Origin: Guillardia theta CCMP2712
Lineage: Eukaryota; Protista; Cryptophyta
Assembly (NCBI RefSeq): GCF_000315625.1
Contig: NW_005434667.1
Coordinates: 1,045,061 to 1,109,060 of the forward strand
DNA: 64,000 bases
Direction: 5' to 3'
The number at the start of each line of letters is the position of its first letter. Position 1 is the stretch's first letter. The notes below the pieces were generated by a model, which saw only the letters and a list, made by a program, of their open reading frames with translations, was not told the origin of the DNA and made no database searches. Shown here one piece after another: positions 1 through 64,000 of this stretch. Both the position numbers and the translations under genes were made by a program.

Positions 1-633
1 ATGGTGCTTGAGGTACCATGAAGTAGTCTTGTCGCAGACGAAAATGATTTGAATTGTCCAGTCAATCGTCTTTGAAGCAGCATTGATTCTACAAAGAACA
101 GGTCAATCACGTTGCCCACCAGCAGTCACCTTATCCGAATCTACATGTAAACGGAGCCATCTCTCTGTTCTCCCTCACCTTTATGAAAGCCCTGTCTGTT
201 GATTCTGCTACCAAACTAGAGCAGAAAGAACACGAACCTTTGGTGCTATGATCCCATCGCGATTTCCCTGAGCCCTGCAGCAGGTTGCCGCGGCAATTCC
301 TCGCTCCTCATCTACCCTATCATTTCCTACACATTGAAGTCTGTAATTCTTGACTGAACTGCATTCTCTTCTTCTTCTACCCTCTGATTTATCGTCGTGA
401 TGTGAATGCTACGTTCAGGTCCCTCATCACTGTCCCTCTGGCGCTGCCATGGAAACATACCAATTTGTAAAACTTAAAAAGATTCTTGTAAAACACAAAC
501 CAGTTCACTGCAGAGTTCCTGTACGACTCGAAGAAACATGTCTCCGTAGGAGATAACAAGACTGCGGAGAGGAGATAGATTAGTTAGATAATCACTGGCT
601 CTGCAATGGGAATTTGATCTCCTCATGACTCAT
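1..633 (-). CDS. possible 5' part of a spliced hypothetical gene running off the window start
   Basis: GT..AG-bounded ~50-nt gaps and an open exon (HSHHDDKSEGRRRRECSSVKNYRLQCVGNDRVDEERG...); no recognisable motif. Confidence 0.3.
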
Positions 634-696
634 GGTGTCGTTGGAAGTTCTTCAGTGATTATTTCTTAGATTCGGTTAACGTTAGCAATACTGGAA

Positions 697-2748
697 CTAT
701 GCACTCTTGACGCTCGTCGTCAAGACGTCGCGGTAGTCGCTCGGCTCGTAAGGAGCGAAGACCTCGGCGAGGTAGTTGGTACCTTTCCGCCGATGAGGAA
801 TCTTCATGTCTTTCAGCAGCTCATCGTGGTAGTGGATCCAGTGCGCCAGAATTATTCCAGCCCGAGAAGTCGTAAATGGCATCCACGATCTCTTCCATTC
901 CTGCCAATCCTTCAGCTCGAACGCCCAATCAACCTTGTAAGATTCACCTTTATCTTGTTGATTTCATCTGCCATCACGCTTGGTTCGGGCTGTTTCAGCT
1001 CTCCGTTCAAAAGGCGAGCGAGCCACTCAGATTGTATGGCGAAGGTTGTGATGTTGGAGAGGCTTGCTGACTCAGCGCCTACGAAGGCCATGTCGGGGAC
1101 ATGTGATGGCAGGATGTGCCTGTACAGGTACAGTCCATCTTCTTCCACTCCAAGCTGTTTGACTGCAAATCATCTTCAACGTCGTATATGCAGTCTACTG
1201 GATACATACCCATCGCTGCATCGAAGAAGGCGTACTTCTTCAAGAATCCTGTACCAAGAACCACTACATCAGCCTCCAGCTTGCTTCCGTCCTTCAGAAT
1301 GACACCATCCTGAGTAAATCTTTGAATTTCTCCTTGGACTGTCTGGACTTTCCCTGCGCTAACCATGTTGGTGAATGTTGGGCAGTGAATCTGTGCGTAT
1401 CCATAGAAATCCTTGACAAAGTCCATGCTTGGTTTCCATTTGCCCTTGTGATTGAATTGGAAAGCGAAGATTGCTTCCACGACCCGAAAGGCTCCACTGA
1501 TCACGGGCGAAAGGATTTGATGGGCAATCTTGATGGCTGCCCCTTGCGAGGGCCAAGCTCCCTTATACCAGCTCACAAGTGCTTGACCAAATCGACTAGC
1601 GAAGACGAAACGAACAGGGATGAGACCAGCGATGAGGCGAGGTGTTCCCCAATGGGCGTTTCTAAATAGAAGTGTCGATCTGTTTCCCACCTCCCCAGCG
1701 TTCATTGCAATGTCGATCGCAGACTTGCCGGAACCGACAACAACAACTTTCTTTCCTTCGGAGATCGACGGGCTGAGGTACTCGCTGGAGTGTAAGATCT
1801 TCCCCGCGAATTGACCCTGTTAATCGGTCAATTTCAACCAGCAACGATTCCCAGAGCTGTACCTCATTTTCGTAATGAATCCTGTTCGGCGTGGTAGAGT
1901 ACATACCTTGGCAGATGACGGTGTAATCGAACGTGTGTTTCTCTTGGTTTCCAGTTGGGGTCTTGACAGTCAATTCCCATCCCCGTTCTCCGTCAGGTCT
2001 TCGGGCAATCTTCTCCACGGTCGTGTTCAGCCTGCCATCATTCATCACTTCAGAATGCTGTTCTGTTCGATGTACCTAGTCTTCGATAGAATATCATGCT
2101 TGATAGCAAATGACTTGATATACTCTTGGATCTCAGGACCAGATGCATAATCACCGTATGAAGCAGGGAAATCGGGAAACTCGAAGAGTTTACGTTGAAC
2201 CTAAAAGTCTAGTCAGCCATTTGCCTGAGGTAGCTGAATTTGTCAGCACCTGAATTCCAAAGCCAGTGTAATTTTCTCGCCAAAGACCTCCAACATCAGG
2301 CGCCTTATCAAAAAGAACACAGTCGAACCCCCTCTCCTTGAGTGACCGAGCAACTTGCAGGCCTGCAACACCGGCGCCCACAATTCCAATTTTCTTCACT
2401 TTCGATCCTGAAGTGGAGAAGAATCTGTTTCGAAAAGGAATGAGGAGCAACTCAAATTCGCCCGTCCATCCTAAGATATTTTCTAAGAACCTTTTAAGTT
2501 TCTCTCCTTGTAATTTGATGCTTTCACTATCCCTCTTTTACTCTTACAATACCATTAGGTCCTATTTCAATCCCTCCAATTGTTTTGCACTTCCTGCCCC
2601 CAGAAACATTTTGTGAATGCACGTAGGGAGATTGCGTTTCTGTCTATCTCCACCCTTCCTGTCTTGTCTATAGTCTGCCTGCCTGCTGCCTGCATTTGCT
2701 CTGCAATTTCGTCTCAATTGCTTACCTTCCTCGCACCGCTGGCAGCAT
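697..2748 (-). CDS. flavin-containing monooxygenase (class B FMO), multi-exon
   Basis: Spliced N-terminus MLPAVRGR|FFSTSGSKVKKIGIVGAGVAGL (FAD GxGxxG); FMO fingerprint FAGKILHSSEY (~1778-1810); NADPH motif VVVVGSGKSAIDIA; C-terminal VVLGTGF; GT-AG introns at about 2425-2725, 2200-2249, 1817-1862, 1155-1209, 901-947. Confidence 0.9.
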
Positions 2749-3182
2749 GGTGTCGAAGGGAGCAAATATCGTAGATGGTGGGGTGGGGGGTTGCCCCTAA
2801 ACCCCATTGGGGTTTTACAGAATGGCAAAGGATTGAGAAAGGAGGGGTGGTAGAGAATGAGGCACAGTGATGAGTGCGGACGGGTGGTGGGGTACTCGAA
2901 TTGGACGCGGCACGGGCCGCGTCCAGATTCAAAAAAAATAAAAAAAGAAACAAGAAAAAAAGAAGAAAAAAGAAGAAAAAAGAAGAAAAGAATTTCAACA
3001 TTCCCCCACAGTGACAAGATTTCGTCAACTCCCTGACGATTTTTATAATATATTTTCATTCCCCTTTTGTATCAAATAAAATCTTTTTAGCAGTCAAAAC
3101 TTTTAAGTATCCAGTACTCATTTAAATTATTTTTGAATCAAATCACAATCAGTCTGATTTTAAAAAGATAAATCTCGGTCAC

Positions 3183-6100
3183 ATGGACAGAATGCTGCCG
3201 GCAGCGGAGGACAGGATGCGGCGAGAAATGGATAGCATAGACGAAAGAATGTGAGCGACACGTGTCATGACATCTCATATGACCATGCCGTATCTCGCAC
3301 ATAACATAGCATCGCATCATATGAATCATATTCAACAGGACGGAATGATGTGACTTGAAGCTGCAGGTTTAGAAGACAGAAGATCATTGTAGCCTTATGC
3401 TTTCTGTCTCTCTTCATTGGGGTTGTGATTAACGAGAAATGTGCTTCTGTCGACTATATCAACGGATATACATCAGATGGCTCTACTGTTCCTGTTCCAG
3501 ACATCGGCAATGTTCCTCGGAGCTGTGATTCTACCCTTGGGTCCAACTTGAAATATCTCTCGACTTTGCTAGCGATCGTGATGGTTATTTTCATGGTAAG
3601 GACAGTAGATATACAGAGCCCGCCTATCATGATAAATTATCGCAGATCATGCATTCAAAAGATGGCCACGGGAAAGCAAAGATCGTTAGAATCGTTCAAA
3701 AGAAGGCTTTTACTCTTCCCAACCAAATTCTGAGTGCAGCTATCATTTGTCTGGAAGTGGTCATAGTCTTCGTCCACATAGTAAGTCTTGCTGATAAGAC
3801 GTCAATTCTGTAATGTTCATCTTTTCAGCCTCCAAAGATTCAGAAAGATTTTCAAGTCCAAGTCTTGGGAGTGACGATATACTATAGATTTGAGTCTATA
3901 GCTTGTGCGATCATGATTGCAAGGCTGTATCACTCCGGAAAACTCTTAATAATGTTTGCAGAACAAAATTACTTCTCCGCCAAGAATTCGTTGCTAATGC
4001 AGGACATGAGTACGTTCAGGCAGATTCAAGATCAACCTTTATTGCGTCGAGCATTGGCCCTGAAGCTCCTTATTACTAGACATCCGATATACACGCTCCT
4101 GTTCTTCCTTTGCCATCTTTTCTTCTCACAGACTTACTTGCTTCGAATAGCTGGTAAGAGATGTCTGAGAATGGAGAAAACGTCATTGTGTCTGATTGGA
4201 TTCATCAGAGGGACCTGCTTATCAGCCTCACAGCAAGTATTGGGCAGACCAGATGTGGGTGATAGTCACGCAGGTGAGCTTTCGTATGCGTTGCCATGTG
4301 CTCATGCTGACTGGTCTTTCAGGGGACAACAGGGGACGGCACGTCGCAGCCGATGACCCACGTGGGGAGGCTTGCAGCAGTGATTGTCATCGTTTCCATG
4401 GCAATCATCCTCGCCTTTTTAACGTCTTCTACGACGCGAACGCTGCTGCTGTCGAATCAAGAAGAAGTCTTGCTTTCAAAGCACAAACGCAATGAATACC
4501 TGAGTGTTGTGATTAACTCTGCGGCGAAGATCATACAGCACTGGTGGAGAAATCAACATCTCTATCGCAACACCCAATCCTACAGGGGCGGACGGACGCA
4601 AGATAGACAAAAAGCGCAACGAAACTTGGAGAAACTCAGAGTTGCGAGAAACTTGGAGAGGATGAGAAATTCGAACAAGAGCATGCGGAACGTGCAGGAC
4701 CGAGAGTCTTCTCCTCGTCCCAAGTCTGTTGATCAAACAAGAGTTGGAGGAACTTCCTCAAAATCCTGGGACTGCCTCGCACTTTTCAAGCAAGAATCCT
4801 ATACAACAGATGTCGCAGAGAAGAAGACAATGTTGCGAAAAGAATTCCTTCATGCCGTCCATGTCCTCAAACACTTCACGCAGGGAACGGAAGGAAACAT
4901 TCTGTCTAGCCTTGCTGCCATGATGCCAGCAAGTGGCTCGCCAATGCGGGAGAGCGTCAGAGGGTCTACACGAAATGGTCACTCAGTGACGAGGAACAGC
5001 TTCCGAGGTCAGAGAAGCCTAGCGGCTGGATGGTCCACCAAGGAGAGGGAGTCGAGGACACCGCAAAGCAAGGCAGGACCGGAGGGAGTGAAACTTTCTC
5101 TCCCTCCTCGACGCAGAAATGAAGTCGAGAACGATCTGAGCGATGACTCAGGTGTCTCTCCCGCTACTTACCTCCCTCTCAACCTTTTCCCTCTGAATGT
5201 CTCTGCCACTTTGTACTCTCTCGTCAACTTTCCACCTCATGCGTCGATATGGACTTCTTTCTGATTTTCTTGTTTCCACAGAATTTTCTCCTGCTCAATC
5301 CTTCTGGCAAGCCCATCCTCTGCGCGGTATGAATCAGGTGAATCAGGTTGCCGACGATAATGTCGAAGAAATCAAAACCATGCTGTCACGCATCGAGTCA
5401 AGGATGGATGGCATGCAAGGAGCCATCAAGCTGCTGAATCAGAAGTTTGATTCGCTCATGGAGCAGCAGTACCTGATTCTCACCGAGAAGGAGCAGGAGC
5501 TCCTCGATGAAGAGCAGCTGTCGGCTGCTCGATCTGAGACATCAGAGAACAAGTTCTTCGGGGAATTCGCCGGCGGCATGCGGCCCAACTTTCCCTTCTC
5601 ATCGGGTGGCATCGTGAGGATGCAGTGCGAGGCTCGCCCCACGTTCACGCGCGACAAGTCGGAGTCTGACACAGAGCTTGACACGTTCATCACTGACAAC
5701 AGCGCCATGGCCAACACAGACAGACAGATGCAGCCCAAACGGATGTCAGATACTCTACCTGCCCGCACCACCAATGGTCCCCTTGGGAATTCTAACACTC
5801 TTCCTGCCCGTACGGCCAACGGCCTGAGGGCTAAGACTCCTCCTCTCTCAGCAGCCGCTCCTTCCTCTGCTCTCCCAGCAGCAGCTCCTTCCTCTGCTCT
5901 CCCAGCAGCAGCTCCTTCCCCCAGCCCTGCAGGCACGCCCAACGCCGGAGTCAATGACCTTGAGGGTGCGCCAGAACGATCAGGTGAGAAATTCCTCTGC
6001 CTTCTCCTTCCTGACCCCCTCCAGGTCCTCAAGTCAGTCACAAGCCAATTCCCTTCCTCTCCCCAGAGCAGCCGGACCTCGTCCTGGTCGGAAAGTCTCC

Positions 6101-6855
6101 TTCAACTCGTAGGCAGGGGGGGGCGGAGCTCCACAAGATCACTTCAGTGTCTGGCAACCGGACGAGGCTGCATGCTAGGTTGCAAGCAGAGCTTGACCTC
6201 CGCCGCCCTCCTCGCCGCTGGTTCATGCTTCAACAGAACCTCTCCACTGTCAACGTTGCGTCCCCTTCCTGGGTCCGCAGCAGCGACAGAGGAGCTCGGG
6301 ACGGCAGCAGGGAGCACTTCACACCGCCATCCCCATGGGTGAGCTCGCAATCGCCGGGCAGCAGACAGCAGTCTCCCAGCATCCCTCCTCTACGTGTGGA
6401 CATCGCAACCAGCCAACTCAACGTGGAGAGGCAGGTGGAAGTTCAAGAGCCGTCGGGGGCAGCAGCAAAGGGGCAGATGGGGGAAGGAGCCTCCTTCCAG
6501 CACAAACGGACGTCCGTGGGCACACCAAGGGGGGAGGCAAGGAAGGAGAGCGCGAGGGGGAACGAGCACAAGGGCGAGCAGGGCCCCGTGCCTCAGCTGT
6601 TTGTGCATGAGTTGGGTCAGGCTCTAGATCGCGCAGGTAATGACTCGCGTTGACCTCCTACGTGAGGAGGACCTGACGGTCGCTGCGCTAGAGGCCCGCA
6701 TGAGAAGCAAGAGGTTCAGCAGTACCCCACCTGTGCTCGGCTCCTACCGTCCTGGGAGTGCCGCGAAGTTCCTGCATGGAAAGCTGAGCTACAACGTGCT
6801 GCTGAACTCGGATCAGATCAGATCATCCAAATCTTCGAGATCCGATCAAGCCTGA
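3183..6855 (+). CDS. SK/KCNN-like six-transmembrane cation channel with long low-complexity C-terminus
   Basis: Spliced segments LEVVIVFVHIPP (S3), IMIARLYHSGKLL (S4), ALKLLITRHPIYTLLF..YLLRIAE (S5), WADQMWVIVTQ|GTTGDGTSQPMTHVGR (pore), AAKIIQHWWR (CaM/IQ-like) and a coiled coil (~5360-5500) parallel the KCNN motifs. ATG at 3183; introns include 3251-3366, 3596-3645, 4274-4322. Confidence 0.85.
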
Positions 6856-7001
6856 AGCAACATTGTTGTACATCGTTGTGATTAAACAAGTCGACATGTG
6901 AAAACATGCTCTCTATTCACAAGCTAAAGTTCAACAGGCAAATGGGCTTCAAAGAATATCTCTTCATCAGAATGCACTTGATCATGGTGGATCTCTCCCT
7001 G

Positions 7002-7418
7002 CTACTTCGTGAATTTCGGAGGCTCTTTGCTCAGCTGCTCCATCCTCTCATCTATCAGTTTCTTCCTATCTTTTGCTAGCTGATTGTTTCGGTGACGAGC
7101 ATTTTCCTGGATTCAGAACTCAGATCGAGACAACGCTCTAATCTTGTTATGTTCACCAGCTCACGAGCATTGCAGGTATCCAGCCGCATCCTCAGCTCGT
7201 CGCACTTCCCCACAAACTTCCCGAAGCTGGCTTCTTTCACCAGGACACAATCGTAGTACGCCTTGTAGAAAGGCTCACATACTGGATACTTGTTCGGCTT
7301 CACACTCTGTTCAATCAATCATCATCAGAGTGAGCCTACCAATCGTTTCTCGCCCGCCTATCCTTGAGAGCTACCTTGACTGATTATTATCTCCGTTTCT
7401 CCTCACGACACCTTTCAT
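7002..7418 (-). CDS. twin Cx9C mitochondrial intermembrane-space protein, Cmc2/Cmc1-like COX assembly factor
   Basis: YPVCEPFYKAYYDC...FGKFVGKCDELRMRLDTC contains two Cx9C motifs plus the GKFxGxC signature; three exons inferred. Confidence 0.75.
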
Positions 7419-8153
7419 GTTCGCCCTGAATTCTAATGTTCAACATGCGGCCTCATTGTTTCCTACTCAAACATCACACATCCCCGTCTTGACTCGACCT
7501 CACCTACCCCACACTCCTCCTACAACTACCAGTACTAGTACTACTACTGCCCCTGCCTGTGTGCATGTTCACATAACCTTGCCATTGATGGTCGGCGGCT
7601 TCTTGTAGTCTGGGTCAGCTCCGTACTCTGTCTGTGTCAGCGGAGACTGCATTGCGCTGTACCCAATCCGCTACCACCCTCCAAAACAACAAAGGCCCCT
7701 TTAGGCGACAGCTCGGAGACAAGTACCGGTTATTTTAAACTAAATTACAGGGGTATATGGGATTCATTGAGGGGTGAGGGGTACTACCCTTGAAGGTGCT
7801 ACCCCAGAAGTACGACTGCTCTACGTTTGAGGATGACCCACCCCGATTTACGTGTTGATAATTCATACTAAATAGTGGGTGGGGTACCATTTTGCTGAAG
7901 GAGGGGTAGAATTAATGGGAGAAAGAGGGGTGAGAATTGTCTGCGGGGTACTCGACCTCGTCTCCCGCCAGTCTCGCCCGTCATGCAGAAAGGAAGACGA
8001 GGACAACGTGGATGAGTGAGAGGAGGAGGACGAGAGGCGTTTTCATCCATGATCATGGTCCTTTATGCCTAACACTTCCTTGATTTTGAGGACCTTAGTA
8101 CAAAATTGTGCCTGAGGAAAGCTGAGAATAGTTTAGATCGTGGACTGAAAACG

Positions 8154-9539
8154 ATGGTTCGTAAATCTACATGCACTACTGGTGACCTGGCCAATAATAT
8201 CGACAAGCTTCGTCGAGAACTGTTACAATGTAAGTATCCTGGTCCTTTGGATACGAGAGCCTGGAAGAAAGGAAATCCAGCGGACTTGCTTCCTCTGATG
8301 CATTACGCGCTGCTTGGATATTCGAAGTGGGTGCACGATTATCTTGTGGAGAAGGGCTACGATTTGTTTTCGAAGACAGACATTCGATTTGTTGAGACCA
8401 TACAGAAGATCATGAGGGAAGAGTTTGACTATCAACCACAGGTGTGTCTCCGCCTTTGCTACTCTTTCAACCCCTGACTCTGTTCACAGCTTCGGGTAGA
8501 CCAATTTTTCATGGATGGTTTTGTCGAGAGGAAGATCATCTTGGTACACGACTTGCTCAAACTCTGCCAGAAATGCCATTGTGAAATCCGAAGAAGCTCC
8601 AGATCTACTTCAGAATCCAGCAAGGACAGGTCCTCAGGAGCTCTCAAGAAAGTGACCCCAGGCAGATTTGTGAATGGGGGAGAGCTGGGGCTGTCCTCTG
8701 ACCCAGAGAACGAGGATGCTGCTCCTCCACGACCTCTCAAGCCTCCTACCCCACAACAGTTCGGCTCCTCCTTCCTCGAGCTCCCGTCTCCGACACCGAA
8801 GGTGCAACAGACGGACCGGTCAGACGTTGGCTTGCCGCAGATGATGACGGCAGACAGTTTGTCGTCGATCTATGTCGTGAACGAGATGCACAGATCTTCG
8901 ACGGAACTGACGACTTCGCAAGAAGAAAAACACTCGTCCAATTCAAGGTTTCAAGCACCGGTGCATACCAGGGGAAGGGTGGTGAGGGAGGTCGAACAAG
9001 ATCGAATGTCGATTCAAGAAATGGACAGGATGGAGGAGTTGGAGGGAATGCGAATGAAAGTCGCTGGCCTTGAAAGACAGATGGAGCAATTTTACCTCGT
9101 TACAGAGAAGGTCCGACAGTTGGAGCACGAGTTGAAGGCCGCAAGTCTCATATCAGATGGCAAGATCCGATTCCTCGAAGAGAGGGTAGCAGCGCTAGAA
9201 AATCAGCTTGAGTTGAAGGAGGGCAAGGAGTTAGCTGAAGGTGTCATCCCTCACAAGAAGACTGACATTCAAGAGCTTCAAGGATCCTCTGAGCTCATCA
9301 ACTTTGCGCCTGAAGGCAGCAATGCTCACCGTGGCGATGGAGGGAGCATACAGGATCGAAAGTCTCAAGGAGCTCCTGCTGCCACTGTGCTGGAGGTGCC
9401 GTCAGCGGCGAGCGAGCCAGCTTTCGATCTCGTGGACCAGGAAGGAGAAATCACGGACGAGAAACTCAAAACTTTCATCTCGAGCATCCGACAGAGATTC
9501 AAAGAAACTCACGAGCTCCTGCGATCCACAAGGAAGTGA
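8154..9539 (+). CDS. CEP44: centrosomal protein CEP44
   Basis: TGDLANNIDKLRRELLQCKYP..KGNPADLLPLMHYALLGYS..KTDIRFVETIQKIMREEFDYQPQ|LRVDQFFMDGFVERKI matches the CEP44 N-terminal domain; intron 8442-8489; C-terminal coiled coil. Confidence 0.85.
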
Positions 9540-9828
9540 AAGCAGCGAGAGGTACAAAGAGTGGCCTCAAATCTATGGAATGTTGTAAATGAATGAATGG
9601 CGTGATCTTATACCGACATTGCCTGTTATTGCCTGACCTGACGATTTCTTGAATTACTTGGAAGTTACGTGGTCCTTCTGATCGTTAGGTTGTCAAACTT
9701 TGACTAGGAGAGGCAGCGTGGGTGAGGTAGTGTTGATCACCGGTGCATGATATGGAATCATCCTGATATTGACTAGGTAGGGTAGGAAATGAGGAGGGGT
9801 AGGGGTGAACGAAAAGGAGCCGCGCACC

Positions 9829-10077
9829 ATGAAGCTCATGAAACGGCTGATGGGAAGAGGAGGAGGGAAGGAAGGAGGAGGGAAGGGAGAAGCAGAAGAG
9901 AAGGACGTGGATGAAAATACAAGAGGAGGAGCAGGAAAACCGGGAATCCGCAGAGGTTCGGACTTTGAAGGACAGGCAAGTTTCGTCTTCAAGGTGGAAG
10001 GGAGAAGGAAACCCGATGATCATTACGAGGAGGAGTATGAGGAGGACGAGGAGGACGAGGAGGACGAGGAGGACGAG

Positions 10078-10109
<32 letters not shown>

Positions 10110-13100
10110 AGAAGAAGAAGAAGAAGAAATGGAATATGAATATGACGAAGATGACCAAGGCAAGCATCAGTCCGAAAGTCAGAATGGACATTTGACAGAT
10201 GAGCAGAGTGAAGAGGAGGATGAAATTTACAATCAGAATCCAAGGAGAGAGTACAAGAAGCTTCAAACAGACAGTGGAAACTTGATATCGGAAAAGAGTG
10301 ATGTTTCCATATCAGAAAAATCGTTCATGTCCCCGGACAACTCTTATCACGCAAACTCGTATGTCCCTTCGAAGGATCTGTTCCATCAAGATGACGGCAC
10401 ATATGAGTCTGATGAAGCTGAGGAGCATCAAAAGGAATCTGGCGAAGTCGAAGTTATCGCTACAACCAGCACAAGTGAGCGACACAGCATGGACAGGTCT
10501 CAACGGGAGCAATCGGTCGGGAGGACTGAAGCTCTTATGTACTCAGGCAGCAGCTCTCAAGCAGGAGACTTCGATCATCTGCAAGAGCTAGGGGTTGACT
10601 TCTACTCGGTCAAGAGCACTCGTCCTCGTCCTCGCGAAATCACCCCGAGATATTTCGACCCGCGAGTCCCTTGGACCCCAGGGCGGTCGGGCGCGACCAC
10701 AACGTTCCAAACTCCGCATGAGACGAGGTCACCGTCAAGAGGAGCGACGGGAAGTCCTATGAACGAGAGGAGAGGAGTACTGAAGAGAAGCTCCGCCGAG
10801 ATGGCCCAGGTTGTCCACGACAATGCCTTACACTCTAGTCGCCCTTCAGTGGATCCGAATCATCATCAGCTGCCAGGAGAAGGTAGTCAAGGCAGTCCAG
10901 CAGCCGAGCCGGAGGATCAGAGTGATGGCTCTAACGGTGAGGATGAGGATGAGCACTCTAGTGAGGTGACAGACGAAGAATCGAGCATGGGAGGAGGGGA
11001 AGGTGGATTTAGTAGGTTACCTGAGAGGTCGATCCCGAAGCCGGAGGTCCTTCCTATCGATCCAGCAGACATCTCTCAAATGCAAGATGAGCTGAAACAG
11101 AAATTCTCCGAGTTTCTTGGTGACGACGGGGAGGACCTTGTCACCATGAAGAACTTGAGGGCATCAGATGGCAAGGAAGGGGAGAAGGAAAGAGCGGAAA
11201 TGCTGCCACCCACGCGCAGGTCTGACCATATTGATGAGGCTGATGATGCTGGCTATCGCCATTCCAACAATCTTGGGTCAAGGCTGAGCGAGATCTACAA
11301 GACCATCTTCAACCATCCCGCCAGCCATCTCGAGCTGACGTCTGGCGATTCTCACTCCATCCCCTCCTCGCGGGGCAGACCTGAGCATCATGTGGAGTTT
11401 GCTGAGGAGATGGCGGAAGGGCACACAGCGAGCTATCGGTTGAGACGAGAAGACGTGGACAGGCTCGATGGCGATCACAGGGGAAGCACGGAGAGCAGTG
11501 TGGTAGCTTACTCCGAGTGGTCAGAGATGGTGGACACGATTCGATCCTCCATAGAGAAAGACAGACCGAGCACAAGAGATTTTGAAGACGTGAACCACAA
11601 GTTCGAGGAGGAGGAGGTGGTGGAGGAGGAGGAGGAGGACGGGGACGAGGACGAGGATGAGGACGAGGACGAAATGCACATGCATGATTTCGACTATGAG
11701 GACAGCTACGAGCACACGCACGAATTCCAGCACGAGCTCGAGGACCAAGAGACTGGACAGAAGGAGGGGAGAGAGAGGATGGTCGACAGCCAGCCAGTGA
11801 GCAGGGGGAAGGACAACGAAGATTTTTCAATCTCTGAAGATTTCCATCAGTTTTCTCGTGCCTCTGCGAGTTATGCCAGCAGTTACGACTGCTCGGTCTT
11901 CTCTATCGCCTGTCATGATGCAGACGATGGGCATGACAAGGCTCACAGTCAGGTCCACAGCGCTGATCTCGAAAGGCAGGGGGGAAACTCCCGAGTTGCA
12001 GAGCGTAAGGAGGAGAGCAAAGCTGAAGTCAAGCATGGAGAGCGGAAGGAGGGGGAGCAGGAGGCTACCCCCCGCACAGTCTTCGTCGACAAACTCCTGC
12101 GCACGTTCCCTTCCAGCTTGACAGAGACCAGAAACTTCCTGTGGAACCTGCCGTGGAAGGAGCTCAAGTATATTGCGATGTGGAATGGCGTGAAGCTCTT
12201 TGGGCGGGAGAGGAGGAGGGAGCATATTGTCCACGATCTGATCAGCTGTGCTGAAGGAGGCAGTCCCATCATCCTCTCTTCCTCCTCCCCTTCTCTTCCT
12301 GGCTGTGTGCGCAGGTCGATTCCTGTCAAGGAGCTGATCCGGGAATCGAGGAGGATGAGGAACTTAGAGCAAAGACGCCACAGTGAAGCTGACGCACACG
12401 CCTCCCCTGATTACCATCACAGCAGTATCAGTAGTGGGAAGCTCCGCAGAGGCTCTGCAACTTCTGCCTACTCCTCCTCCTCCTCCTCGTTCCCCGCATC
12501 CTCGGTGCCGCTCATCCTGCAGCTGGACGGAAGGATCATGTCGGAGTACAGCGAGAAGTTGATGTCCAAGTTCCTGGTCGAAGACCTTTCGATCGCCACC
12601 AAGACCGAGACCTCGAGGTTCGTCGTCAGCAGCATCAAGCGCTCTCTCAGCGAAACGAGATTCTTCATCGTAGTTAAGCTTCACATCCTGGAAGCTGGAG
12701 GAGCTGGAGGAGCTGGAGAAGACGAGGAAGAAGAAATATCTTCTTCCAAACTCTTGCTCGAGATCACAACTCAGCTACAAGATAAGTTTGCTCCGATCTA
12801 CGACGGAAAGGTCACCAGAAGCATTCTCTCTGTCTCGATCGTCTCCAACATCGGGGAGGAAGTCGAAATTCCATCTCCCTCTCCTCGTCTCCTCGCTTCC
12901 AACAGCATATGTGGGTTGGACACGTCACGTTCCAAGGAGCTGAAGCCTCCCTCTTTCACTGGCCTAGCGCAGGATTCTCCCTCTTGCTCTCTTCCTGTCC
13001 TTGGAGAGGAGGACGAGCTTGAGGAGGCGTGTCCCCCCCTGATCCCCGTAGGAGAGTGGAGGGAGAGGGTCGACTGTCAGCCCCGGCAGGGGACTCGCGG

Positions 13101-13998
13101 TGAGGTGATGGCGCGAGAAGATCGAAAGAGGATGGTACAACCTCTGCTCGCCCAACCAGCTCCGAGCTCGCAACGTGCTGGAGGCCAGCTGGACTTGCCC
13201 CCCGACAAGTCACGTACGGTCCTTCTGGATCCCGACAACCTTCTGCCCATCGAGGATGGGGTCGAGTCGTACATAGAGCTGAAGAGGAGGAGCATGCGAG
13301 CGATGGAGAGGAAAGTGATCTTCCGTACGACCTCCTCATCCTCATCCTCCTCCTCGGCCTCAGCCCTTGAGCATTTGGATTCGCTTGCCACCATCTTCGA
13401 GTCTGTCCTCGTCGGGCAGAATTGGGACAGGAGGAGGAGCTATGGGAGAGGGCGGGCCGTTGACAGGAGGAGCAGGTACTTCTTTTCTAGCATGGAGGGG
13501 ACGATCAAACGGATCTCTTCAAGTTCCTTCATGGAGGAGGAAGGCGCGATACCCAGCAGCTCCAAGGACATGGCAGAGCAGTCCATCCTTGCCCGGCTGC
13601 TGGTGGAGGGTCGGGCGACGACTCAGTCCTCCCGCTCCTCCTCCCGTCAGTTCGACTTCCTTCGGGATCTCAGAAGCCACCTAGAACAATTCCTCAACTC
13701 CATGGTTGACATCGATTCGAATCGCGTCAAAATCATTAGGATGAACCAGCACAACTCGCTGCAGGATGAGGAAATCGACTCCGTGCTCTCCTTCGATGCC
13801 GACATTCAGATTGCTCCTCCTACCTTCGACAGATACTCCACCTTCAACGCTCCTGCCAACGTCATCTGGGAGCATCTGAGGAAGAGGTTCGGGCAGGAAG
13901 GACACTGTTTCACACAACTCGTGCTAGAGGAAGAAGTCATTTCCTTCAAAATTTCAATGCGCCATCTCAGTAGCAAGGTAGACCTCTCTCTTCTTTAA
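9829..13998 (+). CDS. large intronless acidic/serine-rich hypothetical protein (~1390 aa)
   Basis: 4.2-kb open frame, first ATG at 9829; poly-D/E tracts; short ordered segments in the C-terminal half. Confidence 0.75.
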
Positions 13999-14166
13999 AA
14001 AAAAGGTCTCTCGCTCTCTCCTCTCTCTCTCTTTCCTCTCGCTTTCTTCTCCTCCCTGCCCCTCTACAAACACATACACACACTTCGGCCACTCCATCCC
14101 TCTGTTCGTCGCTCCTCCTCCTCCTCTGGGTCTCCTGGTTGAGCCGAAAGCAAACACGAGCTGCTG

Positions 14167-15571
14167 CTACCTCGCGTTCTGGCGCCTCCTGATAATGTAC
14201 AGCAACAAGACGGACAGGCCGATACTAGGGGAGGATGTTGAAGACTGAGTTCTCCTTCTCCTCAATGCGGATGGCGGAGAAGTACTGCCTTGGTGTTGGA
14301 AGCTTCTCGTCCTCTCCGAAAGGAGAGACTTGAGGCGAGGCAGGAGCGTCTTGTTTGCATCTGCAAGGAATATACTTGTCAGTTCCCGGGTGGAGAGCAC
14401 AGCAGGGATGCGACATGCTTGCTTTACCTTGCCATCTTGCTGACTTCAGCGGCTGAATCTGGAGTCCATGCCAGCCCCCTGCACAGCAGGTCAGTGACTC
14501 CTTCGGTTCCCACATTCACATCTGAATGGTCTCGATACTCGTCACAAATCCTAAATCAACCAAAACAGCTTTCATGTGCAATACGTTCTCCTCTTTTCTC
14601 TTTATATCTGAATGATCTGCTCACCTCGTGTGACCCCCCTTGGCCGTCGGTGATAGGACGGTTCCTGACCCACAGGTTTGATTTAAGTCTATTTGCGTCC
14701 CCTGGAATTTCGGCGTCTGTCTCTTATCGTTGAGAGCTGAAGCGGTTGTCTGTGTGGTATCTTTCACTTTCCACGCATTGTCATTGTTTTCTCCATTCTT
14801 CTCGTTGGCAGGCATTTCTTTCGCATTGGGATCCTTTGCCGGTGCCCATGTATACTGAGGATCCAAGATGGTGTAGGAGGTGCTCGTGATCTCGAACACG
14901 TCATGTTTGAAGTTTTCCGGGGGATTGGAGTCGATTCTACAGGGAGCAGTCATTGGGATATTGTTTCGCTTCAGGTCTGTTTGAGGCTTCACCACGTCGT
15001 TAGGCATAGAACGTCGGATTCCTCGCATGCCCATGTTACTGTAGCCGTTCAAAGAGACCCTCTCCAAGGAAGGAAACGAGGATACGGTTCTCTGATTCCC
15101 TTCATAGAGCACTCGAGATCTGCTCGAGCTGCAGCAGCAAAGATCGCACTCGTCGCCGAAAGTAGAAAACAAATCCTTTTCCTTCGGACCTCGTGTCGTG
15201 CTCGTGGACTCTGGCCTGGCAAAGAGAGACTTCAGGTCCTTCTCATACCAAGGTTGCTCAAAAGAACGGTTGTTGTCGTCCTGCACTACACGATGGTCCT
15301 TCATATCACAACCATCCTGAGCTGGCATTTTTGCAGTCTTTCCATTTCTGTGAGGTTCATGTTCTTGAACCCTGTTGACTCCGCAACCAGTCGTAGGGTT
15401 GTTATGATGGCCCAAAGTGGAACTCGTCATTTCCTGCATGGCGTCGTCATCTAGCATTCTACCATCCTTTTGCTGCCATGGTTGCGCCATATCCTTTGTC
15501 GTCTTGTCGTCGCCATCGTCTCGGCTCTCTGCCCACTCCCGCCCATGATTCGCGCCCATTTCAAATCGCAA
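14167..15571 (-). CDS. hypothetical multi-exon protein with a hydrophobic C-terminal tail
   Basis: 316-aa ORF ending at a GTGAG donor (~14625), small downstream exons, last exon ends IGLSVLLLYIIRRRQNAR*. True start is uncertain. Confidence 0.5.
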
Positions 15572-15818
15572 GCGACAAGGCCCAACACTACACCACCCCA
15601 GAAACCCTGGAAGGCGGACCCCTGCTTCGCTATTGAAGAACCCCTACCTCTCCTACAGAACTTTGACTAGCTACCAGGTGGGGTACATGACCCTACGAAG
15701 GAAATGGGTATCTTGCGCCCACTGAATACCACCCCACCCATACCTTTTAGCTTTTATTGGACCCCCCATTCAAACAACCACCCACCCTAGTCTCTTCGAG
15801 ATAGGCGCGTCAGTCAGG

Positions 15819-16976
15819 ATGGCAGGGCAGCCCACGATGGAGCAGATGAAGGAGGTGAACAAGAACATGCTCCCTGCTCCCTGCTCCCTGCTCCATGCTC
15901 CATGCTCCATGCTCCATGCTCCTTGCTCCTTGCTCCTTGCTCCTTGCTCCTTGCTCCTGCTCCTGCTCCTGCTCCCGTTCCTGCACCCCGTGATCTTTTT
16001 TTCCTGCACCCCTGTATTTGCTCCAGCTCCTTGCTCCAGCTTCTTGCTCCGGATTCCAAACTTTGCTTGTTCTCCTTGCAATCATGATCATCATGATCAA
16101 CCTGGTCGCGATTTACACATGTCGTTTGTACTACACTGTTCTCGTTGCATATCATCGCACCTTGCCCTGTATTCACTGTTCTCCTTGCCACACGCTCTTT
16201 TTGCCACCCTAATCATTCACGAATGAATCACGCTCTGTGCGTTTTAGCTTACTAGAGTGTAGGCGTTTTCTTGCTTCACAGACCCTCACGTACCTCCTGG
16301 GCAAGGGACGATTACCACCAAGTAATATTTATTCCCACTCTTCCCAGCGCAATCATCCAGCGACTGATGGTTTTAATACTTGCTCTTGTTAGAGATCTGA
16401 GGACTCTTGTTCGGGCCCTTGGAAAGAATCCAACTCAGGTCTGTGCACCAGGATCGAACGCGTGACAAGACAGACGTGATGTGATGCGCAGGAGGAGCTG
16501 AACAAGTTGTGCAACGAGGTCGATCCCAATGGGGAGGGGAACGTCACTTTCAACACTTTCGTGAATGTCAGCGTTGCAACGCACTAGGACAAGCTTGACT
16601 CTGATGATGACTCCAGGTGATGTCGCTGCCCATGAGGGCCTTGGAAACCGAGCAAGAGCTCCTTGCAGCGTATGAAGTCCTATCTGTTTGAATTATGCGC
16701 ATGGTGATCGAGACTGCAGCTTCCAAGCCTTTGACAAGGACGGCAATGGTTTCTTGAAGGACCAAGAGTTCGCCCTTGTCATGCGCACATTCGGAGAGTG
16801 TTTGGTGAGTTTCCTTTCCCTTCCTCTGATGTCATACCTGACGGGACACACGGAAGACTGATGAGGAAGTCGACATCCTGCTACAAGAGTCGCGACCATA
16901 CAGGGATGAAGAGGGGTTGATCAACTACAGGGCGTATGCGCATCTCCTGTTGACCGGTCCCCCCGCACGCAGATAA
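15819..16976 (+). CDS. calmodulin-like four EF-hand protein
   Basis: Spliced: MAGQPTMEQMKE|AFSCFTDPHVPPGQGTITTK|DLRTLVRALGKNPTQ|EELNKLCNEVDPNGEGNVTFNTFVN|VMSLPMRALETEQELLAA|FQAFDKDGNGFLKDQEFALVMRTFGECL|TDEEVDILLQE...GLINYRAYAHLL; collinear with calmodulin; missed by the ORF track. Confidence 0.88.
15868..15975 (+). repeat. heptamer minisatellite (CTCCCTG/CTCCATG/CTCCTTG)n grading into (CTCCTG)n, intronic
   Basis: Directly visible tandem array inside intron 15855-16262. Confidence 0.9.
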
Positions 16977-17243
16977 AGCCTCTTCCTTTAATATCTTCAT
17001 CGGATTCAATATACCATTAAATGCCACTCAGACTCAAACTTCACACTCAGTCGGATGTTGGTGATGGTCAAGAGCCTGACTCGTTACTTGAGAGCCTGAC
17101 AAGTTACTTCAAGCCACCTACAAGCCTCCGTTTGCCCGGCGACACGGACTAGTATGGTAAGAGATGCCCCATTAACTTTGTTGTTTTTGGATGAGGCGGA
17201 CTCGATGTCTGATACCTAGGGCATATTTGCAGGAGGTTTATCG

Positions 17244-20200
17244 ATGCCGTGGCAGCCACTGGCCCATCTTGTTCGAGGAGGAGGAGGAGGAGGAGGAGGA
17301 GGAGGAGGAGGAATGCCTCGAGTAGGACGAGGACTGTGTGTCACAGGAGGAAGAGCGCTGGCAGCATGCAAGACTCTTGGAGAGAACAGGGTGCGATCAC
17401 CAACTGCTCTCGATCCTTACACCATGTGGCGGGTGGGGAGGACGAAGAGCAGCTGGTGCAGCCAACGCGTTCGATGGCAGAGTAGCGACTCGATGGATGG
17501 ACTGACACCGGACGAGAGGAGACTCCGTGAGAGATTGCTCGCTGAAGCAACTCTGAAGGAGACAACCCAGGTAAACCTGCTCGCCTTGCTACATAGCCCT
17601 CCTGACTGCTATTTTGGAAGGGCTACCAGTCCATATTGGAGGAGAGTAGGAGGAAGATCGAGACTCTCAAGAATGCCGCTCATGCTGAGAGCGTTCTTAA
17701 GGAGCACGGCAAGGACGGTGTCGGGACAACCCTGGGAGAATCGGGAGCGGTGCCGAAGGCTTCCAAGGCAACACCGCTCACCAATCTGCTGAAGCAGCGG
17801 CTGGCGATCAGCCCGATGACGGTAGCGGAGTACATGACGATCGCTCTGAACCATCCCGAGCACGGGTACTACCAGACAAGAGAGGTCTTCGGCACCCAAG
17901 GAGACTTCACGACCGCTCCAGAAATCAGTCAGATGTTCGGGGAGATCATGGGGATCTGGGTTCTTTACACCTGGCAGCTCCTGGGATGCCCAGCCAAAGT
18001 CCAGCTGATCGAGCTGGGGCCAGGAAGAGGCACCATGATGCTGGATATCATGCGGACATGCGGCATGCATCGTCCCTTCCTCGAGGGGTTGACGGTTCAC
18101 CTAGTCGAGGCCTCTGCCAAGTTGAAGAAGTTGCAATCTGAGAAGCTCGTGGGAGGTATACTAGGCTTTGATCCTTCTTATCTCCATCTCGTCCCCTCCT
18201 CCCTGTCCTCGTCTCCTTCTCTTTCGCCCCTGTTTGTTAGCTCCTCTTCCTCGCATTCGTTTGCTGAGCTTTCCGTTCCTGACTAGTTGGGATGTTTCAG
18301 AAACTGCCCAGAATGACGCAGGAAATCGTGTACAGGGAGGTGTTACAATTCCATTCTCCTGGCACGATGACTTCTCCAAGGCGAGCATGCGCAGCTTCGC
18401 TCACCCCCTCCACATGGTTCACAGTACTGCAGGTTCCGGTCATCCCTGGTGCCTGCTCCATCATCCTCGCGCAGGTCACATCGTATCCAGACGCTTCTCA
18501 GCGCCAGCTCATTCTGTTGTTCAGGAGTTCTTTGATTGCCTTCCTGTCCACCAATTCGTCCATACCGAGAGAGGGTTGTCTTGTTTCCTGCAATCCCGTG
18601 AAAGAAGGAAACGCGCTGACAGATGAAGCAGGTGGTGCGAGAAGATGGTTGATATCGCTCCTTCCGACAGTCCCGATCACCTTCGTTTCGTCCTCTCCAA
18701 CGGCCCCACTGCTGCCTCCAAGATGTGCCTCTTGGACAGCATCATCCCCAACCTGGCGAGCAAGGTAGGGGAGCTGTTGGTTGCCTGAGACGTGATCGGT
18801 GAAGAGCAGAAGCTCAACGAGGGGGTAGAATTGAGCCCCCAGTCTTGGTACATAGCCCGACAGATTGCCACGAGGGTGATACTCGAAATTTGTCCTGCCT
18901 CTGCCTCTCCCCCACCCTCGTTTCCTCTTCTCCTTTTCTCCTATAACCATTTCCTACCTTTCTCGCCTCCACCTTGACGTTTAAATGTACTCATGCTTGT
19001 GTCGTCGTGCAGGTGCGACAGTCTGAAGGAGCCGCCCTCATCGTCGACTACGGCAACAACGAGTGCGCAGCAGACACGCTGCAGGTCTCTCCCATCTTGC
19101 TGCTCCTGCTTCTCATGCCCGCTCAGGCTGTGAAGAATCACAAGTTTGTGCCCGTGCTCGAGGAGCCAGGTAGGGCTGCGGGAGGAGGAGAAGCGGGAAG
19201 GTCGACGGAGCAAGAGAAAGTTGACAGCATGACTCGCAGGAGAATGCGACCTCACCAGCCACGTCGATTTCTCTGCCATCAAGAGATCAGCGCTGCAGGA
19301 CCTTCTGAGCAAGGAGGATGTGGCAAAAGTTTCCCGTAAGCCTCTCCCTTCCTCCTGCTCCTCCTCATTTGATCGGCAGAGAGTGCAGTCGACAAGGTCT
19401 CCGACGCTGTCAAAGCGTATCAGGAGAAGTTGTCGGTACTTGAGAGCGAGGCCAAAAGTAAGGTGAGATCAAGGAGGATAAAATTCACTGAACACAGGGG
19501 GGAGGTGGGGTGGGGGGTTTGAAGGATGGTGGTTGGGGGAGGGGGAGCGAGAAGGTTCAGAGACAGAGAGAGAGGAGCATGGGAAAAAGGAGTTAGGGTT
19601 TAGGGTTTAGGATTTGAAGGAAGTGAATTGTTGGAGGTAGAGAGGAAGGAAGAGGAAGTCAAGGAGTGGGGGTCGGGATGAGAAATAGTAGTAGAAGGGG
19701 TTAGGAGGAGGAGGGGAGGAGGAGGAGGAGGAGGAGGAGGAGGAGGAGTAAACTAGATAATGTCGCAGTCTCTCTCGCAAGAGCGCATCAAGGAAGCATT
19801 CGAACAGCTCCGTGAGCAAGTGTCTGTGAGCTGAGCCTCGCTGCAAGGGTGCTGCGTTTACAGTATGTGACAGGAAGGTGATGTGAGCTCGAAGTCGGCA
19901 GCAGCTGGAACAGGAGCTGGCACTGCACGAGGAGAGCCAGGAGACGTCCTCGTCCACGGCCCGGTCACTCAGTGCGCCTTCCTTCATGCCATGGGCATCC
20001 GCGAGCGCGCGCAAGCGCTGTACAGTGCATCCCAAGAAGAGTAAGCGTCAGCCCAGCTGGGCTCTGAGCTGTGAGTGACGTGGCAGCAGGGAGCAGCAGC
20101 AGAAGATCATCAAGCAGTATGAGCGTTTGACCGCTCCCGAGGAGATGGGCGAGCTGTTCAAGGTGAGGTTCAGGTGTCAAATGTGGCCCGCTGATAGAGG

Positions 20201-20350
20201 AGCAGGTCATGGCGATCACATGTTCGAAGTTGAAGCAAGGTAATGAGAGGAGAGGAGAGGAGAGGAGAAGGAGGGATGGTGCAGGAGCGAGGAGGAGAGA
20301 GCAACTGAACGGTGAATGCAGTTGCTGGGATCGAGGAGCCGCAAACTTGA
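17244..20350 (+). CDS. NDUFAF7: mitochondrial protein arginine methyltransferase NDUFAF7/MidA
   Basis: MTVAEYMTIALNHPEHGYY..GDFTTAPEISQMFGE; LIELGPGRGTMMLD (SAM motif); AQEFFDCLPVHQF; ALIVDYG; DLTSHVDF; VHGPVTQCAFLHAMGI; RLTAPEEMGELFKV. Start could be 17244 or ~17313. Confidence 0.92.
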
Positions 20351-20389
20351 GAAGGCCAACCAGGTTTCCATAAATCAATAAACTGCTTC

Positions 20390-21964
20390 CTACATGCCCG
20401 GCAGCTTCACCATCCCTCGCCTCGCTCCTCCTGGGCCCTGAGCCGAAGCTTCAATCCCCTTCCTCCTCCTCCTCCTCCTCTCGCCAGAGTTCACATACCT
20501 TAGGACGGAGCAGGATTGGAACAGAACTGCTCTCAGCAGCTGTGCGGGCGTGGGTAAGCAGCGAGCACCAACTTGAAACAGACGCACCTTCGGAGGAAGG
20601 CACAAGTTCTGACTCCGTTAAATCGCTCGCTTCTCTTACCTCCAGCTATTTGCACATTGCATCAAAAAGTCTTTCCAAACTCTCCTCCTCCTCCACAACC
20701 ACCACCACCATCGACTAACCTTGACGTCAAGAGAAATTCCCTGCACCTCGGCCTCATCACAGACGGCAGCCTGCAAAATTTGTTTTTCACCAATTTTGAT
20801 TAAGACAGGAAGGTGACATGGAGGAGGAGGCAGAGGTCAAGGGCATGTAGGAGGAGAACCGAGGAGAGGAGAGGGAGAGGAGGGAAAGGAAGAGAGAGAG
20901 AAGGTACGGAGGGCGAAAGGAACCTTTGCTGTTGAGTAGAGCATCTTCTCTCGGACCTGCATCACTTCAGCTTTGCGTCATGTGCAGCGGCACGTGACCT
21001 TTGCTCCCTCCGGGCAGTAGAGGATGAAGACGGTCACAGTCTGCTCTGATCCTCCTGCGAGAGCTCAACGATGAACGAGCAGGTCAGGGTTCCTCATACC
21101 CGCTGCATGCGAGAAGAGGAGGAACTTCGGCTCGGAGGTCGAGAACAACTTTTCCTTGATGCTCGAGAAATCTCCCTGTAGTAACGTCATGCTACTCCAA
21201 GTCACCAAGGGCCTGTTACCTCCTGCATCACGTGTTCGAGCTCGATGGTTTCCTTGCTCTGCTCTACCTGGAGGAACACAGCTTTGTTCTCGCTCGACTT
21301 GAATGCGACTAGCGCTGCCTTGGCATCCTCTGACATTGGGAACTTGACCGCATGAACGTATGACTTTGACACGCCTGTATGAATATGCGTGTTGCTCTCC
21401 TGCAGTGAGGTCGAAAATGAGGGATAGAAGACTAGAACACGCGCTTGCCTTTGCTCGCATCCTCTCGGATGGCGACATTAAAGAAAGTCTCTCAGTCTCG
21501 GACACGACCGTCGACTTCTGATAACTCGCGTACGACATCTCATCGAGGTCCGTAGCATGCATCTCCGCAACAAACGAGGAGGAGCCCAGGTCGCGCTTCA
21601 AGGAGTCGCGAGAGCTGGCATACAACATCTTCATACGCACTTTGGAGTTCTCTGGGACATATAGCGCAAGCAGCCATCCAGGTTTAGGGCCCTCATCGAT
21701 GCGGAAGAGGATGTAACTAGGTGCGTCTTCATCGAGAATTTTGGTCATCGCCTCGAAGTCTGTGTAGAGGCTGTCAGCGAGGGATATCAAGCATCTGCTC
21801 CACGCACCTGATTTCTCATCCCCGCTCACGTTTCCCCTCTCAGTGATGACTATCTGCTTGTCCTCGATCTGAGCCTTGAGGAATCTGATCTCCTTACCTT
21901 CCTTGGCTTTCGAGAACTCTTCAACCAGCTCGGGCGATGCTGTGATCCCGCTTGCGTGCGACAT
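20390..21964 (-). CDS. TWF: twinfilin (two ADF-H domains)
   Basis: MSHASGITASPEL..; WLLALYVPENSKVRMKMLYASSRDSLKRDLG; second domain VFILYCPEGAKVREKMLYSTAK; basic tail GPGGARRG. Confidence 0.9.
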
Positions 21965-22191
21965 GTTGGTTCTGTCAAGACCAGAGAATCAGCACTGCTA
22001 TGCAAACCAATCACAATTCGTTTATCTATGTTCAAAACGCCAACCAATCCCGCTCTTCCACCCTTCTCGCGTTGTCTCGCCACACCTGACTCTCTATCCA
22101 CCATAACTGTCCCTCATCCCTTTGATCCTCATCTTCTCGTTGTCCTTGGTGGGTTTTGACCAGCATCGTTCTGCTGCTGGCTATTCTCTTT

Positions 22192-22227
<36 letters not shown>

Positions 22228-22374
22228 CTCGTCCTCCTTCCTTCGCAGCCTGCACCGCCCAGCACAGCATAGCTCTACCCCTTCTTACAACCCTCTGAAC
22301 ACCTACCCCTCCCATAAAATCAAGAAGGCAGCAATTACGAATTAAGAACCATGAGACTTTTCGGAAGACAGCGA

Positions 22375-22780
22375 TCGGAAGCGCCGCCCGGCCCGGCCGG
22401 CAGTGTGCTCGGACTCCGAGTCCGAGCCGGCCCCCGGCAGCCGGGCGGCCGGATCCCGGGCTACCGTACCGCCACTCGGATATCATAATGACTCAGTTTT
22501 ACTCAAAGTCACAAGTAAGTTAAAAAATGCAGACTGTCATACTGACGGCGGTAGGCCGGGTACGGTCCGAGACGACGTGACGGTCCGACGGCACCGTCAC
22601 TGCGGTGACCGGCGGCTGGCTTTCAGTGGCGGCGGCCGGGGCCCGGCACTCCGAGGCCGCTCCGAACTCGTACACTGTTACTTAACTTGAGTAAAACCAT
22701 GTATCAATGACTGAGTGTCCTCGTACTGATTGTTAACTTAACATTGAGTAAAACCAGTTGTAGTATCAATGACTGAAAGG
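22375..22780. repeat. GC-rich intergenic island with inverted/direct TTGAGTAAAAC repeats
   Basis: CCGG/CGGCCG-rich core; GTTTTACTCAA (~22496) is the reverse complement of TTGAGTAAAAC (~22687 and ~22744). Confidence 0.5.
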
Positions 22781-22908
22781 ACGAGACCGTCTGACATGTC
22801 TTGAAAGTTCCGGACAGCACAAATGTTGACTATAGAACCATATAGAACAGGAATATTGACTAGGGAACCGATTAGAGGGGCAGGTGTCCAAAGTGAAGCG
22901 TCTCGTCA

Positions 22909-25900
22909 ATGGCGAGCCTCGCAGCAAAGTGGATTGGCGTGAAGGATGGCGAGGAGGAAGCAGCAGAGGCAGAGAAGGGACTATCCTCCCTCCTCCTCCT
23001 TGGCTCCACTCGCTCCGTTCGACCTTACTTGTCCTTCTTGAAGCTCAAGGTACTCTCACGATCTTTGTTTGCTTGCCACAAACTCAGTTCAAACCCAGTG
23101 CGAGGTGAGATTCGAGCGACTTGCCAAGATTGCTCGGCTCTTGTTTCAGATCCTCTATCGCAATGACGGAGACCTCTATCACGAAGCAAACGTAGCCATG
23201 GCTCTTTCAGAGGTCTCATGATTTAGCGTCAGTTCGCCGCTAACAAAATAGCTAGGTTCTCAAGTACCTCAACAAACATCCTGGCTGTCCACCTCCTGGC
23301 TCGCCTGATCGACCAGTCTTTGATTGGCGGCAGTTATACAACAAGTTTACAGCGGCTTCTTTCAAGGGATCCGATTGGATTGGGTACGCGCGGCATGGAG
23401 GACATCACCTGGAAGGTATTCGTGGACACCTGTCCTCTTGTCCTTGACAGGTTTTAGGTTCGGAGGCAAGCAATCAAAGAATGAAATCCCTCTGCAAGCT
23501 AGTGAGGAGGGCGAGAAACTTCTTCTCGCAAACAGGTTCGACTGAGCTCTCTGCAGAATGCGAGTTCTGACACTATCTCAGCTTCCCGGGAGATCCTAAT
23601 CGAGATTCGCCCATACCTCCTTCTCCATGACATCAACTTCTACATGGCCAGCAGCATTCTTTGTATCTTTTTTCCTGATGATGGCCTAGAAAGCGCAGGA
23701 GGCTCAGGTATTCAAAATCCTTCTTATCCTCTTCAGTGATTACGTGGATTGCAGTGGCAGTTTTGCAAGAGTTCAGGGAGATTTGGAAGCTTGTTCCAAA
23801 TTGCACGGAATGGCATTTGATTTGGATCACACTTTTCAATCGAATTTTCCGCCACAACGCGGACCAGGTTGTTTTATCTCTTGGTTCAGATTACACTAAC
23901 TTGTGCTAATTTGTTCTCACTTTAGATGACTGAAGAGCTGAATCCTCTGATTGAGGACTTGTCTTACACATTCCTCCAATTGCTGAATGTTCCAACTGCC
24001 AAAGACAATGCCCAAAATCCTGATCAGCTCACATGGCCAAGCAACTGTTCATTCATTGTTGAAGGGAAGAAGGACGTAAGAAAACCATCCTACAGCATAG
24101 AATTTTCTTAAATTTCATGGCCACTGACATTTTGCTCGTTAGATGAAAGCAGAGACAGTGAAGAAATTGACTCGCTGTTTTGTCTTTACAATTTCGCCCA
24201 ATACGATAACAAAAACTGTTTTCGAAAGGACTCTGCAATACTTGGCCCCGTTTTTTCATCCACTCCAGGTTTGTGACTCTGAATACCTCAAGGTCAATTG
24301 AATCCCTTCTTCTTGTACAGGAAGGAGGCTATACAAAATGCCTTGATATGTTCATCAAGATGTATACTCTATTTTCAATCAATCATTGGTAACGTTTTTT
24401 TTGTGACAGGATTGCTTTGAATTACTCAAAGAGACTCGGGATGGAATCGGGGAAGCACAAGGCCAAAAAGCCGTGGAAATCCACCTACATGCTGAGTGAG
24501 GAGGATAACAAATGGTTTGAGGGGCTCATCCTCCCTCTCGCCCTCAAATCGTTTTATTCGAAAGACATTTCTATGTCATTTGCAGCCTCGCAAGCGATCA
24601 AGGTATTTGCTTGTCTATCAAGATCAAATTTTGATCACCTAAGTCAGGAACTTGGTTCGATTTCAAGAGACTGTCTTCCAGGAATCATGCAAAACATTTT
24701 GATGTCCATAGAGAACGTGATGAGGCCGCACGAAGTACAGAATTCTCTAAGCCTTACATCGGTTCTTTTGAAGCCAATTCTTGAATTGGATGAAGGTTTC
24801 GATTTTCTCGGGCAAGTGATGCAGATTGCGGTCAATGGAATCGATGCAAATGATCCTACAAAAACTTTGTATGCATTGAGATTCTTCACTGCGCTGTTCA
24901 TGGAGGTCCCTTTATTAGATCCAAAAGACATCTCGCACATATCTGAGAAGCCGGAATTCTTGTATGTGCTGAACGATTTATGCACTGCAATTTTACAAAG
25001 ATTTGAAGAGCTGTTTCGAAATGTTCCGGACTTGAAGAAAGGAAATCCTTTCAGAAGCCACATGAAGGATGTCTTGAGAAGATTCTTTGTTTCTTTCTTT
25101 CACCAAATGTCAGATGCATTGTATTCCCATTGCTTGAGCCTCATTACCAGGCAGTTTTCATCCAGCATCTTCCCGACAGCAAAACAGATTGTTGGTCACT
25201 TACTATCATCCTTGGTACATGCAAATGCGACAAAATCGGTAAATCACCTCATCCCAGCAATCTTGAAGAAGGTAATTACATCAGATGGGGAACAGATTCA
25301 GTCTCCTGCTTCTGAGGCGGCGTACTTCATGCATTTGTTAGGACACATTGTGTCTAATGCTGGATCTGCAGTCCTGATCCATGTGGACCAAATTACAGCT
25401 GTCTTAGATGTGGCTCTCTTCCATGAAAAATCAGAAATTCAAAGAGAAGCCCGAAAATTGCTTCGAAAATTGTTGAGAGGTTTGCTTGGAGTGCTTCCAA
25501 GAGATTTTTCAGTTTTACCGCCATCAAAACGATCGAATATGCAGAAGCTGACTGCCCAAGACATCAGGAAACCGACACCCTCTTTCCAGGACATGGAGAT
25601 TGACTTCTTGACACCAAATAGCGACTGTCAGAAGAAGTCTCGGGAGATTCTTGAAAAGTATTTTTTGCTGTCAGAAACGGCTTTCAAGTCAAATGATGCT
25701 GCATCAATTCGAGCAGCATTTGGTTGTATCGATGCTATGATTCGAGGTGGAGCACAAATTTTTCCTATGCCTCGGGCAAAACCAGAATTCCAGGCTCAAG
25801 AAAGTAGTCTTCAAGAAGGTGTAGAGTGCGATGACGAAGATGACACAGATTACAATCTTGCATCGCGCTGGGGATCCTTTGTTTTGGATGATCCTGAGTG

Positions 25901-28900
25901 GGGCAGAGGCTTTCGAGAGAAACTGGGATTGTTGCTGATTGAAAGCTGCAAAGTACATGCCAATGTTTCGAATCCTGATGTTCCAACTATAAAGGCTCTC
26001 TTGAAGATGGTAAAACTATCACACACCCTTGCACATTTTTTTGAGGATTTTGCCTGCAGGTATCATCTTACTTGGCATCGAACGGGGTTTGGACTAAGTA
26101 TGAAACTTTGAAGAGTTCGGCGAGTTATCACAAAGCTGTCAATCGGTTTGTACCCACATATGCAGTCACTGGATTGTGACATTTATGCCAGATCTTGGTT
26201 CCAAGGCAAAGAATCGGCATACTCGAGGCCTCTTCTCGTATGGCGATCATATGCTTTGATGGGAAAGCGATTGGACATGGGAGTCTTTGAAGCCAATGGA
26301 GTTGTCTCGGATCTTTTGAAGCATTTGTCATCGATGTGTGTTCATGACTTTTCAATGGTGAGAAAAAAGGCTCAGAAAGTCTTGCCAAAAGTGATTCGCC
26401 GCTTTCCATACCTGCATGTGCAATGTCTGACACAGGTTCTTTCAACCCTGAGCGATGCAAACTCGTCCAAGGGTGCCCTGAAGGGAGTCATCTTCACAGT
26501 TCAGACTAATCAAGCTATGAAGAAGATTGTAAGGAACTGGAGCTTGAGCAAATTTCTCTTGAATGGGTTATTGGGGTCACATCAATATGATGAAATCAAA
26601 ATTCAAGTGCGACTCTCTCAATTGTGGAGTACCTATGTCAAGCATTGGTTCGCCTTGCCTTTTGGAGGCCTCAAACACTCTGATAGCCTGATGACCGATG
26701 TTGACGTCACAAGCGCTTTCTCACAAGAAATGGTAAAGAAATTGTTTGAGTCTGGGAGAAATTCCTCCACTTACCGTGCCAAGAAGAGCCAGGAAACTTA
26801 TGAAGGCCTAGTACAACTCATGAAATTTCAACTTGATGGATCATCAGGTACGAGCTCAAGCTCGGTTCACTGGAGATACGTGGTACTCGCAACTTCCAGT
26901 TTGATTCTGCTTTCAATGCGACAAGACTGCACGCCAGACCTCAAAGTTGTTGAATATGTTATTCATGGCCTCAACAGTGATATTTTACCACTTCGTCAAC
27001 TCTGTCGTGCTGTTTTATTCAACTTCAGCTTGATTTATTCAGTGAATCGTGCGAAAGATTGTATGGAAACAGAAGGGAGCACTGCTGATACAGGCATTGA
27101 AGGCGCAGATAATCAACTGAACCCTCAGAACTTTGAGATGCCAATAGACCAAGAATTCGAGGGACCCTTCTCTGATGAGCCATGGCAAGCGTCGGAGACA
27201 AAGAAGCAAGAGCTTTGGTCCAATTCTGCAGTGATGGATCTGATTGATAGCTTGCTTTCACAGTCCGATTGGTTCAAGAGCGTGGTTGAGAAGATCAGCA
27301 ATGATCACAGACTTAGCGGGGATGAAAGGGCTCAAACTCAATCCAGCAATGCGCCTTCCATGCCTGCAGCTTCAGTTGCAGTACGCAGCTTGGTGGCTTC
27401 CCGATGGTTCTGGCCAAGAACAAGCGCTGCACCTCTATCGAAAGATTTCAACCTAGATAACATGTTTGCCATTGAGTATCTCATGCTCACAGCTGGACCA
27501 GATGCATCCTTGAATGCCCTTCCAGCTATCGAGGAGCTGGCGGGAAAAGTTGATGACCGCGAGAATCAATGTGCCGCTGCTGAAATCTTGGCTGGTGTCA
27601 TACGAGCAAGCAATCACTGGCAGAATGTGCAAGGCACACAAATCCGTCAAAAACTTGGCTCCATCTTGAAGGAAACTCTGAGCCGAGCTGCCCCCGACAC
27701 CGTTGGGGATTGGTGCGAAATGATTCGCTTTTCGACATCCAATCGTGATCCAAGGAGGTTCAACTGGCTCAGCAGAATTGTAGGGTCACTGTGCGCTGCC
27801 AACAATGATTCCGCCTTGTATCTGGTGAGACAAGACAGATGGTGATCATTCCAGCTGCCTGATTCTTTCTTGATTCCAGGTGAAGGGCCTCAAGCTTCAG
27901 CAGTGTCTCCTCATGGAGTTTGGGTGGAAAGGACTTCCTGTTGCTCGGATCTTGAATGAGACGAGCCGTCGTCTGATCGGAAACAGCTCCAAGTTAGTCC
28001 GCGAGGAGTGCGGACGATCTCTCCTACAAATCAGCCGCGGCTTTAGCGGCACCGGCGAAGTTCGCATGACTGATCAGACTATCGTGTTGGGCAAAATCAT
28101 TCCAGACTTTGAGCTGGTGGACTGGATCACTGAGGATATGACCAGACTTTACAACCTCTACTTCAGCAATCGCCCGACAGAGGGTTCACAGCAGCTCATG
28201 GAGCTCAAGAATCAGATCGAAGGCGTCATCTACTACTTCATGCACTCGTGCCGATTAGGATACTCCACGTCGGTAAAGAAGTACCTAGTGCAGGCGATCT
28301 CCTTGTTCTTGATCATACAGGAAGACTCGGACAGAGAGTTCGCCAAGGTAGAGTTGTCGACTTGGTCGGTTTGTTCTGATGTATATCGACAGGTTGGACA
28401 GATTGCCTTGGAGCTGATTGCCAGAACTTTGAGAGACAGGCAAACGGCGGCTGCTGTGCTTGGACGGGTGGAAGAGCTCCTGTCTAGCTCTCAGAGCTGG
28501 AGAGTTCGTGCGGGAACCGTTGACTTTATCCGCGAGCTTGGTCACTCGCATGTCTTGGAGGTAGACATCAAGAACAAGGCCTTCGAGCTCCTTCATCGTC
28601 TCATCAGCGACCCGGTGGTTGAAGTCAGGATCTCTGCGAGCCAATCTCTTGCGTCGATACTGCGAGCCTTCTCTGAAGAGAAGGTCACCTACCTCCTGTC
28701 CCTGGCGCCAAAGCCAAAGCGGAGAGGAGCCAAGATGCAGAAGGAGATGTCTGAGAGTGAGCGTAGCGCAGCTCTTGTGACTCGTCATGCAAAGGTGCGA
28801 AGAAGGGGAGGGTGAACGAGGTGCTCAGGGGGAAATTGAATGGTGCGAAGTGGCATTGGGGAAAAATCTGATGCCCTCTTGAGCAGGTGCTCGGCGTCTC

Positions 28901-29132
28901 TTCTGCCATCATCTCGAGCCCAACTGACTTGCCAGCTTGGATGCCTGACGCTGTTTGTACTCTCTGCCTGCTGCATGATGAGGACCCGATCATCCGCAAC
29001 TCCATCACTCGAACCCTCGCCGACTTCCGCAAGAGCCACGAAGACATGTGGGAGACTATCAGGATGACGTGGAACGAAGAGCAGTTTCGCCTCGTCACCG
29101 AGAATGCAGGGACCTTATCCTACTACTCATGA
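22909..29132 (+). CDS. PSME4: proteasome activator PA200/Blm10
   Basis: Large HEAT-like protein; GIDANDPTKTL, VHWRY, NRDPRR, SWRVRA, RHAK|VLGVSSAIISSPTDLPAWMP, TLADFRKSHEDMW; C-terminal HbYX-type tail SYYS*. Confidence 0.92.
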
Positions 29133-29212
29133 AGGCGAAGTTCTAGAGATTTTTGTAGGTTTTTTATTTACATAGTACAACAAAAAACAGAGAAACAATA
29201 AACAACGACAAA

Positions 29213-30614
29213 TCACTTGGCAGGACAGCGTATGTACACGTGCAAGTGAAAGAGATTGATACTTAAACCGTCCGCCATGTTGTCGTCGTGGTTCCACTCA
29301 ATCGCTTCAGGCAGGTTATCTGCCAGCCACTTGTTGACGAAATCTTCGATTTCGGGTTCGGTCAACCAGGCTCTGCTCCATAGAGTCCAATGAGTAACAC
29401 CATTTGGGGTATCATAAGGAAACATGTTGGGTTCAAGAACAATGGGAGCCTTATCGAGGACAGTCTTCATGATCACGTCCTCTCGGGAGCCGAAGTGAGA
29501 GTCGAGGTAGTCCATGTGCAGGAACTTGCGCTTCTTCAACGCTTTCGACCTTCGATAGTATTCCAACGTAAGTGTACGAGGGTATCTAGGTACCGTCTTC
29601 GTGGAAGAAGCTTCTTGAGGTGGTTCTTCAGGTGATTCTTCCGCCGTTCGCTTTCGCTTGCCTACGATGTTCTTCTGCGTACAGTCCAACTCTTCTGGTG
29701 AGGATGTAAAGGAACTCTCGAACCTTTGATCTCTTTGATCCGGAGAATCTTGTATGTCGTGGAGGTAGGCAACGTCGTCATGGAATGGAGATAGCGTGTC
29801 TGCAACGCTGTGCTCCTCGTCGCGATCTTCTTGGTTGCAAGAGGTCTGACATGGGCGATCTTTATCAGAGGCTTCCCTGCTTTCTGCGGAACAATCAAAC
29901 GAATGAGACGCTTTGTCCTCACTGCAATCATATCGATCTGCGTAGCCGAAAGGAAAGAGCTGAAGGACTGATGGTGCAGAGCCGCATCTTCTTGCCTCAG
30001 GCCTCACGCGAGTTGGAGATGCCTCTCGGGAAGGACATGGTGAGGCACGAGGGGACGGAGAAGGCGAGTCTGCAATCAAGTAATCCTTCGAACAATCTGC
30101 AATCTCACGCGCAAAGCTTCCATTTACTGCGCAAACCTGCCCGTTGACCGTGATAGTGTCCGGGAAGACAGGTGTTGTTCGATAATTGTTTGGTTTGGCC
30201 TCGAATCCAAGGTAAAGAACCGCAAGGCCCCTGTGAACAGGCGCACAAAAGTTCTTATGAACGGCAGTCACCGAACCTCCATCAACATTCATCACAGCAT
30301 TCCACATCTTTACGATTTTGGCTTCACGAAGCTCAAAAGACATGGTCCAACCGTTGACGCCAAACCTATTCCTGCGCGAACCAGTATTGCAGTCCACAAC
30401 CACAGTAACATCCACGTAATACCCACTAGCCCAACACTCACGTACTGTGTAATCAACAGAGACGATTGAGAGGGGAGTGTTTTGACGAGAATGCATTGAT
30501 TCTGTTAAAAGAGTTAGTTATTTCAGGCAACAAGTTTCTCAAGAGAATACCTGATGGCTTCACGTCTTTGATCAGATTTTGAATGTTTTCAGAAGCGACA
30601 GGCATCATCTGCAT
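29213..30614 (-). CDS. CBM2 cellulose/chitin-binding module fused to a DUF3605 (Gig2-like, HIT-type) domain
   Basis: N-part VDYTVRECWASGYYVDVTV..NGWTMSF..KMWNA..GFEA..TVNGQVC (CBM2 Trp pattern); C-part PNMFPYDTPNGVTHWTLWS..SINLFHLHVY; short first exon from ATG 30614 with an in-frame stop just upstream. Confidence 0.75.
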
Positions 30615-32132
30615 GATTCAAGTGCGAACTGATCCTCTTCCAACAAGAAAAGGCAACAGAGAAGTCCACCAGAGAAAGATGTTTTGAGCAGAAAAGAAGG
30701 GTCTGACAATGAACGACCTGGCTATCAGCAGAACTGCAGGGACCGATGCCAGGGTCCACCTAACAGATGGTCAAGATTCAAGATCAAGGGGCGGTGATCG
30801 ATTTCGATTGGAGAAACCCGACTTGTGCAGGAAGATGAACTCCTTTGTTGAAGATCAAGTAAAGCTGTGCAGGTAGGATAAGTCACCCGCTGGTTTCCAC
30901 GGCTCACCAAGAACAGAAGCTGTGAATGGGAGCAATGTAGAGGGAATAATCCACAGTAAGAAGCTCAAGGCCCTTCAAACTATGCTAACTTGAAGATAGA
31001 TTTCTACAGTCTTGATGAGACTTGCAGCTGAAGAGGAGAGACGAGACCCCGACAAACTCTGTAAACCTCCCAACTGGTGCAACTGCTACTTTTCAATGCG
31101 GTTGCAAAGACAGGAGGAGATCGAAGGACACGGAAAGCAGAAGCGCAATCAGTGATGATAAGCAGGGCTTGGAGAAGGAGGAGATGCGGCAGGAGCGATA
31201 GGAGTAGCGTTAGCACCAGCAAGAAGAAACAGGCGCGCAATGGCAGCGGCAGCGGCGAGGAGTGTGCGATGGCCGAGGGGCTATGGCTCTACCTTGGGGG
31301 TAGGGGTCCTTCCTGAACGGGTGGGTAGTTGTGTTGTAAGGTCCAGGTGGGTGGTGGATCAGAAATACCCCTGACATATCTTCCGCAACTAAGAGGAATA
31401 AGTAGGGGTACTATTCTGTTTAGAAGAATCGAGAAGTCGCGAGCACCATGGTAGGGTGATTTCTTTCAGGGGTGGGGGGTACCTTCTGCGATTAAAACAA
31501 GGGTGGCGCTTTTTCATCGAGTTTATTTTCCTCGTACTAACTGACTATCTATAATATAGTTATTCTATGGTATTTGTACGTAAATAGGTAAATAGGTAAG
31601 TAAGAATTCGTTTCTTTGTTCTTATTTCATAATATTAAAATTAAAGACTATATAAAATTTGGTACTGAAACTTATATAATGGTAAAGATTTCATCGTTCG
31701 AGGTACAAACAGGCGAAATAAATACTTTCGAACAGAGAGTTTTAGACTCGCAGTCCGCCTCGCTGATACAGATACAAAACTCAAAAAGACAGCGAATACA
31801 AGTTAAAGATCAAGCGATCCGAGATGCGACCATCGTTGTTTGCTTTTGGCGGAACATCCTAGCTGGTCCCCCTTCAACTTTCCCTCCCCCTCCCCCTCCC
31901 CCTCTCCCTCTCCCTCTCCCTCTGGGTCCTGCTCTTCCTCTAATCCCCCTTTCTCCCTCCCAATTTCCCCCTCGCCCCCCCCCCCCCCCGCCTCTCCCTC
32001 TCCTTTTCTTCCTACCTACTTGTCTCCTCCCAGACTCACCTCCACCTCAATTTTTCTTATTTGCCTTACACTCTTACATTCTACTGCGCCTCTCAACTGA
32101 TACTCAAAAAGATTGGTCAGAAGAGCGTGAAG

Positions 32133-33408
32133 ATGCCGGGCTACCATTTAAACCTACAGGGGAAGGTGTGGCATGCTCTTGATCTCCAACACTGTTGTTG
32201 CTCTTAGTCTCTTTCCCGCGTGACTTCCAGCTGATCCTCGCGCCTCATGTTCAGGTGGCATTTGTAGCTGGTATAGCTGATGCGAATGGGTATGGATGGG
32301 CCATTTCAAGGCAACTATGCAATGCAGGAGCATCAGTCCTAGCTGGAACTTGGCCACCTGCACTGAAAATCTTCAAGAGAGGGTTGGAGAGAGGGTTTGG
32401 TGACAAGCAGCTGCTTGCTGACGGGTCAGCAATGAAGTTTCAAGGGATCTATCCTCTTGATGGTCAGCTACTCGTCGGTGTTGACTTTGATTGACCTGCT
32501 TCACACAGTCAACTACTCTGAACCAGAGGAGATTCCCGAGCACGTAAAGGGCAGCAGGAGATATGCAGATGTGCAGGACTATGACATTAGGACGTGCTCA
32601 GAGCGTGTGAAGAGGGACGTGGGTAAAATCGATATCCTCGTTCATGCTGTTGCGAATGCTCCCGAAGTTCAAAAGCCGCTCATCGACACCTCGCGGGAAG
32701 GGAAGGGGCCCTCCCAACTCGAGTAGCTTCTGACGTGTGTTATGCTCAGCTATCTAGCGGCTGTCTCCGCTTCGTCCTATTCGTGGGTCTCGATGGTCAG
32801 GCACTTTGGGGGGATCATGCGGCCGGGCGGGTCGTGCCTATCCCTCTCGTTCATCGCCTCAGAGCGCGTCATACCCGGCTATGGAGGCGGCATGTCTTCT
32901 GCTAAGGCTCAGCTGGAGAGCGATACCCGCGTACTGGCATACGAGGCTGGTCGGAGGTTCGGCATCCGGGTGAACTCGATCTCTGCTGGCCCCCTGCTTT
33001 CACGTGCTGCCAGCGCGATTGAGAATGTAAGAGGAGATGCAACAAGAAGGGAGACCGGGGAAGATGAACTTTGAACAGGGCGGAGGAGAGAGCTTCATAC
33101 ACTCTTACATCAAGTTTCACGAGGAGCACTCCCCGCTTCAGCGGAAGATGGATGCTGATGACGTTGGAAGGGCTGCTCTTGCACTCTGCTCAGATTTGTC
33201 TACTGCTGTAAGATATTGTCCTTGATCGATTCTGCTTTGAAATTCCCACAAACTTCAGGTTACTGGCGTTTGTCTGCATGTAGACAACGGAATGCACTGT
33301 ATGGGGTTTACAGGCAGTGAATCGTCTGCAGCATGCGCGTGGTGGAATCCTGACCTTGCAACAGGAGAAAAAACAAATCGTTCCCCTGCAAATGTACCGT
33401 CCGATTGA
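32133..33408 (+). CDS. fabI: enoyl-ACP reductase (plant/apicomplexan/chlamydial-type FabI)
   Basis: LNLQGK|[17 protein letters not shown]; [18 protein letters not shown]; [11 protein letters not shown]; catalytic [11 protein letters not shown]; [15 protein letters not shown]; [11 protein letters not shown]. Confidence 0.93.
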
Positions 33409-33459
33409 CAATCGAACATGTACATATACGTCGACAAAAACAAAAATTCGATTCGACAT

Positions 33460-36075
33460 TTATTTCACTGGCGATCGCTGCTTCTGCAAGATGTTGTCAA
33501 CAAAAGCTGATTTGAACTTCTTTGCGGATTCAGGCTCCCCTCCAGTGCTGGAATTCAGCTTGTTCACTTCGACCCGCGATCTTGAGTTGGAGTCGAGGCT
33601 GACCCTATGAACCCTGTGGATTTGTACATTATCCTTTGGATGCCATATCTCCCCCGATTCCTTCCCCTCCCTATATGCCTTCACTCCAACCTTTGAGTAC
33701 GGCTCGACGAAATGACTGTCAATTGTTCTCGCGAGCTGCATCATTTCCCTCATCGAGCTGTCGAGAATACTGTTCTTCTCTCGCCCTATCGTCTTGTTGA
33801 AATCTGGGCTGGCACTGCGAAGTGAGCCCTGCGCTTGTCGCACTCCGTCCCAGTAGTCCAGGCCGTGTAGCCCTCCTGCTCCTGTCTTCTGCATCACTCC
33901 GCCGTGACTTTCCCGACCCACCTGTTTCGAGATTCGGACAGGGGACAACGATCGGGGGCGGAGGACAGCGTAGTTCGGCTCTCCATCGTGGTTGGTGTGC
34001 AAGTCCTCGTCTTCGACCGACGACAGGGGCACTCGGTTCGTCATCTTGTCGAACCTGGGAACGGAGGAAGGACGAGGATAGACGAGGGAGAAGGAGGGGT
34101 CATGAGCCCATTCTGATCTTGATGAAGTCTTCAGCTTCTCTGCATGCGAAGAGTTTGACTTGCGCATCTCAAAGGATGGGATGTGTCTTGACATTGGATG
34201 CGACTCCTTGAGATTGAAGAGATGTAGGTTGCTGTTTGACTCCTCTCGCAGATCCAATCCCAAAGGGACTGCTTTTTCAATCATGATGTCAACAGATTTC
34301 TATTTGCTCAGAAAAACAAGTTTCACCTTTGCCCGAAGACGTCCATTTCCTTGGAAGCATTGTCTTCATGTTGACACTTGCCTTGTTGTTCTGTACCAAG
34401 CAGTCTGAGAAACCACCTATGACAATGACGTCTTACATTCGGATGCGTCGCATGGAACCAATTCCTCTGCTCACTCCAGCGGATGGGATCCGCAACTTTC
34501 GGGTAGTAGGGAGTCCTGTGGCTCAGCATTGACAATCGCTCACAAACATCAACACAGGTGCTTACGCTGCTGTTCTTTCGGGTGTTACATAGCCTGCAAA
34601 CTCACTGCGTCAAACACTGGGAGATGAGCAGAGCGAGCTGAAGCAAGGGTCACCCAATCGTTCTAACGCATCGTTGTGGTCTCGTCCACTCCTGGAGAGG
34701 TCAGGGGTAGGTGTGTGTCTGGGAAGCATCTCAGGAGGCAACAAGTTGAAACAGGGAGCTAAGTCACCTCTTTGTGATCTCCAGAATCTCAACAGAAGGC
34801 GAGTACTCCAGGTCAAACATTTCCTTGCGAGAAAGAGCCAGGTAGCCTGCGATGAGAGCTCGGTCTCCAACAAATCTTCCACTGGTCTTGTTGAAATCTT
34901 GCGTCTTTTCCGGTCTCAACCATGAGTTCTGATCAGTGGATTGGATTTCCGAAGGGTCATGACCTGCAAAGAAGTGAGGATACAGCAGTGCAAGCACATC
35001 TTTGCAAGAATTCGAACCTCTTCGGAAAGACACTTGAGAGATGCTCTCTTGCAAATCTCTCGAATTCTCCTTCTGTCATACTCATAATCAGTGCCTTACG
35101 CTCTCCAGACAAAGGGATCAACCCGTTCTTGGGGGGAGAACATGAGGCGTTCTTCCTCTCCTCTCAGATTGAAAGGGCTGCTTGTCATCTCGTTCTCGAC
35201 GGACTTTGAGATTGAGCTGTTGGTAAACAGTCACACTATCTCTCTCAAACTCTCTTGTCAAGGTTGCCTGGGAGCATACTCGAAGCTCTTGCTCCTCGTG
35301 AAGTGTGTTTCAGACACCTTGAAGTGCCCTTGAGGCGACGATGACCTCACGTTGTGCTGCTTTGCTGCAATGTAGCAGAGTCTGGCTGTCTTCGGTCTCA
35401 CAAGCTCATAGCTAGCATCGTAATGCCCGATCGGAGGCACAGCAGCATCTGATGGGCACATTGAGGACACAACACAAGAGGCATGAGAGGGTCTTCACAT
35501 CGTTTGTCCTGCATCTTGTAATAGACTGACTCCTTTCTTTCTGGTGCAAGAAAACTTGAGGAAGGAAGAACGAGCTTCTCCTGTTGCCTCCATCAATTCC
35601 GACTGACAACGCATCAAATCTTCACCTTAGGGGGCTTAGCATCCAGCTCCCGGCTTCCTCGTTGAGAGATAAATCGATTCTCGTGGAGTTTGTCTGCCTG
35701 CCTCTTCCTCATCTTGGACGCTCGTAAGCTGTTCTTGTCTTCCAAGGACACCAGGTGCTGGAACGGATTACGTGTAGTCGAGGAAGAATCCTGAAGGGAC
35801 TCGGATCGTGGGGAAGAGAGCATGACTGCATGTCGGCCACGATCTACATGAAAATCTACAATCTGAGTATTGACTTCCGAAAGAGACACGAAGCTGTTTT
35901 ACAAGTCACATGGAGGAAAGAGAAGTTCAATGGAGAGTCTCGACCTTATCTCCCTGCTCCTTCTTGTCTGCTGTCTGCTGCTTTCCAACGATTCTCTGAT
36001 GGATCTGAGGCTGGAAGCATTCGACAGTGACTTGCCTATCCTCGAGAAGGACTCAAGGTCGAACTCAGAGCTCAT
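33460..36075 (-). CDS. hypothetical basic multi-exon protein with degenerate internal repeats
   Basis: ATG at 36075 (MSSEFDLESFSR..); chain of minus-strand ORFs separated by GT-AG gaps; recurrent P-x-[YF]-x-x-[VL]-x-P-[RK] and F-x-K-x-x-x-R motifs. Confidence 0.65.
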
Positions 36076-36109
36076 CCTTCCTCCCAGTCCCGCAGTCCCT
36101 CTGCGGGTT

Positions 36110-36585
36110 CCTTACATCAGCCGCCGCCGCAGGCTCACCCGGGCTAGAGCGCCAACACCATCGGGCAACCGTTGGGCAGTCGGGCGGAACGGTTCCGGAC
36201 CTACTACTAGGCTGGTACTGTATGATTCAGTGCCCGGGCTGCCAGAGCCGCTGAGCGCCGGGCACGGTGGGTCACCGTGGCACAGTGCGGCCAGCGGCCA
36301 CGACCTCAGCTGCACTGGGGTTGAACAAGACCGGACAGTCTTCAAGGCTTACTAAGATCAACATGATTGAGCATAGTAAACGGGGCCCATAACCGACGGA
36401 GTACAAGTCTAACAAACTTTCCTCGTACTCCGACCTCAGAGCGGGGCCTTGCCCGGAGTCGGCCCCGGCGCCGAGGCTCGCCGATTCCGATCGTGGTGGG
36501 CCAACTCCCCGCTCGTACCAACAACTTCTTCATAATAGCCTTGAGTCATCAGCTCATCAGTCACAGCCCGGCTAGCAGCGCTCGG
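36110..36585. repeat. second GC-rich intergenic island
   Basis: CCGGG/CGGCC-rich non-coding block immediately followed by a very AT-rich tract (~36600-36900); vocabulary resembles 22375-22700. Confidence 0.45.
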
Positions 36586-37185
36586 TCTATGTATGTTTGT
36601 ACTATGTTTGGAGATTGACTAAAACTTGTACCCAATGGAATTGCCTCCTTCGAACACGAGAACGAGAGAACTTTACTACTATGTACGCATGCGTGAAGTA
36701 AAATAATGCTATTATTAGATATTCAATAACGTTTTATGCAAGGTTCCCGTTTTAAAACATAGTAGATACTAGCTATTTACTAGTAAATGTATAAACCATA
36801 TGTAAATGTCGTATATAATAAATGTTTTAGGGAAGTCAAACAATATTTCAAAAGCATTACCAAAGTTTGAACATTCAGTGAAATTTTCAAAATCTTTCCT
36901 CAAATCTTACAAGGGTGCGTGGCCATGGCGACCAGGCCAGAGAGCAACGAGAGGGATGGGCAGAAGAGGAACATCAGCAGCATATCAGTAATGCATGATT
37001 GAAGAACAAGTACTTTCTCTCTGATTCCTTCTGCTCCTTCTCCTCATCTCCGATTGGTCGATTCGAGTGTTGGTGGAGTTTGTTTCCTGTACCAAGGAGT
37101 TTCACCAGGGGGAGGTAGCTGGGAGCATGTTGACCCGGCTCATGTTCATGGCTTGTTTGTTTCTATCGCTCTGATATACGTCAAC

Positions 37186-40100
37186 ATGAAGCCGGTATCA
37201 AGATTTGGAAGGAGAAATTCTTCCACAGATCAAGCCGACTTCGATGAGTTGGCTTTCAGGCAGCACGACTTCAGACAGCATGTCAAAGCATTCAGGATAC
37301 AGCTCTGGATCGTGGGTCTCCTTTACATACTCGCAGCACGTATTTTATCTCGCGGGGATAAGTGTGGAGGCGAGGAATGGCTTCTGCACTTTCATGCCTT
37401 CTTGTTCTTCCTCTCTGGACTCGTCAGTTTGCTCTCGAGCCTTCCATTTCTTTTGAATTTTTTCGAAGCATTGATACGGAGAACACAAAACAAAGATGTC
37501 TTGTTAATCATATATTTCTCATTCATGTTTCAACTGGAACTAGGGCGAAGAGCTGTGGCCGACATGCGAAGATCACTCTCTGAGACGTGCCGTTCCCCGT
37601 ATGTCAACCTGACAATCGATTTTCAAGGGCAGATTCCATGGCGAAGGACTTGTTTTGACAGCAACCCTCACGCCACCATAACACAGCATTGCTCTGAGTT
37701 TGGCTGTGAGGACGGAGGGTGTGTGTCAAGGTTGATTTACCCGGACGGTCTGACAATGTACGCTCTGCTCGGCACTTTCCTCCCCATATCAGCGGGGATA
37801 GACGGATCTTCTGCGTTCTACTTGTCCATAATCCAGCTGATCAGCCTCCTCTTCACAGGACTGGTAACAGGGGTTGACTTGATGACGCTGATATCAGGCG
37901 TCTTGCAGCATGCAATCTCGACGGGGACGAACTCGCTTATCTGCGAATCGAGGATGACGAAGGCACGGGATGAGTTCTTCAGGGAGAGGGCTCTCAAGCT
38001 TGCGTCCGAGCATACGAACCAGCTGCTCTCCACGCTGATCCCTCGCTCCCTTCACTCGAGGCTGAAAGATCAGAAGAACTTTGACTTTGTGGGGAACACG
38101 ATGAAAAGCTGTACGATCATGTTCGTGAGCCTGTCGCCCAGCGCAATCCAAGATGTTCGCACTAACACAAGAGATGTTTTCAAGCTGGTAAAGAAGATCT
38201 TTGCGGACTTTGACAACATTGTCGAGGACTTCGGTATGTTCAAGTACCATCACGTGTTCGATCACTATGTGGTTGCATGCCCGAGAACGGCGTACCCCTT
38301 CCAAGAGCCATTGGACGAGGAGGAGTACCTGCGGACGAGCTCGAGATCCATGGTCTTTCTGGCACAAGAGCTGATCAGCAAAGCGAGGATGTACAAATCA
38401 CAGGCAGGGGAGGACCTGTGGGTGAAGGTGGGGATCTCGCTAGGCGAGGTGGCAGGAGCAGTTGTAGGGCAGCAGCGGAGGTTTTACTGTCTCTTTGGAG
38501 ATGCGATCAACACGGGAGCAAGGATGTGCAGCTACTCGGAGGCTGACAGGATCCACTGTTCGCAGAGCTTCGCGGAGGTGATGGAGCGACTTCATCCGGA
38601 CATCCCTCTGTTTTGTCGGGGGGTGCAGGAAGTGAAGGGGAAGGGGAAGATCAAGACCTACTACGTGGGCTTCGATGCTGTAGGGGATGCTCCGAGTCCG
38701 GAGGAGAGGGTGAGGAGGAGCAGCGATATCAACGAGGTGATGGGAATCGAAGAGAAGGGAGACATACTGAGCAGAGAGAATTCACGGTCTGATGACACCA
38801 TCTCCCAGCATTTCTCCACCTGCGACTCCCCACCTAGCAGCCACGGCTCCTGGATCAGCCTGTCAGAAGCACAGGAAGAGGTGGGTGGGAGGAAGAAAAG
38901 AGTGGAAATCTCGACGCGTTCATGTCGCTTCGTAAATATGGAGGTGGAGACAAAGTACTACTCGGACAGATTCTCCATCAAACTTGAAACATATCGAGAG
39001 CGGTGGTGAGCAACTTTGTGAGGATCTTGGTGACTTATCACAACTTGTACAATCTGGATGCAGTGAAGAGGATGGAGAACGTGAAAGACAAGAAGCTTTT
39101 CCTCTTTTCTCAACGCTTCTTTCTTGGACTACTGGTGCTTCTCTTCTCTGCCATGCACCTGCAGAGCAGGTGGACGAAACCTGAGTCTGCTTTCTCTTAT
39201 CTCCGATTCTGGAAGAGATTGTTCTGTGTGTACAATGCCTTGTACTTAATTACCATGCTCGGTTTCTTGCCGATCGTTCATGCGACAGGTTGGATCCTCA
39301 TCTTCACTCCAGCCTTCACCGTCATCAACCTGATGCAGAGTGGCGTGTCAGTGCGGCAGATGCTGAGCTTCATTCTTTTCTTTTTACCGATTTGCTTCTA
39401 CTTGATCACTAGCCAGACCCCCAAGATGAACCTCAACTATCTCCTCCTGCTCATCTTCTGCACTAGCTTCAGCTACTCGCACCTCCGGCAGCTCCACTTG
39501 GTGGACCGCGAGCGATGGAAGTCACTCAAGAAGTACCAGCATGAGAACAATGCCGTGCTCAAGATCCTGAACAACCTCTTCCCTGAGAATATCGCCAAGG
39601 AGATCCTGGAAAACGGAGAGATTGCCAGCGAGTTCCGCAACGCCGCCGTTCTCTACCTGGACCTCTGCCATTACACGCAACTGACTGCGAGCCAGGAGGC
39701 GATCAGGGTGGCTGAGCTCATACACTCTGTCTTCTCTCAGTTCGACATGGCGGTGCAGGCCCGCAACGTCTTCAAGATGGACACCATAGGAGACGCCTAC
39801 ATCTGCGCCTGCTGGATCGACGAGTCCAACCAGCGGCAGGTTTGCCAGCGCATGGTGGCGCTTGCTCGGGACATGGTGGAGATTATCGACAATGCTCGCG
39901 AGGAATTTTCCGTCAACATCGCGTGCAGGATCGGCATAGCGACTGGCAAGTGTCTTGCAGGCGCTATCGGCAAGTTACAGCCGAGGTATCAGATAATGGG
40001 GGAGGCGGTAGAGCTGGCGCATGAGCTGGAGGGAGCGGCAGAGAAGCAGGGGATCAACGTCAGTGAGCAGGTGAAGCAAATTCTGCGGATCCATGGAGGA

Positions 40101-40190
40101 GAGGATTGCGCACTTTCGAAGCTGCTTCAAGGAAAGGGAAACTCTCTGACAGGTGTACCAAAGGGCCTGCTGTCAAGAGGGAAGGAGTAG
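37186..40190 (+). CDS. membrane class III nucleotidyl cyclase with two TM clusters and two catalytic domains (guanylyl-cyclase-like); frame break near 38990-39009
   Basis: Domain 1: KVGISLGEVAGAVVGQQRRFYCLFGDAINTGARM..VKGKG. Domain 2: VLYLDLCHYT, FKMDTIGDAY, RIGIATG..PRYQIMGEAV. Hydrophobic helices precede each. An additional upstream exon is possible. Confidence 0.85.
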
Positions 40191-40480
40191 CAGCCAAGTT
40201 TCGTCTGTTCTCTTGCTCCTGGAGCTCTGACGACGTTACAACATTACCATGTAATCTAGACTCAGAATCTCTCCGTGTCATGATGCACCTCGCAACCCGC
40301 ATTCATCTTCCTTTTATTTTTTCTGCATTTCTTCCTGTTCGTCATAATACAATCAAACTGATATAAACAATTGTTGTTTCTTGATCGTCAACTTGCTTCC
40401 TCCCTTCCCGAGGGAATCGCCAGCAGCATTCAAACTTTTGCTGCTCCTCTCTCTTATGCTCCTGCCTTGTGACTATTTCC

Positions 40481-42200
40481 TCATATCACAGCTACCGCTA
40501 CGCCGATTCTCGACGACTGCATGGGGGTCTCTTCCTGCCAGGCTCCCATACGAGCGTCGAAGCTGCATCAAGATCAGCGAGTTCCATTGTCGCGCTCTTC
40601 TCACCTGTGGACGGAGTTGAGGCAGTTGTACGCCGTGGTCCCTCCTACCACGAAGATGCGGCCGTTAAGCACAGCAGCGCCCAGCAGAGCTCGAGTGGTC
40701 GGCATGGGCGTTTCTGTTTCCCACTTGCCCTGCAGGAGGAGTCAGAAGGCGAGGGAGCCGAAGAGGAGGAAACCGAGCGATGATCGAAGCTCTCAACAGA
40801 CGCCAAGCTCGTCACTCCCCCACTCGTGCATCCTCCCAAAGCGAAGAATTTTCCATTGAGAACGGCGGCAGCAAGCGAGTCACGAGCAGTGGGCATGCAA
40901 GGTCCTCGTTTCCACTCGTCCGTCACCACATCATAGACGTCGACATAGGAGACAGCTGCGCCTGAACAGTATCCCCCGAAGACGTAGATGGAGTTTCCGT
41001 AGGCAGCCGAGGCAAGGTGGCTTCTCTCGGAAGGGAGAGGCGAGCAAGACACCCATGTATCCATCAGAGGACAATACTTCTCCACGGTAGCCAGGTAGCG
41101 GTTCCCCAGAGTGCCATCGAAGCCCCCGAGAGCATAGAGCTGTCCCTTGAGGGCTGTGGCTGCAAGGTACGATCGAGCTGTGGGCAGCGGGGCCTCGTTC
41201 CTCCAGTCTCCCAGCTTGTCGCTGAAGGACTGCACCATGGCGTTGGGATGATACCTGCTGCGACTGTTACCAACCTTGGCGGGTTGAAGGAGGGGCTTCC
41301 TGCAGAAGATGGGCGCCGTGCCCGATGGAGGAGTGTACTGGCCGCTAAGAAGGAGAGCGTGAGGAGACGAGGAGGAGACGAGTGTTGATCGATCAATCAC
41401 CAGTATTGACCGCCAACGATGTAGACGCGATCATCTACTCCACATGTGAGGAAGCAAACTTTTCTCGCGTGCACACTAAGAGAACTCACCGAGTGCTGCT
41501 GCCGCAAGGCCGCGACGGGGAAAGGGCATCGGCGGGAGTTTGAACCATCTCTGAGGATGACGGGAGTCACTGTCAGGCTCTACCTTCCAATGGAGCTTGC
41601 CTGAGAGTCTGGTTCATAACACTCCACGGCTGATATGCTGTCATTGCTTTGATGATCTTTGCCCCCAATGACGCATAAGACACTGTAGGTGGTGAACAAT
41701 GAGCAGGAAGCAAGATGCAAGAAACAGGGTCCACACGGTGTCTTAGCCATCTTGCAGACAAGGTTGCAAAGTTCTTCAGATTGCAGCATTCGAGCCTAGA
41801 TCGTTTCATCAGCTGACAAATGCTGTCGCTGGTGACAAGACCGTACCATGCTGTTGCCACCCAGACGATGGTGAAGAGACATGGCGAAGGAAAGCTCGCG
41901 CTCCATATGCTGTAAGATCGTCAACAGGCTTGAAGTTGCCATCCAAGATCAACAGACCCAGTCTGTCATCATCGCGTCTTCCTCTTTCTCATGGATTTGA
42001 TTCCTACCGAAAAGCCTTCACACACGGAATAGATACGAATGCAATCTTGCCTTGCAGGTCGATTCGGGTCCATCGCATGTACCATTTTCTCAATGCTCCA
42101 GGTCCTCCTGTTTTTCTTACGAGTTTTTTTCTTGCAGGTCTGCATTCCTTGAGGTAAGCACGACCGACAGACGAGACTTTGGAAAGTCTTTACCACTGAT
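40481..42200 (-). CDS. kelch-repeat protein
   Basis: About six GG..W kelch blades (LCVIGGKD, LYALGGFDG, IYVFGGY, FFALGG, IFVVGG); upstream RELSFAMSLHHRLG segment; 5' end uncertain. Confidence 0.85.
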
Positions 42201-43148
42201 ATACGTCGCACCTACTTGTTCATGAGGGAACCTTAAAACAGCAGAATTTAGAGGATACGCGAAAGGCAATGCCCTTGAATCTTCTGCACAATAGAAACAC
42301 CTATCTGCTCCTCCCAACTGCTATCACAACACACACGATGACCATGGCGATGCGCCTTGAAAGCAACACAAAAGACGGCCTGCAACAACGACGCCTTCAA
42401 CGCAGGGCAAGCAGCGAGCACGAAGAACAAGCAGCAGGGCGATCTTGATCATAACTTCGAAGTGAAATCAGCATGAAAGTGGTCTCAACGATCAGTGGAT
42501 TCGGCTCGAGGCTGCTTGGCAACAAGGCCGTCGCTGCATTGCCGCTGAGGCGCTATGGGACAAACTCTGGCAAGCCAACAATATTTTCATAAGTTGAGTA
42601 CCTTCATTTCCATATATTTGTCAAAATTGAAAAGTGACAGATGAATATTAGGCGATCGGACGTAAGTTTTGGTAGGGTCCTAACTTGTAGTATTGGAGTA
42701 CAGCTTACCGGGAAAAAGGCGCACCTGGGTGTGAGCGGGGACGAGCCTGTGTGATAAGCCTGAGTCTGGAAAAGACAAAAGAAGATGGGAATGAGGGGTG
42801 ATGAGGGCTCAATTATCACCTGAGGCGGGCGCCCTTGAGCGTTGGGTGATAATGTAAGGGAGGGGAGGAGGGACCAAGAAGTTCCTGCCTGCAGCTGATG
42901 ATGGCGCTTTTTGCTGAGAAATTGACAGCGAGAGGGGAGGGGAAGGCGGGGAGGGGGAGAGCTCGATGAATGATATCGATGATGGAAGAAGTTGGTCAGG
43001 GTTATAGTTTGAGTCTTGATCACTGCTTGGATGGTGAGGGGAGTAAATGAGGAGGAGGGAGGAACCTGAGACAAAGTCTGAGCCAGGAAGCGATCGAGAC
43101 AGGAGGGGGACATTGGAAGGGCTTCTCCACACGATAGTTTGAGGAAAA

Positions 43149-46100
43149 ATGACGAGTAAGTGGGTGGCCAGAACTTGTGACGCTGTGCGAAGCGAAGGAG
43201 GAAGGCGGGGGAGGCGAGAGAAGGGGCAGGGTTTTTGGAGGCTGGCGAGCTGATCTAGGTTGGCGGACTGGGAGAGGGGAAAGCACTTCTGCTCAGTATA
43301 TATGTACTCAACAGATCTCCAGTGCAATGAACATCTCTCTCCTGTTGTCAACAGTGGTAAAACTTCATGCTGATTGGTAGTTCACCAATGGCCTGTCCCA
43401 GTGCATATTGTTCTACTCAAATATCGATCTCGTTCTCTTGTTTGGCAATCCAAGTGATGTTCTGTTCCTTTAGGTCGTCAATCGAAGTGGACCTGAGCCG
43501 CAGCTGCATCATTTCACCCAGATAGACATCAGAACCAGAGCATAGCCGACTGAGCGCTGACAGCGCTCAAAGTTTTCAACATCAAGCGCCCATTCGAAGA
43601 AGGAGATCCCGCAGGTGTGATGCGTCAGGGCACGTCAGACCTCATGTTGCTGATCACGAATGAGAAGGTGCGGAGGTCAGATCCAACAATAAACAGGTGC
43701 GTATGGGCAACAACCCTGTAAGGAACATGCCTGAGAATCCACAAGATGAGATATTTCAGGTGATTGAAAACAAGTCCTCTATCGATTCATGAAGTCCTCG
43801 CTCTCTTGTCTCACGATCACTGAGTGCGCTGCTGTTCATCAGGTCAAGATCTTCAATGCTGGAAACACTTGCTACTTGGATTCAGTTCTCTTCGCGATGT
43901 TTGCGGTTCCTTCACCTGCCTTTGAGCAGCTTCTCACCAAGAGGTGACGATCGACTGCATCGTGCTGGCAGACGATTGATTCCTGCGTTAACTCATGGTG
44001 TTGGAACAGATTTCCGGTCACTGACGGCCTGTCACTCTTGAAGCAAGAGCTCCAAAGCTACATCCTGAAGAACTTCGTCGGCAGGATTCGCCATTTTGAG
44101 CATATCACAGTCGACGTCATCGCAAACATCCGCATGCTGTGTAGGAAACTCGGGTGGGAGTACGTTGGTGCTCCAGATCAGCAGCAGGATGCAGGAGAGT
44201 TCTTTGATTTCCTTTATTCCATCCTAGGAGGACAACTGATCAGAACAACGCGTCGAACTTTCACTGGGGCTCTGCCAGACAGTAGCGACAAGGGACAAGA
44301 AGAGAACATGACGCTTCTCCCAGTCCCCTTATTTGACTCTCAAGTACAACGAAATGAGCCTCTGAATCTGCAAAACCTTCTGGACACTTTCTTCTATGAA
44401 AACGTGGCTTCAGGTGCTTCTTCAACCACAATCCTGTGGAGGTGACCTAAGGAAACATTCGGTTTTGATGCTTTGCTCGTAAGGTTTGCGACGCAAGGTT
44501 CAGGGGCAGGTACTCGAAGTCTGTGCATTGAATACGTGAGAAAGAATCAATGTCTGGTAAACCCGATGATCGAGTCTTAGGTACTCCGTCGAGAACGTTC
44601 CGAGCATCGTTGCCGTTTCATTGAAGAGATTCGACGAGCAGCTGTTAAAGATCGAATCTCAAGTTGACTTTCCTAGCTTCATCAACCTTCACAAGTATGT
44701 CAAGAGCCTTGAAAGGCTCCGTCATGACGGCAACTATCGTGCAGGTACAGCTCCAGGCCCGAATGGAGGAGCAGCCCTATCATGCATAGTGTGCCATGGA
44801 ACCTGCGGGCGATTGTTTGTCACAGGTGCTCCGAGCTCTCTGGATGAGCAAGTTTCTGACCAGGAGACAGGGGAAGCACGACACAATCTGGGCATTATTA
44901 TGCCTACACGAGATACTCGAAACACGAGTCGTCGTCGGCGATCTGGTTGAGGATGGACGACAATGCAAATCCTTGCATCACGCAGGTAAGGAAAGGGAGC
45001 TGCCTGTTTCCCTTGGTCGTCTCAAGTGACTGCAGGCCAACATATTTTCTGACCCCTACGTGAAGAGCGAAGCTGTACTGTTCCTCTTCGAGCTCGACAC
45101 GGATGCGCACACCTCTGCGCTGATGATGCAACAGGTGACGCCATGACCTTGTTCTCGATCTGCCGACTGATCTTGTCGCCACCAGGAAGAGGCTGAAGAT
45201 GAACTTGGATTCGGCTACAACAATCTCGTTTACCAGCCCGAAGCATTTTCTCTCAAGTCGATCCCAACGTCTCTCTCCTTCTCTTCTCACAGCAGGCAAA
45301 TGTCGCCGCAACCTGCCTCTGCTTCAGCGGGGGCTCGAACAGTGGAGGACAAGAACAATCCGATGCCTGTGTCTGATGCTGATGACTTTGCCATTTCAAA
45401 TAGAGCGAAGATCGAAGAGAGAGGGGAGCAGAAGGAGAAGGAGAAAGGGGAGGGGGAGCAGAGGGAGGAGGAGGATCAAGATGTATTGAACAAGGAGAAT
45501 CAGACCAAGGCAGTGCAGAACTTCGACTTACCAGGAAAAGTTGCTGAGACTTCAATTGAAGGCAATATTCACAAGCAAGTGGAGAAAGTGCAGGAGAAGG
45601 ACGCATGCTCAGACGCAGCTGACCACTTGCATGCTGGAGACCCTGAGGTTGAAACGCAAGTGATCTTGAGTTACCTCAGCGAGCAGGAGAAGCCCCAAGC
45701 TCAAAGCAGTGAGGCTCCTGACTTCCTCGTCACTCCCAACGGGAAGCTGCCCCTTCCTCTCTTCAATCGCGCTCCTGCTCAGCCGCAGGGCGAATGGTTT
45801 GCTTCCTTTGACATCGAGGAGGGTCGAGATCGCTATGTCTGCATTACAGCGCTCCCGCACGTGCAGTGGGGAGGAGAGGCGACGAGAGCTGTTGTGACTG
45901 TGTCGGAGAGCAGGAAAGAGGCTGAACTCCCTTCCTCCTCCCTTGAACAGAAACCGCTGATCCTCCACTTGGACAGGACGAGCCCATCGACCATCGTTGA
46001 CCTGAGGTGACGAGGTATGACATGCAGCAGAAGCTGACGACCTGGCAGTGTGATGGAAGGTGTCAAGGAGCAGAAGTGTTTCGACGTATCCATCAGCTTC

Positions 46101-46154
46101 AGTGGATCAGGACAAGGAGCTTGTGAAGGGAAGAACGACGAGTCGACATGTTGA
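43149..46154 (+). CDS. ubiquitin-specific protease (peptidase C19)
   Basis: Cys box IFNAGNTCYLDSVL (~43850); QQQDAGEFF; LKRF; His box SGHYYAY; WLRMDD; start uncertain. Confidence 0.88.
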
Positions 46155-46225
46155 TTTCAATGATTGATTGATATTTCTCTTGCTGTATTATCTTACAAAG
46201 ACGTGTTGGCTCTGGCTTGCATCCC

Positions 46226-47853
46226 TTACTCTAACATTCGAGCTTTCTCCTTCAGCATCTCCATGCTCTTCAAGAAATCTTCTGCTCTGAAGATGATCTT
46301 GTCCAGCTCTTGTCCAGCTTGCGCCATAGCTCCCCACTTGTTAGTCTCTCGTCCTGTCCCCACGCTCTCTGGAGTTCTCAGGCTCCACCCGTTGCTCTCA
46401 CTCTCCTCCTCGTCCAGCTCGATCTCGACGTTGGCTGGGCGGGCTCGGCTGCGGAGCAAGAGGTTCGGGCTGGACTTCTGCTGGAAGTTTCTCCTCCACT
46501 GCCGCATTGACCACACACGGAGCAGGTGGTCCGAGCTGACCGCCAGCAGGGAGCTCCTGCTGGTCCGCATTCTCACCATGCTGTCACCCATCGACCAGGT
46601 TGTCAACCTCCCGCAGACTTCCTCCTCGATAGGCCAGTGCAGGAGCTTGCCGTTGGCGAGACCCGCCATAACGAACGAGGAGGCGACGCACATGGAGCAA
46701 ACGAAGTTTGCGTCCGTGACTGACAAGAGCCGCGAGGCTGATCCTGTCTTGAGGTCCCAGCAGCAGACGGCGTTGAGGTGAGCTGTGAAGACGAGGGGCC
46801 GACCCGAGCTTCCCTCGCAGTGGAGGATCGACAGGACTGACCCGTAGGTAGCAGACTCCAGCAGAGTTCTCCTGCATCTGAAGCTCTTGTCAGCAACGAC
46901 TAGAACATTTTCTCAGCTCACTTGGTCGTCAGGGCCTTCAACTCCTCCTGCAGTTTTTCAGCTCTTGCCATCAAAGTTTGCACCTTGTCAGGACCCATAG
47001 CATCGCGAATTTCCTGATTACAGTCTGAGTGAAGACTCTCCTGCTGCTACCCGCGCTCTCTTACCTCGCTCGAGAGCTTCTGCAAGCTGCTCAGCTCCAT
47101 CTCAACTTGCCATCGCTTCCTGTACAGGGGCAGGTGGAAGACGCAGAGGGAGCCGTCCTTACTGCCAGTGATGGCAGTGCCGTTGAGAGACAGACAGCTT
47201 GTCACTTCGTCGCGATGGTGATGGAAGGCAAAGTCAAAGCTGCGCTGCTGCTCTTCCCCAGCGTCGAGGCCGAGGGCGGGGGAAGTGATAAGGCAGTGGA
47301 GGACTTGTCGGGTTTGAGTGCTCCAGATGAAGGTGCTTCCTTGAGATGAGCCCGACACGAGCACGAGCCGGTCGGGGCTGACGGACAAGCAGAGGATCTT
47401 TCCTCTCTGCCCCTTGAGCTTCGCCTGTATCAAACTTTCTCCGTGCGTGTTGACCTCGAAGATCCTGCCAAGAGATCCCAGGAACAGGATGCCGTCACTG
47501 CTCGCACAAGCCGCGAAGGTTTGAAAGGCGCGGGACAGGTCATGGCGAGCCAGCACCTTGAGGTTGTCGAGGTCTATCTGCCAGATCCGAGTCTCAGCAA
47601 AGACTGCAAAGGCCTCCACACCAGGGTGATCGATCAAGACGTCGACCAGCTGAGAAGAGCCGGAGGTCAGCTTGAGCTTCAGCTCGCGGGATTCCTTCGC
47701 TACTCTCTCGTTCTTGTCTCGAACCTCGAGGCCCACCCGGAGTCCTTCCTCCTTCTTCTCTTGGCCGACCGACGGCCCGAAAGAGAAAGGCTCCTTCCTA
47801 TACGCTGCTTCAATGCCAAAGCACAAAGGGCATCTGATAGCCGCGCTGCTCAT
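46226..47853 (-). CDS. WD40-repeat region (3' part of a larger gene)
   Basis: LKGQRGKILCLSVSPDRLVLVSGSSQGSTFIW; HHRDEVTSCL..ITGSKDGSLCVF; LLAVSSDHLLRVWS. Confidence 0.8.
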
Positions 47854-47899
47854 GAGCCGTCAGGAACGTGAAACGAGGCTGAGGGTCGCACCTGCTCCT

Positions 47900-50800
47900 C
47901 ACGCTCGAATCGTTCATGAGCGAAATGAGAGGCGGAGGTATCTCGGATACGTTCACAGTCTTGGTGTTGCGGCACAAGATACAATCAGATTCCTGCTTTC
48001 AACTGTCAGCGAGAAGACATGCCAACGAGCTCATAGGCCTGCAGCGATTGGAATTTGCTCCACCAGTGGGAGGACTTGCTCCTATGCCTCACGTTCTTGA
48101 CATTCTCTGTATCCCATTCGGAAACTTTCTCCTGAAAGTACAAGTTAACGTGTGATACCCGATCGTCAAGGTGAGGTCACTTACAAATTCTTCAAAGAGC
48201 TCAGGTTCAGTCACAGCAATGCTGGTTCGATCCAAGTCTTGATGTGACTTTGTATGCTGTCTGACAGCAGTGGATATATCATTAGCTCTGATTGTACTTG
48301 ACATGTCATCAGCTCTGATTGTAGTTGATGTAGTTGACATGTCATTAGGTCTGTTTGAAGTTGATGTGTCAGTATCTCTGACGGCTGTAGGCGGCATATC
48401 ATCAGCTCTACTTTTAGTCGATATATCATCAGCTCTGTTTGCAGGTGACATATCAGTAGCTTTCACGACTGTAGTTGACATATCAGTAGCTTTGATGGCT
48501 GTTGGAGGGCGCGAGAATTTGTTCTGGATCGCAGTAGAAGCCTCGAGCATAATTGAACGATCAGATCCGTGAGAGCGAGGAGAATGGTAGGACATCGTGT
48601 CTTCCTGCGTCTCATCCACAACCGCCAACATCTCATGCTTGTCGTGATGATTAATCGCCAAGGAAGGTTCCTCCTCGCTCTGCTGAACTTCCAGCGCCTC
48701 CAGGGCTCTGCCGGCGCTGCTTACCTTCCTCTCTGCTGTGACGTACTGCTCCAGGAGCTCTTCTCCATAAGGAGATCGTCCTGCTGCTGCTGCCTCTAGC
48801 TCATCCCGGGCACTCCTAGACGAGACTGAAGTCCTGGGTCGGGAATGAGCAGAGCTCTCCCGTTTCAGGTCAGGAGTGCTCCAATACATCTGATTGTCCT
48901 CTGCCACCTCCTCCCCCTGCATCATTGCGTTTGTCTTGACATCGGCGTCTTGTACTGCTGCTGCATGTCTGCTTGCTGGAGCGCTGCGTGGACCGGAAGG
49001 GGCAGGAGTGGGGGCCTTGGAGAAGGAAGAAGTTGGCTGTCAAGGCATGTGAAGAGCAGCGAGGATAACAAGAAGACAGTTACTCGGGGAGGAGGACGGC
49101 AGAAACCTCTTTGAGGAGCAAGCTTCTTCTGTTTGATCTCGTTGAAGTAGTTGGAGATGGATTCCACGTCTTCGGTCTCCAGCCCGAGCGAAGACTTGAC
49201 CTCTCTTGTCGCATGCTTCACAGCTGGTATAGCTCGTCGCTGGGGAATGTCAGCAGCCGTGCCATGGCGAGACACTCTCTTTGGAAGAGCAGCCATGTGA
49301 CGATCTGACGAGAAGCTTGTGAGCAAGAGGGTACAGAGAAGGACTTGAAGTTGCCTCGTTGCGGGGAGGGAGGAAATGAAGTCGCAGGTCTTGAAGAAGA
49401 TTCAGGAGGGTAATGCGGCAGCTCCTCCTGTGGAGGTTTGAAACATTACATGATCAATGAGTCAACTCGGGAGCAAACTTACAACATTCCAGTAGAAAGA
49501 GGACCTGTCGTTGTCAGCTGATCGCCTCGCTCGACTATCCTCCTCCGGTGGCTGCGTGCTCGGAGTTTGAGCACAAGAATGTTCGACAGTTTCCTTTTCT
49601 TTCACCATCTCGTTCTCCTCCTTGTCACCGTCCAAGACCTGTTCGAAGTGAAGGTCGACGTGAACTCCTTTTCTAGCAAGGCTGTACTTCCATCTGGTGA
49701 TACGGACATATAGATCAGAAGCCGGCTCCCCGAACAGCTTCTGCACGTCATCGTATCCCTTGCCGTAAACAAACACCGCAGGCCTTGTTTGCATCTTTGA
49801 CTGCACAGAGATCCCCTGCCTTGTGAGAAGAGAGCCAAGAGAGTCTTGCGACATGTGCTCCACCAGGTTCTTGCAGACGACCTGAAGCCTCGTCAGCCTC
49901 TAGACTACAACGGTAACAGTCACATCCGAGAAGTCCTTGTCTTGCGTCGTCACTCGGATCTCGATGTCGCAGCTCTCAGCAAGGCTGTCCTTGCTAGGAG
50001 GAGAGCGTCGTGCGGGGTTGACAGCGATCTCAGCTCCTTCCAGCTTGAGGATGTGAGCGAGGGCTTTCTTCAAGATCGCATGTCTGAGAGCAGAACAGTA
50101 AGACAAGAAGCTGAGGCGAGAAGCTCTTACGCTTCGGCGCAGCGAGTCTTGTTCTTGGTGACGAAGAACTCAGACCCCGACCCTGTGAGGCTGATGATGC
50201 AGACGACAATCTGAGGGCTTTGATGCAGGCGAGCCAGCACATGGAGGGCCAGTTCTTAGAGAGAGTCAGCGAGCACAGGCAGCAGGAGGGTTCTTACGAT
50301 AGTCCTCTTCCTCGAGCCTCTCGCTCTCCTCCGAGTCATCATCTCCTCCTCGCCTTGCCTTGTCTTTCCATCTCCATGTCTGTGGATCATCTCACATGCG
50401 ACAACACCCATCGTCCTCGTCCCTCACCTCCCCGTGGGCCCTCTCGTGCCCGAACAACCGCTTGCCTTCCGACTTGAGGAAACTGCATTCATCTCAAAAC
50501 CCTAAACCCCTTACTAAACGACTGCATGACCTCTTAATCTGATCTTCATCAGGCTCTTCTTTCAGATACTTGTAGTTGTTTTCTTTCTCATCAAAGATTA
50601 CATATCCTTCAATGTTTTCACCCAAATTTGATTTGTCAGCTGAGATTCCTTCTGTCGCCAACACCCGTTGTGTTCGCTTTGCCAAGACTCGTCGGAAGTC
50701 GCTGAGATTAGCATGCAGAAACTCTTGTCCGCGGATCGAGTCTAACTTCTCCTTGCGTTGAATGAAGCTCGACAATATGCTCTGGTGCAGTGCTCCTGCG

Positions 50801-50925
50801 CTGTTCTGTTGTGGCAGAAAGGGTTCCCAACCATCGTTCTGGTAGTCGGAAGACGAGAACTGTGTGTTCTCAGTCTGCTCCTGCAGGAGCGAGAAGCTTG
50901 TTGACGCTCTCTTCAGCTTCTCCAT
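47900..50925 (-). CDS. chain of coding exons of unknown function between the MORN and WD40 regions
   Basis: Co-oriented ORFs (48089-48925, 48922-49326, 49462-49863, 49900-50106, 50494-50925) bounded by GT/AG. Confidence 0.6.
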
Positions 50926-51152
50926 CCCTCTCCCTCTCTCGTCCCCTGCCCTGCCCTCAGCTCTGCCATGCCAGGCAAAGGCAATTCAACGGCCCGACAC
51001 CCTAGCTGGAGTACCCGGAGCCAAATGAGAGGCGGAATAAGGTTGACAGAGATGGACTAGGCTCGAGATTGCAACAAGACAAAACAAGCTTCAAAGGAGT
51101 GCGCTTCAACTGGAGCGTTTGCATTTTGCTGTTGGATCCCAATGGGATGTTA

Positions 51153-53363
51153 TTAAAACGATTTAGAAAAGCTTTCTGTCAGATATGCTCTAACGCTACT
51201 TGGCATGGACCTCAGCCGAACCCCCAAGTTCTCTGTGCTTCGTTGAGCTGCTCCAGGCTTGTAAAACCCATTCATGACGACTGTCTCAGCCTCCTTCGAC
51301 TTCTTCAGCGCGAAGTTGGCAGCAAGAATTGCATCTGACCAGAGAAGAGTGTGGCTCAAGTCGTCTTTGTCAAACTTGCTCATCGATTTAGGGTGATCAG
51401 AGTCCACAGGAAATTCGAGCTTGATGACAGGAAGCATATCATAGAATGAGTCTTCAATGGCTGCGTCTTTCTGCACTGCAACAAGTCCAACAGAACATCG
51501 CTTCCCTCCCTTCCAGCATCCCAGGTAGCAGATCTTGTTCGGCAGGGTGAAAATCCCCAACCCATCTCGCATCCCCTCCAAGAAAAATCCAGAGTACTTG
51601 GTTCCGTCCGTGTACCTTTCCACTCCTGCTCCGCATGGCACGTCTTCTTTCCACTCGCCTTGGAACGCGGGCCCCTCAGCGAATTGTAGGATTCCAAGGC
51701 CTTCTCGTCTGCCACTGACAGTCTGTCCCACGTATCTTGGACGCACGTACAGGCGGTTCACATCGAACGCGTTGCTGATCTTCCTGTGCGACACCACGTA
51801 CTCGAGGACCGAAGACAAACTCTTTGCTCTCAAGCGATTGAGAACAGAGCAGTTTCCATGTCCCATAAGAGCCTTGTCGGATGCTTGATCAGCCTCGTCG
51901 CTGGCGTCCTTGCCTGCGCTCTGATTTGAGGTTTCAAGTTCTGATTCAACCTTCTGATTCGCGTCAACGTCGTTTTTGAGGTTATGTTCAATCTCGACGG
52001 AACTTTTCTCTTCGCCAGCTCTTTCAACCTCAGCTTCATTTTCGCCTGCTCCTTCAACCTCAGCTTCATCTTCGCCAGCTCCTTCAACTACGTGCTCTCC
52101 CTCTTCGAGTGTGCTCGGATTCGACTTGTTCGCCGTCTCTTGTCTCAAGACCGTTGAAATCTCTGCGGCTGTGGGCTCCATGGCGGCATCGGCAACTTCA
52201 TCTAACTGCAGGTCTTGAGACGCGTCAGCCTCAGGTATCGAATCTTTATCTGTGCATGTGCTGCTCACGCCGTCACTCGTGGAAGCTTTCAGTTTCTCGA
52301 TGCTTGTCTGTATGATTTTCTCCTTGGAGCTCAATCCGAGAGTATCTCGTTCCTCCAATGCCAGCGCGTACCCGACCAAGTCTTGATTCAGCACCTTCTT
52401 GTAGGTCTGCAGGTTCCTAATAGACTCAAGTTTGTGCTCAGCCTCCAGCTGTTTGAATCTTCTCGTCATCTTCTTGAGGTGATTCAGCCTCATCGTCGAA
52501 GTCTTCTTGAACTCCGAGTCCTTCCGCTTCTTGCTTACCAACCAGAACGCAGCAGCATCGCGTATTGCCGCAAGCAGCTCGGCTCTCTTCTCGTTCGTTT
52601 TGTTCAGATTGCTGTCAGCAATGGTCTTGAGATGCACCTTCGAATCTGCGCTGGAAGTTTGACTGCTCAGAACCGCCCCAAACGCCTCAACTCGAGCTTC
52701 TTCCAGGGCCTGGCGTACAGATCCCTTCCATTTCATGCTTGTCGGGGCCTGGGAGTCACCTGAGCCTGAGCCTTTCGCTTGCACTGAGTGCTTTTCCAAG
52801 AACTTTTGCATGTTGAAGTGAGACGGTGAGTTGAGCAACTTCACGGTCAGGTTGTCGGGAATGTGCTTGACCGGTTGCCGTCTTAGGTGGGGTTTGAGAG
52901 AAGGTTGAAGAGCCTTGAGGCTGTCGCGAGAGATCTCTTCGATAACGTGGCGAGGAGGAGGAATCGGTCTGACCTCGTTGTTCTCTTCCTGAGAAACAAC
53001 GTTCTTAGAGAAGCTCCTGTACAGGGCGTCCAACGGCAAGAGCGACTGCTGCTTGCTGAGAATGAGGCGGAGGAGTTTGGCTCTGAACCATGCTACCTCA
53101 GGATCGTTTCTGCTCATGGATGATATGATGTCCCATGCAGCCTCGTACTTCTTCTCGCGAATCATCTGTTGCAAGCTCGACTGCCAATCCTCCTCTTCTC
53201 CACGATGGCCGTGATAAATCCTTGACACAGATTTTCGAGGTTTGCTAGCTGGGGTAATGCTTTCAGTTTGCACCTTCTTTGATTTAAACACTGGCGTCTT
53301 GCTCTGCTCTGTCTTGTCTGCCCTCTCTGCAGAGACGTGTGCGTTCTTCAAAGTCGTCGACAT
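51153..53363 (-). CDS. MORN-repeat-containing protein (736-aa first exon)
   Basis: YVGQTVSGRREGLGILQF, FQGEWKEDVPCGAGVERY, YSGFFLEGMRDGLGIFTL, YLGCWKGGKRCSVG are four MORN repeats. Confidence 0.85.
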   Translation of the reverse strand: MSTTLKNAHVSAERADKTEQSKTPVFKSKKVQTESITPASKPRKSVSRIYHGHRGEEEDWQSSLQQMIREKKYEAAWDIISSMSRNDPEVAWFRAKLLRLILSKQQSLLPLDALYRSFSKNVVSQEENNEVRPIPPPRHVIEEISRDSLKALQPSLKPHLRRQPVKHIPDNLTVKLLNSPSHFNMQKFLEKHSVQAKGSGSGDSQAPTSMKWKGSVRQALEEARVEAFGAVLSSQTSSADSKVHLKTIADSNLNKTNEKRAELLAAIRDAAAFWLVSKKRKDSEFKKTSTMRLNHLKKMTRRFKQLEAEHKLESIRNLQTYKKVLNQDLVGYALALEERDTLGLSSKEKIIQTSIEKLKASTSDGVSSTCTDKDSIPEADASQDLQLDEVADAAMEPTAAEISTVLRQETANKSNPSTLEEGEHVVEGAGEDEAEVEGAGENEAEVERAGEEKSSVEIEHNLKNDVDANQKVESELETSNQSAGKDASDEADQASDKALMGHGNCSVLNRLRAKSLSSVLEYVVSHRKISNAFDVNRLYVRPRYVGQTVSGRREGLGILQFAEGPAFQGEWKEDVPCGAGVERYTDGTKYSGFFLEGMRDGLGIFTLPNKICYLGCWKGGKRCSVGLVAVQKDAAIEDSFYDMLPVIKLEFPVDSDHPKSMSKFDKDDLSHTLLWSDAILAANFALKKSKEAETVVMNGFYKPGAAQRSTENLGVRLRSMPSSVRAYLTESFSKSF

Positions 53364-53940
53364 GATCAGAAGTCCAAAACTCAGTAAATGATCTCAAACT
53401 GTTTTAGTGCTGTCCCTCCATTCCTCGCCTCCTCTCCTCTAGCTTCATCCTGCTCCAGTCAAGCTCTTGTCTCCTTCTCTCTCTCTCTCTCTGTCTCCCT
53501 CCTTCCTCCCCTCCTCGCTCTCTCTGCCTCCTCCTCCCCTCGTTGTGGCTCTACGCTACTCCATGCGCATGGCGGAGGCCCTACGACGGTTTGGGCGGCG
53601 CTAACCGCAGCAAGCCCACCTCAGGTCTTGGGGCAGCAGACCGTCGCACCGTCGGGCAAGTAAAAATCGGGGAAATGATGAGGGAAGGATGGGAGGAGGA
53701 GGACGGGGATGAGGGAAGGATGGGAGGAGGAGGACGGGGAAGAGCAAGGAGGGAGAGGAAGGAGGACGGGGAAGAGCAAGGAGGGAGAGGAAGGAGGACG
53801 GGGAAGAGCAAGGAGGGAGAAGAAGGAGGGGAGGGAACGAAGGAGGGAGAAATGCTACGATCAACAAGAGCCACGTACTAAACTCTTGCAGCTTCAGCGA
53901 TTCTTGAAACTTAGAATGACATGTTGCTGTGGCAGGGGAA

Positions 53941-56900
53941 ATGTGGATGATTGCGAAGGCGCGGGACATTTTCTTGTCTGGATGTGAACTTACCAGCCCT
54001 TCTCATGCTCCAGACCCTCTCCACCCACAGTCGCCATGGATGCCCGCGCAAGTCCCGGGAACTGTCCTGGCGAACCTTGTGGGAGGAGGAGTGTACGCGG
54101 ATCCTTACATCGGGTTCAACAGCATGAAGATTCCGGACATCGGAGAAGTTGGTCCTCAAGAGTACACATACTGGTATTTCTGCTCCTTCGAGCTACATGA
54201 GGAAATGCCGCTTCCATACTGGTGGCTCCAACTAGACGGCATCAACTATTCCTTTGAGCTGTTCTTGAATGGCAAGAAAGTAGGTGTTGCTGATGATCGC
54301 GGCATGTTTCTTCGCCGATGCATCGACGTGTCGGATCTTCTTGAAGCAGACGGCTCCAACTTCATGGCGCTGCTAGTGCGCCCTCCTGACCACTATGGGA
54401 CTATCCCGCCGACCGGGGGGCAAGGGGGGGACCATGAGCTGGCGAAGGATGTCGCATCGCAGTTCTTCCAGGGATGGGATTGGGTGATTCCGGTGGCAGA
54501 TAGAGGAACGGGCGTGTGGAGCGACATCTTGTTGAAGAACACAGGACGTCTCGTGCTGCAAGACGCGTATGCTCAGAGCTGGCTAGAGCCTGGGGACCTC
54601 GGAGATTTGAAAGCCGGGAAACCAGTTACTGGTCAGAGCAAGTTTGGGGTTAACATCACGAATGCTTCAGATGAAGAGATAACAGCAGTTCTGACGCTGC
54701 AAGTGCAGCACACGGACACAGCCTTCGCTGACAGTGATGAAGAGTTTGTAGTGATAGACCTGTTGCTGAAAGACACCATCACCATCGCCCCTCGTCAAGT
54801 TGTGGATTTCCTCTTTCCTCCTCAAAGCATTTCCAACGCCAGGTTATGGTGGCCCAACGGCATGGGAGAGCAGCCGCTGTACGATCTTGTGATGACGGTT
54901 GTGACGGAGGAGGGAGACTTCAGCGATGGTTGTCAATCGAGATTCGGGATCCGCAACCTTGAAAGCTTCGTCGATAAGGCAACAGGAGGAAGAAAGTTCC
55001 GGGTCAATGGCAGCGATGTGTTTGTGCGGGGAGGGAACTACATCTGCAGTGATGCCCTCCTGCGACAGCCGAGGGAGCGCGTGAGGAGCGACGTACAGCT
55101 GCATGCGCATGCGAACCTGAACATGATGCGGTGTTGGGGAGGAGCAGGATGCCAGCGGAAGCCTTTCTATGACGCCTGTGACGAGTTTGGGATTATGGTG
55201 TGGGTCGAGTTCTGGATTACAGGAGATGATGATGGGAGAGGAGGAGGAAGCGCAGATTTCCCGTTAGATCACGAACTCTTCATGCGCTGTGCAGAAGACC
55301 TCGTCCGCAGCGTAATACCTCCTCCCCTCTTTGTGCCCCTCCGCACATCCTTGCCGTCGATTTCATCCCTCCCTCCTCCTCAATGATGTTCTCCATGCGC
55401 AGGCGCGAGGGAACGTGAGCACGAGCATCTACGTTGGGGGCAACGAGCAGACTCCATGCAAGGAGCTGGACGGGCGTCTGAGAAGTTTGATCGCAGAGCT
55501 TGACGGGGGAAGGGATTATGTGTGCGGATCACTGTGGGAAGGGTTCGGAGACGGGAAGGTGAGGAGAGAGGAAGTGGAGATTGCAGTGATGTCAGACCGG
55601 CAGGGTAACTTCTCCGACGGTCCCTACACCATCCAAGATCCGCGATCCTTCTACGCCAAGAAGTTTTACCCCTATGGTTTTAACCCAGAGGTTCCATCCT
55701 ATCCCTCCTCTCCTCCTCTCCTCCTCCCTTCCTCCCTCCTCCCTCCTCTCCTCCTCCCTCCTCCCTCCTCCCTCCTCCCTCCTCCCTCCTCCCTCCTCTG
55801 TCTTCCGGCTCTATCACACACATCTTCCCATCTCTCGCCTCAAATGCGGTCTTGTCGACTACACCCTCTGCTCTCTCCTCTCCCTTGTCTTCTTGGCTCA
55901 TCTCGTCCAGTCCTTCCTGATGCTGTTGAGCAGGTAGGCAGCGTCGGATTGCCTCTGGTTACAACTCTCCTTGCGATACTGGGGGAGGAAGAGGCTGTTC
56001 CCTCCTACATCAAGATGCCCAACGGGCTGCTCATGGAGGAAATCTCGTCGGGACTAGAGCATCACACGTACATCCCATACGGCAACCCCGAGCTGGGGGT
56101 CGCCAACCAGGTTGCGCTCTATGGCATCCCGCAAACTCTCGAGGAACTTTGCGAACAAGCTCAGCTGGCGAACTTCGTCCAGTACCGCGCGCTCGTCGAA
56201 GGGTTCTCAATGCACATGTGGACTGACCACACCGGTGCTCCTCCTCCACCACATCGAAGTCCCCTCCCTCTCCTCCTCCTCATCCTCCTCCGCGCTGCCT
56301 CCTTCTCCTTCTCCTTCTCCTCCTCCTCCTCCTCCACCTCTTCTTCCTCGTCCACCGCATCCCCATCGTCTTTCCTTATCTTAGTTTTTCATATCCATCT
56401 TCTCTTCTACCTTCTTCGGCATCATTCTCTTATCACTTCTCCCTCTTGCTCTATACCCTCAGCTCTCTCTTCTCAATCTCTTGCTCCTCTCCCCCACTCT
56501 GCTCCTCTCCCCTTTCCCCCCCCCCCTCCTTCCCCCTTCTCCTCTCCCCTGAACGAGCTCCAGGTTTCCTGATATGGAAGACTCAAAACCCTTGGATGGG
56601 TCTACGAGGACAGCTCTACGACTGGTCCTTCTCCCCCCTCGCTTCACTTTTTGCCGTCCGACTTGCCTGTCAGCCCCTCCATGTCTTCCTCTGCCCCAGA
56701 GACGGCGGCTCGCTCCTTGTCACCAACATCACCGGCAGCTGCTACGTCGGGCGTCTTGTAGTGACTGTCTGCGATCTCGCTGGAAGGGAGCAGGAACTGC
56801 TCGACGAGGTAGTTGAGATCTCGTCCTCCTCCTCGCAGGTGCTCAAGCAACTCCCGCTCATCCGGTTGCCTCCCCGAGAAGTCTTCTTTCTGTCCATGTC

Positions 56901-57000
56901 AATGGTTGCATTTGATTGTAAAAGCAAGCAAGCAAGGAGGATGAAGGAGAAGATGAGTGCGAGGAATGGCGAGGAGACGAGGGTAGACAACCTGGGGGGA

Positions 57001-57036
<36 letters not shown>

Positions 57037-57699
57037 AGGATCTCTGCTGTCATTTCTCGAAATTTCTATTGGTTGACGCTGGAGCATCTCGATGGAGGAG
57101 TGTATCAGGACGAGTTCATCGCGCTTGGGTTGTGGAGGAAAGAGAATCGTGTGCTGCTGGACGCAAAGGCCATCGGCTACGTGTCAGCTACAGGAGGGGA
57201 AGACAAGCAAACAGCTCCTTGCAGGTTCTTCGACCTGAGGACGAGGAGGGAGGAGGAGGAGGAGGAGGAGGGAAAGATCAGCTACACCCTGCTGGTCAAG
57301 ATCAGCAACTTTTCCTCCCCAGCATCAGTCGCCATGTTCCTTCAGCTCAGAGTCAACGGGGTCGCATCTCCTCCTCCTGTCTTGTACGAGGACAACTTCT
57401 TCTCCCTCCTACCTGGGGAGCAGCGACTGCTCAAGATTGACTGGGCAGGGGATGCAGGATCAGTGGGCGGAGGACGTAGCAAACACGCTTCTTCCTCCTC
57501 TCGCTGCTCTGCTCCTCTCCCCTCCTCTCTTCGCTCGTCTCTCTCCTCTCTCTCCTCATCGTCGTCTTCTAGACATTTTGACCGCGTGTGGGGAGACATG
57601 GATGTGCCTTCCACCTCCTCCCCTCTCTCAGTTGGCCTCGAGCTCATGGGCTACAACGTCGAGCCCTTGCAAGTTCCCATCAAGTGGTCGAACTTGTAG
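53941..57699 (+). CDS. GH2 mannosylglycoprotein endo-beta-mannosidase-like hydrolase
   Basis: VPGTVLANL; LDGINY; GGQGGDHELAKDVASQFFQGWDW..DRGTGVW; FVRGGNYI; MMRCWGG; YVGGNE (acid/base); GFNPE|VGSVG (nucleophile); IWKTQNPWMGLRGQLYD; YEDNFFSLLPGE. True start unclear. Confidence 0.9.
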
Positions 57700-57903
57700 G
57701 GGAAGGGGTACTTGATGCAAGAGGACGTGGGACGAGGAGGAAGAAGAGGACGAGGATGCTAGGGAAAGGAGGAGGATGAAAACTTTTGGTTGCAAAATGT
57801 AGATTACAAAACAATAAAGTCTCTGTCATCTCTATACATATCTACAGCTCCCATATGTACAACTTCTTCTATGAACATCTTCACGTCTTCCCTCTCGCAG
57901 CCC

Positions 57904-58430
57904 CTATACTCCTTCCTTCCTCCTCTCCTCCTCTCCTTCCACATATCTTCGCCCGCTGCTTTCAGGAAGGAGAAGGGCGATCACTCCCAGGGACAGACTA
58001 GCAACCTGATGCAGCAGTGAGCAGAGAGAAAGTGAGTAGAGACAAAAGGAATGGAAAAGAATGGAGAAAGTATGAAGACGATAAAACTGGAGATGAGAGG
58101 AGGAAGCAGAATACAGGAGGGGCAAAAGCCAGGGGGAGGAGCAGGAGGAGAAGCCAGGAAGAGGAGCAGAAGGAGGCGTAAGTAAGGAGGAGAGCCTTAC
58201 CGACAGGAACTCAAAGACGAAGTGATAGTCCAGGGGAAACGAAAGTGAGTTCTGCGGGAAGAAAATATGAGAACAGAATGAGGGAGAGGCTGAAGATTAA
58301 TTCGCAGAGGAGAGAAGTTGAGTCATAAGATAAGGGACTTGGTCAAGATGAAAATGCCGAAGGTAAAAGGAAAAGAGAGAAATTCAGGCAGCAGGAGCAA
58401 GAGCAGGAGCAAGAGCAAGAGCAAGAGCAA

Positions 58431-58490
<60 letters not shown>

Positions 58491-59230
58491 TGAACGAGCA
58501 GGAGCAAGAGCAGGAGCAGCGGGGGGCAGGAGGAGTAAGAATGAGGGACCTTGAGGGACCAGCTGAAAAGAGTTCCACATAGAGAAGGAGCAATCATCGA
58601 GGTAAAGGATGCAGCCATCTGCGAGAAACCGTTGACGGTGCCGATGACCTGCGGTGGGTCATGAGGAGGAGAGGAGGGAAGAGAGGTCTACATGCTGTGG
58701 AGCCGAGTTGTTGATGAGAATCGTGACGGACGTGAAACCCGTGGAGAAGGAGAAGACTTTTGAAAACATGTAAGTCTCCAAACATATCCAGAAGAGGGTC
58801 CGACTCATGAGATCGTACATCTGAAATCTCATTAGAGGAAAGCTGGAGATGGAGTAGGAGGTGGAGAAGGTGGAGAAGGTGGAGAAGGTGGCTATCGGGA
58901 AGGAACAAGTTACGAAGAGGAAGGGGCAAGACAAGAGGAGGTACGGCAGAGCTGTAGGGGGAAAGGAACAAGAAGAGAAAGAAGGGGGGACTTCACATCT
59001 GAAAGGAACGGAAGGATGCAGCAGACGAGAGGGATAAACATGCAAGCAAACTTGTAGAGCTGAAGAGTTCCGAAACTTTTCTGTGTATGAAGAAGCAATT
59101 AGACCTTTGGAGGGAAATATCATGATTTGGAGGATGTTATGAGAAAGCGAAGTCAGGATAGATGTTCCAGAAGGATTAACAAATTGAAGAGGAATAGCAA
59201 GAAGCAGAAGCAGCAGGCTCGAAACATGAT

Positions 59231-59261
<31 letters not shown>

Positions 59262-61243
59262 GAGGAGGAGGAGGAGGAGGAGGAGTAGGAGTAGGAGGAG
59301 CAAGTCAAGATGGAGGACCTTGAGGTTGGGGAATATGATGAGAACGTGGAGAACAAGGAGGAGCCCCTGCCCAAAGAGCGCGAGGCCAATGTCGGAGGTG
59401 TTGAAGTCCAAACCTCCAGCTGCCCGCGGAATAGACATGAGGAGCGGAGTCTGCAAAGAAGAAAGGAGAAGCGAGAATAACAGGGTGAGCAGGAAAAAAC
59501 ATGAGGACAGGAGTAGGAGGGAGCGATGGAAAAAGAAAAAGATGGAAAGAGCAATGAGGAGGAGCAAGGAGATCAGAGAGGAGGAAGAGCGGAGGAGAAT
59601 AGATGCTCACGGCTTCATCCAGGCAGATGACGACAAGTCTTAGGAGAGCGTAAGCGACGGAGGCGAGCAGCGCTTTCTTAGAGAATGCGTATGTCCTGTG
59701 ATGATCAAAAGTTGAGCAGAAGTTGTGGAGAGACGAAGTCAAAGATCGGAGCAGGAAGAGGAAATAGAACGGAAAATAAGGCTCGGATGAGTAAACGGAC
59801 AGCAAGGAACGGGACAAAGATGAAGAGGAGGAGACGGACGAGGAGGAGAAGGACGAGGAGGAGAAGGACGAGGAGGAGGAGTCTCACATGGCAGAATCAC
59901 TGCGCACAAGGCACTTCTTCTCCTTGAAGCTCTGTTCGCACATCAGCAACCAGGCAGAAAGCGAAATAATCTCTGCTCTTTACCGCTGCATCTCCCATCT
60001 CCTGCTTCTCCCACTTGGCTGACTCGGCGCAGTTGTCGTCCGTCTCTGCGGGATCCGTCGCTCTCCTCTCCTCCTCTTCTTTTCCCAGCTTGTCCCTCAC
60101 CTTCTTCCAGCTGGACGTGTGCAAGGCTACCGTCGTGAGGTTTTGACTTACGATCAGGCTCTTTGAGGAAGAAGATCCCAACCTGAAGAACGATCATGAA
60201 GCTGCTACAGCACTTGTGCGCTCACCAGGAAGCCAAACGTGGGGATGACGGACGTCACGAGGCAGGGAAGGAGGTAAGGATACTCCGACCAGATCTACAC
60301 GCATCGCATGTCAGCTCTCCTCCTCCTTGCTAGAGAAGTCGGACTGAGTTCTCGCCGAACACGTTGGGGTACTTGGAGGCAGGCTCGGATAGGAGGCCGC
60401 TGATGGTTGGCCCGATGATTCCTCCTGCTCCCCAGCACCTGCAGGGTCACACCATGAGGAGTAGACTAGCAAACAGAAATGCGAACAGAGCGATGGAGCC
60501 GAACGCCCGAGCTTCGTTCGTCTCATCCGTGATCAGTCCGATGTACGTCTTGACAACCTGCAACAGAACAAATGAGCCTCGGAGACGAGGAGTCGACGAG
60601 GGCACGAGGGCAAGAGATGGGGTCCAAGGAGAGGAAGCATGTGCGATGCTGTCTGTATCCTTTCTCTCACCGCTATGTTACCATTCAACAGGCCGCAGGC
60701 AAGACGAACAAGGATCGCTTGCTTGAGGCTCTTGGAGAAGCCGAAGGCAACCTGACGGCGCGAGCATGACGAGAGGGAAGGTAGGGAACAGGAACTCACA
60801 GTTCCTATGACAGTAGCTGCAAGCCCTGACAGCAAGACAGGACGAATGCCGATGCGATCCGACGCCCAACCCCAGAAGAGTGATGACAAGAACCTTTGCG
60901 CCCGAGCGTTACCGAGACACCCACAAACAGCAACAGCAACTCACTGCCCTAACATGAAGGATGAAGCAATCCATCCTGCGTAGAATCCAACATCCTCCTC
61001 GTCGACACCAAAACTGAAGACTCGGCGTCATGTTGGACGCACGAGTCGAGAACGAGGCTCGAGAAGCACGAGAAGGAGAAGAGAAGAGGTAGGGGAGAAG
61101 CCGCACAAGAGGACGAGGAAGAACCTGTGAACCATGAAGGGGATGAAGGGAAAGAGAAATTGAACGCTGGAGGACTCCGAAGTCAACGTGCTGAGGACGA
61201 TCGCCATGCCCGCGACGGGCAGCGGCGTCGCTGTCGCTGTCAT
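57904..61243 (-). CDS. MFS transporter, zinc-induced facilitator-like (ZIFL/TCR-Tet group)
   Basis: TPLP..LFPFIPFMV; VGFYAGWIASSFMLG; motif A WGWASDRIGIRPVLL; RLACGLLNGNIAVVKTY; AGGLDFNTSDIG; many long repeat-filled introns. Confidence 0.88.
58387..58520 (+). repeat. (GAGCAG/GAGCAA)n hexamer microsatellite, intronic
   Basis: Directly visible. Confidence 0.9.
59230..59300 (+). repeat. compound (GTA)n(GGA)n microsatellite, intronic
   Basis: Directly visible. Confidence 0.9.
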
Positions 61244-62053
61244 TGCTCGAAGGTCCTTTGCTGGTCGGCTTTTTATATCTCTGTGGGGGTGGGTGTATAG
61301 ATCTTGTGGGGGGGTGGGTACTAAACAGCACGACCAATCATTTTGGATGTGATGAGAGATAGGGTAGGGGTGATAACCCCTACCCCCATATGCAACCCTT
61401 CCTTGAGGCAATGGGGTGGGTGGTGCGGGATAAGACCGGCTGGATTGAAAGAATGCTGGGGAATGCCATGGGCAGGGAAACGAGAAGAGAAGGGAAGGAT
61501 AGAAAGGAGCATGGAGAATAAAATCAATGAGAGAGCATTTGATGAGAGATGTGCGAGAGAATCTTGAGGAAAGGAGATCCAAAGTGAAGGGGCGGAGGGC
61601 AGAGGGGGGCAGAAAGATAGCACTAAGTAGGGAACAGCATGCGAAGGAAGATACCAGATCATGTAACATGTGCGAAGGAGATGCTGGAGGGAGGTAAAAA
61701 TGACAGGTATTGGACAGTTTAGGCCAGATTAACGAGTCAGGGCATCACGATTGTTTGCTAATTTTTCGTGGGTATCCCGACATTTTCCTCTGTTTCTGCC
61801 AAACTCAATGCCATGCGAAAAGTTCGATTGTGTGAAACACCAAGAGGGATTCTGATCCATTGTTTACAGGACCGTCCTGTTGCAATAAGTATTGTGTGAC
61901 CCTTCAGAATTTTTCTGATGGAAATGTGGAAAATGTTTCCAGAGCGAAATGATCATGCTCAATGGACTGATTGATAGATGAAGGAAGTCATCTACACTAT
62001 GCTGTTAACCGATATGAGAGAGAATCTCCTTTGAACGATCTCTTTCAGCACTT

Positions 62054-63118
62054 ATGGAATCTCTCAATCAATTCTTCCTAGTCATGCTGGTGGGCTTCCC
62101 GTCTTGCTTTGTGTGCCTGATTGGCGAACCACCGTCAGCGTCTTCATTTTGCAAACCCTCAACGGCTTTCATGGTGAAAAAAATTTATGCAAGGACGCAA
62201 GTTTTGCATGGCTTCAAAGGAGGAAATGATGTGGACATGCTGGATGACGACCATGATCATGGCTCCTGCTTCAATCAATCAGCGTTACGTGGTCCGATGC
62301 CTCCAAGCTGGCCAGGACCGTATATTGATGATTGGGGACAAGACAATCCCTTGATGCCAAATCGATATTCTGATTTCAAAGAAGATGAGATGATGTTCCG
62401 TATATACTTGAGCCTGAATGACACGGATGCTTGTGTGAAAATGATTCAAAGTGGTGTCGACATCAATCACCTCGATACATATCTGTGGAAAATGCGTCCA
62501 CTGCACTTCGCTGCTGCGTACGAAGATCCTATCCTCTGTGAAATGTTGCTTAGTGCGGGTGCCAATCAGGACGGGAGGGATTGGTATGGAAACACTCCGC
62601 TCATGCATGCTGCCTTGCATGGTAGGCTTGTCAACATGTTTCGACTGATTGCTAGTGGATCGCTTGTGAATGCCAAGAATAAGTATGGAAACACCGCTCT
62701 TCACCTTGCCGCCATGAATGACAAGTATAAATCGATTCAGATCTTGCTGGAGAAAGGTGCATGGATCAACCCCAGGAACGCCAAGAACGAAACCCCCCTG
62801 CACTATGCTGCCATGTCAGGGAGCGACCTCAGTTGCAGGATGCTGCTCCGACATGGCGCGAACGTGTACGCTCGCAATGCGCGTGGTGAATCTGCCATCG
62901 CCATGGCTGTGAGGGAAAACAATTTCGAAGTGGTTGAATGCTTGCGGAACAAGACCAATGACACATCGTGGAAACTGGTGGAGCCTCGGTATCCCATCTT
63001 GACCAGAGCTGAGAGTGAGAATCTATGGAACGCATTGAACAGCGCCAATCCTGGTGTGCAGTATATAGAAAAGCTTGGAGAAAGAAATATGAACCGGTCC
63101 AGACAACTCAAGAGGTGA
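62054..63118 (+). CDS. ankyrin-repeat protein with N-terminal signal-like peptide
   Basis: RPLHFAA, GNTPLMHAA, GNTALHLAA, ETPLHYAA, GESAIAMA; hydrophobic N-terminus; intronless. Confidence 0.9.
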   Translation: MESLNQFFLVMLVGFPSCFVCLIGEPPSASSFCKPSTAFMVKKIYARTQVLHGFKGGNDVDMLDDDHDHGSCFNQSALRGPMPPSWPGPYIDDWGQDNPLMPNRYSDFKEDEMMFRIYLSLNDTDACVKMIQSGVDINHLDTYLWKMRPLHFAAAYEDPILCEMLLSAGANQDGRDWYGNTPLMHAALHGRLVNMFRLIASGSLVNAKNKYGNTALHLAAMNDKYKSIQILLEKGAWINPRNAKNETPLHYAAMSGSDLSCRMLLRHGANVYARNARGESAIAMAVRENNFEVVECLRNKTNDTSWKLVEPRYPILTRAESENLWNALNSANPGVQYIEKLGERNMNRSRQLKR

Positions 63119-63211
63119 GCATTGAATTTTTATTGAGCTCAGAAATCAATAAAACATGGAGACCATCCTCAAACTGCCATTATCCAGTTACAAACAAATT
63201 CACTTCCGAAT

Positions 63212-63397
63212 TTAGTGGCGGTTGTAGAAATAGTCCCACTGGTGGCGGGCGCGGCGCCAGTCATCGTAGGACGCGGCATCGTTGGCGCGGTAGTAGGTGT
63301 CCTCAGACTCCTGGTAGAGGGCGCGAGCCTGGGTGTTCTGAACGAAAGCCTGGGTGTAAAGGTTGGCGGCCTTCTTTCCGTAGAGGATGGTGCGCAT
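63212..63397 (-). CDS. small hypothetical protein (~61 aa, possibly with a short upstream exon near 63470)
   Basis: ORF with strongly C-ending codons (TAC TAC CGC GCC AAC..) embedded in AT-richer flanks. Confidence 0.55.
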   Translation of the reverse strand: MRTILYGKKAANLYTQAFVQNTQARALYQESEDTYYRANDAASYDDWRRARHQWDYFYNRH

Positions 63398-64000
63398 GAC
63401 TACTGCAAACAGAATGTCAGATTCCTTGTGTACAAGCCAATAACATAGCGAAAGTCAACGGATATGACATCAAGGTTTTTGAAAATTCTCAATCATCCGT
63501 ACAAGAGCGAGCATTCATCCTTTAAATATCCTACAAGGATCCAGCAAAGACTTGTGAGAAGGATACGACTGGAACATGGAAGGGTGGATGTCAGAATTAC
63601 GCTTGGATCCATCACACAGATCGCAAAGATAACACACAAGGAGTGAGAAAGTACACCGCGCAGCGACAGGTCATAATGCTGCATCGCCATCACATCAAAA
63701 TTTTGACTGCGTGTACATCTTGCCTGTTCGCTGCTTTTCTCCCCCTTCGGATCGCTTATAAACTGAAAGGTTGTGAGTACCCCTACCTCCTTGGTTTTCA
63801 GACCTACCCGTGCCTTTGTGTATTCATGACCGCCCACCCCCTTCATCAATCAACCACCCACTTCATGTCACTTGAAGTGTACACATACCCGGTATTCAAT
63901 AGTTAATTCTTCAGGTAAAGAACCCGTCCTGAAGAATCTCACCCCTTGTCTGAGCATCACTACCCTTGTATTTGATTCCGATTCACATATGGGCTACCTC

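Follow-up and report, generated by a model that had tools for sequence, protein, structure and literature searches.

An SK-like channel of Guillardia theta with a NaK-like TTGDG selectivity filter

The cryptophyte Guillardia theta carries a gene for an SK/IK-like channel, GUITHDRAFT_133458, in which the tyrosine of the K+ filter signature is replaced by aspartate, giving TTGDG. The best explanation, to which we assign a probability of only about 0.45, is that the gene encodes a selectively maintained, pore-forming subunit of a calmodulin-regulated, non-selective cation conductance. The gene lies in a 64,000-nucleotide stretch of contig NW_005434667.1, referred to here as the window.

The gene and its spliced filter

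GUITHDRAFT_133458 (XP_005840062.1, UniProt L1JXI1) occupies positions 3192-6881 of the forward strand and encodes 1006 amino acids. The gene model was rebuilt from nine exons on this strand, and its translation is exactly the annotated NCBI protein, labelled P0023. Exon 1 (3192..3250) encodes the cytosolic N-terminus with the annotated start methionine; a second in-frame ATG lies ahead of it at 3183. According to the exon model and the AF2 structure prediction, exon 2 (3367..3595) contains the S1 helix, the S1-S2 loop and S2, exon 3 (3646..3780) extends from the end of S2 to S3, and exon 4 (3829..4153) covers the S3-S4 beta-hairpin, the weakly charged S4, two short S4-S5 helices and S5. The turret and the pore helix, EGPAYQPHSKYWADQMWVIVTQ, are encoded by exon 5 (4209..4273), and the filter, S6, the HA and HB helices and the start of a disordered tail by exon 6 (4323..5151), as placed by the annotated protein, the PDB alignment and the models. 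The remaining exons encode a tail region in which a coiled coil is predicted and an AAAPSSALP repeat occurs (exon 7, 5282..5983), a low-complexity C-terminal tail (exon 8, 6025..6636) and the end of the frame with the stop codon (exon 9, 6817..6881).

The pore helix and the filter are separated by an intron of 49 nt (4274..4322, forward strand, GT..AG, phase 0), which contains a CTGAC branch-like site. Exon 5 ends in ATG TGG GTG ATA GTC ACG CAG, followed by GTGAGC, and exon 6 starts with GGG ACA ACA GGG GAC GGC ACG, which reads G T T G D G T. The pore after splicing is thus MWVIVTQGTTGDGTSQPMTHVGR, and the filter codons T273 T274 G275 D276 G277 lie at 4326..4340, with the aspartate codon GAC at 4335-4337. 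A first-pass annotation of this DNA had proposed both the pore-splitting intron and the TTGDG filter in place of the K+ signature, and the two proposals hold: the public gene model has the same intron spliced out, reads MWVIVTQ|GTTGDG at the junction and carries Asp276 as the same GAC. The KCNN string used in that annotation for comparison agrees with the SK2 sequence.

The unusual filter could in principle be an artefact of a sequencing error at 4335, of a wrong splice or of a decaying pseudogene. This explanation is very improbable, and all three forms of it were rejected. Contigs from the DNA run X1 cover 3118-4488 without a differing letter, although this run may come from the source sample of the assembly itself. 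The same GAC occurs in L020, an independent metagenome contig diverged by about 3%, next to a synonymous ACG>ACA change; in this relative the 49-nt intron is identical at 49 of 49 positions. The splice is also collinear with the intronless paralogue P0001 (filter TTGYG; WNVLTQATTGYGMTSPATHIGR), which aligns over the junction without gaps, and no reading frame of 4100-4400 offers a GYG alternative. The base error and the alternative splicing that the first-pass annotation had named as possible refutations are therefore not borne out.

In comparison with L020, core codons 1-352 have a dS of 0.094 and a dN of 0.006 (omega 0.066; neutrality is rejected at p = 5e-10). The comparison shows neither frameshifts nor stops, and the five nonsynonymous changes of the core are all conservative. 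As the frame is undisrupted and dN/dS is 0.066, the gene is intact, is not a pseudogene and is maintained by purifying selection; the conservation of the GDG itself is seen over a shallow divergence (dS about 0.09).

The point in favor of an artefact is that no RNA evidence for the junction was found. Of about 20 million reads sampled from the RNA-seq run X5, five matched, all with only 90-95% likeness, and none counted as good; the contig sets X6 and X7, presumed to be RNA, contained no matches to the gene, and no RNA dataset is recorded among the listed holders of the stretch; silence of the gene cannot be read from this search, which had no positive control and used runs with differing species labels.

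The SK scaffold and its putative calmodulin site

The AF2 model (pLDDT 79, pTM 0.72) describes a six-TM fold whose S4 is weakly charged, the charges being sparse (R173, K179). S4 and S5 are linked by two short helices, and S6 is followed by the HA/HB pair; the paralogues share these features. The first 20 Foldseek matches are all SK2 or SK4 structures, with E values from 1e-9 to 5e-4, followed by Kv3, Kv4 and KCNQ at about 1e-2. The best PDB sequence matches are likewise KCa3.1 and SK2; in the phmmer search KCa3.1 is placed first (E 4e-6), aligned over the pore, S6 and HA. Such agreement bears out the earlier assignment to the SK/KCNN type. P0023 scores below the gathering threshold of Pfam SK_channel (PF03530), its one Pfam signal being a sub-threshold Ion_trans_2 match of 17.5 bits; the paralogue P0001 passes the SK_channel cut-off by a very small margin (32.0 against 31.8). 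Pfam comparisons of single exons yielded nothing informative.

The channel has the fold in common with the animal SK/IK channels (KCNN1-4; KCa2.x, KCa3.1), including the weakly charged S4, the S4-S5 helices and HA/HB. It differs in its low identity (about 17%), in a 600-residue tail, in the filter, which is TTGDG here and S/TIGYG there, and in an IQ-type motif at the place of the SK CaMBD sequence; the Pfam CaMBD family (PF02888) has no match in P0023.

The putative IQ-like calmodulin site comprises residues 334-350, VVINSAAKIIQHWWRNQ, on the HA helix (4509..4559, forward strand). Its AAKIIQHWWR segment, described in the first-pass annotation as a retained calmodulin-binding-like helix, aligns with the HA helix of SK4 and SK2 and is modelled onto the calmodulin C-lobe. 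In the complex prediction with G. theta calmodulin, residues 334-350 face calmodulin residues 80-146 with a score of 0.62, compared with 0.01 for the best of three controls; this score could stem from solved IQ/SK-calmodulin complexes memorised by the model, and it is silent on Ca2+ gating. Of 78 solved complexes, 51 attain the mark set for such scores, compared with 2 of 108 mismatched pairs. Across the complex runs, contact agreement is at least 48% and the pLDDT of the partner at least 75. On this modelling, GUITHDRAFT_133458 probably binds calmodulin.

Family and ancestry of the aspartate

GUITHDRAFT_133458 falls within a cryptophyte expansion of SK-like/IQ channels. G. theta has some 20 or more SK-like loci with a common S5-pore-S6-IQ core, and relatives occur in Hanusia and in transcript contigs. 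The elements of the cryptophyte core are all present here: INE-C in S1, YRFES in S4, the EGPAY turret, DQxW in the pore helix, P-x-TH-GR past the filter and IQxWWR on HA. The cryptophyte subfamily has Thr at the second filter position. Other SK-like loci of G. theta also have off-consensus filters, namely TTGYS, TPGAG fused to TVGFG, and a Glu at the tyrosine position of one locus; one filter-variant unit is already joined covalently to a canonical unit. Altered filters are found in many channel families of this species.

In the family alignment A2, all 13 family-invariant columns are retained in GUITHDRAFT_133458, Q343 and W346 being invariant across the family, and at the filter position D276 alone differs, with Tyr or Phe in the other nine rows. 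The closest homologue outside Guillardia, L054, has 45% identity and the filter TTGYG. The aspartate is a derived state, since all close relatives have Tyr or Phe and L054 reads TTGYG. Tyrosine is encoded by TAC or TAT in the relatives, and one base substitution suffices to turn TAC into GAC.

Searches for a second member with this filter gave none. The JGI metagenome scan with the protein returned no relative, word-indexed protein searches, narrowed by their word and length filters, gave only 1-2 hits each, and the exhaustive representative search, with one protein per 50% cluster, returned no other GDG member, so that a Hanusia phi orthologue could sit under the representative P0003. The pattern TxGDGxxxPxTHxGR occurs once in the window, with 0 occurrences expected by chance; its degenerate DNA form gave 18 matches, all chance hits in GC-rich, apparently prokaryotic contigs with no S6-like hydrophobic stretch after the motif. 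The paralogue L006 was considered as a relative sharing the acidic filter by descent and was rejected, as a short, weakly supported S6-IQ tree does not place it as the sister of GUITHDRAFT_133458; the pore helix of L006 falls in an assembly gap.

Possible function and meaning of the altered pore

A TAC to GAC change in the Guillardia lineage swapped the filter tyrosine and yielded TTGDG-TSQP, of the length and pattern of the NaK filter TVGDG-NFSP. In the model, the IQ-type site on HA (IIQHWWR) holds the calmodulin C-lobe as in SK. In the proposed mechanism, with the tyrosine gone, the outer K+ sites S1 and S2 may be lost or loosened, and in the simplest form, a homotetramer, four Asp side chains would ring the outer mouth, so that Na+ and K+ would be little discriminated and Ca2+ might be bound or passed. 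Opening in sea water would then depolarise the cell and could allow Ca2+ entry, the opposite of the hyperpolarising SK K+ conductance. The channel is probably no longer K+-selective. The fuller proposal, a natural Ca2+/calmodulin-gated non-selective channel on an SK scaffold whose electrical sign was inverted by a single Tyr-to-Asp change, is a doubtful one.

The non-selective, depolarising and Ca2+-gated parts of this reading are drawn from the analogy with NaK, a distant 2-TM channel. The two filters share the pattern T-x-G-D-G-x-x-x-P at identical length, with Thr for Val at position 2 and Thr for Asn after the GDG, and it is from this pattern that the loss of S1/S2, the non-selectivity and the outer-mouth Ca2+ binding are predicted. 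In the non-selective TVGDG filter of NaK, sites 3 and 4 alone remain, and D66 governs external Ca2+ binding (PMC3082925). The K+-selective variant NaK2K was made with two changes, D66Y and N68D (PMC3082925); one change in the opposite direction, made in an SK channel, may therefore fail to recreate a NaK filter. The Bacillus cereus channel is also a prokaryotic protein with no calmodulin site, related to the six-TM eukaryotic GUITHDRAFT_133458 only through the P-loop superfamily, and no NaK entry is among the PDB matches listed by phmmer or Foldseek. The effects of filter variants are generally hard to predict from sequence (PMC11513965).

Several other readings of the altered pore have to be weighed. 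The channel may be an obligate heteromeric subunit, silent alone, which co-assembles with a canonical TTGYG or TVGYG paralogue, one to three Asp residues then tuning selectivity, conductance or Ca2+ block. This reading is unlikely but draws on several observations: the many loci with a common core, the off-consensus filters in G. theta with one variant covalently paired, the GYX paralogues that stand beside GYG ones among trypanosomatid KCa2/3-like channels (PMC3283738), and T. brucei TbK1, which lacks a conserved filter and needs TbK2 for currents (PMC6974456). The overall identity to the full-length TTGYG relatives compared is, however, only 28-30%, and the nearest paralogues in the genome reach about 40-45% over S6-IQ; no co-expression or linkage was seen and no candidate partner emerged, and the separate coiled coil in the long private tail points to self-assembly. 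A non-conducting or dominant-negative member, for instance a calmodulin-binding regulator or trafficking partner in which fold and IQ site are kept for another role, is distinctly unlikely. K+ channels fall silent on many replacements of the GYG tyrosine, Y313A in the trypanosome SK-like channel TcCAKC being one that abolished the current (PMC6974456), and because of this precedent Y-to-D could equally silence a homotetramer. Purifying selection demonstrates function rather than conduction, and the lack of RNA support can also be counted here. Against this, the glycines and the two threonines of the filter are all conserved, together with the Trp of the pore helix and the S6 residues; conservation this tight would be unexpected in the lining of an unused pore, and the same motif conducts in NaK.

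It is improbable that the channel remains a K+-selective, SK-like Ca2+-activated channel in which the Asp is tolerated and the four-site filter retained. In Shaker the aromatic side chain was reportedly found not to be strictly essential (Heginbotham et al., 1994), which would favor such tolerance. In our alignment W266 and T270, the counterparts of the tyrosine-holding residues of KcsA, are retained and could keep the Asp in a K+-channel-like conformation. K+ selectivity withstands some variation of the motif, e.g., GFG or GLG (PMC3283738). On the other side, the aromatic cuff would probably not accommodate a charged side chain, literature searches gave no K+-selective GDG channel, and the only characterised TxGDG channel is without sites 1 and 2 and non-selective (PMC3082925).

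The channel can be set beside several known systems. The trypanosomatid channels TbK1/TbK2 and TcCAKC have the SK-like core in common with it and an IQ motif just past the last TM, and in both lineages canonical GYG members exist alongside off-consensus paralogues, GYS being found in G. theta too (PMC3283738, PMC6974456). In the trypanosomatid variants it is the last glycine that is altered (GYR/GYS); no report of an Asp in place of the tyrosine exists for them, and they belong to a different eukaryotic supergroup. In CNG channels (TIGE-TPP), whose six-TM scaffold is K+-channel-like, an acidic residue stands where GYG has its tyrosine, and the pore is non-selective, Ca2+-permeable and Ca2+-blocked (PMC3082925); they differ in a shorter filter, in gating by a cyclic-nucleotide-binding domain and in subfamily. 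UNC-58 is a natural K+-channel relative turned Na+-permeable and depolarising; in it and in TWIK1, both K2P channels, natural variants of the first filter (TCGYG / TTGYG) confer Na+ permeability, constitutively or conditionally (PMC11513965). The Thr that the cryptophyte subfamily has at the second filter position is present in TTGYG too. Both are dimeric two-pore channels which keep the GYG tyrosine and are not regulated by calmodulin. The earlier remark that no example had been described stands in so far as no GDG on an SK scaffold, and no paper on a TTGDG/TIGDG filter or on GUITHDRAFT_133458, was found in the literature searches; it does not extend to the spliced gene model, which is public, or to off-consensus filters in protists, which have been described (PMC3283738).

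If the subunit proves unable to conduct, or to work only in heteromers, its interest is mainly that of one more filter-variant subunit like TbK1. If the pore is non-selective, it would be the first SK-family member that depolarises on opening instead of hyperpolarising, and a clean natural test of the share of the tyrosine in K+ selectivity, because TTGYG paralogues, GUITHDRAFT_109853 among them, and a near-orthologue exist for swaps. In a six-TM channel of a eukaryote, it would be nature's mirror image of the experimental step from NaK to NaK2K, and in practice it would offer a compact candidate Ca2+-activated cation conductance. The many Guillardia theta channel families with altered filters suggest that cryptophytes re-tuned ion selectivity repeatedly. 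If the reading is true, a marine alga has gained a Ca2+-activated depolarising, possibly Ca2+-admitting conductance from the parts of a K+ channel.

Gene model and the aspartate codon

The gene is carried by the plus strand of contig 7 of the Guillardia theta CCMP2712 genome (G000; 87 Mb, 669 contigs) and, as read over positions 3000-6000, has short GT..AG introns. A nine-exon model, with exons at 3192-3250, 3367-3595, 3646-3780, 3829-4153, 4209-4273, 4323-5151, 5282-5983, 6025-6636 and 6817-6881 (all +), gives the exact translation of P0023. A cluster look-up identified this protein as GUITHDRAFT_133458 (XP_005840062.1, EKX53082.1, UniProt L1JXI1; 1006 aa), publicly named "hypothetical protein" or "Potassium channel domain-containing protein". 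Exon 5 ends with CAG at 4273, followed by GTGAGC. The 49-nt intron contains a CTGAC branch-like site and ends with CAG at 4320-4322, and the next exon opens with GGG ACA ACA GGG GAC GGC ACG. The spliced pore reads MWVIVTQ|GTTGDGTSQPMTHVGR, and Asp276 is encoded by GAC at 4335-4337.

Both a base error at the Asp codon and a mis-splice are excluded as far as the DNA evidence reaches, because four observations agree. The paralogue P0001 (L005, GUITHDRAFT_109853) is intronless, with its entire channel core in one open frame reading WNVLTQATTGYGMTSPATHIGR, and the spliced window protein is collinear with it and gapless at every junction, including 4273|4323. No GYG alternative was found in any frame of 4100-4400. 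DNA contigs of run X1, which may be the assembly's own sample, span 3118-4488 with no differing letters. Finally, L020, an independent metagenome contig (ENA ERZ930064, PRJEB17505) of a relative whose exons are about 3% diverged, carries the identical GGG GAC GGC, with a synonymous ACG>ACA in the adjoining codon. Nothing usable came from the RNA data, searched without a positive control: a raw RNA-seq run, of which about 20 million reads were sampled, and two contig sets presumed to be RNA. The 49-nt intron itself (4274-4322) is identical at 49 of 49 positions between the window and L020, and the remaining five introns show 36 differences in 399 sites (9%); zero differences would arise by chance with a probability of about 0.01. 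This identity may reflect either a splicing constraint or chance.

The comparison with L020 also describes the selection acting on the gene. The two sequences differ by 43 synonymous and 23 nonsynonymous codons, without stops or frameshifts, and the sole exonic indel, of 27 nt, is in frame and falls within the AAAPSSALP repeat of exon 7 (5850-5930). Divergence is about 8-9% in introns and 17% in the upstream region. By the Nei-Gojobori method, the channel core (codons 1-352) has dS 0.094, dN 0.006 and omega 0.066 (p = 5e-10 against neutrality), and the tail, with dS 0.085, dN 0.020 and omega 0.23, evolves faster than the core (0.23 vs. 0.07). The channel core is thus under strong purifying selection with the Asp in place; over so short a time span, this shows that the gene is functional and is not evidence of the antiquity of the Asp. 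The first-pass annotation had proposed the removal of the intron and this pore reading, and both are borne out from the sequence and from the existing public model. Neither of the flaws it had foreseen, a GYG-restoring splice or a base error near 4335, was found on DNA, and the conservation it looked for in a relative is present, across a shallow divergence (dS about 0.09), in L020, which keeps GDG.

A divergent SK-like scaffold with a predicted calmodulin-binding helix

The sole Pfam match of P0023 is to Ion_trans_2, below threshold, and the paralogue P0001 barely exceeds the SK_channel cut-off (32.0 vs. 31.8 bits). The scaffold is SK-like, belonging to a divergent, lineage-specific subfamily, since sequence and structure searches converge. 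The top phmmer match among PDB sequences is KCa3.1 (E 4e-6), in an alignment covering S5, the pore, S6 and the HA helix, which places TTGDG opposite TIGYG and SAAKIIQHWW opposite SAARVLQEAW. Residues 1-400 were modelled with AF2 from a 10-sequence family alignment (pLDDT 79, pTM 0.72); the model comprises S1-S6, a hairpin between S3 and S4, two short S4-S5 helices, the pore helix and, after S6, a pair of long helices. Foldseek against the PDB returns SK2 and SK4 exclusively at ranks 1-20 (E 1e-9 to 5e-4), followed by a gap and then Kv3/Kv4/KCNQ at about 1e-2. In the ESM Atlas, the protein lies next to protist SK-like clusters and to KCa3.1/SK.

The genome holds roughly 20 or more SK-like loci of this subfamily, which share INE-C (S1), YRFES (S4), EGPAY (turret), DQxW (pore helix), P-x-TH-GR past the filter and IQxWWR on HA. 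The window gene belongs to this cryptophyte SK-like/IQ expansion. All 13 columns that are invariant in the family alignment are kept by P0023; it departs from the family at the filter position, which is Tyr or Phe in all other rows.

The HA motif of P0023 is IQ-like. Residues 305-400 were folded with a calmodulin of G. theta (L026:1495-1935:-; 147 aa, complete but for the Met exon). The predicted complex scored 0.62, the best of three controls 0.01; 51 of 78 solved complexes attain that mark, as do 2 of 108 mismatched pairs. Runs share at least 48% of their contacts, pLDDT in the partner is 75 or higher, and the predicted interface joins P0023 residues 334-350 to calmodulin residues 80-146, the C-lobe. 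This modelled contact supports the retained calmodulin-binding-like helix of the first-pass annotation and matches the SK arrangement; it may in part reproduce solved complexes that the predictor has memorised, and carries no information on Ca2+ gating. The calmodulin gene (G000:C26:149324-149722, minus strand) has its 147-codon body in a single exon; since GCT GAA CAA comes straight after an acceptor (...tttgtag), the start Met must be encoded by a very small exon upstream.

Origin of the aspartate and other altered filters

The Asp is derived, because Tyr or Phe occupies the filter position in every close relative found. Among the G. theta paralogues the filter is TTGYG or (T)VGYG, and an exhaustive representative search brought up relatives with TTGYG, TVGYG or TTGFG. 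One of the latter, the transcript-derived P0014, has a pore helix near-identical to that of the window gene (EGPAYQPHS..WDQMW..TQGTTGYG). The nearest homologue outside Guillardia, L054/P0024, reads QTYLLRIFEGPAYQPHSVYVWDCLWVIFTQATTGYG; it shares 45% identity with the window gene over S5-IQ, compared with only 36-37% with P0001 and P0014, and groups with it in a short S6-IQ tree (support 91/73). The Tyr codon of the relatives is TAC or TAT, and GAC lies one transversion from TAC. GDG, which the first-pass annotation proposed to look for among SK-like relatives, was seen in L020 and nowhere else; it was absent from the other K-channel-like G. theta loci inspected, the representative library matches and a metagenome pattern scan.

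Further filters depart from the consensus. L013/L014 (G000:C27:514263-516041) is a tandem two-unit SK-like gene with the pores TVGFGD and TPGAGN. Two introns interrupt the pore region of the SK-like paralogue L002 (G000:C62:369826-370074 + upstream); once they are removed, this region reads MWVILTQATTG|YSSSVPKTHIGRM, giving the filter TTGYS with the last Gly replaced, a parallel to the trypanosomatid GYS paralogues. In the SK-like paralogue L006 (G000:C62:411804-412085, minus strand), the exon past the pore intron starts (x)-E-G-K-M-F-P-Q-T-H-A-G-R-F, with Glu at the GYG Tyr position by spacing; its motif is incomplete, because the pore helix and first filter residues fall in an assembly gap (run of N), and it is not the sister of the window gene on the S6-IQ tree. 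There is no GYG anywhere in L017 (G000:C180:51090-52031, minus strand), whose 766-aa open frame encodes an SK-like/IQ paralogue with the pore WFVMDTALGLPVGEVDITPSTSFGRF. The pore region of the family member L055 (G000:C44:354494-355399) reads WLALLAMTTSYYGDLAPITHYGR and then TAG; this is a further filter off consensus (TTSYYG) or else an intron still to be placed. The metagenome ORF cluster P0006/P0025, related to the window gene's nearest clade, reads MWVVFLAGGSAGGYASPPKTHIGR, either a possible GYA filter or intron sequence that the ORF call translated. The window gene is one instance of this wider pattern of altered-filter channels in the G. theta genome.

Predicted pore behaviour

The filter and following residues of the window gene are T-T-G-D-G-T-S-Q-P. 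NaK (TVGDGNFSP) retains sites 3 and 4 alone, a vestibule filled with water taking the place of sites 1 and 2; the channel binds Na+, K+ and Ca2+, external Ca2+ binding is controlled by D66, and K+ selectivity was obtained by the double mutant D66Y + N68D, NaK2K (PMC3082925). There are precedents for relatives of K+ channels evolving towards such poor selectivity, namely CNG (TIGE), HCN and UNC-58 (TCGYG), a K2P channel that admits Na+ and depolarises cells in vivo (PMC11513965). TWIK1 (TTGYG) displays dynamic selectivity (PMC11513965); its Thr at filter position 2 is also found in the cryptophyte SK-like subfamily. The authors of the UNC-58 study stress how difficult filter variants are to predict from sequence (PMC11513965).

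By analogy, the gene would encode a poorly selective cation pore on an SK-like scaffold, a reading that leads its rivals but is held with moderate confidence, somewhat below even odds, because NaK is a distant 2-TM channel and several observations favour other roles. A serious rival is that the Asp subunit is used in heteromers, since TbK1 of T. brucei, without a conserved filter, gives currents only with TbK2 (PMC6974456), trypanosomatid KCa2/3-like IQ-motif proteins come as pairs of GYG and GYX (GYR/GYS) paralogues (PMC3283738), and G. theta has its own TTGYS paralogue. The loss of current in the Y313A mutant of a trypanosome SK-like channel (PMC6974456) speaks for a non-conducting product, which is improbable. 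Improbable, too, is the retention of K+ selectivity despite the Asp; P0023 keeps W266 and T270, the putative counterparts of KcsA W68 and T72, and these could hold the Asp in such a K+-selective pore.

The architecture is most like that of SK/IK channels, and the predicted pore is most like NaK or CNG; membership of the NaK family is rejected. Two tests that define a strict KCNN member fail, since P0023 stays below the Pfam cut-offs for SK_channel and CaMBD and lacks GYG in its filter; it passes the fold test. The components are already known: protist SK-like/IQ channels, paralogues with off-consensus filters, and K+-channel relatives turned non-selective. The literature search found no paper naming P0023 or a TTGDG/TIGDG filter. 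The first-pass interpretation is partly supported: it stands in its SK/KCNN-type scaffold, its retained calmodulin-binding-like helix (as modelled) and its filter motif, and the lack of a described example holds within the literature searched; the gene is unremarked in public databases, where the annotation already has the splice. Under the preferred reading, the Guillardia channel would discriminate poorly among cations, and its outer mouth would be ringed by acidic residues. Such a channel, opened by calmodulin in a cell surrounded by sea water, would carry an inward Na+ (possibly Ca2+) current, an electrical output opposite to that of an SK channel.
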